A stretch of 59,005 nt of DNA, the filler included. It is 7 parts of 7 records of this genome, joined end to end, with 100 filler letters (N's around TTAATTAATTAA, not from the genome) between each part and the next. Parts side by side here need not be neighbours in the genome. Positions count along the whole stretch, not along the records: positions 1 to 6,795 come from SRR31156797_5782; 6 more parts are not named here. One strand, given 5' to 3'. Under the pieces are notes generated by a model. That model had not been told where the DNA came from, searched no databases, and worked only from the letters and a program-made list of their open reading frames with translations. The first letter of the stretch is position 1. The number at the start of each line of letters is the position of its first letter. Positions 1 through 59,005 of the stretch are shown piece by piece. The position numbers and the translations under genes are program-made.

Positions 1-91
1 AGTTATTCCTAGACAGATGGGTATTTTTTAGTTTTTGCTGATTTAGTTATTCTTATGAAAATAAATTTAATCAGTTTTTTTATTTAGTTTA

Positions 92-130
92 ACAAGAAAA
101 CTTGATTTTCAACAAGTTTTCTTGTATAAT
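92..130 (+). promoter_or_regulatory. sigma70-type promoter overlapped by a perfect 13-bp inverted repeat
   Basis: TTGATT (102-107), 17 bp, TATAAT (125-130); inverted repeat ACAAGAAAACTTG (92-104) / CAAGTTTTCTTGT (113-125). Confidence 0.75.
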
Positions 131-136
131 TTATGC

Positions 137-290
137 ATAAAGATACTTAATTGTGGCAAAAGTTTCGACTTTTTCTATACATGATGGTGGTCTTGCTCAA
201 GCATAAAATAATTACATTAGGTGCCCAGAAACTTTAATTTTGGTGAAAGATTCGTCTTTTACTACAAATGCGGTTTCAGGGCATTTTTAA
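137..290 (+). ncRNA. putative structured small RNA, convergent with the SIR2 gene
   Basis: Lies downstream of the promoter. Two UUCG-capped hairpins (AAAAGT-TTCG-ACTTTT 158-173; TGGTGAAAGA-TTCG-TCTTTTACTA 241-264) whose stems or stem extensions use G-U pairs valid only on the + strand. Outer stem 221-232/273-284 followed by a T run. No ORF in the track. Confidence 0.6.
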
Positions 291-1852
291 GTTTTTTTAT
301 ATTTCAAGAAATCATAAATTTTAATTATTCTTTTTAATTCTGAACGATATTTTGCCTCTTCTAATATTTTGGGGTTATTTTTTAATAATTCATTTAAATA
401 TTTCCCTAAATCGTCTATACTAACTTCCCCTCTCTCTAAATAGACCATCCACCTAAACGCTTGTTTAAATTCAAACTGTGCTAAAATTCCAGGAATTGAT
501 TTGATTTTCATCTTGTTTCTCTCTTTATTTCTATGTTTTTTTATTGTATTACTAAACAAATCATCAAATTCGTTATTTTTTAATTCCATGATTTTCTTAG
601 ATATCGCTCCTGAATATTCCCTCAAATATTTATGAATTGGTAATCCGCCTGAATTTGATTTTAAAAGTTGAGGTATTGTATTTTCAATAATTAATTCTGA
701 TTCAAAATTCTTATCATCAAAAACTATATCTTTATATAATTCTGTAGATGTTATACTATAATATCCTTTTTTACCAAAATCATTCATTACTCCGACACCA
801 ATAACCACTTCAATTTCATTGAAATTTTCAGTTTCCTCAAGCCCAATAACTTTTATTTTTTCATTCGGATTATTAGTTTGAACTAATTCATATATATTTT
901 GCTTCAGAGTTCTCAATATTTTAGGGTTATATTTTGCTTTATTTTCAAGCAACCCTTTATATATTTCAGAAAAATCATTAGTTGTTATTTTAGTCATTTC
1001 AATTCTATTGTTACCAAAATTTTCAGAATGAGTTGAAATTTCATTCTTATGCTCTTCCTTTGTCCATTCGATAAATATTAATCTCTCTTTTAAAATATTT
1101 AATTTGCTTTGACTTAAGCGCTTTGAAATAGATTCAAGAATACTTCTTATGTTCTCATCAGATATTGAATATCCCATAAAAATTATTGGATGTTCCAAAA
1201 AAATAGTTAATAATTTTGCAGTTAAGTATGCACTTTTTTCAGAAAAATCCTTATAATCTTTTGTATTTATAATTATTGATTCAGGTTTTGTACAACAACC
1301 ATGAATTTTATAAATTTCTCCAACCTCATATATATTAGAAAAAATTAATTCTTCTTGTCCTATATAAACTTTATAATCATCAAAAATACTTTCTAATAAT
1401 AGATCATAATTGGTGGTAATTACTCCAGCAATATTTTTTATCGCAGCATTTTTCAGTATTTTTAATTCCTCATTCTCATTAATTAATTTTGCATTCTTAA
1501 AATGTTTTGCCAATGCAAGTTTAAACGGAGAGATACCACTCTTTATTTCTTTTTTATATTTTTCTCTATCTTCAATAAATTTGTCATCCGTTAAAAATTT
1601 TTTCACAAAATCTTTTTCCAACATTTCTGCAATTTTAGGTAGTTTTTTAAACTTATCTTCTTCCATTACTTCATTTTCATATAGTTCATACTGAAATTCA
1701 TTCTCTGTCGCTTCAATAGAAAATTTATTCAATAACCCTGACCAATCTTCAAGGCCATAATATCGTCTTGATATTCCAGAGCCAACAAACAAAAATGGAA
1801 GTGAATCTATTTTTTTCAATTTCTCTAAAAGTTCAGATTTAATTGCACTCAT
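287..1852 (-). CDS. SIR2-like (SIR2_2) domain protein, probable NADase/defence effector
   Basis: Motifs FVGSGIS, ITTNYD, YKIHG, IFMGYSISD; 521 aa with an uncharacterised C-terminal region. Confidence 0.85.
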   Translation of the reverse strand: MSAIKSELLEKLKKIDSLPFLFVGSGISRRYYGLEDWSGLLNKFSIEATENEFQYELYENEVMEEDKFKKLPKIAEMLEKDFVKKFLTDDKFIEDREKYKKEIKSGISPFKLALAKHFKNAKLINENEELKILKNAAIKNIAGVITTNYDLLLESIFDDYKVYIGQEELIFSNIYEVGEIYKIHGCCTKPESIIINTKDYKDFSEKSAYLTAKLLTIFLEHPIIFMGYSISDENIRSILESISKRLSQSKLNILKERLIFIEWTKEEHKNEISTHSENFGNNRIEMTKITTNDFSEIYKGLLENKAKYNPKILRTLKQNIYELVQTNNPNEKIKVIGLEETENFNEIEVVIGVGVMNDFGKKGYYSITSTELYKDIVFDDKNFESELIIENTIPQLLKSNSGGLPIHKYLREYSGAISKKIMELKNNEFDDLFSNTIKKHRNKERNKMKIKSIPGILAQFEFKQAFRWMVYLERGEVSIDDLGKYLNELLKNNPKILEEAKYRSELKRIIKIYDFLKYKKT

Positions 1853-1894
1853 ATTTGATCTCCAATCACAACTCTTATTTTTCTGCCTACATAT

Positions 1895-1922
1895 AGTATA
1901 ACTTTTTTGATTAATTTTTCAA
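1895..1922 (-). promoter_or_regulatory. putative sigma70 promoter of the SIR2 gene
   Basis: TTGAAA-16bp-TATACT on the minus strand, GGAG RBS before the ATG. Confidence 0.5.
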
Positions 1923-1925
1923 ATT

Positions 1926-1960
1926 AAAAGATGATTTCTAATCTTTAGAAATCATCTTTT
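1926..1960. terminator. intrinsic terminator after the kinase genes
   Basis: Perfect 16-bp stem AAAAGATGATTTCTAA/TTAGAAATCATCTTTT, 3-nt loop. Confidence 0.75.
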
Positions 1961-1975
1961 TATTTCACCTTAGTT

Positions 1976-4168
1976 TTATTCCTCCACTAACTTCCTTACA
2001 CAAGCACTAATCTCCGTAGCTGATACAGGTTTTAGCAGATATTCATTAATTATCCCGTTCTTGATATAGCTATCTAGTGGTTCTTCTGGATGAGCTGTCA
2101 TCAGGATTATTTTAATATTCTCATTTTTTATTCTTAGCAGTTTTGATAGCTCTATTCCACTTATCTCAGGCATAGTCAGATCAGTTATCAATATCTCATA
2201 TCCTTCTGATGATAATGTATCAAAATTTTCGAGTATATCATAACCGTTAGTAAATGACTTTGTTTTATAACCTAAACTGTTCATTCCCTTTTTCAGCATC
2301 TTCGCTATAAACTGTTCATTATCAAGTATCAATAATTTCTCAGTTCCTCTTAATTCTATTTGCTCGTTCTTCTCCTGTTTTTTAGTACCACTAACTTCTC
2401 CTGTACTTGCCTGAGGTACAAATACCTCGAAGCGACTTCCTATCCCTAGCTCACTGTTTACCATTATTCTTCCGTCTTGTTTCTCAATTATACCTACAGC
2501 TACACTTAGACCTAGGCCCGTACTGTCTTTAGATAATTTTTCAGTATAAAAAGGATTAAATATTTTCTCCTGAGTTTCTTCACTCATCCCGCAGCCTGTA
2601 TCTTCTATGCTGATTCTGCTGAATATTTTATTATTTTTTCTCTCTATTCTATTCAAGCTTATAGTTAGTTTTTTCTCTTCTGAATTCTGCATCGCATTCA
2701 CTGCATTTTTTACTAAATTTATTATCACCTGATGAAATTGCGTTTCATTTCCAATTATTATATTTTTAGAGTCTTCAATATCAAATTTCAACTCTACATC
2801 TTTCGGAACTAAAGACAGTATCACTTTTTTTATATCGTTCAATATTTTATTCAGTGATAATACTTCATAGTTTACATCACTTCTGTTATCACTGTAGATC
2901 AATATTTGATCTATTATCTCCTGTGATCTTTTAGATGAATCATATATCACTTTTACATCTTCGTGCATCTCACTCTCCGGATCAAGATCACGTAGTATCA
3001 TCTCTGAGTAACCCATTATCGGAGTTAAAATATTATTAAATTCATGGGCTATTCCGCCAGTTAGAGTTCCTATCGTTTCCATCTTTCTCTTATGATGAAG
3101 TTCAGTCTCTTTTTTTCTCAGCATATTAGTATTTTCATTTAATTCATGTAGATATGCACTCTCCATTTGATGTGCTTCTTTATTCTTCATCATTCTGATT
3201 ATCAGGCTTAGAGCCCATGCAAATACTAAAATAATTATAAATGATACTAATAAACTTGCGTAGAAATAATTTTTAATCGGAGCACTTATCTCATCATACG
3301 ACATCACAACTGCTATAACCCAGAATTCATCGCCGATAAATGCAGGTGCAAAACCATTAAGTTTTTTTACTCTTTTTAATTTTTCCTGCGGCCACCAGTA
3401 TGAATAATAGATGTATGTTCCCGGCTCTCCTTTTAGTTGTAATTTAACTAGTTTTTCTACATCAGACAGATCAAGGTCAGGATATCTCTCTTTTCTTGAC
3501 TTTATTACACTGTATCCTATCTGCTCTTTTACGGGATGCATCAATATCAGCCCCGTACTGTCTTTCACCATTGCATAGCCCTGTTCTCCGGCTTTGATTG
3601 GTTTCACCAGCTTATTATATACTTTCTCCAGATCTATCTTTACTAAAATTACTCCCTCTAAATTATTATTTATTAACAAAGGCTGATAAATATATATATA
3701 AAATTTCCCGTTACCATCTTGCCATGGTTTCCCTATATATGGAAGTTTCATTGCACTTACTCTCTTAAAATTTTCATCAAAATTCTTATCTTCCAAAGCA
3801 GTTCTTTTCGCAGGATAAACTATTGCAGTGTTTTTATTTTTGTCTATATACATAATTTCAGATATCTCTTTCTTCTGAGAATTATGAAATAGTCCAAATT
3901 CATTTGCTATAATTTCATTGCTCAAAGTATTGGTTTTAGAAAGAATATTCAGGTTTTCAGCCAGATTGCTCGATTCTTTCAGTTTCTCATCTATATAGAG
4001 CTCCAGACTTTGAGCTGTAGATTTAGCAATTGTAAGTAGATGAGCACTCTGTTGAGACAATATTGTATTTTCATAATCTATAAAACTTTTATAACTGATA
4101 TTTCTGATCATTATTATCATAATTGTAAAAAGCAGTATCAGCCATATTTCAGTTCTTCTTTTTTTCAT
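1976..4168 (-). CDS. hybrid sensor histidine kinase (Cache-HisKA-HATPase-REC)
   Basis: Two TM segments, Cache motif GYAMVKDSTG, H-box GGIAHEFNN, GLGL, receiver TDLTMP. Confidence 0.92.
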   Translation of the reverse strand: MKKRRTEIWLILLFTIMIIMIRNISYKSFIDYENTILSQQSAHLLTIAKSTAQSLELYIDEKLKESSNLAENLNILSKTNTLSNEIIANEFGLFHNSQKKEISEIMYIDKNKNTAIVYPAKRTALEDKNFDENFKRVSAMKLPYIGKPWQDGNGKFYIYIYQPLLINNNLEGVILVKIDLEKVYNKLVKPIKAGEQGYAMVKDSTGLILMHPVKEQIGYSVIKSRKERYPDLDLSDVEKLVKLQLKGEPGTYIYYSYWWPQEKLKRVKKLNGFAPAFIGDEFWVIAVVMSYDEISAPIKNYFYASLLVSFIIILVFAWALSLIIRMMKNKEAHQMESAYLHELNENTNMLRKKETELHHKRKMETIGTLTGGIAHEFNNILTPIMGYSEMILRDLDPESEMHEDVKVIYDSSKRSQEIIDQILIYSDNRSDVNYEVLSLNKILNDIKKVILSLVPKDVELKFDIEDSKNIIIGNETQFHQVIINLVKNAVNAMQNSEEKKLTISLNRIERKNNKIFSRISIEDTGCGMSEETQEKIFNPFYTEKLSKDSTGLGLSVAVGIIEKQDGRIMVNSELGIGSRFEVFVPQASTGEVSGTKKQEKNEQIELRGTEKLLILDNEQFIAKMLKKGMNSLGYKTKSFTNGYDILENFDTLSSEGYEILITDLTMPEISGIELSKLLRIKNENIKIILMTAHPEEPLDSYIKNGIINEYLLKPVSATEISACVRKLVEE

Positions 4169-4208
4169 AACTCTACTCCAATTCTCAAATTCTTAAATTT
4201 ATAGTGAA

Positions 4209-6428
4209 TTAAGTTCTATCCATAACTTTTCGTATTCTTTTACTGATCTTTTCTGCTGATACAGGTTTTAGGATATATTCATCTATTATTTTATCCTGAA
4301 TATACTCTTCTAACGGCTCCTCAGGATTAGCAGTCATAAGTATAATTTTGATTTCCGGTTTATTTCTTCTAAATTTTTTAGCCAGCTGTATACCGCTTAC
4401 TTCCGGCATACTTATATCACTTATCACTACATCAATTTTATCTTTTAATACATTGAACTCTCTCACTACTTCAGCCCCGTCTGTGTATGTTGTTATTTTA
4501 TACCCCAGCTCTTCCAGACTTTTCTTCAGCATCTCTGCTATTGAGCCCTGATCATCAACTATCAGCACTCTTTCATCACCATGCTGTGTTAATTCACTTT
4601 CCAGTTTATCCGTTTCTACTTTTCTATCTGATTTAGGTAAATATATATCGAATCTGCTTCCTTTTCCAGGTGCACTCTCTACATATATTCTTCCTCCGTG
4701 TTTTGATATTATCCCCATTACAACTGACAGACCAAGTCCCGTTGTTGAGTCAGATTGAGTTTTGCTAAAGAAAGGATCATATATTTTCTCAAGTGTTTCT
4801 CTGTCCATCCCTATTCCGGTATCAATTACACTTAACCTGATATATTTTTTCTCTTCAAGTCCGCTCTCTTTTAACCTGCTGTCATCACTATACTCTACCG
4901 TTTGAAGATCAATTTCAAGTTTTCCTCCACCCTCTTTCATCGAATTATATGCATTTATACATAGGTTTAAAATAACCTGATGAAGCTGGGTTTCGTTTGC
5001 AAATACATTCCCGCTGTTTTTTGATATTTTTTTTATGATTTTTATATTAGAGGGAGTCGTTGCTTCAAAGAATTTAAGTGCATTCTCCAGAACTTTTTTC
5101 ATCTCCAGAACTTCATATCGAAGCATTACATTTTTATCACGACTGAATAACAGTATTTGATCTATTACATCTCTTGCTCTTTTCGATGAATCATTTATTA
5201 TTTTCATTTCATCATATATCTCATCTTCAGCTTTCAGCCCCATTAATATCATCTCCGAGTAACCCATTATCGGAGTCAGTATATTATTAAATTCATGGGC
5301 TATTCCACCTGTTAAAGTTCCTATTGTTTCCAATTTTCTCTTTTGATGAAGTTCAGCATCTTTTCTTCGCAAGTTTTCACTGGACTCATTTATCTCTTTT
5401 AGATAGTTCATCTCTATTCTGTGCGCTTCTTTACTGCTTGCCATTCTTATTATCATAAATAGCGCAAAGGAAATCACAGAGATGAGCGTGGCGGCGACTG
5501 TGCTTATGTTATACAGGTATTTTCTAATTGCACCATGTATCTCCTCATATGACATCGTTACTGCAACTATCCAGAATTTTCTGGTGATATTTATCGAAGT
5601 AAATGCCTGAAACTTTTTAACTTTAACAAGTTTTTCCTGAGGCCACCAATATGAATGATAGATATGAGTTCCCTCTTGACCGCTTAACTGCAATTTTACT
5701 AATTCTTCAAGCTCACTATAATCTAATTCAGGATATTTCTGTTTTCTATCTACAAGTACGTCATAACCTATCTGCTCTTTTGCCGGATGCATGATTATTA
5801 TTCCGTCACTGTCTTTTACCATTGCATAACCAAATTTTCCGGCTTTTACAGGTTTTACCAAGAGATCATACATATCATTTACATCTATTCTTACTACTAT
5901 TGCTCCTATAATGATTTTATCTCTAAATACCGGTTTAAAAATATCAAATGCATAAGCCTTCTCATCAATTTTATATACTTCACCGATAAATGTTTCTTCC
6001 AGCATTTTATTTACTCTCATTGCGTCTATAAATTCATTTTTAGTTTTAAATGAAACTATTTCATCTGAATCAATTGGATAGATTAAATGATTCTTACTTT
6101 CAAAATCAATATATTGCAAACTAGAGATTTGATCACCATGAGATTCACTAAATGCCTCCAATCTTTTTAGAAGAAATTTATATTCTCCATAATTAATCAA
6201 ATCTGACTTTATATTTTCACTTAAATAGTTTATTCCTTTTATTTTCTCCTCAACAAAATTTAAAATACTTCTTCCCACTAATCTTGATATGGTAAGAAGC
6301 TGCTCCTGCTGTTGAGATACAATTCTCTTTTCATAGTTTAAGAAACTTCTTCTGCTTATTTCACCTATAACAATAGATATAAGTCCTACTAAAATTACAA
6401 ATAGTATTTTTAATCTTTTTTTATTCAT
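4209..6428 (-). CDS. hybrid sensor histidine kinase (Cache-HisKA-HATPase-REC), paralog of its neighbour
   Basis: Same architecture: GGIAHEFNN, DTGIGM, SDISMP; GGAG RBS before the ATG at 6428. Confidence 0.92.
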   Translation of the reverse strand: MNKKRLKILFVILVGLISIVIGEISRRSFLNYEKRIVSQQQEQLLTISRLVGRSILNFVEEKIKGINYLSENIKSDLINYGEYKFLLKRLEAFSESHGDQISSLQYIDFESKNHLIYPIDSDEIVSFKTKNEFIDAMRVNKMLEETFIGEVYKIDEKAYAFDIFKPVFRDKIIIGAIVVRIDVNDMYDLLVKPVKAGKFGYAMVKDSDGIIIMHPAKEQIGYDVLVDRKQKYPELDYSELEELVKLQLSGQEGTHIYHSYWWPQEKLVKVKKFQAFTSINITRKFWIVAVTMSYEEIHGAIRKYLYNISTVAATLISVISFALFMIIRMASSKEAHRIEMNYLKEINESSENLRRKDAELHQKRKLETIGTLTGGIAHEFNNILTPIMGYSEMILMGLKAEDEIYDEMKIINDSSKRARDVIDQILLFSRDKNVMLRYEVLEMKKVLENALKFFEATTPSNIKIIKKISKNSGNVFANETQLHQVILNLCINAYNSMKEGGGKLEIDLQTVEYSDDSRLKESGLEEKKYIRLSVIDTGIGMDRETLEKIYDPFFSKTQSDSTTGLGLSVVMGIISKHGGRIYVESAPGKGSRFDIYLPKSDRKVETDKLESELTQHGDERVLIVDDQGSIAEMLKKSLEELGYKITTYTDGAEVVREFNVLKDKIDVVISDISMPEVSGIQLAKKFRRNKPEIKIILMTANPEEPLEEYIQDKIIDEYILKPVSAEKISKRIRKVMDRT

Positions 6429-6795
6429 TTTATCTTCTCCAAAAATCAAATTATAAATCAATTATCAAAAACTTATAAAACACAGTCTAGTTATATTATA
6501 CAATAAAAGTTAATTTTTCCGAAAACATAAAAGCTTCCTATTTTTTAAAATTTTTTAAGATTTAAGAAAACACATGCATTTTTTTAAATTATATAGTAAA
6601 ATGTAAGTATTAAATTTTATTTGTATTATTTTTTGACATAAGAGCTTTGTATAATACTTATTTATTAAAATTTTTTATAGAAAGCTCCAAAATAGTAAAC
6701 TAGCTATAAAAAATAACATCTTATTAAAAACTTGCATGAATTTAAGTGAAATTATTTAATTTCTCAATCAACAACCCACGCCGCAAGCGAACGGG

Positions 6796-6895
6796 NNNNN
6801 NNNNNNNNNNNNNNNNNNNNNNNNNNNNNNNNNNNNNNNTTAATTAATTAANNNNNNNNNNNNNNNNNNNNNNNNNNNNNNNNNNNNNNNNNNNN
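6796..6895. other. artificial contig linker
   Basis: N44-TTAATTAATTAA-N44 (stops in all frames); GC content shifts across it. Confidence 0.98.
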
Positions 6896-7835
6896 CATAG
6901 TTGATCACATGGGAAACCCGGGTGATATCAATGCCTCTGGCGGCAATATCCGTGGCCACCAGGATTTGGAAGGTCCCGTCGCGAAAGCCTTCCAAGGCGG
7001 CTTGCCTGCGCCCCTGGGAGAGATTCCCCTGAAGGGAGGCACATGGATATCCGGCCGAAACCAGCTTTCTACCGAGGCTTTTGGCCCGGTATTTGGTCCG
7101 GGTGAAGACCAGCACCGATTTGACCACGGTATCACCCAGAAGCTTTAAGAGCAGCGCCGTTTTCAAATGGTGGGGTACCGGATAGAGCGCATGGCGCACT
7201 GTTTCCGCGGGGGCCACGGCCCCAATCTGGACCATGCTGGGATTTATCAGGATATCGCCCGCCATTCGACGTATTTCAGGCGGCATGGTGGCGGAAAAAA
7301 GCAGTGTCTGCCGTTTTTTGGGAAGACGCGCCAGAATGCGCCGGATATCGGGCAGAAACCCCATGTCGAACATCTGGTCCGCCTCATCAACGACCAGCAT
7401 TTCCAACCGGGAAAAATTGACGGTGCCGCGGTTCATATGATCCAGCAGACGGCCCGGGCAGGCCACCACAATATGGGCATGTTTCAGGTTTTCGATCTGC
7501 GGGTGAATTCCCACGCCCCCGTAGACCGTTACACTTTTGAGATGGGTTTCGCGACCCAGCATTTCAATGGCCTGATGGATCTGCTCCGCCAGTTCACGGG
7601 TCGGCGCCATGATCAAAGCGCGAACGCCCTTCGACTTTTTCGCCATGAGCCGATGGAGTATGGGCAGCGCAAAGGCAGCCGTTTTACCGGTGCCGGTCTG
7701 GGCCACGCCCATGATATCGTGATGGTCGAGGACCTCGGGAATTGCACGGGCCTGAATGGGTGTGGGCTCAACATATCCCGCCGCCATGACCCCCGCCGCA
7801 ACACGGGGATGAAAATTAAACGTCTTGAAATTCAA
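6896..7835 (-). CDS. DEAD-box RNA helicase, RhlE-like (3' truncated by contig end)
   Basis: Q motif PTPIQ, AQTGTGKT, PTRELA, DEAD, SAT, ARGID; TTG start with RBS. Confidence 0.93.
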
Positions 7836-7862
7836 AAAAACACCTTCTTCCTATGTTCCCAT

Positions 7863-7892
7863 AAAAAAAGCCCCGAAACCATTCCGGGGCTT
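7863..7892 (-). terminator. intrinsic terminator-like hairpin in the helicase 5' leader
   Basis: Minus strand reads AAGCCCCGGAA-TGGT-TTCGGGGC followed by T7. Confidence 0.7.
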
Positions 7893-7936
7893 ACGTGATT
7901 TGTAGTTACAACCAGGAACATCATTTAATGACGGTA

Positions 7937-7965
7937 AATTTACACATTATGATTAGCAAAGTCAA
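7937..7965 (-). promoter_or_regulatory. putative promoter of the helicase leader
   Basis: TTGACT-17bp-TAAATT with an extended TG. Confidence 0.5.
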
Positions 7966-8074
7966 TTCATTTTAAAAATAAAATTTAAGCGATTTAATTT
8001 TACATTTGTTTTACAAACGTTCCATTCAATTTTGTGTATTCTGAATTATACTAAATTAAATGTTTAAATAAATT

Positions 8075-8179
8075 TTGATGCATTCGTAAAAAGTCAAAAA
8101 ACCGAAATTCGCACCTAATGATTTCAGTGGGTTATCGGTGCTAAAATGGCCGAAATTGGGCTTTTTACGAGACCATCAA
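8075..8179. mobile_element. MITE-like element with terminal inverted repeats
   Basis: TTGATGcatTCGTAAAAAG ... CTTTTTACGAgacCATCAA imperfect TIRs, ~105 bp, no ORF. Confidence 0.6.
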
Positions 8180-8214
8180 TTTTGACCAAAAAAAATCAAA
8201 AGATTGGAGACTAA

Positions 8215-9888
8215 ATGAAATTATTACTGACGTCTGTATTCGGCCCCTATGGGGTAGATGACGCATATGGCAGAAAAGAAAATAAAATGGAGCTGTTTCA
8301 CAATCAGGTCACCCGGGAGCAGGGAATTTTTTCCTACCGATTCAATCACGGAAGCCAGGGGCTCTATTTTCTGGCGGAAAACATCGACATGCCCACAGCG
8401 GTGCTTGATTTTCCAACCCTCAAGCGATTTAAGAAGGAGTTGAAAAAGGGATATGACTACATCGGCATCAGCTTTATCATTCCCAATTTCAAGAAGGCCA
8501 AAGAGATGGCCCGCCTCATTCGTGAATTATCGCCCAAAAGCAAGATCATTCTGGGCGGACACGGCGTTAACATCCCCAGCATCGAATCGCTCATGGACTA
8601 TGATTACCGATGCAAAGGGGAGGGCGTCTATTTCTTGAGGGAACTTTTCGGGGAAAAGATGGGCACCCCCATTCGGCATCCCCTTGAATACAGTTCCTTC
8701 AACCGACAGGTCATGGGGGCCCCCTGGCCATCGGATTCCGGGATTCTCATTACGGGCGTGGGATGCGCCAACAAATGCCGTTTTTGCGCCACATCGCACT
8801 TCTTCGGAAAGTATGTCCCTTATCTCAAAACCGGCCGGGACATTTTCGACGTCTGCTGCCGCTACGAAGATGAGATGGGCATCACGGATTTCGGGGTGCT
8901 GGATGAAAACTTTCTAAAGATTAAGGATCGTGCACTGGAACTATTGGAACTGATGGAAACCCACGATCGCCACTTCAATTTCGCCATTTTCAGCTCTGCT
9001 GAAACCCTCAAGGAGATCGGTGACCTGGATATTCTCGTGCGCATGGGGATAACGTTTGTGTGGGTGGGCGTTGAATCGAAACGGGAAATCTATCTGAAAA
9101 ACAAAAATACGGATTTTTCTATTCTTTTTAAGGAATTAAAGAAACGGGGCGTCAGTGTCCTCGCGTCATTGATTCTATTCAGCGAAAAACACGATAAAAA
9201 GACCATTTGGGAGGATGTGGACTTTGTCACGTCGCTAGATCCTGATTATGTGCAATTTTCTCCGCTGGGCCCTATCCCGGGAACAAAGCTCTACGATGAT
9301 TATGAGAAACAGGGAAAATTAGTCAAAGATGTCCCTTATGAATCCCAGCACGGTCAGGGGAAAATATGGTTTCATCATGATCATTTTTCGAGAGATGAAT
9401 CGGAAGCGTTTTTGCGTCTTGCATTTGATACGGACTATATCAGAAACGGCGCTTCCATGCTGCGCGTCATAAAAACCACTTTGGCCGGTTATCAATATTG
9501 CAGCAGCCATTCCGACCGGAGGGTGAAAAGCCGTTTACCGTATTTCCAAAAAAGACTCAACATGACGCGATATTTTCTCCCGGCCTCAACCTTCTTTGCG
9601 CAAAACCGGCGAAGCAAAACCCTGCTGATGGAAATCAAGAAAGCTTATCGTCTGGAATTCGGGAGGATGAATCTAAGAACGTTGGTGCCGTCACTGGCTG
9701 TTCTTTTCTTCAGCATGAAAGAATATCTGCGGTGTCGCATCATCAGTGATGTGAGAATACCCAAAACATACTATCACCGGCAGTATAAGGTTTCCACGCA
9801 GAAGAACCGATCGGCCAAAACCCTTTTTGCCAATGAGGTAATCCCAAAGATCCGCTACCGACTGGCCGAACAACCCGAGCGGTCATGA
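8215..9888 (+). CDS. radical SAM protein with B12-binding-like N-terminal domain
   Basis: CxxxCxxC (CANKCRFC); N-terminal IGISF...IILGGHG; DENF motif. Confidence 0.88.
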   Translation: MKLLLTSVFGPYGVDDAYGRKENKMELFHNQVTREQGIFSYRFNHGSQGLYFLAENIDMPTAVLDFPTLKRFKKELKKGYDYIGISFIIPNFKKAKEMARLIRELSPKSKIILGGHGVNIPSIESLMDYDYRCKGEGVYFLRELFGEKMGTPIRHPLEYSSFNRQVMGAPWPSDSGILITGVGCANKCRFCATSHFFGKYVPYLKTGRDIFDVCCRYEDEMGITDFGVLDENFLKIKDRALELLELMETHDRHFNFAIFSSAETLKEIGDLDILVRMGITFVWVGVESKREIYLKNKNTDFSILFKELKKRGVSVLASLILFSEKHDKKTIWEDVDFVTSLDPDYVQFSPLGPIPGTKLYDDYEKQGKLVKDVPYESQHGQGKIWFHHDHFSRDESEAFLRLAFDTDYIRNGASMLRVIKTTLAGYQYCSSHSDRRVKSRLPYFQKRLNMTRYFLPASTFFAQNRRSKTLLMEIKKAYRLEFGRMNLRTLVPSLAVLFFSMKEYLRCRIISDVRIPKTYYHRQYKVSTQKNRSAKTLFANEVIPKIRYRLAEQPERS

Positions 9889-10048
9889 TGGATCACCGCA
9901 CTTGGCCATCGCGGACAACACCCGGGTTTTCTTCGAATTTAACGGTTGAATTCATCCCCCCATGGGAATAGACTCATGAACAAAAGGGAGAAATCCCCCA
10001 TTGGCCGATGCAGCGACGCAATAGCGGTCCGGAAGGGGGCAATGGATC

Positions 10049-10990
10049 ATGCGCCAATCAAAGTGGTTTCTTCATCCGATCCTTATCCTCGTCTCGTCCG
10101 TTGTGGCCCTGTCCCTCACACTGTATATCTACTGGTATGTGGAGGTGAGAACGGGGCTTACCAACCTCACGGAGAAGGCCCATCTGGGTTCGGATCAGGT
10201 CCTCACTGCGCAAACCTGGATGGTGATTCTGGTTCTTTCCGTTCTCGTGGGAATCATTCTCATGGGCATCTTCATCATCTTTGTTTACAACCAGAAGACG
10301 TTCCAGCTTTACCGTCTTCAGCGCAATTTTATCGACAATTTCACCCACGAACTGAAGACTCCCGTCACCTCCCTGAAGCGCTATCTGGAAACATTCCGGG
10401 CCTATGCACTTCCCCATGAGGACCAACTCAAATATATCGGATACATGGTCCGGGATGTGGATCGTCTGACCCATGACATCAACCGCATTCTGGACCTGGC
10501 AAGAATCGAAAGCAAAACCTATGGTGGAAAATTCGTAAGGAAAGATCTGGTGGGAACCATTGAACGCTTTGCCGAAAAAAACCGCCACCTCTTTGACGGG
10601 TGTGAAGTACACATTGGCAATCCTTCCGGCCAACCTTTTTTCTACCCCATCAATATCACTTTGTTCGAAATACTGTTGATGAATCTCTTTACCAACGCCT
10701 ATAAATACAATGAAAGCAAGGTTCCCCGTCTGGAAGTAATCTTTCAACCCAAAGGGAAAAAACTGCTCATTCGTTTCGACGACAACGGCATTGGACTCGC
10801 GAAGACCGAGTTTCGAAAGGTCTTTAAGAAATTTTACCAGATCGGACGCGCGGAAAATATGACGGCCAAAGGGACCGGTCTCGGTTTGTATCTGGTCGAA
10901 AGTATCGCCCGGTTTCATAAGGGGAAAGTGACGGCCCAATCCAAAGGAGACGGAAAAGGCGCTGTTTTTTTCCCTGGTTCTGCCCCTTAA
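10049..10990 (+). CDS. sensor histidine kinase (possible frameshift near the C-terminus)
   Basis: Two TM segments, FTHELKTP, NAYKY, DNGIG, GTGLGL. Confidence 0.9.
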   Translation: MRQSKWFLHPILILVSSVVALSLTLYIYWYVEVRTGLTNLTEKAHLGSDQVLTAQTWMVILVLSVLVGIILMGIFIIFVYNQKTFQLYRLQRNFIDNFTHELKTPVTSLKRYLETFRAYALPHEDQLKYIGYMVRDVDRLTHDINRILDLARIESKTYGGKFVRKDLVGTIERFAEKNRHLFDGCEVHIGNPSGQPFFYPINITLFEILLMNLFTNAYKYNESKVPRLEVIFQPKGKKLLIRFDDNGIGLAKTEFRKVFKKFYQIGRAENMTAKGTGLGLYLVESIARFHKGKVTAQSKGDGKGAVFFPGSAP

Positions 10991-11022
10991 AAACTTTAAG
11001 ATTCGAGAAAATGAGGAGACCC

Positions 11023-11763
11023 ATGAACACCCCCAAACTCCAAATTCTTGTGGTCGAAGACGAGGCACACCTGGCGGAAGGATTGAAACTGAACCTGACC
11101 CTCAAGGGGTATGACGTGAGGATCGCTGAAGACGACACGTCGGCCTTGCAAGCCTGGGAACAGTGGCAGCCCGATCTGATCGTACGGGACATCATGCTGC
11201 CTGAAATCGACGGCCTGTCGGTGCTTCGAAAAATCCGTCTTGAGGATGAACGGATTCCCATTCTGATCCTGTCCGCCAGAGGCGATCCCGACGACAGGGT
11301 TAAGGGGTTCACCTACGGTGTGGACGACTATCTGGCCAAACCCTTTAACCTGGATGAATTCCTGCTTCGGGTGGAGCGGCTCTTGACCCGGGGAACCTGG
11401 TCCAAAGCAAAAGATTCCGTCCAAAACAGCCTTTCGTCCCTGCCAAAGGTCTACCAATTCGGAGAGAACCGAATTGATTTCGAAACCCTGAAAGCCCAAA
11501 GCCCTTCCGGTGAAATCAAGTTGACCGAACAGGAAGCCAAACTCTTGAGGCTTTTTATCGCCAACCGCGGAAGGCCCCTTACCAGAGGAAAGCTGCTTGA
11601 AATCGGATGGGGATACGCCAGGGGTACCACCACCCGGACAGTGGACAACTTCGTGGTCAGGTTCCGGAAATATTTTGAACGCAACCCCAAAAAGCCGGAC
11701 TATTTCAAAAGTCTTCGCTCTGTGGGTTACATCTTCGATCACGAACAGGAGCACAATGAATGA
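11023..11763 (+). CDS. OmpR-family response regulator
   Basis: VVEDE, DIMLP, KPF, winged helix RTVDNFVVRFRK...RSVGY; GAGGAG RBS. Confidence 0.92.
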   Translation: MNTPKLQILVVEDEAHLAEGLKLNLTLKGYDVRIAEDDTSALQAWEQWQPDLIVRDIMLPEIDGLSVLRKIRLEDERIPILILSARGDPDDRVKGFTYGVDDYLAKPFNLDEFLLRVERLLTRGTWSKAKDSVQNSLSSLPKVYQFGENRIDFETLKAQSPSGEIKLTEQEAKLLRLFIANRGRPLTRGKLLEIGWGYARGTTTRTVDNFVVRFRKYFERNPKKPDYFKSLRSVGYIFDHEQEHNE

Positions 11764-13456
11764 TCATCGCACCATTCTTGGCATCGATATGGGCTCCGTT
11801 GCCATCTCGGCCGCCCAAATCAATCTGGAAAGAAAAGTCCTGAAGACCGCCTACCAATTTCATCATGGCAACCGGGAAGATGCCTTCACAAAAATGATGA
11901 AGGGATTCAATGCGAAGCGGATTTGCGGGATCGCCGCCACTTCATCAACCCCTTTGACCATCAAGGCCGAACAGCGTTACGACAACCGCGTCGCCATCAT
12001 CGAAGCAGGACGGCACTTTCATGATAAGATCGGTGCCATCCTGGTTGTGGGCGGTGAAGCATTCGGTCTGATCGGTTTTGATGAAGAAGGACGCTATCGC
12101 AGCTTCAAGACGAATACCGCCTGTGCGGCGGGGACCGGCAGTTTTCTGGACCAGCAGGCCCAACGGCTGAATCTCGAAAACGCCCAAGCCTTAAGCGAAA
12201 AGGCATTAAACAACCGCGGAGACATTCCGAAAATCGCATCCCGGTGCGCGGTTTTTGCCAAAACCGACCTGGTCCACGCCCAGCAGGAGGGCTACAGTCT
12301 GGAACAAATCTGTGACGGATTGTGTTATGGGCTGGCAAAGAATATTGTGGACCGGCTTTCCGTGGACCGTGAACCCTTAAACCCCGTCATTTTCACGGGC
12401 GGGGTATCCCGAAACAGGGCGGTGGTCGATCACCTCTGGACAATTGCAAAAAAAGAGATCATCGTCGACGAGACGGGCGTTTACGGAGCCGTCGGGGCGG
12501 CCTTTCTCATGGCGGATGCAGGGTCGGGGAAGACCGTAAAGCCTTTTGGGTCCGTGGAAAACATGCTTCGCCGAAGTACCGGGCAGAAAAAATACTTTCA
12601 TGCCCCCCTTCAATTGACCCTTTCCCATTATCCCAAATTCGACGGTGTTGAAAAATACGAATATATGAACGGCACCCACGGCCCATCAAATCCAGTTGAG
12701 GTGGATATTTACGAAACTCTGGCACCCCCGGTAAACCGTGACGTCTTTTTGGGGGTGGATATTGGAAGCACCAGCACCAAAGCCGTGCTCTTGGATACCC
12801 GGGCCCGGGTACTGGCGGGCTTTTACACGGGCACCGCCGGAAGACCGGTGGCAGCGGTTCAGAGGCTCTTTTCCGCAATTAACGACATGGCCATTAAGAA
12901 GAAATTCCATATGCTGATTCGGGGCGCTGCAACCACCGGCTCGGGAAGAAAATTCGCCGGAAAGATCATCGGAGCGGACATCATTCTGGACGAGATCACG
13001 GCCCATGCCAGAGCGGCCTGTGAGATCAATCCCAAGGTGGACACCATCATCGAAATTGGCGGGCAGGACAGCAAGTTCACCACCCTGAAAGACGGTCGTG
13101 TCACCTTCTCCGTCATGAACAATGTGTGCGCTGCGGGAACCGGGAGCTTCATCGAGGAACAGGCCCGAAAACTGGATTGCCCCCTGCACGATTATTCCAC
13201 CAGAACCGAGGGGCGCAAATCCCCCATGGTCAGCGACCGATGCACCGTCTTCATGGAACGGGACATGAACCACTATCTCTCCCTGGGCCACACGGTGGAT
13301 GAGGTGTTGGCCTCCGTACTGCACGCCATTCGGGAAAACTACCTCACCAAAGTGGCCACCATTGGCGCCATGGGCGACACCATTTTTTTTCAGGGGGCAA
13401 CGGCCAAAAACATGGCCCTGGTGGCGGCCTTTGAACAACGGCTTCAAAAACCGATC
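11756..13456 (+). CDS. acyl-CoA dehydratase activase (tandem BadF/BadG/BcrA/BcrD ATPase domains), 3' truncated
   Basis: GIDMGS and GVDIGSTSTK, two CAAGTGSF motifs, IGGQDSK. Confidence 0.9.
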
Positions 13457-13556
13457 NNNNNNNNNNNNNNNNNNNNNNNNNNNNNNNNNNNNNNNNNNNN
13501 TTAATTAATTAANNNNNNNNNNNNNNNNNNNNNNNNNNNNNNNNNNNNNNNNNNNN
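13457..13556. other. artificial contig linker
   Basis: N44-TTAATTAATTAA-N44. Confidence 0.98.
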
Positions 13557-14246
13557 GCTTTTGTCGTCAATGGCCTTCTGGACCTCCACGGGCGGGGTGA
13601 TGGCATTGATATACAGCCGGGGCATTGCCAGGCCGAATCGCGAAAAGTCCTCCCGGACCCGTTGCGAAAGCCCCTTTGCCAGCTCATCGTACCGGGCCGG
13701 CAGGTCAAATATGGAGGAGAATTCATCGCCGATATAATCGTTGAATCGCGAAACCACCACCCGGTTGAGATATTCGGCGATCTCCTCAGTGGTGTAAATC
13801 CCCTGGGTGCCCACCAGGCGGTTGATGAAAAGGGCGGGCTGGACAACCCTGAGGTTGAAGATGCCGAATGCCCGGAGCCTCACAAGGCCCAAGTGGGTAT
13901 CCTTGAAGGCCACGGGATCCCGGGTGCCCCATTTCAGGTTGGTAAAGGTTTTGAGATTCGTAAAATAAACTTCAGCCCGCAACGGGCTGTGAAGCCCCCA
14001 GGGAATACTGGCGATCTTGGTGAGTACCGGGATATTGGCCGTTTTGAGGGTATGGCGGCCTGGGCCAAAGGCGCCCACGGCTTTGCCGTTGTAGAAAAAG
14101 ACTGCGGCCTGGCTCTCCCGTACCGTTAACTGGGCACCGTATTTGATGTCGGCGGAGCCCTGCTCCGGCAGCCGGTGAACCAGTTCCTTGCCTGTTTCGT
14201 CAAACCATTCGAGAAATTCAAGAAAGATAAGATTATGGGTTCCCAT
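13557..14246 (-). CDS. SPFH/band-7 domain protein (YdjI-like), 3' truncated
   Basis: LTVRESQAAVF, FGPGRHTL, KWGT..PV, VRLRAFG; GGAGG RBS. Confidence 0.85.
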
Positions 14247-14415
14247 TGAATCCTCCTTTGTGGCCTGACAGGGGAGTGATTTCAGGCCGCTTTTATTGAT
14301 TCTATAGATCAAAGGCCGGGGTGTCAATTTTTATGCTTTGACAAATATCGTCATATCTTTTATCTGTGAATAATATTCCATCAAACCGGGTGATTATGCG
14401 GGGCTTGCGCTGTCG

Positions 14416-14482
14416 GGAAATGCCGGGGAACTCAAGGAGATGGCCACAAAGCTCAATGACATTATCGGCAGGTTCAGATTCC
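14416..14482 (+). pseudogene. remnant of a methyl-accepting chemotaxis protein C-terminus
   Basis: Translates GNAGELKEMATKLNDIIGRFRF, typical of an MCP end; no upstream body. Confidence 0.5.
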
Positions 14483-14562
14483 AATCCGGAATAACGGTCT
14501 TCGAATACCTGGGGCGGCATAGGTGGTTTTGAAACAGGCAATCAAAATATAAGACCTCTTTT

Positions 14563-15141
14563 ATGTCCGAAAAATCGTCAAACGATGGTCCGGATCAAAG
14601 GGAAGGAACACCCGATCCTCCCGGCGAAAACCGGCCCGCCCATTTCCAGGGCCTGGGCGCGGATATCAAGGCTGCGGCCGGGGCCATCGGGTGGCTGGCC
14701 GGCGCCATGTCCGGTGTGGTGGCGCTGATGTATGCGGTGGGATTTCTCTGTGCCAAGTCCCATCTGAACATGCTGGGCATTGAATTGTATTCCGGCGTGG
14801 CCGCCGGGGCCTATGTGGAGATCGGCGCCAAGTTTTTCTATATCACGGTGATCATGCTCTTTGAGGGTCTCATCGATCTGGGCCGCACCGTGCTGCCGGG
14901 AGTTGCCATTTTATTGATCCCGGTCCTGGTCATCATCGCCGTCATGGCTGTTGTCATGGCCCGGATTCGCCACACCAATATCCGAAATATTCCGGGGCAA
15001 TGCTACGCCGCGTTCCGGAACTGGGGGCCGGATGCCCTGCCGATCCGGTTTTTCTCAAGCTGTTTTCTGGCCCTGGTGCTGATCTGGGCCGCCAGCCAGT
15101 ACCGGCAGGTGTTCAACCCGGCAAATTGTTGCTGCCGTTGA
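14563..15141 (+). CDS. hypothetical membrane protein, probably 3' deleted
   Basis: Several hydrophobic segments; ends abruptly where a lipoprotein-like frame begins. Confidence 0.55.
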   Translation: MSEKSSNDGPDQREGTPDPPGENRPAHFQGLGADIKAAAGAIGWLAGAMSGVVALMYAVGFLCAKSHLNMLGIELYSGVAAGAYVEIGAKFFYITVIMLFEGLIDLGRTVLPGVAILLIPVLVIIAVMAVVMARIRHTNIRNIPGQCYAAFRNWGPDALPIRFFSSCFLALVLIWAASQYRQVFNPANCCCR

Positions 15142-15530
15142 TCACCCTGGTTTGTATGGCGGCCTGCCAGGTGCCCCATGATTCCGGTGTACAGCCGCCG
15201 TATGGCGGCGGCAGAATCGGAAAAATTACTCGAATTCTCGGTCCCGGCCAGGTGAGTATCAATAACCGGATCGTCCATGAGGGCGCAGTGATGATGTCCG
15301 GAGATCACATCCGGACCGTGGGCGATGCCCGGGCCGAGCTGGAGCATGCCGGTCTCAGACTGGGCCGGACCATTACGAAATCCGCGCCCTCCCGGCGTCA
15401 GATCGGACTCGTATTCCGGCAGAAACCCGCCGCCGGTAGCGAAATGGCGCCCGGCGGCACCGTGGACGTGTGGGTATACCGGGAGAAGACCCTTCGCTCC
15501 CCTGTGCTTCGATTGATTGAACCTCAATAG
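15120..15530 (+). pseudogene. deleted lipoprotein: signal peptide + FecR-like start fused to a PASTA-like domain
   Basis: KLLLPLITLVCMAAC lipobox-like; GDHIRTVGDARAEL; GLRLG...GLVFRQKPAAGSEMAPGGTVDVWV. Confidence 0.5.
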
Positions 15531-15835
15531 GGGGGGGGGATTTACTAGGATGATGAATGGTGAACCGGGGTGTCATGGCAGGCCAGTTCAAAAAAGCTGT
15601 TGACATCCCATGGGTTCTTGGGCATATTTTTTCCTGGGAGAAGTAAAATTTCATTATCCCGATTTCCATTCGTAACACCCTGTTTTAAAAAATAAGAAGC
15701 CTTCACCTCTATTGCTAAAAAACGGCCCTGGGTTCTGCTCCCGGATAAGACTTCCTTTTAGTCAAACTTTCGCGAAGGCAAGATCTTTGATCCATATGAA
15801 CGAATCATAAGAACATATGAAAGGGAGGGATTGCG

Positions 15836-15934
15836 ATGCCAGTCACACCAACATATCCCGGGGGTTACATTGAGGAAATTCCAAGCGGGGGCCATACCAT
15901 TACCGGGGTGGCTGGACACCCCCTTGCCGGGTGA
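15836..15934 (+). pseudogene. N-terminal remnant of a contractile tail sheath protein
   Basis: GGGAGG RBS then MPVTPTYPGGYIEEIPSGGHTITGVA, matching the YPGVYIEE..ITGVATS sheath start; stop after 32 aa. Confidence 0.7.
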
Positions 15935-16050
15935 GGACGCAGCCGTAAACAAACTGATCCAATCCCTGTGGTGCAGGGATGAAACAAAAGGCCCGAACCA
16001 TGAAGCATCCATACCGGATCCCTTGATCGAAAAACAGGGGGAATGAAGGA

Positions 16051-16443
16051 ATGAAAGGCTATTTTACCCGGCTGATAGGGCAAACCGGCATCAAAGTGGG
16101 CTCCGGTCCACCCGCCGCGGGAATCAAAGAAAGGGAAACGCCCCGGCCCATTCATCTGGAAGAGATAAGCACGGTTGACCCCCTGTCCCATGAACCCCCA
16201 AAAAAACCACCCTGGACCTTGGGAGAAGATGCCCGTGATTCGGGTGGTTGGGAGGAAAACAATGAGTATCTCAATACGGAAGATGTGGAGAGGGAGAGCC
16301 CGGAAAAACGGGAAAAAAACCAGGAAACCCCAAATAACCGGCCCAGGCACAATGACACCCCCCATTGGGAGGAACCAGGGCGGCGACAGACCGGACAGGC
16401 TGTCGTCCGTGAACCAGGGCTCGAAACCATCCGTTCCCCTTGA
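16051..16443 (+). CDS. hypothetical protein (likely eCIS-locus remnant)
   Basis: ORF with AAGGA directly before the ATG; MKGYFTRLI start then low-complexity charged sequence. Confidence 0.45.
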   Translation: MKGYFTRLIGQTGIKVGSGPPAAGIKERETPRPIHLEEISTVDPLSHEPPKKPPWTLGEDARDSGGWEENNEYLNTEDVERESPEKREKNQETPNNRPRHNDTPHWEEPGRRQTGQAVVREPGLETIRSP

Positions 16444-16542
16444 CAACCCGGTGTCTCCCTGGAAAGCGGATTAAATGCCGGGAAACAGGCGGAGGAGGAA
16501 GGAGAAACCGGGGCGGCCCTGGTTTTCAGCCAGGCCAGGGAT

Positions 16543-16728
16543 GTGGAGGGATTTCATGCCAAACTCTACGAGCGAGCCATATTCAATGCCCTCAAGCAGA
16601 GGGTTAATGCCTACTATGTGTGCCAGGTCTGCGGATATGTGACGGATAAAAAGATCCGCAAGGAGTGTCCCGTCTGCGGTGCGCCAAAGGAGAAATTCAA
16701 GGTCATAGACGCTGATTATCCGGTATAA
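16543..16728 (+). pseudogene. rubrerythrin C-terminal fragment (rubredoxin-like domain)
   Basis: VEGFHAKLY, CQVCGY...CPVCGA; ferritin-like N-terminal part missing. Confidence 0.75.
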
Positions 16729-17035
16729 CCCCATCAAGGAGAAAGGAACAAAGGGTTGAGTCGTTAACGAATATTGATCTGAACCTTGCCTTTTCCGTCC
16801 GGATAGCCTCCTTGGATACGTTTACCCATAGATCGTATCCCGCTGCACAGAATGAGCCGGGCCTCCGTCGTCCCGATGTCGCTCCACATGAACGAAACCA
16901 TCCCGGGCATCATGAGGCATACGCTTCGATGGTCATGTCCGCTGGCCGGCTGCTCGACAACCGGGCGCTTTGGGTGTATGGTAACCTGCGTTGGCCAGAT
17001 GAAGAAAACAACTATGAAGATGAGATGAAGATGCC

Positions 17036-18241
17036 ATGAAAGAACAAAACCCAGTTTCTCCAGAATATGATGTCATTGTTGCCGGGGCAGGGCCTGCCGG
17101 CGCCCTTACCGCCTATTACCTGGCTGCCGCCGGGAAAAAAGTCCTTATCCTTGAAAAGGAGCGTTTGCCCAGGTACAAAGCCTGCGGGGGCGGTCTCACC
17201 CCCAGGGCGCTTGACGCCCTTCCGTTCGACATCTCTCCGGTGGTGGCACATAGGGTCTCCAACGCCCTGATGCTCCATAACAACCGGCCCGTTTTCAGCA
17301 GCGGCAGTGGCAATGGCAATGGCAAAAATTCTACCTTCTTCACCATGGTGATGCGGGACCGGTTCGACCAGTTTCTTGTGGAACAGGCCGTGGCCATGGG
17401 GGCCCGCCTCCGGGAGGGCACCCGGTTTGAATCGGTGTCCGGCCCGGCCGGAAACCTTCGGGTGACCACTTCCCGGGGGGCGTTTACAACCAGGCTTTTA
17501 GTGGGGGCGGACGGGGTGAACGGCCGGGTCGCCAGGGCACTGGGGCTCACCATTTCCACCCGGTACATGACGGCCCTGGAAGGGGAGCTCTATCCGGGAA
17601 CTTCCCTGGATCTTGCGCGGTTCAACCATACCCTTCACTACGATTTCGGCGTCATTCCCGGGGGCTACGGCTGGGTCTTTCCCAAGGGCGACCACCTGAG
17701 TGTGGGGGTGGGCACCTTTGCCCCGAAGGCCACGGGCATCAACCGCGCCTTTGAAAGCTATCTCTCCCTGAAGGGACTGTCCCATGCCCGGAAAATAGAT
17801 CCCTTGAAGGGGCATCTCATTCCGACCCTTCCCGGGAAAGCGGGGCCGGTCTCCTGTGACCGGGGACTGGTGGTGGGAGACGCCGCCGGATACGGGGATC
17901 CCCTCACCGGTGAGGGCCTTTACTTTGCCTTCACCGGCGCAAAAATGGCGGCCGATACCCTGGCCGAGGTTTTGGAAACCGGCCGGTTCAGCCGGATGAC
18001 CGCCTTTGACGCCCGGCTCAAAAAGACCTTTTTCCGGGAACTCACCGCAGCCCATGTCATGGCGGGGCTGCTTTACACCGTCCCCGGGCTTTCGAAGCGG
18101 ATCCTTTTTGCCCAGGGCCGTGAACTCGGCAACAGCCAGCTCGATGTGGTCTCGGGCCGGCTCTCCTATACCACTCTGCTGGCAAGGCTTCTTCTTCGGA
18201 TCATGAACCCGGCCCGGGTCCTGGCGGTGCTCTTTCATTAA
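17036..18241 (+). CDS. geranylgeranyl reductase family FAD oxidoreductase
   Basis: GAGPAG, RYKACGGG, GADG, GYGWVFPKG, VGDAAG..DPLTGEG. Confidence 0.9.
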   Translation: MKEQNPVSPEYDVIVAGAGPAGALTAYYLAAAGKKVLILEKERLPRYKACGGGLTPRALDALPFDISPVVAHRVSNALMLHNNRPVFSSGSGNGNGKNSTFFTMVMRDRFDQFLVEQAVAMGARLREGTRFESVSGPAGNLRVTTSRGAFTTRLLVGADGVNGRVARALGLTISTRYMTALEGELYPGTSLDLARFNHTLHYDFGVIPGGYGWVFPKGDHLSVGVGTFAPKATGINRAFESYLSLKGLSHARKIDPLKGHLIPTLPGKAGPVSCDRGLVVGDAAGYGDPLTGEGLYFAFTGAKMAADTLAEVLETGRFSRMTAFDARLKKTFFRELTAAHVMAGLLYTVPGLSKRILFAQGRELGNSQLDVVSGRLSYTTLLARLLLRIMNPARVLAVLFH

Positions 18242-18275
18242 AATTTGCCTGCAGGAGCCGTTCCCTGTCTTTTGC

Positions 18276-18310
18276 TGCCATGGTTTCGCCGGTCACCGGA
18301 ATCATGGCAG
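18276..18310. terminator. hairpin after the reductase gene
   Basis: CTGCCATGGTTTC ... GGAATCATGGCAG stem. Confidence 0.4.
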
Positions 18311-18346
18311 TCCATGGGGTGAATGCCATTTTTTTTTAAACAGGGC

Positions 18347-18518
18347 TTGACTTTGTTAAAAAGTCGGACTAAAAGGCACAAGCTCACGGCAAGGGGACCG
18401 TTCCTGACGGGACGGAATTATCAAGATAAGAGGACGCGTAACGTTTAATTAAAACTTGCGATACATTCGGGCGTGCACCTTCCGCTTCAGGACAATATCT
18501 GTCCCAAGCGGTTTTTTT
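18347..18518 (+). promoter_or_regulatory. promoter and structured leader with intrinsic terminator (attenuator) before PRTase-codB
   Basis: TTGACT-17-TAAAAG; hairpin 18398-18415; terminator CCGCTT..GGACA/TGTCC..AAGCGG + T7 (18482-18518). Confidence 0.6.
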
Positions 18519-18629
18519 GCGCCTGAAATAACGCAGTCCTGCGCAAATTCTCTTACCTTCTCCTGCTGCGGGCTCCCACGGCCAACAGATGACGGGCCGG
18601 ATATTAATCAGCCGAGGGAGAGCCTTGAT

Positions 18630-19622
18630 ATGCTAAAAGAAATAGAAGTTTCATCGGACTGCGGTCTCTACCGCATGGACTCCGGAGTGCCGGAGACAAT
18701 CAACCGTTTTATTGCCACCACCCCGGAAACCCGGGCCATTTCAAACGATCCCATGGTGATGGGGATTGACTACACCCGCCGCCTCAAAGCCTCCTGTTCG
18801 CGAATTCTCAAACGTCTTTCCGCCAACGGTCTGACCTGCCTTGAAGAGAAGGAAACCATCGTGTTCGACATCCTGCGGGGAGGATTGAACTTCGGCCTTC
18901 GCGAGGCCCTTGCCGATGCCTTTGGGTGGAACCGCCACGGATGCTCCTTTATCAGCGCCCAGCGGGCCCGTATGGACGATTCCCCGGAGCAGTGGCACAT
19001 CATTGAAAGCGAATACAGTAAAGTCTACATGCCGAAAACCGCAAGCATCGTGATCGGGGACGTGGTGGCCACGGGCACAAGCCTTGAGCACGCCATGCGC
19101 GCCCTGGTGGCCGAGACGGAAAAGCAGGGCACCAGCCTGCGGTCCGTGGTGTTCTTCACCATTGGCGGCCCCCGTGCCGCAGAGATCCTCCAGGCCACGG
19201 ATGCCATGTGCCGGGAGCGTTTTCCCGCCTATGAAGGCACCACCCTGATCTATCTGGAGGGATGCTTTACCGTTCCCGTTCCTGAAACCCCGCTCAAGAT
19301 CAAACTCACCGGAACCGACCTGGTTCGCCTCGATGCCGTCATGGCGCCGGAGTTCATCGAATCCCAGTATGAAGCCCCGGGCTTTCCCATCCAGCGCTGC
19401 ACCATCTACGATGCCGGCTCCCGCGCCTTCTGGACGCCGGAGTACCTGGAAGATCTCCATGGGTACTGGTCCGAGGTGAAGAAGCTTGCCGACGAAGGCC
19501 TGAGCTTTGAGGAGCTTCTCAAGGAGCGGTTCCCGGATCTCGATCCCGTACGGTTTGGTGATGTGGATCTGGGCGCGGTCTGCGATAAGCAGCTGGCCCA
19601 GGCGGCTGAATTACTGGCATAA
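18630..19622 (+). CDS. type I phosphoribosyltransferase, distant UPRT-like
   Basis: ILRGG motif and PRPP-binding loop IVIGDVVATGTS; GGGAG RBS. Confidence 0.7.
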   Translation: MLKEIEVSSDCGLYRMDSGVPETINRFIATTPETRAISNDPMVMGIDYTRRLKASCSRILKRLSANGLTCLEEKETIVFDILRGGLNFGLREALADAFGWNRHGCSFISAQRARMDDSPEQWHIIESEYSKVYMPKTASIVIGDVVATGTSLEHAMRALVAETEKQGTSLRSVVFFTIGGPRAAEILQATDAMCRERFPAYEGTTLIYLEGCFTVPVPETPLKIKLTGTDLVRLDAVMAPEFIESQYEAPGFPIQRCTIYDAGSRAFWTPEYLEDLHGYWSEVKKLADEGLSFEELLKERFPDLDPVRFGDVDLGAVCDKQLAQAAELLA

Positions 19623-19645
19623 AATGCTATTACTGGCATAAAATG
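19610..19645. repeat. 17-bp direct repeat (19-bp period)
   Basis: ATTACTGGCATAAAATG at 19610-19626 and 19629-19645. Confidence 0.9.
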
Positions 19646-19671
19646 TTGCAATAAAATAAGCGGAGGATGAA

Positions 19672-20928
19672 ATGAAGACAAAAGGACGTGTAGATAGCGA
19701 TTTTGCCCTGGGCCACGTGAGCGGTTCCCACCAGAAAGGGTTTCTGCCCATGATGGTGGTGATGCTGGGATTTACTTTTTTTTCAGCCAGCATGTGGGCC
19801 GGCGGCAAGCTTGGCACGGGGCTGACCGCCCTTCAACTAATCGGTGCCGTGATGGCCGGCAACCTGATCCTTGGCTGCTATACGGCGTTTCTGGCCGCCA
19901 TTGCCGCAAGGACGGGGCTTTCCACCCATCTGCTGGCCCGGTACTCCTTTGGTGAAAAGGGGTCCTATCTTCCTTCCCTGCTGCTGGGCCTCACCCAGGT
20001 GGGCTGGTTCGGTGTGGGTGTTGCCATGTTTGCCCTGCCGGTTCAGAAGGTTACCGGCTGGGACATCAATCTTCTGATCGGCGTATCCGGACTCGTCATG
20101 ACAGCCACGGCCTGGTTCGGGATCCGGGCATTGACGATTTTAAGTCTTATCGCGGTGCCCGCCATTGCGGTGCTCGGGTTCGTCTCCGTGGGCACGGCGT
20201 TTTCGGAGTTCGGCGGCATGGAAGCATGGTTTGCCATGGTGCCGTCCGAGCCCATGGGACTGTTCACAGCCATCGGTATCTGCGTGGCCTCCTTTATCAG
20301 CGGCGGCACCCTGACGCCCGACTTTACCCGGTTTTCCAAAAGCACGAAGGTGGCGGTGTCCACCACGGTTATCGCCTTTTTCCTGGGCAACAGCCTGATG
20401 TTCCTCTTCGGCGCTGTGGGCGCGACCTTTTATCAGCAGGCCGATATCTCGGAAGTGCTGCTCAAGCAGGGCATGATCCTATGGGCCATGATCATCCTGG
20501 GGCTCAACATCTGGACCACCAATGACAACGCCCTTTACGCCTCCGGCCTCGGGTTTTCCAACATCACAAAACTGCCGAAAAAGATGCTGGTCCTTTTTAA
20601 CGGCGTGGTGGGAACCCTCATGGCCCTCTATCTCTACAACAATTTTGTGGGCTGGCTCAGCCTGCTGAATACCATGCTTCCCTCCATCGGCGGCATCATC
20701 ATCGCCGACTATTACATGATCAAAAGGGGGCACTACACCCGTCTTGAAGACACCTGCTTTCAACAGGTCCGGCCCACGGCCGTGATCGCGTGGCTTGCCG
20801 GTGTGCTTGCGGCCCGGTACATTCCCGGCATCGCCCCGGTCAACAGCGTGCTTTGCGCCATCGGCGTCTACCTGGTTGCCGAGCAGGCCGCGGCAAGCAT
20901 CCGGACAACGGAAACCGCAAAATCCTAG
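19672..20928 (+). CDS. codB: cytosine permease (NCS1 family)
   Basis: GFTFFSASMW, TGLSTHLLARYSFGEKGS, TQVGWFGVGVAMFA, NIWTTNDNALY. Confidence 0.92.
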   Translation: MKTKGRVDSDFALGHVSGSHQKGFLPMMVVMLGFTFFSASMWAGGKLGTGLTALQLIGAVMAGNLILGCYTAFLAAIAARTGLSTHLLARYSFGEKGSYLPSLLLGLTQVGWFGVGVAMFALPVQKVTGWDINLLIGVSGLVMTATAWFGIRALTILSLIAVPAIAVLGFVSVGTAFSEFGGMEAWFAMVPSEPMGLFTAIGICVASFISGGTLTPDFTRFSKSTKVAVSTTVIAFFLGNSLMFLFGAVGATFYQQADISEVLLKQGMILWAMIILGLNIWTTNDNALYASGLGFSNITKLPKKMLVLFNGVVGTLMALYLYNNFVGWLSLLNTMLPSIGGIIIADYYMIKRGHYTRLEDTCFQQVRPTAVIAWLAGVLAARYIPGIAPVNSVLCAIGVYLVAEQAAASIRTTETAKS

Positions 20929-21286
20929 GGATTTATCTGCCCGGCGCCCCCTCCTGTAATCTCCGGTGGCGGCGCCGGGTATGACCTTGACTTTCCAGGG
21001 AAAAATACACATTTTCATTGCATGTACAGTTAGGGTAAGGAGGATATCATAACAAACATAAAAAAGTGCAACCTTCCTCGAGATCTTTCTCAACAGCACC
21101 TGAGATGGTTACTGTCCGGTAATTCCCTATAGAACGTGCTTCATTTTCCGCCCCGTTTCAATCCCCGTCTCCATTCCTTTTCCATGGCTTCACCTGAGCG
21201 TTACCACCCCGTCATAAAGCGATTCAAATTCGCCATATCCGGGAATTTAAAATTGCCTGTAACGTTTGACCCGAAGGGAGGAGAAT

Positions 21287-21421
21287 ATGCAGAAAAATAG
21301 GAAAATGTGCATACCCGGTGCATCTTACTCGGTGGCCTACGGCATTAACGCCACCACCGTAGTGGGAGGGTATATGGATTCCACCGGCTCGCATGCATTC
21401 ATGGCGACGCCAGTACCGTAA
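21287..21421 (+). pseudogene. 44-aa remnant of a HAF-repeat extracellular protein
   Basis: GGAGGAG RBS; MQKNRKMC fused to PGASYSVAYGINATTVVGGY...HAFMATPVP. Confidence 0.55.
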
Positions 21422-21527
21422 ACACCCCATTCGGAAAAAATTGACCGGATGATAGCGGACCCGTAGCTTTATCGTTTGCAGGGATCGTGGACAAAGTGCC
21501 ATGGTCCCTTTTAAAGGAGAAAAAATC

Positions 21528-22433
21528 ATGAAAGAGAAAGCACAAGCCATGGTCATGGCTTCCCTGGCCGCGGATTCCCTGGCGCTGGGGGTTCACTGGA
21601 GTTATGATGCAAGGAAAATCAAATCGGAGCACGGGCTGGTGAACCGGTTGCTCGCTCCGAAACAGGATTCCTACCACCCGACAAAGAAAATAGGGGCGTT
21701 TACCCATTATGGGGACCAGACCCTGGTTCTGCTGGCGTCCGTCGCGGCCTCAGGCGGATTTGACCTCGGTGATTTCTATCAGCGGTGGCAGGCGCTGTTC
21801 AAGGAATATGACGGTTACCTTGATATGGCCACCAAAGGGACCCTCAGTAAAATCGCCCGGGGGAAAAGTCCGAACTGCTGCGGGTCGGATTCAAACGATA
21901 TTGCAGGCGCTTCAAGAATCGCCCCCCTCATCCTCAGCCTTCGGGAAAAACCGGATCAGCTGGTGGAGGCCGCCCGGGCCCAGACCATGATGACCCATCA
22001 GGATATGACCACTTTGGACTGTGCCGAGTTTTTCTCCCTGGTTGCCCTGGAATGCCTCAACGGCACCCTTCCGTCGGAGGCGGTCCGGAATGTTGCCCGG
22101 GAGGAATTCAGCGACTCCCCCATTGGCCAATGGACCCGCCAGGGCCTTGACGCCAGGGACGAGGAAAGTGTTCCCGCCGTTATCCGGTTCGGTCAGTCCT
22201 GCCACACCACCGACGCCTTTGCCGGGATTATCCAGATCATCGCAAAATATGAGGGGGATCTTTCCCAGGGCGTGATCCAGGCGGTCATGGCCGGGGGAGA
22301 CAATGCCGCCCGGGCAAGTATCACGGCAATGATCCTTGCGGCCCACCAGGGATTGGATTCAAAAACACGGGAGTGGTTCCAGGGCCTTGGGAAAAAGGAT
22401 ACCATTGAACAATTGCTGGACAAAATCGGTTGA
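21528..22433 (+). CDS. ADP-ribosylglycohydrolase family protein
   Basis: ADSLALGVHW, THYGDQ, MTH, GGDNAAR. Confidence 0.88.
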   Translation: MKEKAQAMVMASLAADSLALGVHWSYDARKIKSEHGLVNRLLAPKQDSYHPTKKIGAFTHYGDQTLVLLASVAASGGFDLGDFYQRWQALFKEYDGYLDMATKGTLSKIARGKSPNCCGSDSNDIAGASRIAPLILSLREKPDQLVEAARAQTMMTHQDMTTLDCAEFFSLVALECLNGTLPSEAVRNVAREEFSDSPIGQWTRQGLDARDEESVPAVIRFGQSCHTTDAFAGIIQIIAKYEGDLSQGVIQAVMAGGDNAARASITAMILAAHQGLDSKTREWFQGLGKKDTIEQLLDKIG

Positions 22434-22536
22434 CGGCCCGGGGAAGGACCGGCCGGGGAGGGGAATCATCCGGCAGGGCTTTTCTTTGTGTGATCTTTTC
22501 CGGAAGGGGAATTTGCGCAAAATCAATTACTATTAA

Positions 22537-23346
22537 CTATTCGTAAAATTCGGTTTCCCTCTGCTTGTACTCATTCGAATTCCTCACCGCTTCTACGGCG
22601 TCCCAGAATTTTTCAGAAAACCCGGGATAGCGCTTCACAAACTGATGGGAGAGCATGATGAAATAGGGCTTCTGGTGAAATGGTTTTTTATTCGTCTCAT
22701 ACTTGACAATATCTTTCCGATAGAGAGGCTTGCCGGCTATGATCTGATCGGCCCGGTCGGTCTGGATGGCGGCCGCTGCGATGCGATTATGGGAGAGCAG
22801 ATAGAGAATGCGCTCGGGGTCGGCGCTGGAGTCATTGAGGCTGACATCAAATTTCCTAAGGGACGGAATTATTGAAAAAGAGCGCTGCACGCCTATGTCC
22901 GTCACACCAAGCCCACTGACCAGGTTTTTAAATTTATCGCCGTCAAACGTAAGCTTTGAACCCTTCAGGATATAAAGGGAATATCCGGACGTGTGGATGC
23001 GCCTGTCTCCATCCAGCTCGCCGTCTTTAAGGGGGTAGCAGCCGTACTTTTCACGCCCGGGCTTGTAGCTGGCCGCAAACACGCCGTCCAGATTCCCCCG
23101 CTGCATGGTCACCAGCGCCCTGGTCCATGGATATCCCACCGTTTTGATTTCGATACCGATTTCAGCCTGCAGCAGGGCTATCAATTCCAGATCCAGTCCC
23201 CTATACCCGTCATTGCCCCTGAGCACCCAGGGATAGGCGTTCTGATCCTCATGCCCCAGCGTCATCATTGAAGGCTGATCTTCGGCATGGGACGAACTGA
23301 AAATTAATATCAGTAAAAATGTCAAAAAAATAGATCTGAAATCCAT
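22537..23346 (-). CDS. periplasmic substrate-binding protein (SBP_bac_3-like)
   Basis: Signal peptide; YPW, PWTRAL, ASYKPGRE. Confidence 0.8.
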   Translation of the reverse strand: MDFRSIFLTFLLILIFSSSHAEDQPSMMTLGHEDQNAYPWVLRGNDGYRGLDLELIALLQAEIGIEIKTVGYPWTRALVTMQRGNLDGVFAASYKPGREKYGCYPLKDGELDGDRRIHTSGYSLYILKGSKLTFDGDKFKNLVSGLGVTDIGVQRSFSIIPSLRKFDVSLNDSSADPERILYLLSHNRIAAAAIQTDRADQIIAGKPLYRKDIVKYETNKKPFHQKPYFIMLSHQFVKRYPGFSEKFWDAVEAVRNSNEYKQRETEFYE

Positions 23347-23526
23347 GTCCCGATTTCCCCGCTCTTTATTGGGACATATTATACTTGATCTCAAATAAAA
23401 ATAAACACAATTGTATTTTGGGGCAGTTTCCCACGAAGATACCGTGGCACGCTCCGGAGGGAATGACTTTGCTGTGGTATTGACAAACTCACAAGAAAAA
23501 AAGAGCTTCTTTCTGTGGGTGGGAAA

Positions 23527-23856
23527 CTAGAAAAATCCCAAAGTGACCCCTGCCCTGAAAGAATTTGCATCGCCGGACGCTTGAGTTATAACATTAACCG
23601 GTTCCGCTGCTGTCTGGGCGATAGCAACCGGGCCTGTAAGAGATGAAAGATTCTCCGAATGATCCAAAGCCGAGGCTATATAAGAAATACATACAGCGCC
23701 CATGCCAGCGGGTTTGGAAACATCACCTGCGACTTCAGCGGCAGTACCTATCTGGCCGGTGAGATTCTTCAGTTCGTCCTCGGACATGGGCTCCAATGCA
23801 AGGGCCGGTAAACTCATTGTTGACAAAAGAATCAGTGCTGTTATTAGTATTTTCAT
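23527..23856 (-). CDS. small exported protein (DUF6160-like N-terminus)
   Basis: Signal peptide followed by ALEPMSEDELKNLTGQ. Confidence 0.55.
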   Translation of the reverse strand: MKILITALILLSTMSLPALALEPMSEDELKNLTGQIGTAAEVAGDVSKPAGMGAVCISYIASALDHSENLSSLTGPVAIAQTAAEPVNVITQASGDANSFRAGVTLGFF

Positions 23857-24410
23857 TGTTTTTACCCTTGTCGATGAGCAATTAAACCGCATTTTAGATT
23901 TTTTAACGATCATGCGTATGAAAATTAGTTATTTACAATTCATGTCTGGTTAAATCTTTCCCGGAAACATAATCAGCAGTTCGTTGAATAAATAAGCAAT
24001 TTTAGACAAATATTTATTATTTCGTGCTAACGATGATTGGACTCGAAATCAAACACTATAGTGTCGAACACTGTTCTATCTAATAAGCGTGTATCTGTCA
24101 ACTGAATATTCTCATTCTTAATTGATTGCTATTAACTGTTGCCGAATAACGTTCGGAAATCTAAGGGCTTTGTTGAAGGCTTCGGGCGGTGTGACAGAAG
24201 GGGTTTTTAGTCTTTTTCCAAAAATACAGGCAGAATGGCGATAATTCGGGGGATTGGGCTCTGGTTTGACATTTTCAAGTACTTTATCTCCATCTAATGT
24301 TTCATTTACGATAAGGTCCATTCCGATTTGATCCGGTTTGAGCCAATGTTTGAATAAAGCTCGTTTCTGTAAATGTTAAAGGTCTGGAGACCTGCTCAAT
24401 AAAACAGGCA

Positions 24411-25223
24411 TTATATATCCGGAAAGTCCGGTTCTTTTTTTTCCAGAAACGCGGCCACCCCGTGGTAACATTCACCGGATACAATCAGGGACACGGCCTT
24501 GTCCGCTTCGAGATCGAGGGAGTGATCCAGCGAAAGGTTCCGGCTTTGACGTATTATTCCCAGGGCCTGCCTGACCGCACCGGGACCGTTTTTCGCGATG
24601 GTTTGAGCCAGTTCAATTGCTTCTGCCAGTGCCTGGCCGGGCCGGCTGATCCTGTTGGTCAACCCGAGGCCAAGGGCTTCATCCGCCCGGACTTTCCGGG
24701 CCGTGAGAATAAGGTCCGCCGCCCGGGAGGCGCCGACCAGGTGGCTGAGGGTGGCGCCTCCTCCCCAGTCCGGCATCAGCCCAAGCTTGACTTCGGAAAA
24801 ACAGATTACTGCATTGGGGTCCATGACCCGCAGATCACAACGGGTCGCAAGTTCCGCTCCTCCGCCGTAGGCCATGCCGTTTAAAGCGGCAATGATTGGC
24901 ACCGGCAGCCCCACGAAATCATCGACCGCTTTTCGCAAGCGCCCGATGGCCTTTTCAGCGGGAGCCCTGTCCCCCTTTTCCACCGAATCGATAAAGGCTG
25001 ATACCATGGGATTGTCTGGGTTTACGTCAAACCCGGCACTGAACGCTTTATCGCCTTCACCGGTAATGACTATCCCCCGGGGCAGATCCTTTTTTAATTC
25101 GCCGGTTATTTTTTCAAGCTCGGAAAACATGTGCGAATTAAATGCATTCCTTCTGTGGGGGCGATGGATGGTCACAACGGCAACTTTGCCGTCCCTTTCC
25201 AGACTGATATTCTCCTGGCTCAT
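24411..25223 (-). CDS. enoyl-CoA hydratase/isomerase family protein
   Basis: RRNAFN, AFSAGFD, AYGGGAELA, EVKLGLMPDWGG. Confidence 0.9.
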   Translation of the reverse strand: MSQENISLERDGKVAVVTIHRPHRRNAFNSHMFSELEKITGELKKDLPRGIVITGEGDKAFSAGFDVNPDNPMVSAFIDSVEKGDRAPAEKAIGRLRKAVDDFVGLPVPIIAALNGMAYGGGAELATRCDLRVMDPNAVICFSEVKLGLMPDWGGGATLSHLVGASRAADLILTARKVRADEALGLGLTNRISRPGQALAEAIELAQTIAKNGPGAVRQALGIIRQSRNLSLDHSLDLEADKAVSLIVSGECYHGVAAFLEKKEPDFPDI

Positions 25224-25574
25224 ATCATACTCCTTTCCGTGGTGGGTCGTATCCCGGTTGATGATTATCGGATTATCGGCTTTTTTTCGACAATAAGCAA
25301 GTTTCTGTTCCATTTTATGTTCATGAGACTTATCGGCGATATACAATCCCTGTAAATAAAATAGTGGTTTATCCTTTACATGGGGATTGTTTTGGTATAT
25401 TGGTAGCGGCTTGTGATTTTTGAGCCTTTTAGAAAATATTAAAATGGGCCCGGTTGAAAAAGAACAGGCCTCTGATGCAGATTAAAATTCATCCCCTACG
25501 CTTTGGGTCACGTTTTGTGGCCGGCGATTTTAAATTCCTGAAAAAACTAAGTCAATAATTTAACGAGGTAAGAG

Positions 25575-26315
25575 ATGATAATCAAAAAGCTGAACAATTT
25601 AAGGCTTCGAACCCATATGATGATTTCCATCGGGACGATCGCTTTTCTGGCCTTTGCCGTGACGATTTCCTTTGTATCCATCCGGACCGGCAGGATGGCC
25701 GGTTTGCGGGGATCGTCGCCGCCGATATCGATCTGTCCCGGTTTAATAAGCTGGTTTCCGAAATCAAAGTGTTTGAGACAGGATATATCAGTATTATTGC
25801 CAACGACGGCACATATGTGTCACACCCTGATGCTGAAAGAATTGGAAAACCATTTCTTTCAGCCAACCCCTGGGCGCAATCCTTCATGGGTAAGATAAAA
25901 TCCGGAAAAGGGTTTATCACGGAAAATCATTCAAAGACGTCGGGAGAATATGTGGAACGGATATGCGTCCCCATCAAGATCGGACGAACCACGACGCCCT
26001 GGTCGGTTCTTGTGAGCATTCCCCACGGCAAGGTGACTGAAGATGCAAGACGCCTGATGTATATGGGGATTGGTATCGGCGCCATCTTCAGGGATGTAAA
26101 GAGCGGTGTGGAAACCCTTCACTCCTCGTCCACGGAGTTGTCAGCAATCTCCCGGCAGATGGCTGCCGGCTTTGAAGATACCTCCGATAAATCCGACAAG
26201 GTAAACAATGCGGCCCAGGGTATGAACGCGAACATGAACTCTGTTGCCGCCGCGTCTGAACAGGCCATGACGAACCTGAACCTGGTCGCCGCCGCAACGG
26301 AAGAGATGACCTCCA
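25575..26315 (+). pseudogene. internally deleted, frameshifted methyl-accepting chemotaxis protein (Cache-MCP)
   Basis: TM1 in one frame; Cache part (ETGYISIIANDG..HPD) in another; TM2/HAMP largely missing before the MCP domain; runs off the contig. Confidence 0.75.
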
Positions 26316-26415
26316 NNNNNNNNNNNNNNNNNNNNNNNNNNNNNNNNNNNNNNNNNNNNTTAATTAATTAANNNNNNNNNNNNNNNNNNNNNNNNNNNNN
26401 NNNNNNNNNNNNNNN
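26316..26415. other. artificial contig linker
   Basis: N44-TTAATTAATTAA-N44. Confidence 0.98.
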
Positions 26416-27648
26416 CCATTGATGGGCAATATTCCCTATCATCTCTCCCATGGAAGCTAACTTTTCTGATTTAAAAACACGAATTTGTGCTTGTTTGTTT
26501 TTATCTACCTCTTGTTGAATTCTATGTTCAAGGTCAGTATTTATCTTTTGAAGTGCTTTTGTTTTCTCTTCCACCTCTTGTTCTAATCTGTTTTGATGAT
26601 TCAGTGTGAGGTAGATAAGCGCAAAGATAATTACTAAGGCAATAAAAACAGTTGGAACGATCATATTCCCATCTTGAATAATGTTGTAGATAATATAATC
26701 ATCAGTATGTGCTACGATATAAGCCACCACTTTTTTATGTTGAATATTTTTTATAGGTAAAAAAGAGATCACTTTGGCTTGATCTTTTAGTTTGACATAG
26801 ATACTAAATGGTTTTTGAGTTTGGATATGTTTATCAATTAAGGCTTCTTTTCCTTTTAAATATTGGATCTCTTTTTGTCGTAATACTTTATTGAAGTTAT
26901 GGGAAGTAAGTGTATACATATAATCTTTATGTTCTACACTTTGGATATATTTTTCAGCCATACCAGGTTCTTTCCAAGCTTTTACTTCAAATATCTCTTT
27001 ATTGACAATATAGTGTGTATGAAGCTTATTGGAATTTTCTAGTTTATCTTGTAGATATTTTGTAGAGAGTGAGATCTCTGCTGCACCAATATGGTTTTTT
27101 TCAGTATCAAATAAAGGAAATACATACCGTATAGCATGTACTGTTTTGCCTTGTTCAAAGCCGTGAACAGTATTTTTTGTCTCATTGACATATTTATAGC
27201 TGTATCGAATATCACTTAGATCATCCCCAAATTTTTCAGGTTTATGTTCTCTTAAAAAAGTGACATTATTTGGAAATTGGAATTGGAATTGTAAAATCCC
27301 TCTTGAATGGATCCTTTCATAAAAGGGAAGAAGATATTCATAAAGTTCTTGTCGTAAAACTGCTTGTTCTTGGGGAGTTTTATTGTAAGCATATTTAATG
27401 ATATTTAAAACTTTTGGATCGCTTGTGATTTCTGAGCGAATACTTTTTACATCTGAATAAAAATAGTCTAAAGAGAGATTATAATGCACAGTGAGATTTT
27501 CTAATCTATTTTGTAATTCAAGCTCTATTCTGCTTTGTTGATTGATAGTATGAAAATAATAAAAAATACTAAATACAATAAAAAATGAGAGAAATAAAAA
27601 AAGTTTTAGGTGTTTAAAAATTTGAGTATGTGTAAGAGCTTTGTTCAT
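26416..27648 (-). CDS. Cache-domain sensor histidine kinase, 3' truncated
   Basis: Two TM segments, FLREHKPEKFGDDLS, H-box MGEMIGNIAHQW. Confidence 0.88.
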
Positions 27649-27753
27649 ATCAAATTTCCTTGAAATAATTTGTATATTATTTCATTTATACACTTAACAA
27701 ATCATTACTCTATAAAATTATAGATAAGATTTTTTAATATAAAATTATTAAAT

Positions 27754-28659
27754 TTATAAGACTCTAAAGAGCATATAAGTTGTAAAAAAAGAAAAAAGTA
27801 TCCCATATCCTAAAATACTACTGATAAGTTTTGGAGCCATTCCAGCTAATGATGCCATAGCTCCAGCTGTAATCATAGGTGCCATAGCTGATTCCATAAT
27901 AGAGATAGTAGCTATTTTCCCTTCCCAGCTAAAGAGTTTGCAGATAAGGATTGCTAAAATTGGAGCGATGATTAGTTTTACAAAAAGAGCAAGACTGAGT
28001 GGCTTGATATCACTTTTAGGCAAGATCAATTGTAACTGCATCCCCACAGCAATAATAGCAAAAGGAACAATAGTACTTGCTATGAGCTGTAAAATATTTT
28101 CAATAGTTGCAGTATATTCTATCCCTACAAGTGTAAAAGCAAAAAGTAAAGAGAGAAAAGGGGGAAAGGTAAAAAGCTTTTTGAAAATAGCTTTGATACT
28201 CACTTGTGTTCCGTTTGAGTAATATGCAACAATAATAGTGCCATAAGTAGCAAGGGCTAAAAAGCTTCCAAATTGATCATAGATAAGTACATAAGGAAGA
28301 GCTTCTACTCCATAATAAGATTGGATAATTGGGATCCCTAAAAATGAAGTGTTTCCAAGTGGAGCTAAAAGTAATAATACCCCTTCAACCTCTTTAGAAA
28401 ACTGAAAATATCTTGATACAAGAAGTATTAGAATTGCTGAGAGTAAGATCACACTCCATGCGATTACTACTGGGATCATATTATCCTTTGAGATCTCAAG
28501 TTGTGGGATCTGTAAAAGGATCATGGCTGGAAGTGAAAGATAGATCACTAGTTTATTTAAAATATTTGGAAAGTTTTGTTTAAAAAAAGGAGTATTGCTA
28601 AATATATATCCAAAAACTAGATAGATAAAAATAAGAGTAAAGTTTGACATACGCTCCAA
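27754..28659 (-). CDS. AEC (auxin efflux carrier) family transporter
   Basis: Many TM segments; GNTSFLGIP, FPPF, KLIIAP, ESAMAP. Confidence 0.88.
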   Translation of the reverse strand: MERMSNFTLIFIYLVFGYIFSNTPFFKQNFPNILNKLVIYLSLPAMILLQIPQLEISKDNMIPVVIAWSVILLSAILILLVSRYFQFSKEVEGVLLLLAPLGNTSFLGIPIIQSYYGVEALPYVLIYDQFGSFLALATYGTIIVAYYSNGTQVSIKAIFKKLFTFPPFLSLLFAFTLVGIEYTATIENILQLIASTIVPFAIIAVGMQLQLILPKSDIKPLSLALFVKLIIAPILAILICKLFSWEGKIATISIMESAMAPMITAGAMASLAGMAPKLISSILGYGILFSFFTTYMLFRVL

Positions 28660-28836
28660 GCCCTTTGCTTTTTTGGAAATATAACAGAATTTTATTAAAA
28701 AAGATATCTCTTTTGATCAAATCTTAAAAATTAATAGCAGAGATCTTTATCTCTCAACAGAAGTTATTTATAAGAGTTTTGTTATTATGTTTTATAATTA
28801 ACATAAATACTTTTGTCTTAGGAGTATACTTTCAAG

Positions 28837-31800
28837 ATGCTGCATATTCGATTTAAAATATTACTTCAGTTTTTTTTATTTTTTTGTATATTTTTAGGAT
28901 CGCTAGAAGCAAAAGAGTTAGAAAAAGTATCCTTACAGCTTCATTGGAAATTTCAGTTTGAATTTGCAGGTTTTATTGCTGCAAAAGAGAAAGGGTTTTA
29001 TAAAGAGGCTGGTTTTGATGTAACTTTAAAACCAAAAGAAAGAGGAATGGATATCTTAGAGGAATTAGTGGAGGGAAAATCAACTTTTGCTATTTCTGAT
29101 GATGGCTGCTTTATAGATGCAGCTGAGGGTAATGATATCAAGATCATTGCTAATTATTACAAACAATCTCCCCATATCTTAGTAGCTCAACAAAATATTT
29201 ACTCCCCTTATGATCTTACGGGAAAAACCATAATGACCTCAAAAGATACTTTGCAAAAAGGGAATATCAAAAGTATGATGACAAAGCTTGGTATCGATAC
29301 TTCAAAAATAAAAGTTGTCCCTCATACTTTTAATCTAGAGGCATTTATCAATAATGAGATCGATGCTATGACAGTGTATACTATTGATCAAATTTATGAG
29401 TTAAATCAGGCAAAAAAACCATTTACTATTTTTAATCCAGTCACTTATGGGATCTCTTCTAGTGCGATAAATCTAGTGACCATTGGAAAAGAGTTATATG
29501 ATAAACCAAGGATCGATCGTTTTGTAGAAGCATCTAATAAAGGATGGGAGTATGCTTTAAAGCATAAACAAGAGATTGTAGATATCATCTATGAAAAATA
29601 TTCACAACATAAAACAAAACCAGCTCTTTTACATGAAGCGGATCAAGTAGAAAGGTTGATGCTCCCAAATCTTTTTCCAATAGGAAGTATTGATAGGGAT
29701 CTTTTTAAAAGAGAGATTGCCAATATGAAACTTGATAAAAGTCTTCCAGAAGATTTTGATTTTGAAAAAATGGTATATGAAAAACAAAAGCTAGAAACTG
29801 ATCCAAATATCCAATTAAGCGAGCAAGAAAAAGCTTGGATCAAAGATCATCCAGTGATACATGTGGGTGGAGAGATGGATTGGGTTCCATTTGACTTTGT
29901 AAATGATAATAAAAAATATGATGGTCTAGCAAAAGATTATCTTGATCTAATTGCACAAAAAGGGGGCTTTGAAGTTCAGTATCATACTGGAAAAACTTGG
30001 AGTGAACTTTTAGAGGCCATCAAAAACAAAGAGATCGATCTTTTACCTGCTTTAAATTTTAGTGAAGCAAGGGCAGAGTTTATAAACTATACCCATTCTT
30101 ATTTAAAACTTCCAGAATATTATTTCACCCGCTCTTCTTCTGAAAAGATAAAAGGGATCAATGAGCTGTATGGAAAATCATTGGCTATTGTAAAAGGGTT
30201 TGCTATTAATGGATGGCTTAAGGAAAATCACCCGCAGATAAAATTAAATGAAAAAAGTAGTATTCTAGAAGCTTTACGATCAGTAAAATCTGAGGAGAGT
30301 TTTGCCTTTATTTGTGATAATCCATCTACAACCTATCATCTTGAAAATAACTTTATCACAGGGATAAAACTCAATAATATTGTTGAAACAAGAGCTCCCG
30401 TGAAACTTTATATGGGAGTCAAAAAAGGGTATGAACCTTTAGTTGGGATCATTAATAAAACACTTCAATCTATAAAAAAAGAGGATATTTCTAAGATCTC
30501 ATCAAAATGGATGAATGCTATTGAAAAAGAAACAGTCATTGTTAATCTTACCCAAGAAGAGAAAAACTGGATCAAAGAAAATGTTATCAAGGTTGGTGTT
30601 GAGGATTGGGCTCCTATTATTTTTCCTTTAGAAGAGAGTCATGATATAGGGGGTATCTCTGGAGCTATCTTTAAGTTATTAGTCCAAAGGACAGGACTTC
30701 AAGTTGATTATGTATCAGGATTTTGGGATGATCTTTTACAAAAGTTTAAAAAGAAACAAATTGATCTACTTCCTGATACTTATTATAGTAAAGAAAGAGA
30801 GAAATATGGTGTGTTTTCTCAAGGCTATATGAAACTTCTTGATGCTATTTATGTGAAAGAAACAGATAATCATATCTATTCTTTTCAAGATTTAAATAAT
30901 AAAAAGCTCGCTCTTGTAAAAGATACAGGGATGGCTGAGCGGATAAAAGAAAACTTTCCAAATATCGAAATCCTAGAAACAAAAAATCTGCTTGATGCTA
31001 TTTATGTAGTAACCAATGGGAGAGCAGATGCATTATATGATGGACAAGTGGCAGTACGTTATACTTTAAAAGAAAATGTGATCTCAGGATTAAAAGAGAT
31101 ACCACAAACCTATTTTAAAGCACTTGATCTACACCTTTTTAGTCAAATGGATCAACCTATCTTACAATCGATCTTACAAAAAGGGCTACAAAGTATTTCC
31201 TATCAAGAGATACAAGATATTAGATCACAATGGGTTGATCAACTCGATCGAATCAAATTAAACAAACAAGAGCAAGAGTGGCTTGATGAAAATAGAGAGA
31301 TAAAATATGTATATGATGCTAATTGGCAGCCATTTGAGTGGAAAAATGAACTTGGAGAACATACTGGTATTATTTATGATATCCTTTCTTTAATAAGTGA
31401 GAAAAGTGGGATTGTTTTTCAACAGGTACCAACTAATAGTTGGGATGAAGCTTTTGAACTTGTAAAAAATAAAAAAGTTGATATGTTTAGTGGAATTGCC
31501 CAAACAGATGAGAGAAAAGAGTATTTACAGTTTTCTCAAAAAGTGATCTTTAATATCCCTTATGTATTTGTTTCAAGAGTTGATGATCCAAATGACTATC
31601 TTGAAACATTTAAAGTGATAGAAAATAAAAGTGTAGGTGTTGTTTCAGGATATGGGATAGAGGAATTATTAGAGGAGAAACAGCCAAATCTTCCTTTATT
31701 TAAAGTACAGACTATTGATGAGGGGTTTTCAAAAGTAAAAGATAAAACTTTAGATATTTTTGTAGTCAATGCAGCAACAGCAAAATATTATATCAATAAA

Positions 31801-33312
31801 AAAGGGTATGATGATCTTAAGATCGTGACAAAAACAGAATTTAATCTTGATTTGAAAGTGGCATTTCATCAAGGTTTTTCCCCTGTGGCAATAGATATTA
31901 TAGATCGAGCAATTGGTGCGATCACTCAAAAAGAGCTATCCAATATTTATTTTAAATGGACAGAAGTAAGAGTTGAGACCACTATCAATTGGAAGTTGAT
32001 CTATCAGATATCTGCTGGACTTTTAATTATTGTAGTTATTATTGCTTATTGGAATAGAAAACTAAAATCATTGGTAGATCAAAAAACAGGTGAGATAAAA
32101 CTTTTATTAAAGGCTTTTGATAAAAATGTTATCGCTAGTAAGACTGATAAGAATGGGGTGATAACCTATGTAAGTGAAAAGTTTTGTAAGATCAGTGGAT
32201 ATAAAAAAGAGGAGTTACTAGGTAAAACTCACACTATTATCAAACATCCAGATATGTCAAAAGAGATTTTTGAAGATATGTGGAATACTATCAAAGCCAA
32301 TAGAGTCTGGACTGGAGAAGTGAAAAATCGTAAAAAAGATGGTGGGTTTTACTGGACAGATATGGTTATAACTCCTGAGTATGATACCAAAGGGATATTA
32401 AGTGGATATAGTGCAATACGTCAAGATATTACAGCGCAAAAAGAGGTTGAAGAGCTTAGTAGAACCCTTGAACAAAAAGTAGAAAGACGTACAAAAGAGT
32501 TAAATGATCAGAAAAAGCAGATAGAAGCTATCCATAAACATACACGAGAATCAATAGAGTATGCTTCTTTGATCCAAGGTGCATTGATTCCAGAAAAAGG
32601 GGTATTTGATCAGTTCTTTGAAGATTATTTTACACTTTGGCAACCAAAAGATATTGTTGGTGGAGATATCTATTTGATGCATAAAGTAAATGATGATGAG
32701 ATTGTTTTAATGGTTATTGATTGTACTGGACATGGAGTTCCAGGAGCTTTTGTAACAATGCTAGTAAAAGCAGTTGAGAGACAAATTATGTCAATTGTCA
32801 ATACAAATGAAACAAACTTTAGTCCAGCAGATACCTTAAGTGTTTTTAATCAAAGTATTAAACATCTTTTAAAACAAGAAAATTTAGATTCTGTATCAAA
32901 TGCAGGCTTTGATGGGGGAATTATCTATTATAATAGAAAGGAAAACCTTATTAAATTTGCAGGAGCAGAAACCCCTTTATTTTATATAGATAAAGAGCAA
33001 AAATTTCACACTATAAAAGGAAGCCGTCACTCAGTAGGATATAAAAAAAGTGATCCAGCATATCAGTTTAAAGAGCATACCATTGAGGTTGAAAAAGGGA
33101 TGCTTTTTTATCTTTCAACAGATGGGTTTTTAGATCAAAATGGTGGAGAGAAAAGCTTCCCATTTGGTAAAAAAAGATTTCAAAAGCTTATTGAAAAATA
33201 TAAAGATAAGTCTTTAGAGACTCAAAAAGAGTTTTTCCTAGAAGAGTTGTCTCAGTATCAAGGGAATAATGAGAGAAATGATGATGTTACTATGATAGGG
33301 ATCAAGGTATAA
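28837..33312 (+). CDS. multi-sensor PP2C phosphatase: NMT1/THI5 + 3x SBP_bac_3 + TM + PAS + SpoIIE
   Basis: LQLHWKFQFEFAGF; three WxPF/PI repeats; PAS NRKKDGGFYW; VGGD, DCTGHGVPGA, TDG, DDVT. Confidence 0.9.
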   Translation: MLHIRFKILLQFFLFFCIFLGSLEAKELEKVSLQLHWKFQFEFAGFIAAKEKGFYKEAGFDVTLKPKERGMDILEELVEGKSTFAISDDGCFIDAAEGNDIKIIANYYKQSPHILVAQQNIYSPYDLTGKTIMTSKDTLQKGNIKSMMTKLGIDTSKIKVVPHTFNLEAFINNEIDAMTVYTIDQIYELNQAKKPFTIFNPVTYGISSSAINLVTIGKELYDKPRIDRFVEASNKGWEYALKHKQEIVDIIYEKYSQHKTKPALLHEADQVERLMLPNLFPIGSIDRDLFKREIANMKLDKSLPEDFDFEKMVYEKQKLETDPNIQLSEQEKAWIKDHPVIHVGGEMDWVPFDFVNDNKKYDGLAKDYLDLIAQKGGFEVQYHTGKTWSELLEAIKNKEIDLLPALNFSEARAEFINYTHSYLKLPEYYFTRSSSEKIKGINELYGKSLAIVKGFAINGWLKENHPQIKLNEKSSILEALRSVKSEESFAFICDNPSTTYHLENNFITGIKLNNIVETRAPVKLYMGVKKGYEPLVGIINKTLQSIKKEDISKISSKWMNAIEKETVIVNLTQEEKNWIKENVIKVGVEDWAPIIFPLEESHDIGGISGAIFKLLVQRTGLQVDYVSGFWDDLLQKFKKKQIDLLPDTYYSKEREKYGVFSQGYMKLLDAIYVKETDNHIYSFQDLNNKKLALVKDTGMAERIKENFPNIEILETKNLLDAIYVVTNGRADALYDGQVAVRYTLKENVISGLKEIPQTYFKALDLHLFSQMDQPILQSILQKGLQSISYQEIQDIRSQWVDQLDRIKLNKQEQEWLDENREIKYVYDANWQPFEWKNELGEHTGIIYDILSLISEKSGIVFQQVPTNSWDEAFELVKNKKVDMFSGIAQTDERKEYLQFSQKVIFNIPYVFVSRVDDPNDYLETFKVIENKSVGVVSGYGIEELLEEKQPNLPLFKVQTIDEGFSKVKDKTLDIFVVNAATAKYYINKKGYDDLKIVTKTEFNLDLKVAFHQGFSPVAIDIIDRAIGAITQKELSNIYFKWTEVRVETTINWKLIYQISAGLLIIVVIIAYWNRKLKSLVDQKTGEIKLLLKAFDKNVIASKTDKNGVITYVSEKFCKISGYKKEELLGKTHTIIKHPDMSKEIFEDMWNTIKANRVWTGEVKNRKKDGGFYWTDMVITPEYDTKGILSGYSAIRQDITAQKEVEELSRTLEQKVERRTKELNDQKKQIEAIHKHTRESIEYASLIQGALIPEKGVFDQFFEDYFTLWQPKDIVGGDIYLMHKVNDDEIVLMVIDCTGHGVPGAFVTMLVKAVERQIMSIVNTNETNFSPADTLSVFNQSIKHLLKQENLDSVSNAGFDGGIIYYNRKENLIKFAGAETPLFYIDKEQKFHTIKGSRHSVGYKKSDPAYQFKEHTIEVEKGMLFYLSTDGFLDQNGGEKSFPFGKKRFQKLIEKYKDKSLETQKEFFLEELSQYQGNNERNDDVTMIGIKV

Positions 33313-33379
33313 CTACTTTTAAGTTTAGATTTACTTTAATTAATATATAGTTCGTTATTATATTTAAAAGGAGTACACC

Positions 33380-33475
33380 ATGCAAAATAATTTCAATGCA
33401 AATTATACACACGCTACAATTCAATATAAAGTTGCTACGACACTACTCCTACTTCAACTTAAAAACCTACTCTAA
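33380..33475 (+). CDS. putative leucine-rich leader peptide (31 aa)
   Basis: AAGGAG RBS; MQNNFNANYTHATIQYKVATTLLLLQLKNLL; 7 Leu in the last 10 codons, 3 of them CTA. Confidence 0.7.
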   Translation: MQNNFNANYTHATIQYKVATTLLLLQLKNLL

Positions 33476-33615
33476 AAAACACTACGTTTTTTATTTTCAT
33501 ACAATTTTAGTTTTTAGCTAGATTTACAGCTATTTATATTTTACTTTATACATTTTATTATACGGAGAATTCCGTCTAGTTTGTATGTATATTTTTTCAT
33601 TCAAGGAAAATTACA

Positions 33616-33656
33616 ATGTTATATACAAAATATAGACAATATCCTATTGTCAAAAA
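33616..33656 (+). CDS. 5' end of a probable 2-isopropylmalate synthase
   Basis: AAGGA RBS; MLYTKYRQYPIVK resembles the KYRxF/YP start of yeast-type LeuA; only 13 codons visible. Confidence 0.5.
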
Positions 33657-33756
33657 NNNNNNNNNNNNNNNNNNNNNNNNNNNNNNNNNNNNNNNNNNNN
33701 TTAATTAATTAANNNNNNNNNNNNNNNNNNNNNNNNNNNNNNNNNNNNNNNNNNNN
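33657..33756. other. artificial contig linker
   Basis: N44-TTAATTAATTAA-N44. Confidence 0.98.
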
Positions 33757-34155
33757 TTTTAAACCTAATGCATAGTTATACTCATCTGTTCCCCATTCGT
33801 CACAGTTACCTTCAACTTTGATTTTTGTATCTGCTTGAATTCCTGATAATTTTGATGCATTTGACTTTGCAACTGCTTTCATGTCATCAGTTAAGTTATA
33901 TTTATCAAATCCAAAATAAATATTTTCTATAAGAACTTTTTGACCATTGATTGTATAATAGTACCCGTTTTCTGCACTTTCAACTAATTGATCATTGATA
34001 ACTTCATCTTGAATATTTGAATTATCAACCGTATCTAAAGCCGCTTCAGAGTTTTGTGGAGCTGGTGCTTCATTACTTACTTCAACTTCTTTTTGACTAC
34101 ATCCAGTGAAAAGTACTGCTGCAATTAAAAAAGAATAAATACTAATCTTCTTCAT
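33757..34155 (-). CDS. pal: peptidoglycan-associated lipoprotein (OmpA family), 3' truncated
   Basis: Lipobox FTGC; IYFGFDKY; EGNCDEWGTDEYNYALG. Confidence 0.88.
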
Positions 34156-34249
34156 TTTCTGCTTTCCTTTAATAAGTTTTGCCTTGATTTTACAAAAGTT
34201 AAACTTAATAGACAATTACTTTATATCAAGTTTTGTTATTATGGTTACA

Positions 34250-34702
34250 TTACTTGTAACTATTGAAGTACTCTTTTGTCATTTTATGTCTATAATCAAA
34301 CATCTTTTCAAGCTCTTTTTTTACAAAGAAACCTAATAAAAGTTTACCTAGTTTTCCAAAAGGAAGTTTATATTTGACTATATCTTTTAGTTCCGTTTTA
34401 TTTCCTCTTTTGATAAAAATATGAGAATGTTCCCAAAAACTAAATGGTGATTTTAATGCTAGGTCAACTAAAATATCTGGTTCTTGAAGTTTTTCAATTT
34501 TTACTTTCCAAGTTGTACTAATCAAACCTTTTTTACTTTTTATTTCAACAACATTACCCTCTTTTGCTTCAAAGGGCAAGTTTAGAATCTCAACTTTCAT
34601 TCCAGGAGGAGAGATTTTTTTTAGATTATTTATATCTAAATGAAATGCAAAAAGTTGTTCTTTAGTACAATTAAGTATTGAAGTTTTTTCATATTTAATC
34701 AT
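34250..34702 (-). CDS. SRPBCC family protein
   Basis: LFAFH..NLKKISPP, SPFSFWEHSH, MFDYRH. Confidence 0.85.
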   Translation of the reverse strand: MIKYEKTSILNCTKEQLFAFHLDINNLKKISPPGMKVEILNLPFEAKEGNVVEIKSKKGLISTTWKVKIEKLQEPDILVDLALKSPFSFWEHSHIFIKRGNKTELKDIVKYKLPFGKLGKLLLGFFVKKELEKMFDYRHKMTKEYFNSYK

Positions 34703-34703
34703 C

Positions 34704-35558
34704 TTAACCTACTATATCTTTTATAGTCTCTTCAATTGAAGGATAATGAAAAATAAATCCACAATCTAAAAGTCTTTTTGGAACTGCACACTGTCCATCT
34801 GTTAAAACTTGTGCACCTTCGCTAAAAATAGCTTTCAATGCAAATTCTGGTACAGGGAAAAGTGTTGGTCTATGTAATTGTTCACCTAAAGTTTTTGTTA
34901 AACCTTTATTTGTAGTTGCAATTGGAGCACAAAGATTGAAAACTCCATCTATACTTTCATTTTCATAAACAAATTTAAAACCATTTAATAAATCATTTAT
35001 GTGTATGAAAGAGAAATATTGACTTCCGTTTCCTATTACACCACCAACTCCCATTTTAAAAGGAAGTAACATTTTTGATAGTGCACCTCCATCTCCTAAA
35101 ACTATTCCAAATCTAAAGATTGCTGTTCTTATACCTAAGTCTTTTGCTTTTGAAGCTTCTTTTTCCCAGTCTTGGCAAACTTTTGCTAAAAAATCATCTG
35201 AATAGTCTTCAGTTTCTTCATCATAACAAGCATCATTTTTATAAATACCAACTGCTGAAGTTGAGATAAATAATTCAGGTTTTTTTTGAGCTTTTTCAAA
35301 AGCTTTTATCAAGGCTTTCGTTGTCTCAATTCTACTTGAATAAAGAATCTTTTTATAACTCTCAGTCCATCTATTTATAATATTAGCACCTGCCAAGTTG
35401 ATAATAAAGTCTGCTTTTTCTACTATATCTAAAAGTTTTTGTTCATTTTTAATATCTTCTCTTTTGATACCTTCAACATTAAACCCATGATTTGTAAAAA
35501 ACTCTTTCAGGTTTGTTCCTACAAAACCACTTGCTCCTGTTATTGCAATTGTTTTCAT
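34704..35558 (-). CDS. TIGR01777-type NAD-dependent epimerase/oxidoreductase
   Basis: ITGASGFVG, INLAGANI..RWT, SAVGIY, RFGIVL. Confidence 0.9.
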   Translation of the reverse strand: MKTIAITGASGFVGTNLKEFFTNHGFNVEGIKREDIKNEQKLLDIVEKADFIINLAGANIINRWTESYKKILYSSRIETTKALIKAFEKAQKKPELFISTSAVGIYKNDACYDEETEDYSDDFLAKVCQDWEKEASKAKDLGIRTAIFRFGIVLGDGGALSKMLLPFKMGVGGVIGNGSQYFSFIHINDLLNGFKFVYENESIDGVFNLCAPIATTNKGLTKTLGEQLHRPTLFPVPEFALKAIFSEGAQVLTDGQCAVPKRLLDCGFIFHYPSIEETIKDIVG

Positions 35559-35637
35559 ATCAGACTCCTTTTAGCTTTGTAATATTATATATTAGTTTAT
35601 GTACTTTAATATATTTTTTTTGTTAATTAAAATATTT

Positions 35638-36345
35638 TTATAAGCTTCTTTGTTCTAAATACTCTCTGAAATCCTTTGCTCCATCTTTTGAGCTTGTTAC
35701 AACATCATCAATACCATTAAATGAAATCTCTAGTTTTGATTGTTCTACACTTTGCATTGATTTTATTTTATCAACATTTACAATATATGAACGATGGACT
35801 CTAAAAAAGTTTTTACTAGATAGAAGATTTTCCATATCTCCAATCTTTTTTCTTAAATACGCATCGGCACCTTTAATTTTTATGATAACTTCATCAAGAT
35901 CAGCTTTAACATAATAGATATCATTCATATCAATTAGATATATTTTATTTCCTCTTTTTGCAATGATTTTTTTACTTTCATCACTTGTATTTATATATTT
36001 AGATATCTTTTCTAAACTTTTTTTAACACTTTCACTTGAAATAGGTTTAAGAAGATAATCCATTCCTCCTGATTTAAAAGCATCCAAAGCATACTCTTCA
36101 TAAGCAGTTTGAAATATAATATAAATATTTGGATTTATTTCAAGTAAATTATTGGCAAGTTCCAGTCCACTCATTTGAGGCATAGATATATCTAAAAAGG
36201 CAACATCAATCTTCTCTTTAGCTGCTTGAGTAATAGCTTTTATAGCCGAATCACATTCTACGATATTAGAAATACCATTTTCATTTAAAAGTCTTTTTAC
36301 TCTAGATAATGCAAGTTTTTCATCATCGACTATTAGTACTTTCAC
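35638..36345 (-). CDS. LytTR-family response regulator
   Basis: VDDE, FLDISMP, FFRVHRSYIVN; GTG start. Confidence 0.92.
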   Translation of the reverse strand: MKVLIVDDEKLALSRVKRLLNENGISNIVECDSAIKAITQAAKEKIDVAFLDISMPQMSGLELANNLLEINPNIYIIFQTAYEEYALDAFKSGGMDYLLKPISSESVKKSLEKISKYINTSDESKKIIAKRGNKIYLIDMNDIYYVKADLDEVIIKIKGADAYLRKKIGDMENLLSSKNFFRVHRSYIVNVDKIKSMQSVEQSKLEISFNGIDDVVTSSKDGAKDFREYLEQRSL

Positions 36346-36347
36346 TA

Positions 36348-37340
36348 TTATACCCCTTTTAAATCAATTATAAAACTCATCTTATCTTTATATACTTTAT
36401 AATCTAATTTGCCTACATTCAATAATAATAATCTTTTTTTAAGATTACTAAGTCCTGTTCCAAAAACTATATCTGATGTAATTTTTCCATTGTTAGAAAC
36501 TTCAATTTTATATTTTTCAACTTTTATTTCTATATTTAATACATCAGATTTATATCCATGTTTTATGGCATTTTCTACTAGAAGTTGTATTGAAAACTTT
36601 GGGACTATTATCTCTTCCTCTTTCATATTTGAAACTATATCAATCTGGATATTATCATCAAATCTAATATTTTCAATCCCAACATAAGTCTTTACCATTT
36701 GTAATTCTGATTTTAAACTAACTAAACTATCTTTATTTATTGCATTTCTTAAAAAAGTTGATAAATCCAAAGTTGCTTTTTCTGCTTTTTGTTTATCTAA
36801 ATATATTAACTCAGAGATTGAATTTAATGCATTAAATAAAAAGTGTGGATTGAGTTCGTTCTCTAAAGCTTTAATTCTACTTTCTAAAATCTCATTATTT
36901 ATACTCTCATTTCTATATTTCATAGAAATAAATTGATGAAGAATAAGTCCAATTAAAAAAGTGAGAAAACCTGTAATAATACTAATAAAAAGCCAATAAG
37001 ATGAGATATATTCTATAATAGGAAATTCACTTCTTAAAAACAAAAAATAACTTGATGTAAAACCTAAAAATCCTGAAAAGAAAGAAAAAATAAAACTAAT
37101 CAGTATCCAAAATCTCTCTTTAACTTTTGGTAAAATAACTTCATTTGAAAGGGTTATAAAAATAAATGCAAATAAGGAAATCACCACAGCACTGATGGTG
37201 CTAAAAACTACAGTTGTTATACTATTTAGTGTTTCATCTATAAAAAGAAAAAATAAAGAGATAAGGAAACCAAAAAGAGCTCCTATTAAAATAATGTAAA
37301 GCCAATCTTTATGTGAGATTTTAAGTTTTACGCTGTCCAT
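36348..37340 (-). CDS. LytS-type sensor histidine kinase
   Basis: N-terminal TM segments; LNPHFLFNALN; QLLVENAIKHG; GTGL. Confidence 0.9.
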   Translation of the reverse strand: MDSVKLKISHKDWLYIILIGALFGFLISLFFLFIDETLNSITTVVFSTISAVVISLFAFIFITLSNEVILPKVKERFWILISFIFSFFSGFLGFTSSYFLFLRSEFPIIEYISSYWLFISIITGFLTFLIGLILHQFISMKYRNESINNEILESRIKALENELNPHFLFNALNSISELIYLDKQKAEKATLDLSTFLRNAINKDSLVSLKSELQMVKTYVGIENIRFDDNIQIDIVSNMKEEEIIVPKFSIQLLVENAIKHGYKSDVLNIEIKVEKYKIEVSNNGKITSDIVFGTGLSNLKKRLLLLNVGKLDYKVYKDKMSFIIDLKGV

Positions 37341-38748
37341 TTAATTCCTCATTTAAAACATTTACTCCAATTGCAACTCCAGGCCAACCTTGACCTGCAA
37401 ATATTGTGTCTCCTACATTATATAAACCTTTGAAAGGTGTAGTACAAGAAGGGGTTTCAAAAATGTTTTTGATTGTAATTGGTTTTCCACCACAATTACT
37501 TCTGTTTATATATCGTTTAAAAGTCTTTGATGTGGCACTTGAGATATTCAAAATATCCTCTTTTTTTATTTTATCAAAATGTTTTAAAAAAGAATCAATA
37601 ATATAATTTTGGGTTATTGTTTTTTGTCTTAAATACTCTTCTTTATTTATATTTTCCCAAAAGCTTGCTTTTGTGTGAGTAGAAACAGTTACACTATAAC
37701 CATTTTTTGACATCTTTAAATCATCTTTAGAACTAAGAGATATAAAAAAAGAGTTTGAAATAGAGTTTGGTATTTTTTCATCTAAAATAATTTGGTAATG
37801 ATGAAGGAAGTCTTCATCAACTTTAAGATTAAAATTTATTACAAATGCACTTTGATTTGAGAATGAAAATTGTTGATAATATTTTTTAATAGCTTCATCT
37901 TCAAAAAGTTTTTCACAATCAAAAATAGTTGAGTTAAGTACAAGATTTTGAGTAAGGTATTCATCTTTATTTGAAATTAGTCTATATTTATCTTTCTCTT
38001 TAATAATTTTTTGAATCTCTTCTTTTCGTTTTAACTCTACATCTTTTAGTAAACCTTCAAATAAACTTCCCATTCCACCATTTACATAAAATACTTTATG
38101 GAAAGGATAAGCTAAACCTAATGCCATAGATAAAACAGATATCTCTTTTGAAGTTGTTTGAAGTGTGATTAAAAGTTGTGCATCAATAAAATCTTGGTAC
38201 TCTTTTGAAATATCTCCTAAAGTCTCCTTTATAAAACCCTTTGCACTTTTAAATATGTATGTTTTAAAAGTTATTAAAAGCTCTATAAAAGAGTTTACAG
38301 TTTTAACATATGCATTTAATGAATACTTTGAATAATAAAGCTTTTGTAACTGCCAAAATTTTTCATCAATCTCTTTTATTTTTTGCCAAAAAACTCTATT
38401 GCTTTTATTTGGATAAGCTTTATTTATATCTTCTAAGAATTTGTCAAAATCTTTAACTCTATCAATAGTTTTTTTACCTTGCATAATTCTAATAGCAATT
38501 TGACTTTCTATAATATCTGGTTCATAGTTTGCATTATCAAAAATATCTTTTATTGGGTGTTTATCTTCGTATCCAACAAATGTAGTTGCACCTGCATTAA
38601 AATAAGAGCCATATCTTTTATATGTGCTTGCACAACCACCTAAGTTTTTATCTCTTTCAAAAATAATAGTATCTTTGTTACTATTTAGTGAAGCTATCAT
38701 ACTTCCACCAATTCCAGAGCCAACAATTGCTAAATCATGAGTTTTCAT
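37321..38748 (-). CDS. FAD-dependent oxidoreductase, phytoene desaturase/CrtD-like
   Basis: GSGIGG, LGGCAS, NAGAT, GGMG, GLYNVGD..FAGQGWPGV. Confidence 0.8.
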   Translation of the reverse strand: MKTHDLAIVGSGIGGSMIASLNSNKDTIIFERDKNLGGCASTYKRYGSYFNAGATTFVGYEDKHPIKDIFDNANYEPDIIESQIAIRIMQGKKTIDRVKDFDKFLEDINKAYPNKSNRVFWQKIKEIDEKFWQLQKLYYSKYSLNAYVKTVNSFIELLITFKTYIFKSAKGFIKETLGDISKEYQDFIDAQLLITLQTTSKEISVLSMALGLAYPFHKVFYVNGGMGSLFEGLLKDVELKRKEEIQKIIKEKDKYRLISNKDEYLTQNLVLNSTIFDCEKLFEDEAIKKYYQQFSFSNQSAFVINFNLKVDEDFLHHYQIILDEKIPNSISNSFFISLSSKDDLKMSKNGYSVTVSTHTKASFWENINKEEYLRQKTITQNYIIDSFLKHFDKIKKEDILNISSATSKTFKRYINRSNCGGKPITIKNIFETPSCTTPFKGLYNVGDTIFAGQGWPGVAIGVNVLNEELNGQRKT

Positions 38749-40078
38749 TTTTTGCCTCTTTGTATTTTTCTATTGCTCTTTTTCGTGATAATGAAATATC
38801 AACCATAGATTGTGGATAAGAGATAAAAATATTTGATTGAACACCATTTTCTATATGCAAAAGTCTTGAGTCTATATCTTTTAATTCAGGAATAACACTT
38901 TTAATAAAAATTCCATCTTCATCAAATTTTTTAGATTGAGCGTATGGATTAAAAACTCTAAAGTATGGTGCAGCGTCAGCTCCTGTACTAGCTCCCCATT
39001 GCCACGAACCAATATTTGAACTAGCTTCATAATCTAATAGTTTTAAAGCAAAATATTTTTCACCTTTTTTCCAATCAGTAAATAGATTTTTTGTAAGAAA
39101 AGAAGCAACAATCATTCTTAATCTATTGTGCATTGTTCCTGTTTTATTTAGATGTCTCATTGCTGCATCAATTATAGGAACTCCTGTATTACCTTCACAC
39201 CATCTAATAAAATCATCTTCATTTTCATTCCAAGCTATCTCTATGCCATTGAAGTTTTCAAATTCTGAATTAGGAAAATGAAATAAAATATAATTATAAA
39301 ACTCTCTCCAAAATATTTCCCTAACAAAAAATTCACTATTTTTAAAATCTCTTACATAATTAAAAAGCATCACAGGAGATATGATTCCAAATCTTAGATG
39401 TACTGATAGTTTTGATGTTGCATCTTTATAGAAATAATCTCTATCCTCTTGATAAGAATCTAGCTTTTGTTTTAGTTCTTCTAATAACTCATCAACACCT
39501 TTTAATAAAAAATCAGGAAGTGAAGCTGTCTCAAACCCCATACTATGTAAAGTTGGAGTATCAACATAATCATAATATGCTAACTTTATATTTTTTGAGA
39601 TTTTTCTCTGCTCTATTTTATTTGATTGAGTTATTAATTCTAAAGATTTATAAAATGGTGTAAAGACTTTGTATGCAGTCCCATCTTTTTTTAGATGTTG
39701 CATAGGATTTAAAATAAATGAATCGATATATCGTTTTAAAGGTATAATTTTATCTATCTCATCATCTCTTTTTTTTGCATATGAATCAAAATCAACTGAA
39801 CATAAAACCTCTTCAAATCCTAAAACTTTTAGCTTTTTAAAAATCTCAATCGGTTTTCCATTAAAAATAGCTAAGTCTAAATCTTGTTTTAGAAGTTTTA
39901 ATTTTAGATTAATTACTGATTGAAAAATAAAAGTTACCCTTTTATCATCTTTTGGTAATTGTTCTAGGATATTAGTATCAAAAATAAATATTGGCAATAC
40001 TTCACCGTTTGCATTTTCTAGTAAAGCTGAGTCTTCAACTCTTAAATCTCTTCTAAACCAAAGTATTTGTTTTTTCAT
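38735..40078 (-). CDS. phrB: DNA photolyase (class I CPD type)
   Basis: WFRRDLR, TSKLSVHLRFG, WREF, MHNRLRMIVASFL, WQW, PYFRVFNP. Confidence 0.9.
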   Translation of the reverse strand: MKKQILWFRRDLRVEDSALLENANGEVLPIFIFDTNILEQLPKDDKRVTFIFQSVINLKLKLLKQDLDLAIFNGKPIEIFKKLKVLGFEEVLCSVDFDSYAKKRDDEIDKIIPLKRYIDSFILNPMQHLKKDGTAYKVFTPFYKSLELITQSNKIEQRKISKNIKLAYYDYVDTPTLHSMGFETASLPDFLLKGVDELLEELKQKLDSYQEDRDYFYKDATSKLSVHLRFGIISPVMLFNYVRDFKNSEFFVREIFWREFYNYILFHFPNSEFENFNGIEIAWNENEDDFIRWCEGNTGVPIIDAAMRHLNKTGTMHNRLRMIVASFLTKNLFTDWKKGEKYFALKLLDYEASSNIGSWQWGASTGADAAPYFRVFNPYAQSKKFDEDGIFIKSVIPELKDIDSRLLHIENGVQSNIFISYPQSMVDISLSRKRAIEKYKEAKNENS

Positions 40079-40419
40079 CTATATGCCTCAATTTTTGATC
40101 TTAGTGCTAAATCTTTTGGATATGGGTTTAAAAATACTTGTGTTTTTAAATACTCAATATCAAATTTTTTTGTATAAAGTTTTATGATTTTTATTACTGC
40201 TATTAAAGGTATGATTTCATTTTTAAAATCTTCAAGTGTTTCTAAAATCTCATCTTTTTCCTCTTTTGAAATCACTTTTTTAAAATAACCATAGATATGT
40301 AATAATACATTGTATGTATTTTTTATTGTTCCTTTTTTTGCAATAGTTTCAAGGAATAATTGTTTGTATTCATTTAATATAATATCCATTGGCTTTTTAT
40401 CTCTATTTGCAACTATATT
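40075..40419 (-). CDS. YbgA/DUF1722 protein, 5' truncated
   Basis: NVLLHIYGYFKK, YL..Q.FLNPYP; typical neighbour of a photolyase. Confidence 0.85.
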   Translation of the reverse strand, partial: NIVANRDKKPMDIILNEYKQLFLETIAKKGTIKNTYNVLLHIYGYFKKVISKEEKDEILETLEDFKNEIIPLIAVIKIIKLYTKKFDIEYLKTQVFLNPYPKDLALRSKIEAYR

Positions 40420-40519
40420 NNNNNNNNNNNNNNNNNNNNNNNNNNNNNNNNNNNNNNNNNNNNTTAATTAATTAANNNNNNNNNNNNNNNNNNNNNNNNN
40501 NNNNNNNNNNNNNNNNNNN
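40420..40519. other. artificial contig linker
   Basis: N44-TTAATTAATTAA-N44. Confidence 0.98.
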
Positions 40520-40600
40520 GGTAAAGTAAGAAGAGCTAAATTACATTACCTAAGAGGTCTTACTGGTAAAAAAGCTAAGATTAAAGAGCTTAGAAAATAA
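40520..40600 (+). CDS. rplS: 50S ribosomal protein L19, 3' end
   Basis: GKVRRAKLHYLRGLTGKKAKIKELRK*. Confidence 0.92.
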   Translation, partial: GKVRRAKLHYLRGLTGKKAKIKELRK

Positions 40601-40612
40601 TTTAAGCCCAAA

Positions 40613-40638
40613 AAAACTAAGACTTTGGTCTTAGTTTT
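40613..40638 (+). terminator. intrinsic terminator after rplS
   Basis: AAAACTAAGAC-TTTG-GTCTTAGTTTT. Confidence 0.75.
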
Positions 40639-40644
40639 CCTCAC

Positions 40645-41181
40645 ATGTCAAAGATTTTTATTCACACGGCATTACTTTCTGAAGCACAATCACTAATCAA
40701 TTTTTTAAAATTAAAACAAGATAAGACACTTGAATATTTACCTAAAGATAATAAACTATTTGTTGATAAAGATGGTAAATACTTACTAATTGTTTCTGGT
40801 ATGGGAAGAGAAAATACGCTCAAATCACTTGATTTTGTATACAAAAATTATAAAGTTGAAAAAGCAATAAATATAGGTATTGCTGGGTGCGGTGATTCTT
40901 CAATTAAAATCGGAACTATGTTTTGTACCAATAGATTACTACCAAATGTAAACTTTGCACCTATAACAACTGTAGATGAACCTTTAGAAGATGATGAAAA
41001 TCTACATACTCTTTTAGTGGATATGGAAGCAAAATACTTTATTGAAGCTTCAATAAAATTTTGTGATAATATTTTTTGCTTTAAAGTAGTATCTGATTAT
41101 TTAGATACTCAAATACCCAAACATTCTTTAATATTTGAACTTATTGAAAAAAACGAAAATAGTTGGAAAAATTATCTATAA
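40645..41181 (+). CDS. nucleoside phosphorylase-like protein (PNP_UDP family)
   Basis: TAL..EA, SGMG, NIGIAG, VDMEA, KVVSD. Confidence 0.75.
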   Translation: MSKIFIHTALLSEAQSLINFLKLKQDKTLEYLPKDNKLFVDKDGKYLLIVSGMGRENTLKSLDFVYKNYKVEKAINIGIAGCGDSSIKIGTMFCTNRLLPNVNFAPITTVDEPLEDDENLHTLLVDMEAKYFIEASIKFCDNIFCFKVVSDYLDTQIPKHSLIFELIEKNENSWKNYL

Positions 41182-41305
41182 ATCCACAAACTGACTTTGT
41201 AAAGATTAACTTAAAAATAACTATAAAAATAAACTATTATAATAACTTAAAAAATAAATAATTTTGTGATATAATATTTTCTTTTGAAAGATTGGGGTAA
41301 AGTAT

Positions 41306-44062
41306 ATGTCAGATGAACACTATTTGAAAAGAGAACTAGATAAATTTATAAAATCAGACATATTTGTTTTTGAATTCATTGAATCAAACTCTTTAGATGG
41401 GATTTGGTTTTGGGATTTAGAAAATAAAGACAATATATGGATGAGTGAAAAGTTTTGGAAAACATTAGGTTATGACCCAAAACTAAAAAAACATCTTGCA
41501 ACACAATGGCAAGAATTAGTGTATGAAGATGATTTATCTCTTGCTTTAGAAAACTTTCAAAAACATTTAGAAGACAAAAATTACCCTTATGACCAAATAT
41601 TAAGATTTAAGCACTCTAATGGCTCAACACTTTGGATTAGATGTGCCGGACTTGCAATAAGAGATGAGAACGATAAACCAATAAGAATGATTGGTACTCA
41701 TACAGATATGACTATTGTAATGGATAGTTTAAAAAAACTTGAGAAATATTCTGGCTTAAACCGCTTAAATGAAGACTTACAAGAAAAATATAATGCTGAG
41801 TATAAACAAAGAATTGAAGTTCAAAGAACAAATAGAGATATAGAAAGATATATTAGTTTAATTGATAAGTTTATTATTACACTTAGTTTAGATTTTAATG
41901 GAAATATTGTAAATGCTTCAAATGCTTTTTGTAAAGTTTCTGGATACAGTAAGTCAGAACTTATTGGAAAAGATCATTCTATTATTATTTATCCCGATGA
42001 GCAACTTAAAAAATTGACTAAATTAGATGAGTTAACAAAAGATGAAAAGAGCTGGGAGGGCGAAGTTAAGTGTTTAAAAAAAGATGGAACAACATATTGG
42101 GTTTATAGTACTTTATCTGCGCTTTATAATGACAATAATGAAAAAATTGGCTACTCTATTTTAAGTATTGATATAACTGATAAAAATGTAATAAAACAAA
42201 ATAATATTGAACTAAAAACAGTAAAAGAGACATTAGATAATGCTGTTAAAATAGCAAAGCTTGGAACCTGGGAATGGGATTTAAAAAATAATAATGTTAA
42301 TTTTTCTAAAATTGCTTATGAGATGTTTGGTGCAGATACATCAGAAAGATTAGATTTTAATTCTTTAAAAGAGTATGTAATAAAAGATGATAAAAAAAGA
42401 TATAAAAGAATTATAAATCGTGCAGTAAAAAAAAAGATATCTTTTTCTTTTGAATATAGAATATATAAAGACTCAGAGATAAGGAAAATATGGGTTATTG
42501 GAAATCCAATAGTAGAAAATAATGAATTATTAAGAATGTCAGGTGTAGTTCAAGATGTTACAGAGTTAAAGCAAGTAGAAGAGGAATTGGAAGAGGCTCA
42601 AAAGATTGCTCGCGTTGGGCATTATCATTATAATCTTAATAAAGATGTATTTACAAATTCTTACATTATAGATGAAATATTTGGTTTTGATGAAAGAATG
42701 AACAAAGGCCTTAAAATATGGCAAGAAGGGATTCATTCTGATGATAAAAAAAGAGTTGGGGATTATTTCAATAAAATTATTAAAACAAAAGAAAAATTTG
42801 ATGTTGAATATAGGGTTGTAAATAGAAAAGATAAGTTAGTAAGATGGGTTCATATGTTAGGTGAATTATCTTTTGGAAGAAAAGGGGAAATTACAACTTT
42901 TTTTGGAACAATTCAAGATACAACAAAAAGAAAAGAGATAGAAAACGACTTGCAACAAGCCCATAATGTATTTGAAAATACTCATGATGGTATTTTAGTA
43001 ACTGATGAAAATGGACATATTTTAAATGTGAATAAGTCTTTTGAAATTATTACTGGATATAAACTTGAAGAGGTTATTGGACAAAATCCTTCAATTTTAA
43101 AATCAGGTGTTCATGAAGATAATTTTTATGAAAACCTGTGGAAAGAGGTAAGAACAAATGGGTATTGGAGTGGTGAGATTCACAATAAATCAAAATTTGG
43201 AAAGATATACCAAGAGTTATTAACAATAAATGCAATTTATGATGAAAATGGTTATGTTTGTAATTATATTGGACTATTTAGTGATATTACAAAACAAAGA
43301 AAACAAGATAAACTTATCCTTCAACAATCGCGAACTGCAGCAGTTGGTGAGATGCTGGAAAATATTGCTCACCAATGGAGGCAACCTTTATCTATAATTT
43401 CTACTTCTGCAACAGGATTAAAGTTTCAACTTGAAATGGATGATAGTAATTCAATACCAAAAGAACAAGTGCTGACAGTTTTAGATGATGTGAATAAATA
43501 TGCACAATATCTATCTGAAACAATTGAGGATTTTAGAAGCTTCTTTAAAGGTGATATGACACAAATTAGAAAGTTTGATATAAATGATACCTTATCAAAA
43601 ATAGAGAGTTTAACTAAAGATTCTTTTTCTCATAATTTTATTAACTTTATTGATGAAACACAAAAAGATGAGGTTATCATTGAAAACAATGAGAATATTT
43701 TAACTCAAGCATTAATTAATATTTATAATAATGCAAAAGATGCACTTATTGAAGGTGTTGATGAGAGAGAAAAAAGATATTTCTTTGCATATTCAGAAAA
43801 AAGGGATAACTTTTATTATTTGCACTTTAGAGATAATGCTGGCGGAATCAAAAAGAATATTATGAATCAAATATTTGACCCATATTTCACTACTAAACAC
43901 GAATCAATAGGTACAGGTTTAGGATTATATATGACTTACCAGATTATTACAAAACAGTTAAAAGGTGTAATTGAAGTTCACAATGTAACATATACATATA
44001 AAGGGGAAATATACAAAGGTGCAGAGTTTATGATAGGTGTACCTTATATTCCTATAAAATAA
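41306..44062 (+). CDS. cytoplasmic multi-PAS histidine kinase
   Basis: About five PAS/PAC repeats; [20 protein letters not shown]. Confidence 0.92.
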
Positions 44063-44126
44063 TAGGTATATTAACTGTTTTTTTGTTAAACTCTCAATCA
44101 AAAATTTAACAAAGCAAAGGCACTTG

Positions 44127-44765
44127 ATGTTGCATGAAATAGTTGATTATATAGTTCAAATCGTTGGGGATTTGGGTTATGTTGGTATTTTTATTATGAT
44201 GTTCTTAGAAAGTTCATTTTTCCCTTTTCCTTCAGAGATTGTGATGGTTCCTGCTGGGTATTTGGCATATAAAGGTGAAATGAACTTATTCATAGCAATT
44301 GCTTCAGGTATTTTAGGAAGTTTAGCAGGTGCATTGTTTAACTACTATTTAGCAAGAAAATATGGCAGAAAATTTTTAAGTAAATATGGTAAATATGTTT
44401 TAGTTAAAGAGGAAACTTTAGAAAAAATGGAGAGCTTTTTTGCTAAACATGGGCATATTTCTACTTTTAGTGGAAGATTGATTCCCGCAGTTAGACAATA
44501 TATTTCTTTGCCAGCTGGTTTAGCAAAAATGAATCTTTTGAAATTTTCTATTTATACAAGTTTGGGTGCAGGTATTTGGGTTTTGATATTAGCACTTTTA
44601 GGTTATTTTATAGGTTCAAATCAAGACTTAATCCATGAATATTTAAGAATTATAATAGTTACTGTTTTAGTTCTTTTAGCGATACTTATTCTTTTTTATA
44701 TAAGAATTAAAATGAAAAAAAGAGTAATAAAAAAATGGAAAAAAGAATGGAAGATAAAGCAATAA
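44127..44765 (+). CDS. DedA family membrane protein
   Basis: [27 protein letters not shown]. Confidence 0.92.
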
Positions 44766-44984
44766 TAAATATTTTTATCTGTAAATCTTTATAAAATAAC
44801 AAATTTTTAACAATTATTAAAAATACATATACAATAACTCTAATGTTGAAACTAAGAAATATACAGGATAAGCCTGCTATCAAAATATTATTTTTTATGC
44901 TGTATATTTTTTAAACTAAAATGTAATCAAAATATAACTTATTTTTACTAAAATTAGAATATTTCAATAATGAAAGAGTTCTAA

Positions 44985-45725
44985 ATGAAATTAATACTTC
45001 TTTTTCTCACACTTCTTGTTTCTTTATGTGCTTCATCTATTCCCAATTTTAAAATTATGACAGAAAATTATCCACCATTGAATATGGAAGATAAGAATAA
45101 AAAACTATCAGGAATTGCAGTTGACACATTTAATGAGATGTTAAAAAGAGTTGGCTCAAAACAAGATATTAATGATTTTGAATTGATGCCTTGGTCAAGA
45201 GCATATAACATAATACAAAAAAGAAAAAATAGTGTTTTATTTACAACTTCTAGAACTGAACAGAGAGAAAAGCTTTTCAAATGGGTTGGACCTTTTGAAT
45301 ATAATATTAATGGGATTATTGCAAGGAAAGATTCAAATATAAAAATTAATTCAATAAAAGATTTAGAAAAATATAAAATAGGAACAGTTTTAAATGATAT
45401 TGGAGAATTAATATTATTAAATGATGGTGTTCCCAAAAAAAATATACAATCATTATCAGGAAAAAATGCAATTATAAAATCCATAAGAAAATTAGATGCA
45501 AAAAGAATTGATATGTTTTCATATGCAATAAATGTTGCAAAATGGGATATGAAATCACATGAAATTTCATTTGATGATTATGAAGTTGTGTATGAAATAA
45601 GAAAGTTTGGTCAATATTTTACTTTCAATATAGATACTCCTGATGAGATTGTAGAAAAGTTTCAAAAGGCATTAGATAGTATGAAAAAAGATGGAACTTT
45701 AGAAAAAATCAAATCAAAGTATTAG
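44985..45725 (+). CDS. periplasmic substrate-binding protein (SBP_bac_3)
   Basis: Signal peptide; TENYPP, PWSRA, REKLFKWVGP. Confidence 0.85.
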   Translation: MKLILLFLTLLVSLCASSIPNFKIMTENYPPLNMEDKNKKLSGIAVDTFNEMLKRVGSKQDINDFELMPWSRAYNIIQKRKNSVLFTTSRTEQREKLFKWVGPFEYNINGIIARKDSNIKINSIKDLEKYKIGTVLNDIGELILLNDGVPKKNIQSLSGKNAIIKSIRKLDAKRIDMFSYAINVAKWDMKSHEISFDDYEVVYEIRKFGQYFTFNIDTPDEIVEKFQKALDSMKKDGTLEKIKSKY

Positions 45726-45731
45726 TATATA

Positions 45732-48032
45732 ATGAAATTAACATATAAAATTATAATACCGCTTGTAGCGATTGTTGCAATTTTATTTTATTTTTTATCC
45801 TTATTTATATTAAATAGTGAATCAAAAATAATAGAAGATGCAAAACAAAGGAATTCTCAAAAGATTGTTCAGCAATTTGAAGCAGACCAAAAAAGAAGAC
45901 TTAAAGAGGAAAAATCAAACTTAGAATTTATAGCAAAAACAATAGCTAAGGTTAGTTCAAAATATGTATACGATTTTGATATGGAATCTATTGGTAAAGT
46001 ATTAAATGATTTTTTAGAAGTTGAAAACATAAAAGCTATAGAAGTTTATGATATAAATACAAATGACATTTTTTACGCGGTATACAAAAATAAAAACACA
46101 ATAGTAAATGAAAAAAAGAACTTTCTTTTTGATACAAAAATATTAAAGACTATAAAGACAAATATAGTTTGGGAAGAGGAAAACTTAAGTTTAGGATTTG
46201 TAGAGATTTATTACGATGACAGTAAGATTATAAATGAGTTTAAGCATTCAAAAGAAAGACTTTTCAAAGAGTTAGAACTAAGCAATAAAAAACTAACAGA
46301 TGATACAAATAGGGTTGTTTATAATCAAATATTTTTTATGAGTATTATTGCTTTAGTCTTGTTTTTTACAATATTTTTTATGACTTATAAAACTGTTTTA
46401 AAACCACTTTCAAAACTAAAAAGTGGACTTGATGATTTCTTTTTGTTTTTACAAAACAAAAAAGATTTTACTCAAAAAATAGAAATCAAAACCAATGATG
46501 AATTTGGTAAAATGGCTAAAAGTTTGAATGAAAATATTAGTGTAAGTGCTAAACTTCATGAAGAGATATATGAGTTAAATACTAACCTTGAAGATAAGAT
46601 AGAAGAAAGAACAAAAAAGATTAGCTCACTTTTGGACAATGCTGACCAAGGTTTCTTATCTTTCTCAAAAGATTTATTAATAGAACCAGAATACTCAATT
46701 GAGTGTGAAAAGATATTTAAAAAACCAATAGAAAATATTGCAATAGGAGATTTACTTTTCCCTCAAGATGAAGAGAAAAAAACCTTTTTTGAAGAAACAC
46801 TTGTTTCTTTGTTTGCAGAAAAAAATAGTTTAAAAATCAAAAATATCTTGTCTTTACTTCAAAGTGAATTTAGAATAAATAAAAAAGCAATCCATGTAAA
46901 ATACAAACTTATTGAAAACTCAAGATATATGTTAATTTTGACAGATATTACTGCTAAAAAAATACTTGAAAAGAAAGTTGAGAAAGAAAGAGATACCTTA
47001 AAAATGATTGTATCCGTAGTAAGTGATATTGATGAATTTTTTGAACTTATAGATGATTATTATAACTTCATCAAAAAGGGAAAAGCTGAAATACAAAAGG
47101 ATAAAACTGCTTTAAATAATACAACTATTCTGTATAGAGTTATTCATACCTTTAAAGGCTTATTCTCTCAAAAAGAGATGAAACAAATGGTTAAACACTT
47201 ACATAGTTTTGAGACACATCTATCAAAACTTTTAAAAGATCAAAATAACACAAATGAAAATTTAATAGAGTTGTTAGAAAATACAGATTTTAAAAACTGG
47301 CTTGAAGTAGAGATAAATTTGATAAAAACAATTTTAGGTGATGATATTTTTGATAAAAGAGGGAAAATCACTGTAAAAGAATCAGCTATTTCAAAAATTG
47401 AAGAGGAACTTCTTTCTTTGACTCATAAAACTGGTTTAGAAAATGAATATTCTCATATAATAAATGAGATACAAAGTTTAAAAGAAAAGCCAATCTATCT
47501 AATGTTTAATTCATACATTAAGTTAGTATCACAAATAGCTTCTGTATCAAATAAACACATTTATCCTTTAGAAGTTATAGTAAATAAAGATTTATTAGTT
47601 AAAGAGCATCTAAAGCCTTTTATTAAATCCCTTGTACATATTTTTAGAAATTGTGTAATTCATGGTGTGGAGAGTATGGATGAAAGATATGAAAAAGAAA
47701 AAGATGAGATAGGAACAATAAGCTGTTCTATTTTAAACGAAGAAGATGGTTTGCATATAATAATTGCAGATGATGGTAAAGGTATTGATATAAAAAGTGT
47801 TGAAGAAAAAGCAAAAAAACTTGGGATTGATACTTCTACATTGAGTAAAAATGCACTTTTAGAACTTATTTTTGAAGATAAATTATCAACTAGCGAAAAA
47901 GTTGATACTTTCTCAGGTAGAGGAGTAGGAATGTCTGCTGTTAAAGATGAATTAATGAGACTAAATGGGAAAGTTAATATTACAACTCAAGAGAATGTAG
48001 GTACTACATTTGAGTTTATAATTCCAAAATAG
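45732..48032 (+). CDS. membrane-bound CheA-like kinase (TM-HAMP-PAS-Hpt-HATPase)
   Basis: HAMP NDEFG; Hpt RVIHTFKG; CheA-type HIFRNCVIHGVE, DDGKG, SGRGVGM; no CheW domain. Confidence 0.85.
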   Translation: MKLTYKIIIPLVAIVAILFYFLSLFILNSESKIIEDAKQRNSQKIVQQFEADQKRRLKEEKSNLEFIAKTIAKVSSKYVYDFDMESIGKVLNDFLEVENIKAIEVYDINTNDIFYAVYKNKNTIVNEKKNFLFDTKILKTIKTNIVWEEENLSLGFVEIYYDDSKIINEFKHSKERLFKELELSNKKLTDDTNRVVYNQIFFMSIIALVLFFTIFFMTYKTVLKPLSKLKSGLDDFFLFLQNKKDFTQKIEIKTNDEFGKMAKSLNENISVSAKLHEEIYELNTNLEDKIEERTKKISSLLDNADQGFLSFSKDLLIEPEYSIECEKIFKKPIENIAIGDLLFPQDEEKKTFFEETLVSLFAEKNSLKIKNILSLLQSEFRINKKAIHVKYKLIENSRYMLILTDITAKKILEKKVEKERDTLKMIVSVVSDIDEFFELIDDYYNFIKKGKAEIQKDKTALNNTTILYRVIHTFKGLFSQKEMKQMVKHLHSFETHLSKLLKDQNNTNENLIELLENTDFKNWLEVEINLIKTILGDDIFDKRGKITVKESAISKIEEELLSLTHKTGLENEYSHIINEIQSLKEKPIYLMFNSYIKLVSQIASVSNKHIYPLEVIVNKDLLVKEHLKPFIKSLVHIFRNCVIHGVESMDERYEKEKDEIGTISCSILNEEDGLHIIIADDGKGIDIKSVEEKAKKLGIDTSTLSKNALLELIFEDKLSTSEKVDTFSGRGVGMSAVKDELMRLNGKVNITTQENVGTTFEFIIPK

Positions 48033-48045
48033 AAAGGGAAAAGTA

Positions 48046-48522
48046 ATGATTTTAGATTCGCTTATTTTGCAAGCAAAACTTTTTTTAGAAGGTGATATGG
48101 AGATATCTATAATAGATAGTGACGATATTAAAATAACTAGTCCTGAAAAACTAGTATTGAAAGACAGAACTTCAATGATAGGAACAGGTGGAAAATTAAA
48201 CACTATGATTGTTGCAACTTTTGATAAAGATATCTTAACAAAATTGGTTGAATTGTTTATGGATGGAGAAGAGGTTGAAGAGGAGGAACTTGAAGAGGTT
48301 GAAGATAGTGTTACAGGGGAAGTTTTAAATACAATTGTTGGATTATCTTTACCAACTTTTCCAAACAGAGGAAAAGGTATAACTATAACTCCTCCTATTT
48401 GTGTAAATGATGCAAGCAGTATATATAAACATAAAGATTCTAAAATCATAAGTACAACAGTTAAAACTCAATATGGAAATATTGTTTTTAGTGCTGTTGG
48501 TTCAAAAGATGAAATTAAATAA
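48046..48522 (+). CDS. cheX: CheX-like phosphatase
   Basis: GEVLNTIVG (ExxN motif), ITPP. Confidence 0.75.
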   Translation: MILDSLILQAKLFLEGDMEISIIDSDDIKITSPEKLVLKDRTSMIGTGGKLNTMIVATFDKDILTKLVELFMDGEEVEEEELEEVEDSVTGEVLNTIVGLSLPTFPNRGKGITITPPICVNDASSIYKHKDSKIISTTVKTQYGNIVFSAVGSKDEIK

Positions 48523-48533
48523 GGTGTAAGTAG

Positions 48534-48947
48534 ATGTTAAAAGTTATAATTGTTGATGATTCATTAATAATAAGAAAAAAGATGGCAAAAGGATTAGAAA
48601 ACTTAGGTCATGAAGTGATTTATGTAGCTCAAAATGGTAAAGAATCTATAGAAGCATATAATGCAAAAAAACCTGACTTAGTTACTATGGATATTACAAT
48701 GCCTGACATGGATGGTATCACAGCTGTAAAACATATCATAAAGGATAATCCTGATGCAAAAATCATAATGGTAACTTCTCATGGGCAAGAAGAGATGGTA
48801 ATAAAATCTATTCAAGCTGGTGCTGTAGGGTATATGCTAAAACCTATCACTGAAGATAAATTGGTACAAAGTATTGCTGAGGTCTATCCTGAATATGCAG
48901 TTGATGATGAGTCAGAAGAAATAAATTTATTAGATGACGAGTATTAA
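48534..48947 (+). CDS. single-domain CheY-like response regulator
   Basis: VDDS, PDLVTMDITMP, KP. Confidence 0.9.
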   Translation: MLKVIIVDDSLIIRKKMAKGLENLGHEVIYVAQNGKESIEAYNAKKPDLVTMDITMPDMDGITAVKHIIKDNPDAKIIMVTSHGQEEMVIKSIQAGAVGYMLKPITEDKLVQSIAEVYPEYAVDDESEEINLLDDEY

Positions 48948-48955
48948 GGAAAAGA

Positions 48956-49894
48956 ATGATGCAAGAAAATAGACTCTTTGAAGCTTTACTTGACGTAATA
49001 CCTTTTGCTGCATATGCTGTTGATGTAGAAACCTATGAAGTTGTATATGCAAATAAAATGATGACGGGGAGTCTTTATGCACCAAGAGAAGAGTTTTGTT
49101 GGAAAAAAGTTTATGGACAAGAGGAGGTTTGTTCTTGGTGTAAAGTTCCAGATTTAAAACAAAGAAGTAGACAATATAAAAATGACAAGCTAATAAGTAG
49201 TTTTTTTGATGAAGCTACAGATAAATGGTTTCAAGCTTTTGATGAACTTATTAGTTGGCCTGATGGAAGAACTGTCAAATATACAATATTAGTAGATATC
49301 TCTGAACAAAAAGAGATTCAAGCTTCTATGATAAAAACACATGCAAAACTTGCAATACAATCAAAAAAGCTACAGCAAGCAAACAAAAAATTAAAATATC
49401 TATCAGAAAAAGATTATTTAACCGGAATTGACAATAGAAGAAGTTTTTTTAAAAAGAGTATAGAACTTTTTGATAGTTTAGAAGATAATAACTTCGATTT
49501 TTATGTCGCAATGTTAGATTTAGATAGATTTAAAAAGATAAATGATTTATATGGTCATAATGTTGGAGATGATGTATTAAAAGAGTTTTCAAATACAGTA
49601 CAAGAGTGTTTAGATGAGGGTGATATTTTTGGTAGATTAGGTGGAGAGGAGTTTAGTTTAATCCTTTTGAGTGACAAAGAAGAAGAGGTTATATATAAAC
49701 TTGAAACTATTAAATCAAAAGTAAATGCTATAACAATTCCTGTTGAAAATAAAACAGTAGATGTAAGTGTAAGTATTGGATTTGATAAAAAAAGAGAAGA
49801 TGATAATACTTTAGACCAACTATTAGAAAGAGCAGACGAATACCTTTATGAGGCAAAAAATGAGGGTAGAAACAGACTGAAGTTTAGGTTGTAA
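48956..49894 (+). CDS. PAS-like + GGDEF diguanylate cyclase
   Basis: DLDRFKKINDLYGH, RLGGEEF. Confidence 0.9.
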   Translation: MMQENRLFEALLDVIPFAAYAVDVETYEVVYANKMMTGSLYAPREEFCWKKVYGQEEVCSWCKVPDLKQRSRQYKNDKLISSFFDEATDKWFQAFDELISWPDGRTVKYTILVDISEQKEIQASMIKTHAKLAIQSKKLQQANKKLKYLSEKDYLTGIDNRRSFFKKSIELFDSLEDNNFDFYVAMLDLDRFKKINDLYGHNVGDDVLKEFSNTVQECLDEGDIFGRLGGEEFSLILLSDKEEEVIYKLETIKSKVNAITIPVENKTVDVSVSIGFDKKREDDNTLDQLLERADEYLYEAKNEGRNRLKFRL

Positions 49895-49922
49895 AAGTAT
49901 TTTATTTTGATATAATCTTTTT

Positions 49923-50090
49923 ATGAAGCAATATATCATAAACAATTGGAACAAATTTTTTTTACTTATTTTTACAATTTTTGCTGTAGTTATCTCTTTG
50001 AGTTTTTCTATTGATACTGATGCAAAAGCGATAATAAACGATTCTTTTAAACAAGCAGTAATAGTTTTTGGAAGTGCAAAAGCTTTAAAT
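49923..50090 (+). CDS. hypothetical membrane protein, 3' truncated
   Basis: ORF with a hydrophobic N-terminus running into the linker. Confidence 0.55.
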
Positions 50091-50190
50091 NNNNNNNNNN
50101 NNNNNNNNNNNNNNNNNNNNNNNNNNNNNNNNNNTTAATTAATTAANNNNNNNNNNNNNNNNNNNNNNNNNNNNNNNNNNNNNNNNNNNN
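50091..50190. other. artificial contig linker
   Basis: N44-TTAATTAATTAA-N44. Confidence 0.98.
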
Positions 50191-51183
50191 ATATTTAGTA
50201 AGTTTCCAGAATCTTGATTTTTTATCAAATAGATTCCAAACTAAACCTAATGTTAATAAGAAATATCCTAAATAAGTTGGCCATTTTCCAGGGTCGTTGT
50301 TTACTGACAATACTGTTCCTTGTTCATCTTGGTCATAAGAGCTTTGGAAAAATAAGAAGTTACCTTGGTGAAGTGTTCTATTCATAAAGATTCTATAATC
50401 AAATTTGTTTCCATCTGGTTCTATAACTGTAACTTCAGATGCATATGATGAAGGAGCCATACTTCCAGGGTATCTGTCAAGCTGGAAATCTCTTAGTTTG
50501 ATTGCAAAAGGTAGTTGTAAAACTTTTGAACCATACTCTAAAGTAACTACAGTATCTCCAAAATCTTCAACCTTTGAGAAACCTTTCATTCCTCTTTTAC
50601 CTGCTAACTTAACTGTTTTTGTTTGCCCATTTAATATGGCATCAACAGTTAAGATACTCATATCGTTGTTACCTTTTTTAGCATACATAAAATTGTTAAA
50701 TTTTACTACAAGTTCTTTATCTTTGAATTTGATGTTATATGTAAAATCATTGCTACCTAAAGCACTTAACTCAAGAGGATATTCTTTATAATAAGACGCA
50801 TCTTCTTGTTTGATTTTAACTTGTAAGTAAGGCTCAAGTGAAATCATTCTATTTTCAGTTGCACCTTCTCTAATGTGGATAATTCCCTCATATCCTAAGT
50901 ATCTAGTAACTCCTGCACCAATTAAAATAACTACAAAAGCAATATGGAAAATAAATCTTGCAGGGTTTTTCCACATTTTGAACTTTATAATTATACCCAT
51001 AAGGTTAATAGTTGTAAGAACCATTACCGTTTCATACCAAATGTTGTTGTATACAAGAACTCTAGCTGATGATGTTCCAAAATCATTTTCAATAAATGTT
51101 GCAACACCCGCACCAATGGCAAGTAAGGCCATAAGTACCAAAGTTGTCTTAAGTGAGAATAGTATATTTAAGACTTTCTTCAA
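50191..51183 (-). CDS. cytochrome c biogenesis protein (ResB/CcsB part of CcsBA), 3' truncated
   Basis: ATFIENDFG, FHIAF, YPGS..PSSYASEV, FFQSSYD. Confidence 0.85.
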
Positions 51184-51332
51184 TATTAATCCTTTATTTT
51201 AGCGTATTTCATTATACTTTTTTAATATGCACTTAGTGTGTAGTGATACCAAATTTCGTAATTATAACGAAAAAGATATTCTAAAGCCTTGACTATAATC
51301 ATCTATTTAATAAATTATTTATATAATTGCAT

Positions 51333-52247
51333 ATGGATTTAGAAGAATTAAAAAAGAAAAAAGACGATTGTAGGTATTGGAAAAATGTACAACCTTGGTA
51401 TGAGCAATTACAAAAAGTTTTTGAGTTAGAAAAGGGAAACTTAAAACTAGAATATGGTGATTGGTTTACAGTAGGTAAAAGAGAGAATTTAACTGACCAA
51501 GAATATGCATTAATCGAAGAAACTGCAAAAAAATTAATACCTTGGAGAAAAGGGCCTTTTAATATTTTTGGACTAGAGATAGATAGTGAGTGGCAAAGTA
51601 ATATCAAATACAATCTAATCAGACCACATTTTAATTTAAAAGATAAAGTTGTAGCTGATATTGGGTGTAACAATGGTTATTATATGTTTAGAATGCTTGA
51701 AGACAAGCCAAAAAGATTGATTGGGTTTGACCCTTCTGCTTTAACTTTACACCAATTTGAGTTTATTAATCATTTTGTTAAATCTGACATTATTTATGAA
51801 ATGTTAGGAGTAGAGCATTTAGAGTACTATAATCATAAGTTTGATTTTATCTTTATGTTAGGTGTTTTATATCATAGACCAGACCCAGTTGGAACTTTAA
51901 AATCTTTGGCAAGAGGATTAAATAGTAAAGGTGAGATTTTAATTGATACCTTTATGATTGATGGTGAAGATGAGCTATGTTTAACACCAAGAAAAAGATA
52001 CTCAAAAATACCAAATATCTATTTTATTCCAACTGTATCAGCATTAGAAAATTGGCTAGTAAGAGCAGGTTTTGAAAATATTGAAGTATTAGCAATAACA
52101 ACAACTACTTCTGAAGAACAAAGAAAAACTGAATGGTCTTTTGATCAAAGTTTGGAGGATTTTTTAGACCCAAATGATAGTACAAAAACTGTTGAGGGAT
52201 ATCCTGCACCTAAAAGGGTTTATGTAAAAGCAAGAAAGATACAATAG
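51333..52247 (+). CDS. cmoB: tRNA U34 carboxymethyltransferase
   Basis: PWRKGPF, IDSEW.S, DIGCNNGYY, GVLYHR, TVEGYPAP. Confidence 0.93.
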   Translation: MDLEELKKKKDDCRYWKNVQPWYEQLQKVFELEKGNLKLEYGDWFTVGKRENLTDQEYALIEETAKKLIPWRKGPFNIFGLEIDSEWQSNIKYNLIRPHFNLKDKVVADIGCNNGYYMFRMLEDKPKRLIGFDPSALTLHQFEFINHFVKSDIIYEMLGVEHLEYYNHKFDFIFMLGVLYHRPDPVGTLKSLARGLNSKGEILIDTFMIDGEDELCLTPRKRYSKIPNIYFIPTVSALENWLVRAGFENIEVLAITTTTSEEQRKTEWSFDQSLEDFLDPNDSTKTVEGYPAPKRVYVKARKIQ

Positions 52248-52248
52248 C

Positions 52249-53223
52249 TTAGAAAAGTTCTATTGTATCTTCTGCCTTGAGTTCTTTGAACTTAAAGTAT
52301 TGACTTCTACCTTTGTTTTTTGCTTCATATAAAGCTATATCTGCATTTTTGATAGTTTTATCAATACTGTCATCTGGATTAGAAGTATCAAAAACATCTA
52401 TTCCAACACATACTGTTTTTTTAAGTATATGCCCATCTTGATTAACGACAACTTCTACTTTACTAAAGTCTTTAATGATGTTATTTGCTATTTTTTCTAT
52501 TTCTGAGTCATTGTCGCTACTTAACATAGAGATTAAAAATTCATCTCCACTAAGTCTTGCAACCATATCGAACTCTGAAATATTTGTATGAACTACTTTT
52601 GCAAGCTCAACTAATACTTGATCTGCAATATCATGGTCAAATTCATCTATAACTGCTTTGAAGTGATCAATTCCAACCATCAAAAAGAAAATTCTTTTAT
52701 ACTCTTTTTTTGATAATGTAATTTGTTTATTTAGGTTTTCTATTAGATAATGTCTATTGTAAACTTTTGTTACAGAATCTAAAGATAAAGATTCTATAAA
52801 GTTTTTCTTTATAATACCATTTTGTAAGATAGGAGAAACCTGAAATAAAGCAGCTTCAATAATATTATAATTTTTTTCAATTAGTGCATAATGCTCACTT
52901 GAAGTTGCATTAAAAGACACAATTGCATTTAAGTTTGTGTGTGTATTAACAATAAAGAAAAAAGACATAGAGTCATCAAGGTAAAACTCTTCTCCCTCTA
53001 CAAAAATATTTTCCCTATTGTTTCTTTCAATATCAAAAAGAGCAAAAGTTACATTATCAACATCGAAATTTGTATGCAACCAAACATAAATATCTTCAGC
53101 CATTTGTCTAATATTTGAAGAGTATTGAAGTTGGTCATAAAGTTGATATATTTTCTCTAACGACTTGTATGCTTCTTTGTTTGTAGCAGACTCATTAATA
53201 AGTGTTAAAATACTATTTTTCAT
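52249..53223 (-). CDS. degenerate GGDEF-domain protein (SGDEF)
   Basis: GIDHFKAVIDEF, RLSGDEF, ALYEAKNKGR. Confidence 0.85.
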   Translation of the reverse strand: MKNSILTLINESATNKEAYKSLEKIYQLYDQLQYSSNIRQMAEDIYVWLHTNFDVDNVTFALFDIERNNRENIFVEGEEFYLDDSMSFFFIVNTHTNLNAIVSFNATSSEHYALIEKNYNIIEAALFQVSPILQNGIIKKNFIESLSLDSVTKVYNRHYLIENLNKQITLSKKEYKRIFFLMVGIDHFKAVIDEFDHDIADQVLVELAKVVHTNISEFDMVARLSGDEFLISMLSSDNDSEIEKIANNIIKDFSKVEVVVNQDGHILKKTVCVGIDVFDTSNPDDSIDKTIKNADIALYEAKNKGRSQYFKFKELKAEDTIELF

Positions 53224-53231
53224 AATATACC

Positions 53232-54125
53232 CTAAAATAATTCAATTGTATTATTATCCTCTTTTTTAAATTTAAAAAGCTGACTTCTTCCTCTATTTTT
53301 TGCTTCATATAAAGCTATATCAGAAGACCTAAAAATCTCTTCAATTTTTTCAGCATCATCAGGATATATCGATATCCCTGTACAAACAGTTTTCATTAAT
53401 GTTTGATTTGTACTTTCATCTACTATAACTTTAACATCTTTAAAGTTCTCAATTATTTTGTTTGCAACCATTATAGCATTATTTTCGCTACTTATGTTAT
53501 GAAGTACAATTAAAAATTCATCTGCTTCTATTCTAGCAATAATATCTGACTTTCTTACTGAATTCTCTATATTTTTTGCCAATTCCTTTAATACTTTATC
53601 TCCAATTTCATAGTTAAACTCGTCTATTACGGCTTTAAAGTGATCTACACCAACTTTTAGAAAAGCAAGTTTTTTAGATTCTCTTTTTGATAAAGGTAAT
53701 GTTGTTTTTAAATATTCATTTACAAATTTTCTATTGTAAAGCCCCGTCAAACTGTCTTTTAAGACAGATTCTTCAAGTTTGTATTCTAAATATCTGTTAT
53801 AAATAGTTTGAGATATAACCTTAAATGTAGTTTTTACTATTTCAAATGAAGCTTCAATATTATTTTTTTCATTTTCGCTGTAATAAATAAATACATTAAG
53901 GTTCTTATCATCATTTAGATGTACCTGAAAATCTTTCTTTAGAAGATTTTCCTCATTTTCAAAGTTTTTGAACAAACTATTATTTTCAAACTTTAATTCA
54001 ATTTTAGTAATAGCATAGTCTTTTTCTAAAAAAGATGATAAATATAATAAAATATCATCTAATTTTTTCAATGTAATAAGATGTTCATTTAATGCTATTA
54101 TCGTTTGAAAACTATATTGATCCAT
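53232..54125 (-). CDS. degenerate GGDEF-domain protein (EADEF, RxxD I-site)
   Basis: DSLTGLYNR, GVDHFK, RKSD..ARIEADEF. Confidence 0.85.
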   Translation of the reverse strand: MDQYSFQTIIALNEHLITLKKLDDILLYLSSFLEKDYAITKIELKFENNSLFKNFENEENLLKKDFQVHLNDDKNLNVFIYYSENEKNNIEASFEIVKTTFKVISQTIYNRYLEYKLEESVLKDSLTGLYNRKFVNEYLKTTLPLSKRESKKLAFLKVGVDHFKAVIDEFNYEIGDKVLKELAKNIENSVRKSDIIARIEADEFLIVLHNISSENNAIMVANKIIENFKDVKVIVDESTNQTLMKTVCTGISIYPDDAEKIEEIFRSSDIALYEAKNRGRSQLFKFKKEDNNTIELF

Positions 54126-54133
54126 ATATTATC

Positions 54134-54727
54134 CTATAAATAATTTTTCCAATTTTCTAATGAAAATCTTTCTTGTGTTAAAGTTGTTGATGGTCCATGA
54201 CCTGGATAGATTCGAATATTTTTATTCCAACTTAATACTTTGTCTATGCTTGCTTTCATATCTGAAGGACTTGAAAATGGAAAGTCTGTTCTTCCAATTG
54301 AGTTATTGAAAATAAAATCTCCTGAAAATAATGAATCATTTATTTCAATTGCTGAACATCCTGGTGTATGTCCTGGAAAAAAATGAAACTTTACTTTTAC
54401 ACCATCAAAATCTAACTCTTCATCTGGTTCAACTAGATAATCAGGAGTTGATGGTGGCATTCCAAGACCATAAGGGTCTTGTTGTAACATAAATTCATCA
54501 TTTTTAGGTGTATATATTTTTAAATCAAGAAGTTTGCTTAATTCATCGTTTGACCATACATGATCGAAGTGTCCATGGGTATTTAATATTGCTACTGGAT
54601 TTTTAACATTTTGTTTGACCCAAGCTGTAGCTCCTACCCCTGGATCTATAATGAAATCTTTCCCCTCAACAGTAATAATATAACAGTTAGTTTGATAATC
54701 TCCCATTGGTTGAATTTTAATACTCAT
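54134..54727 (-). CDS. MBL-fold metallo-hydrolase (glyoxalase II/YcbL-like)
   Basis: THGHFDH, PGHTPG, SGD, PGHG. Confidence 0.92.
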   Translation of the reverse strand: MSIKIQPMGDYQTNCYIITVEGKDFIIDPGVGATAWVKQNVKNPVAILNTHGHFDHVWSNDELSKLLDLKIYTPKNDEFMLQQDPYGLGMPPSTPDYLVEPDEELDFDGVKVKFHFFPGHTPGCSAIEINDSLFSGDFIFNNSIGRTDFPFSSPSDMKASIDKVLSWNKNIRIYPGHGPSTTLTQERFSLENWKNYL

Positions 54728-54797
54728 TCTTTCCCTACTACTTTTTAATTCTAAATTAGTTATTATAGTATATATAATTGAAGCTGTAAGGTAGTTT

Positions 54798-55616
54798 ATG
54801 AAATATTATAAATTATTGGAAAATATAATTTTAACTCCAACTCCAAAGGAGAAAATCAAAAAGTTTGAAACTTTTTATGAACAATATAAAAATGATGAAT
54901 TAGAATTTGAAAAAAATTATTTACCATATAAAATGGAAGAACCGTCATATAAAGGTACATTAAAAGAAGTTCTGTCATATAAAACAAAACAGAGAAAATA
55001 TGTAAATACAAAAGAGGGGAAAATTAACCTTCTTCATACAATAGCACATATTGAATATTCAGCAATAGATTTAGCATTAGATGCTGCACTTAGATTTCAA
55101 GATATGCCAAAAGAGTATTATTCTGATTGGTTAGAAGTAGCAGAAGATGAAATAAGACACTTTTTGATGATAGAAAAACTACTAAAAGAGTTAGGCTCTT
55201 TTTATGGAGATTTAGAAGTTCATACAAATCTTTTTGAAGCGATGAAGAGTACTCCTGATGTAGTGTCTAGAATGGCTGTTGTACCAAGATATTTAGAGGC
55301 AAATGGTTTAGAACAAAATCCCAAAATAATGGAAAAATTAAAATCAAATTTTGACCAATTTAATAAGAAAATACTAGATGCATTAAATATTATCTTAGAT
55401 GAAGAGATAACTCATGTATATAAAGGGGATAAATGGTTTAAATATGTTTGCAAAATCAATAACTTAGAACCTGAAGAAACATATATTCAAATGTTAGAAA
55501 AAGTATTTCCAGGAAGTACAAAAAGAAAGCAAGATTTAAATTTTGAAGCTAGAAAGAAAGCTGGCTTTTCTTGCGATGAGTTGAAATTTTTATCAAAAAA
55601 AGAAGATTGTAACTAG
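54798..55616 (+). CDS. ferritin-like DUF455 protein
   Basis: HTIAHIEYSAIDLA, DEIRHF, LEANGL, EEITHV..G..W. Confidence 0.88.
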   Translation: MKYYKLLENIILTPTPKEKIKKFETFYEQYKNDELEFEKNYLPYKMEEPSYKGTLKEVLSYKTKQRKYVNTKEGKINLLHTIAHIEYSAIDLALDAALRFQDMPKEYYSDWLEVAEDEIRHFLMIEKLLKELGSFYGDLEVHTNLFEAMKSTPDVVSRMAVVPRYLEANGLEQNPKIMEKLKSNFDQFNKKILDALNIILDEEITHVYKGDKWFKYVCKINNLEPEETYIQMLEKVFPGSTKRKQDLNFEARKKAGFSCDELKFLSKKEDCN

Positions 55617-55730
55617 TATTTGTAAAGTATCTGTTTATATTTGTGTAACCAAATAAGTACCATTTTATGATATAGTATTAAAATATAATAATCAAAAATT
55701 ATATAAAATATTTATGAAATAGGATTATTT

Positions 55731-56261
55731 ATGGATACAAAAATAGTACTTATAGTTGGTCCAAGTGGAGCAGGGAAAGATACTTTAGTAAACACTGCAA
55801 AAGAAAATTTAAAAGATAAAATCAATTTTGTAAAAAGATATATTACAAGAATAACAGATGCAAATGAAGATAACTATTATATTGATGAATATGCATTTGA
55901 AATATTAAGACATAATAGTTATTTTGCATCTAGCTGGAGTGCTTATGGTTATTTTTACGGTATACCAAAAAGATTTATCAAAAATGGTATAAATATAATT
56001 AGTGTTTCAAGAGCAAGAATAAAAGATTTTGAAAACTTATTTGAAAATGTATATACAATAAATATAACTATACCCAAAGAGCTTGCAAAGACTAGATTAG
56101 AAAAAAGAAGTAGAGAATCAAAAGAAGAGATAACACAGCGTTTAAATCGAGATTATAAAGAGATAGAGTGCAAAAATCTTATAGAATTTGATAACTCTTT
56201 GCCTCTTGAAGAGTCAAGGGAAATTTTTTTAAAACTATTAGAGAAAATTGAAAATGATTAA
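55731..56261 (+). CDS. PhnN/guanylate-kinase-like P-loop kinase
   Basis: VGPSGAGKDTL, RYITR, W.AYG..YGIP, SR. Confidence 0.75.
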   Translation: MDTKIVLIVGPSGAGKDTLVNTAKENLKDKINFVKRYITRITDANEDNYYIDEYAFEILRHNSYFASSWSAYGYFYGIPKRFIKNGINIISVSRARIKDFENLFENVYTINITIPKELAKTRLEKRSRESKEEITQRLNRDYKEIECKNLIEFDNSLPLEESREIFLKLLEKIEND

Positions 56262-56937
56262 TCTTAAAATAGCTACATTTAATCTAAATGAAGATAATGG
56301 AGTATTTCCTGAAAGAATATATGATTTATCAAATATAATATATAAAAATAGGTTTGATATTATATGTCTACAGGAGGATTATAGCTCACATAAATTTTCT
56401 TCTAGTAAGTTTTTAAATATTGAATTAGACTATAATTATTTGACTATAAAAATTAGAGAAAAAGTTAGAAACGGTATTTTAAGCACTTCAAATTTAACAG
56501 TTTTATCCAAATATAAAATTTCACTTTTAGATGTACTTTATTTTAACAAAGGAAAAGAAGAAGAAAAAGCAACAATTTTTGCAAAAGTTGTTTACAAAGG
56601 TAAAAAGATTTTGTTAGTTAATACTCATCTTTTTGATAACAATAGTTCAAGAAGAGTTATGCAAATAAAGGAGATATTAAAGAAAATTGATAGTTATAAT
56701 GATTTTGATACAGTTATTTTAGCTGGAGATTTAAATGCACTTCCTTCTTTTAAAGAGGTACAACTAATTGAAGAACAAGGTTTTGTAAATAAAAACAATG
56801 AGTTTACGCATGAAGATAAAGTTATACTTGATTATATTTTTATAAAAACCGAAAAAAGACTTGATATTGATTCAAAAGTTTTACTAAAAGGTTTTAGTGA
56901 CCACAACTGTTTGTTAAATGTTTTTAAACTATATTAA
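56254..56937 (+). CDS. endonuclease/exonuclease/phosphatase (EEP) family protein
   Basis: TFN, LQE, NTHL, AGDLN, DYIF, SDH. Confidence 0.88.
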   Translation: MINLKIATFNLNEDNGVFPERIYDLSNIIYKNRFDIICLQEDYSSHKFSSSKFLNIELDYNYLTIKIREKVRNGILSTSNLTVLSKYKISLLDVLYFNKGKEEEKATIFAKVVYKGKKILLVNTHLFDNNSSRRVMQIKEILKKIDSYNDFDTVILAGDLNALPSFKEVQLIEEQGFVNKNNEFTHEDKVILDYIFIKTEKRLDIDSKVLLKGFSDHNCLLNVFKLY

Positions 56938-56963
56938 ATAAGCATGAAAAAATTCATGCTTAT
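56938..56963. terminator. hairpin between convergent genes
   Basis: ATAAGCATGAA-AAAA-TTCATGCTTAT. Confidence 0.65.
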
Positions 56964-56966
56964 AAT

Positions 56967-58184
56967 TTAAAACTTTGAGTTAGGAATAGGGTAGTTTTCA
57001 ACAACAAAGTCTATATCTTTGTCTCCTCTACCACTTACATTTACAACTATAGTTTCATCTTTTGGTAAATCTTTTGCAATTTTCATTGCATAAGCTACTG
57101 CGTGCGCTGATTCTAAAGCAGGAATAATCCCTTCTAACTGAGAAAGTTTATAAAATGCATCAATAGCTTCTTCATCATTGCATAAACCAACAATTGTTCT
57201 TCCTGATTCTTTCAAAAATGCATGTTCAGGACCAACTGAAGGGTAGTCTATACCAGAACCTACAGAATAAACTGGTGCAGGTTCACCTTTGTCATCTTTT
57301 AACATAATTGAGTTAAACCCATGCATTATTCCCTCTTCCCCATGAGTTAAACTTGCAGCGTGTTGACCTAGATTTTCTCCAATTCCCATTGGTTCGACAC
57401 CATGTAATTTTACTTCTTTATTATCTATAAATGCAGAAAAAATTCCCATTGCATTTGAACCTCCACCAACACAAGCAATAATATTATTTGGAAGTTTACC
57501 ATTTTCGTGCTCTTTAAATTGTTCTTTAACTTCAAAACCTATAACACTTTGGAAGTCTCTAACCATCATAGGAAAAGGGTGTGGTCCTACAACTGAACCA
57601 ATACAATAGATTGAAGTATCTGCTTGCTTAACATAGCTTTCAAAAGCAGAATCAACTGCTTCTTTTAAAGTTTTTAATCCATGATTTGCAGGGATAACTT
57701 TTGCACCTAATATTTTCATCCTAATCACATTTGGATGTTCTTTTTTAATATCAACTTCACCCATATGAATCTCACACTCTAAACCAAAATAAGCAGCAGC
57801 TGTAGCTAGTGCAACTCCATGTTGCCCAGCACCTGTTTCTGCAATAACTTTTTTAAACCCCATATGTTTTGCTAAAATAACTTCTGCCATACAATGGTTA
57901 AGTTTGTGTGCACCAGAATGGTTTAAATCTTCTCTTTTTAGATAGATTTTTGCCCCGCCACAATGGTTTGTAAGGTTTTTAGCAAAAGATAAAGGTGTAG
58001 GTCTTCCTTGATAATGTTTTCTAACATACATTAGCTCTTCAATAAATTTTGGGTCATCTTTTAGTTTGCTATATGCTTCTGTTATTTTTGCAAAAGGTTC
58101 AACTAACACTTCTGGAATATAAGAACCTCCAAACTTTCCAAAAAAACCATTTTCATCAGGGTAGTTTTCCAAATAGTTAGACAT
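56967..58184 (-). CDS. trpB: tryptophan synthase beta subunit
   Basis: [34 protein letters not shown]. Confidence 0.95.
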
Positions 58185-58385
58185 TTATTCTCCTTGTTTA
58201 AATCTGCTATATTGTCAATAAAAGAGAAATTAAATGACTAAAAAAAGATATAAAAGTAAATATAAGTTCTCTTTTAAAACATTAGTTTTTCGTAAGTGAA
58301 TGATTATATTCTATTAGTTGTTAAATAAAACTGTTGTTTATTATTATTTTTATTATAAGTTAATTATTTTTTATATAGTAGAAAA

Positions 58386-58414
58386 ATTTCCCTACTTGTT
58401 TAAAGTAGGGAAAT
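58386..58414 (-). terminator. intrinsic terminator after dnaJ
   Basis: ATTTCCCTACTT-GTTTA-AAGTAGGGAAAT, followed by a T tract on the minus strand. Confidence 0.75.
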
Positions 58415-58419
58415 AAGTT

Positions 58420-59005
58420 TTATTTAAACCAACTTTTTACTTTGTCAAACATATTTTCAAAGCTTGATTCATGTGGTTTACTTTCAACACCAAAACTCTC
58501 TTGAAGTTTTTCTAAAAGCTCTTCTTGCTCACTAGTTAAACTTTTAGGATAAGTGATTTTAATTTGAACAATAAAGTCACCTTTTCCATAACCTTGAACA
58601 GATTTTACACCCTCACCAGGAAATTTAAATTGTTCTTTGTCTTTTGTACCTGGTGGTACTCTAAGCTCTAATTCCCCTCTTAAACTAGGGATTTTGATAG
58701 TTGCTCCAAGTGCTACTTGAGTAAAGAAGATTGGCGCTTCAAGATAAATATCATCATCATGTCTGATAAAGTGAGAATCCTCTTTTACTTTAATTTGTAA
58801 GTATAAATCACCTCTTTGCCCATTTGGTGCAATATTACCTTTATTTGATACTCTAATTCTATTTCCATCATTTACCCCTTCTGGAATAGAAACTTCAAAT
58901 GTGTCTTTTTTCTCTTTATATCCATGCCCACTACAACTTTTACATTTATCTGTTGCTGCTTGACCTGAACCTTGACAGTGTGGACAAGTTTGTGCAAAAG
59001 TCATA
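58420..59005 (-). CDS. dnaJ: chaperone DnaJ, C-terminal part
   Basis: CxxCxGxG repeats, IPEGV, GDLY, C-terminal domain. Confidence 0.93.
   Translation of the reverse strand, partial: MTFAQTCPHCQGSGQAATDKCKSCSGHGYKEKKDTFEVSIPEGVNDGNRIRVSNKGNIAPNGQRGDLYLQIKVKEDSHFIRHDDDIYLEAPIFFTQVALGATIKIPSLRGELELRVPPGTKDKEQFKFPGEGVKSVQGYGKGDFIVQIKITYPKSLTSEQEELLEKLQESFGVESKPHESSFENMFDKVKSWFK

Follow-up and report, generated by a model that had tools for sequence, protein, structure and literature searches.

A structured two-module RNA gene convergent with PDC-S25-type SIR2 genes: a candidate RNA-controlled NADase module

SIR2 NADases are among the commonest anti-phage effectors, and their control has, to our knowledge, hitherto been attributed to protein sensors, signalling nucleotides or Argonaute guides. 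Short pAgo-SIR2 systems are reported to take their guides from transcripts. ThsA, DSR2, KomC and Avs5 have an N-terminal fold in common with the SIR2 protein described here, including invariant Asn- and His-bearing motifs, but this protein carries none of the SLOG, HEAT-like, STAND or APAZ domains that distinguish ThsA, DSR2, SIR2-HerA, SPARSA, Avs5 and KomC, and its partner appears to be an RNA. It is a full-length match to the profile of PDC-S25, a PADLOC candidate, and the neighbourhoods are defensive (type I restriction-modification [R-M] operons, prophage contigs); PDC-S25 is catalogued as a single gene, whereas here a conserved non-coding RNA gene lies alongside. Type I pairs of Bacillus subtilis such as txpA/RatA and bsrG/SR4, explained by RNase III cleavage or mRNA destabilisation, are convergent antisense pairs with 3' overlap and an RNA that has its own promoter, an arrangement that may apply here too; their toxins, however, are small hydrophobic peptides, not a 521-aa enzyme, and the present RNA has a conserved covarying module outside the overlap.

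Two kinds of RNA-controlled system are also close. AvcID, called a type III toxin-antitoxin defence system (PMC10511110), likewise joins a metabolite-depleting enzyme to a dedicated small RNA, AvcI, which was shown experimentally to bind and inhibit the deaminase AvcD and to be lost upon transcription shut-off. Its enzyme is a deoxycytidylate deaminase rather than a SIR2 NADase, the RNAs are unrelated, and in the SIR2 pair the RNA gene is convergent, with a terminator that is probably shared. ToxIN, CptIN, TenpIN and AbiQ similarly set a protein effector beside a structured RNA of repeated units in an abortive-infection setting; their toxins are endoribonucleases that process their own arrays of near-identical repeats, whereas here a SIR2 enzyme accompanies two diverged modules, and the classical type III RNA gene precedes its toxin gene on one strand rather than following it in convergent orientation. 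The likeness to ToxIN and AbiQ proposed in an initial annotation of this DNA survives as an analogy only: the adjacent dedicated RNA agrees, while toxin fold, repeat array and gene order do not.

The window, by which we mean the whole stretch of DNA analysed (59,005 nucleotides), contains the following elements of the SIR2 gene:

287-1852, minus strand: SIR2 gene, 521 aa; Pfam SIR2_2 and full-length PADLOC PDC-S25 match
1895-1922, minus strand: predicted SIR2-gene promoter (TTGAAA, 16 nt, TATACT), a consensus match only

The ORF length and the SIR2_2 assignment made earlier were confirmed, the domain spanning residues 144-265 (Pfam, 7e-24, 84.9 bits vs a cut-off of 24.5), and PDC-S25 profile PDLC04968 aligned to residues 2-519 over profile positions 9-515 of 517 (E 4.3e-165). 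An N-terminal SIR2 NADase-type domain, which matched the structures of ThsA, DSR2, KomC and Avs5 in Foldseek (E ~1e-9), is followed by a helical C-terminal domain (~365-521). Across 23 SIR2 sequences N148, D150 and H184 are invariant and the TTNYD motif is likewise kept; we take these motifs to hold the catalytic Asn/His positions. By domain, fold and motifs, the protein is a predicted defence-type NADase. The C-terminal domain searched alone gave no Foldseek match at E <= 0.001, and hence no solved relative, and the protein atlas returned only SIR2-family clusters, all below 0.9; no recognisable RNA-binding fold emerged from either search. Membership of two described groups was considered and rejected: (i) Thoeris, as the C-terminal SLOG/STALD domain and the TIR protein ThsB were not found (no C-terminal structural match and no recurrent TIR neighbour in 50 loci), ThsA profiles aligning only to residues 113-306; and (ii) SIR2-HerA, short pAgo-SIR2 and DSR2, as the protein has 521 aa vs ~1000 aa with a HEAT-like C-terminus, and neither HerA nor Argonaute recurred in the same 50 loci.

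Convergent with this gene, tail-to-tail, runs a predicted RNA gene whose terminator abuts the SIR2 stop codon:

92-125, no strand assigned: perfect 13-bp inverted repeat with an 8-nt loop, holding the -35 box and abutting the -10 box; terminator-like in the promoter/terminator scan
102-130, plus strand: predicted sigma-70-type promoter of the RNA gene, TTGATT (102-107), 17-nt spacer, TATAAT (125-130), 10/12 matches
137-298, plus strand: predicted non-coding RNA, ~155-160 nt, two related modules and an intrinsic terminator (fold z, model R1 match)
141-193, plus strand: module 1 (pair counts of alignment A5)
141-146/187-193, plus strand: closing helix of module 1, G190 bulged
147-151/182-186, plus strand: internal loop of module 1
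152-153/180-181, plus strand: further pairs of module 1, with a UA bulge at 178-179
154-177, plus strand: hairpin 1 of module 1, UUCG loop 164-167, core stem 158-163/168-173, wobble G155-U176
194-220, plus strand: inter-module linker, differing in sequence and length among relatives
221-284, plus strand: module 2, probably doubling as terminator (window fold; the homologous module covaries in relatives)
221-232/273-284, plus strand: outer stem of module 2, one A-A mismatch, wobble G221-U284
241-264, plus strand: inner hairpin of module 2 (hairpin 2), UUCG loop 251-254, wobbles G242-U263 and G245-U260
285-298, plus strand: U-rich terminator tail, U-runs 285-289 and 292-298, overlapping the final SIR2 codons and the complement of their stop codon (287-289)

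The initial annotation had described the near-consensus promoter, the two UUCG hairpins with a long-range stem and U-rich tail, and an end at the SIR2 stop codon, and each was recovered at the coordinates it gave. Since hairpin 1 has an additional closing helix, the RNA can be viewed as two similar modules. The fold of 136-300 has z = -4.47 on the plus strand (0/200 shuffles as stable) and z = -2.47 on the minus strand. The RNA is predicted to start near A137. Because the window holds 16 promoter-like sites vs 16.7 expected in shuffles, the promoter match by itself is no better than chance, and its weight comes only from its conserved position: an equivalent lies 3-14 nt ahead of the first helix in 18/31 homologue loci, as against 1.8% of random positions. 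The comparison shows the RNA to be an independent transcription unit with its own predicted promoter and terminator. The inverted repeat at 92-125, an addition to the initial annotation, is missing from the closest relative (locus L112); it may serve as an operator or terminate a gene that lies outside the window, ahead of its first base.

To survey relatives, genome contigs were searched with protein alignment A1 (the single window protein as query retrieved none), and the best 80 of 578 genome loci and the best 80 of 221 viral loci were compared with two covariance models, R1 for the Lachnospiraceae-type and R2 for the Geobacter-type RNA. Among those 80 genome loci, R1 matched directly after the SIR2 stop and on the opposite strand in 40, and R2 contributed 22 more (62/80 for the two models); a third RNA class with the same two-module fold plan accounted for 8 additional loci, and 9/80 were assessed by eye alone or not at all. 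The viral-contig set, which is independent, had R1 or R2 at the equivalent site in 29 of its best 80 loci. R1 also matched loci L085 and L112 and the window, the last weakly (140-292, 24 bits, E ~0.2 in a 400-kb search), so that the window's membership rests on the bridging loci L112 and L001, which show the architecture of its RNA. Where genome loci had enough flank, no intact SIR2 gene clearly devoid of a structured element was seen, with L036 as a possible exception. The module-1 pattern was matched in four of five genomes probed, as a single copy in each, and in 2/401 Lachnospiraceae genomes, with SIR2 adjacent both times; E. coli genomes searched by blastn with a proteobacterial locus gave no match. 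MAGs from at least five groups carry the pairing (Bacillota, Actinomycetota, Desulfobacterota-type, Verrucomicrobiota/Lentisphaerota-type and Fusobacteriota), as do (pro)phage contigs, and this comparison shows the predicted RNA to be co-inherited with PDC-S25-type SIR2 across them. Since the pairing recurs beside relatives in several phyla, the supposed one-gene candidate looks like a protein-plus-RNA system.

The RNA itself is, as judged from sequence and predicted structure, a new family absent from Rfam 15, with at least three sequence classes. Rfam 15 gave a best E of 0.72 for window positions 1-2400, no match for the whole window at the gathering threshold and none for ten homologue loci at E <= 0.1, and ARAGORN found no tRNA or tmRNA. 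We found no description of the RNA/SIR2 pairing in literature text searches either, although the supplements of the PADLOC papers and of a large gut-microbiome RNA-motif screen (PMC8040213) may list the motif.

Covariation supports the predicted fold. As the window's module 2 came out misaligned with the Lachnospiraceae type in MAFFT, module 1 was analysed separately and a model-based alignment was used. In the module-1 alignment that includes the window (A5), both sides change in 8/19 pairs, the helices are 94-98% paired, and the covariation score was reached by 0/500 shuffles; compensatory changes affect 27/43 pairs of the class C RNA and 14/31 pairs of class V. The wobble G17-U38 is conserved in 15/16 sequences of the module-1 alignment and three G-U pairs in 14/14 sequences of the class C alignment, and such conserved wobbles suit only the strand opposite SIR2 in the predicted structures. 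Folding energy is lower on that strand in 49/52 loci (median z: -3.9 there, -2.1 on the SIR2 strand, -0.26 in a coding control), and the RNA classes track the SIR2 clades in the protein tree. A box C/D or k-turn (UGAU/UGAU internal loop) was dropped as a defining feature, since the Collinsella and Atopobium RNAs have Watson-Crick pairs there; 17% of cells in this segment of the module-1 alignment are paired. Thus the test fixed beforehand, a conserved and covarying structure downstream of homologues, found one whose position and strand are conserved and which tracks SIR2 phylogeny across phyla. In line with the initial annotation, which did not recognise the pairing as described, neither Rfam nor the text searches yielded a description of it. 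The RNA as cognate partner of SIR2 is, on the strength of conserved position, strand, covariation and shared phylogeny, well supported; the role given to it in that annotation, as regulator, antitoxin or sensor, is a proposal.

Two readings in which the RNA has no role as such fare poorly against these data. The element could be no more than an intricate terminator working in both directions, or a 3' structure belonging to the SIR2 cassette, with no function in trans, the promoter and module 1 being incidental; module 2 as a terminator for both genes, and the abundance of promoter-like hexamers in AT-rich DNA, would accord with this. Nevertheless, module 1 covaries and is conserved across phyla, the promoter position is ~30-fold enriched over background, the structure prefers the strand opposite SIR2, and RNA and promoter outlast SIR2 deletion, which together make the reading very unlikely. 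The idea that the element acts as DNA, as an integron attC-like folded single-strand recombination site that moves the cassette into type I R-M operons and prophages, has in its favour a site directly after the stop codon, strand-specific structure conserved above sequence, and a cassette that occurs in many genomic contexts; it is hardly credible, since no integron integrase recurs among the neighbours in 50 loci, two hairpins with a U-tract and an upstream promoter differ from one long imperfect hairpin, the invariant G-U pairs would be weak G-T mismatches as DNA, and no attC core sites were seen by eye.

A closer competitor is cis-antisense control of the type I kind, in which pairing would lead to RNase III cleavage or destabilisation of the SIR2 mRNA. 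Module 2 is plausibly a bidirectional terminator as well, so that part of its conservation needs no function in trans and an antisense mechanism becomes possible: if its hairpin is shared, the 3' ends of the RNA and the SIR2 mRNA would be fully complementary over ~55-65 nt. The overlap of the U-tail with the SIR2 stop codon is found in homologue loci as in the window, the convergent layout is invariant in every RNA class seen, and class C has an A-run before the stem, so that the SIR2 strand likewise reads a stem and U-run. The genes themselves share a few bases at the stop codon, and a longer overlap would depend on the SIR2 mRNA end. Against this mechanism, no part is better conserved than module 1, although it lies outside the shared terminator, and Lachnospiraceae and Collinsella loci have the base of its hairpin and the UA bulge in identical form; the G-U wobbles and compensatory changes point to selection on the RNA's own fold, which simple antisense does not need; and the toxin would be a large enzyme rather than a small membrane peptide. 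Pairing between the RNA and the SIR2 5' region was tried and counted as no evidence: the mean energy is -31.6 kcal/mol for cognate pairs vs -30.0 kcal/mol, the cognate ranked first in 1/33 with ranks otherwise scattered, and composition confounds the permutation p of 0.023. We consider cis-antisense control unlikely.

The cassette occurs in varied contexts, including type I R-M operons and prophage contigs, and the only recurrent neighbours in 50 loci are type I R-M subunits (13, 9 and 8 loci); the initial annotation had seen no protein partner next to the gene, and none is conserved across these loci. The pair decays asymmetrically, a point in favour of the antitoxin-like module preferred below: of 38 informative metagenome loci, 24 have a truncated or deleted SIR2 but retain RNA, promoter and terminator. 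Orphan RNAs beside deleted SIR2 genes keep 96% identity vs 76% at third codon positions of the neighbouring gene. An RNA acting solely as a cis-antitoxin would be expected to decay once its toxin is gone, so this conservation counts against such a role and points to either a function beyond the adjacent gene or a cassette that has spread recently. Relaxed selection on orphan RNAs was also considered, as 7 sites that never vary among 19 intact loci do so in degraded ones; the signal is ambiguous, because all degraded loci so changed belong to one lineage and the orphan RNA is highly conserved overall.

Orphan conservation bears, too, on the opposite sign of control, i.e., that the RNA acts as a positive cofactor, or senses infection, within a SIR2 ribonucleoprotein whose triggering turns the NADase on, either because a phage factor binds, cleaves or modifies the RNA or because the RNA scaffolds SIR2 assembly. 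In its favour, the partnership is an obligate and conserved one in which RNA classes follow protein clades, a two-module RNA might link two protomers (SIR2 proteins of related defence systems are oligomers or filaments according to the titles of structure entries), and orphan RNAs stay conserved without SIR2. If activity required the RNA, however, loss of either gene should be tolerated equally, and only SIR2 loss with the RNA kept was seen; nor do we know of a SIR2 enzyme that is switched on by a structured RNA of its own. On balance, positive control seems improbable.

The reading we prefer, tentatively and at a probability of roughly 0.45, is that SIR2 and the RNA gene facing it make up a single two-component module in which the RNA keeps the NADase off. 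By analogy with AvcI and AvcD, an antitoxin-like RNA restraining the enzyme is the most likely mechanism. The RNA would bind the SIR2 protein, with the helical C-terminal domain, for which no relative is known, as the candidate docking site, and hold the NADase off in the manner of an RNA antitoxin; when a phage halts transcription in the host or breaks down its RNA, the pool of this RNA would drop, and the freed SIR2 would deplete NAD+ so that the infection aborts. Two further observations weigh against the antitoxin reading: (i) the proposed docking domain has no recognisable RNA-binding fold, and (ii) RNA antitoxins are expected to be labile, while UUCG loops and long helices make this RNA look stable.

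A broader proposal, possible but doubtful, is that PDC-S25 represents a widespread immune module of ribonucleoprotein type, where the dedicated two-module RNA, and not a protein domain, gates or senses for the SIR2 NADase. Infection could then be signalled by a stop in transcription, by an RNase or RNA-binding protein of the phage, or even by a ligand derived from NAD, the last being suggested by a tandem-domain RNA design beside an NAD-consuming enzyme, and orphan RNAs could persist as protection from incoming SIR2 cassettes. If true, this would amount to a new RNA family and a new control of NAD-depletion immunity in at least five phyla and in prophages.

To conclude, the RNA lies beyond the SIR2 stop codon on the other strand and PDC-S25 is listed as a single gene, so constructs limited to the ORF would omit it, which could explain toxicity or an absent phenotype. 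With at least three RNA sequence classes, the family supplies ready material for covariation analysis, and the hypothesis it offers is open to direct test. If SIR2 does have a dedicated RNA partner that covaries, NAD-depletion immunity would gain RNA-based gating, and the AvcID-type logic of an enzyme toxin held by a small RNA would reach a second, much larger effector family.

The initial annotation had described a promoter, two UUCG hairpins, a long-range stem and U-runs at the stop codon of the SIR2 gene, all of which were recovered. A further helix closes hairpin 1, so that the window RNA (137-298, + strand) consists of two similar modules, module 1 (141-193) and module 2 (221-284), the latter doubling as terminator.

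Features of the SIR2 gene and the adjoining RNA unit in the window
92-125: perfect 13-bp inverted repeat with 8-nt loop, wrapping the -35 box and ending at the -10 box
102-130, + strand: promoter TTGATT-17-TATAAT, downstream of the SIR2 stop
141-146/187-193, + strand: closing helix of hairpin 1, an addition to the earlier description
154-177, + strand: hairpin 1, UUCG
241-264, + strand: hairpin 2, UUCG, enclosed by the stem 221-232/273-284
287-289: stop codon of the - strand SIR2 gene, overlapped by the U-runs of the + strand
287-1852, - strand: SIR2 gene, 521 aa, SIR2_2 domain (Pfam E 7e-24)

Folding of 136-300 gave z = -4.47 on the + strand and z = -2.47 on the - strand. The inverted repeat, which might act as an operator or terminate a gene lying left of the window, is absent in the closest relative, metagenome locus L112. 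No tRNA or tmRNA was found by search, and the Rfam search proposed in the initial annotation returned no known family (Rfam 15; window RNA and homologue loci). Full-text searches returned no paper in which a SIR2 defence gene is paired with an RNA of its own; "SIR2" is absent from the main text of the papers on bacterial RNA-motif discovery that they listed, and the thousands of unnamed motifs in their supplements (e.g., PMC8040213) might include this RNA.

A conserved, covarying structure is present downstream of SIR2 homologues on the opposite strand, as covariance models and pair counts demonstrate. One genome per species was scanned with an alignment as query, which yielded 578 SIR2 relatives; the best 80 loci were kept. 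By blastn of window positions 1-300, a common 14-nt word was found in six Clostridia loci, about 90-115 nt past the SIR2 stop and on the opposite strand, beside SIR2 proteins only 43-46% identical to that of the window. These loci share with the window (i) the flanks of hairpin 1, the hairpin stem itself being different, (ii) a second related module, (iii) a terminator with its tail overlapping the SIR2 stop codon, and (iv) a TTGAxx-17-TATAxT promoter that ends 6-7 nt ahead of the first helix. The module-1 pattern was single-copy in the four genomes with a match (five probed), occurred in 2 of 401 Lachnospiraceae genomes, adjoining SIR2 in both, and matched 97 stretches of metagenome contigs, 42 with the conserved upstream context; the others seem to be fortuitous, as the pattern is gapped. 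L112, one of the 42, encodes a SIR2 protein 73% identical to the window's, has exactly the window's RNA architecture, and shows two compensatory pair changes in hairpin 1 (A-U to G-C and G-C to A-U).

Covariance model R1, based on 13 Lachnospiraceae-type RNAs and a structure drawn by hand, matched 40 of the best 80 of 578 genome loci (10 Clostridia/Negativicutes and 30 Coriobacteriia-type), as well as L085, L112 and the window (140-292), in every case directly past SIR2 on the opposite strand. The window RNA itself scored weakly (24 bits, E about 0.2), and its membership therefore rests on two intermediates, L112 and L001, a Fusobacteriaceae MAG locus whose module 1 aligns with that of the window. 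Model R2 (14 Geobacter-type and related RNAs) added 22 loci, bringing the total to 62 of these 80, and a third RNA class with the same plan was found in eight Verrucomicrobiota/Lentisphaerota-type loci. Two hairpins and a terminator were recognized by eye in six of the other nine loci (L016, L018, L019, L025, L026 and L030), while L032 showed nothing by eye, L036 was ambiguous and L069 ended within the gene. A search of IMG/VR contigs found 221 SIR2 relatives, and in an independent set of 80 of these viral loci (L189-L268), 29 had an R1 or R2 match in the same place; the models span two RNA classes only, so that the other 51 do not count as negatives. Many of the 221 viral relatives lie within 5 kb of either end of their contig, which fits defence cargo at prophage ends. 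Bacillus anthracis pXO2 (L188, record 80213-85796) carries a more distantly related SIR2 family gene of 541 aa alongside a site-specific integrase; the 147-nt spacer downstream of this SIR2 gene contains a simple terminator hairpin, no more than one stretch similar to a single window-RNA module, and no match to R2.

In the module-1 alignment (16 sequences, the window among them), pairing reaches 94% and 98% in the two helices, and both partners change in 8 of 19 pairs; the covariation score was attained by 0 of 500 shuffles, and pairing fell from 77% to 32-56% when the partners were slid. The 4x4 internal loop (UGAU/UGAU in Firmicutes) lacks conservation in that form, only 17% of its cells being paired. 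RNAalifold gave 43 pairs, 27 of them compensatory, for the Geobacter-type class C, and 14 of 31 pairs are compensatory in class V (Verrucomicrobiota/Lentisphaerota-type); the model-fitted alignment A4 reached 98% pairing, with double changes in 18 of 30 pairs, but is biased to the model and contains two spurious rows. Conserved G-U wobbles (15 of 16 sequences for module 1; three pairs at 14/14 in class C) favour the strand opposite SIR2, since they would become C-A mismatches on the SIR2 strand; the initial annotation had read the wobbles of the window in the same way. Over the 155 nt past SIR2, folding energy was lower on the opposite strand in 49 of 52 non-redundant loci (median z of -3.9, versus -2.1 on the SIR2 strand and -0.26 in a coding-region control). 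In 18 of 31 loci a promoter-like site ended 3-14 nt ahead of the first helix, compared with 112 of 6200 random positions, and a CTTGAAT -35 box conserved in several class C loci falls just beyond this distance. Given the covariation, wobbles, strand bias of folding and promoter placement, the element is a structured RNA, predicted from sequence to be transcribed from the strand opposite SIR2; a passive terminator and a DNA-level recombination site both fit poorly. The main rival to the antitoxin-like mode of action proposed below is antisense control of SIR2, since module 2 could plausibly act as a bidirectional terminator, leaving the 3' end of SIR2 mRNA complementary to it; however, module 1, the most conserved part, lies outside this overlap, and no specific pairing of the RNA with the SIR2 5' region was found.

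The RNA classes track the SIR2 protein tree (FastTree, midpoint root, 53 sequences), in which one clade unites the window, L112, L001, L152, Coriobacteriia and Clostridia, with class A/W RNA in common, and class C RNAs fall to a separate clade. Since the flanks past the promoter are unrelated from locus to locus, RNA and SIR2 move as a unit. Conservation of position and strand, covariation and this tracking strongly indicate, by comparison, that the RNA is the cognate partner of the window SIR2, as initially proposed. The sole recurrent protein neighbours in 50 loci were type I R-M subunits (HsdS 13, HsdR 9 and HsdM 8), and none of these loci had a TIR, HerA or Argonaute partner, in line with the earlier observation in the window. 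The cassette often lies within type I R-M operons, preceded by hsdM and hsdS and followed by hsdR (L002, L003, L005, L007, L008, L011, L015, L018, L021, L023, L029, L031 and others); L112 also has an hsdM-like gene (2700-2999). Directly upstream of the window SIR2 are two tandem hybrid sensor kinases (1976-6461, - strand; 730 and 750 aa; dCache, HisKA, HATPase and receiver domains), which are not conserved neighbours in homologue loci. Comparing 1-2000 with 2001-9000, G+C is 24-27% in the SIR2-RNA stretch, 30-38% in the histidine-kinase genes alongside and 49-57% at 7001-8000, a patchiness that fits acquired DNA. Elsewhere in the window, 28837-33312 (+ strand) encodes a 1491-aa protein with NMT1/SBP_bac_3 solute-binding, PAS and SpoIIE-type phosphatase domains.

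Among the 42 true metagenome loci, SIR2 is intact in 14, fragmentary in 12 (149, 67, 120 and 85 aa and a 373-aa chimera) and wholly lost in 12, where the RNA abuts a TIM-barrel gene; four were uninformative. Most degraded loci represent one gut locus beside the TIM-barrel gene (L086, L093, L095, L101, L102, L107, L110, L113, L120, L129, L153, L154, L156, L161 and L170) in three deletion states, a 149/67-aa remnant, an 8-codon remnant and complete loss, with spacings of 643, 216 and 87 nt; L121, L139 and L159 stand apart from it. The L159 chimera (1225-2343 of the oriented copy) carries SIR2 residues about 336-519 behind an unrelated N-terminal part that has signal-peptide-like features, next to an intact RNA. 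Promoter and terminator of the RNA were kept in every degraded case, and loss of SIR2 with retention of the RNA is the asymmetry expected of a toxin-antitoxin pair. The pattern is not a tidy one, however: identity of orphan RNA and promoter stays at 96-97% in pairs of loci where third codon positions of the neighbouring gene are 76% and the upstream flank 57% identical, reflecting either continued selection on the orphan RNA or recent spread of the cassette. Degraded loci do show a few substitutions at RNA positions invariant in 19 intact loci.

The window SIR2 protein matches the PADLOC phage-defence candidate PDC-S25, catalogued as a single SIR2 gene, from end to end (E 4e-165), has no NCBIfam model, and belongs to a family of 2443 proteins from many phyla (E <= 0.001; 7999 candidates scored). 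Its N-terminal fold (AlphaFold, mean pLDDT 80) matches ThsA, DSR2, KomC/HAM-SIR2 and Avs5 (E about 1e-9), and T146-D150 and H184 are invariant in the protein alignment. The C-terminal domain (residues about 365-521; window 290-760, - strand) is modelled as helical, with pLDDT mostly above 85 (79 when modelled alone), and stands out as the candidate domain for RNA docking or sensing; searched alone, it had no PDB match in Foldseek at E <= 0.001 (best E 1.6) and no lead in a protein atlas.

The mode of action that we favour, and infer, is that of an antitoxin-like RNA, which would bind SIR2 and would be lost upon phage-induced transcription shut-off; the RNA may instead serve SIR2 as a cofactor or sensor. 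According to PMC10511110, the sRNA AvcI binds and inhibits the nucleotide-depleting enzyme AvcD and vanishes after rifampicin or phage infection; AvcI/AvcD, as presented there, offers a precedent for the proposed RNA-SIR2 mechanism, with an sRNA holding a nucleotide-depleting enzyme.
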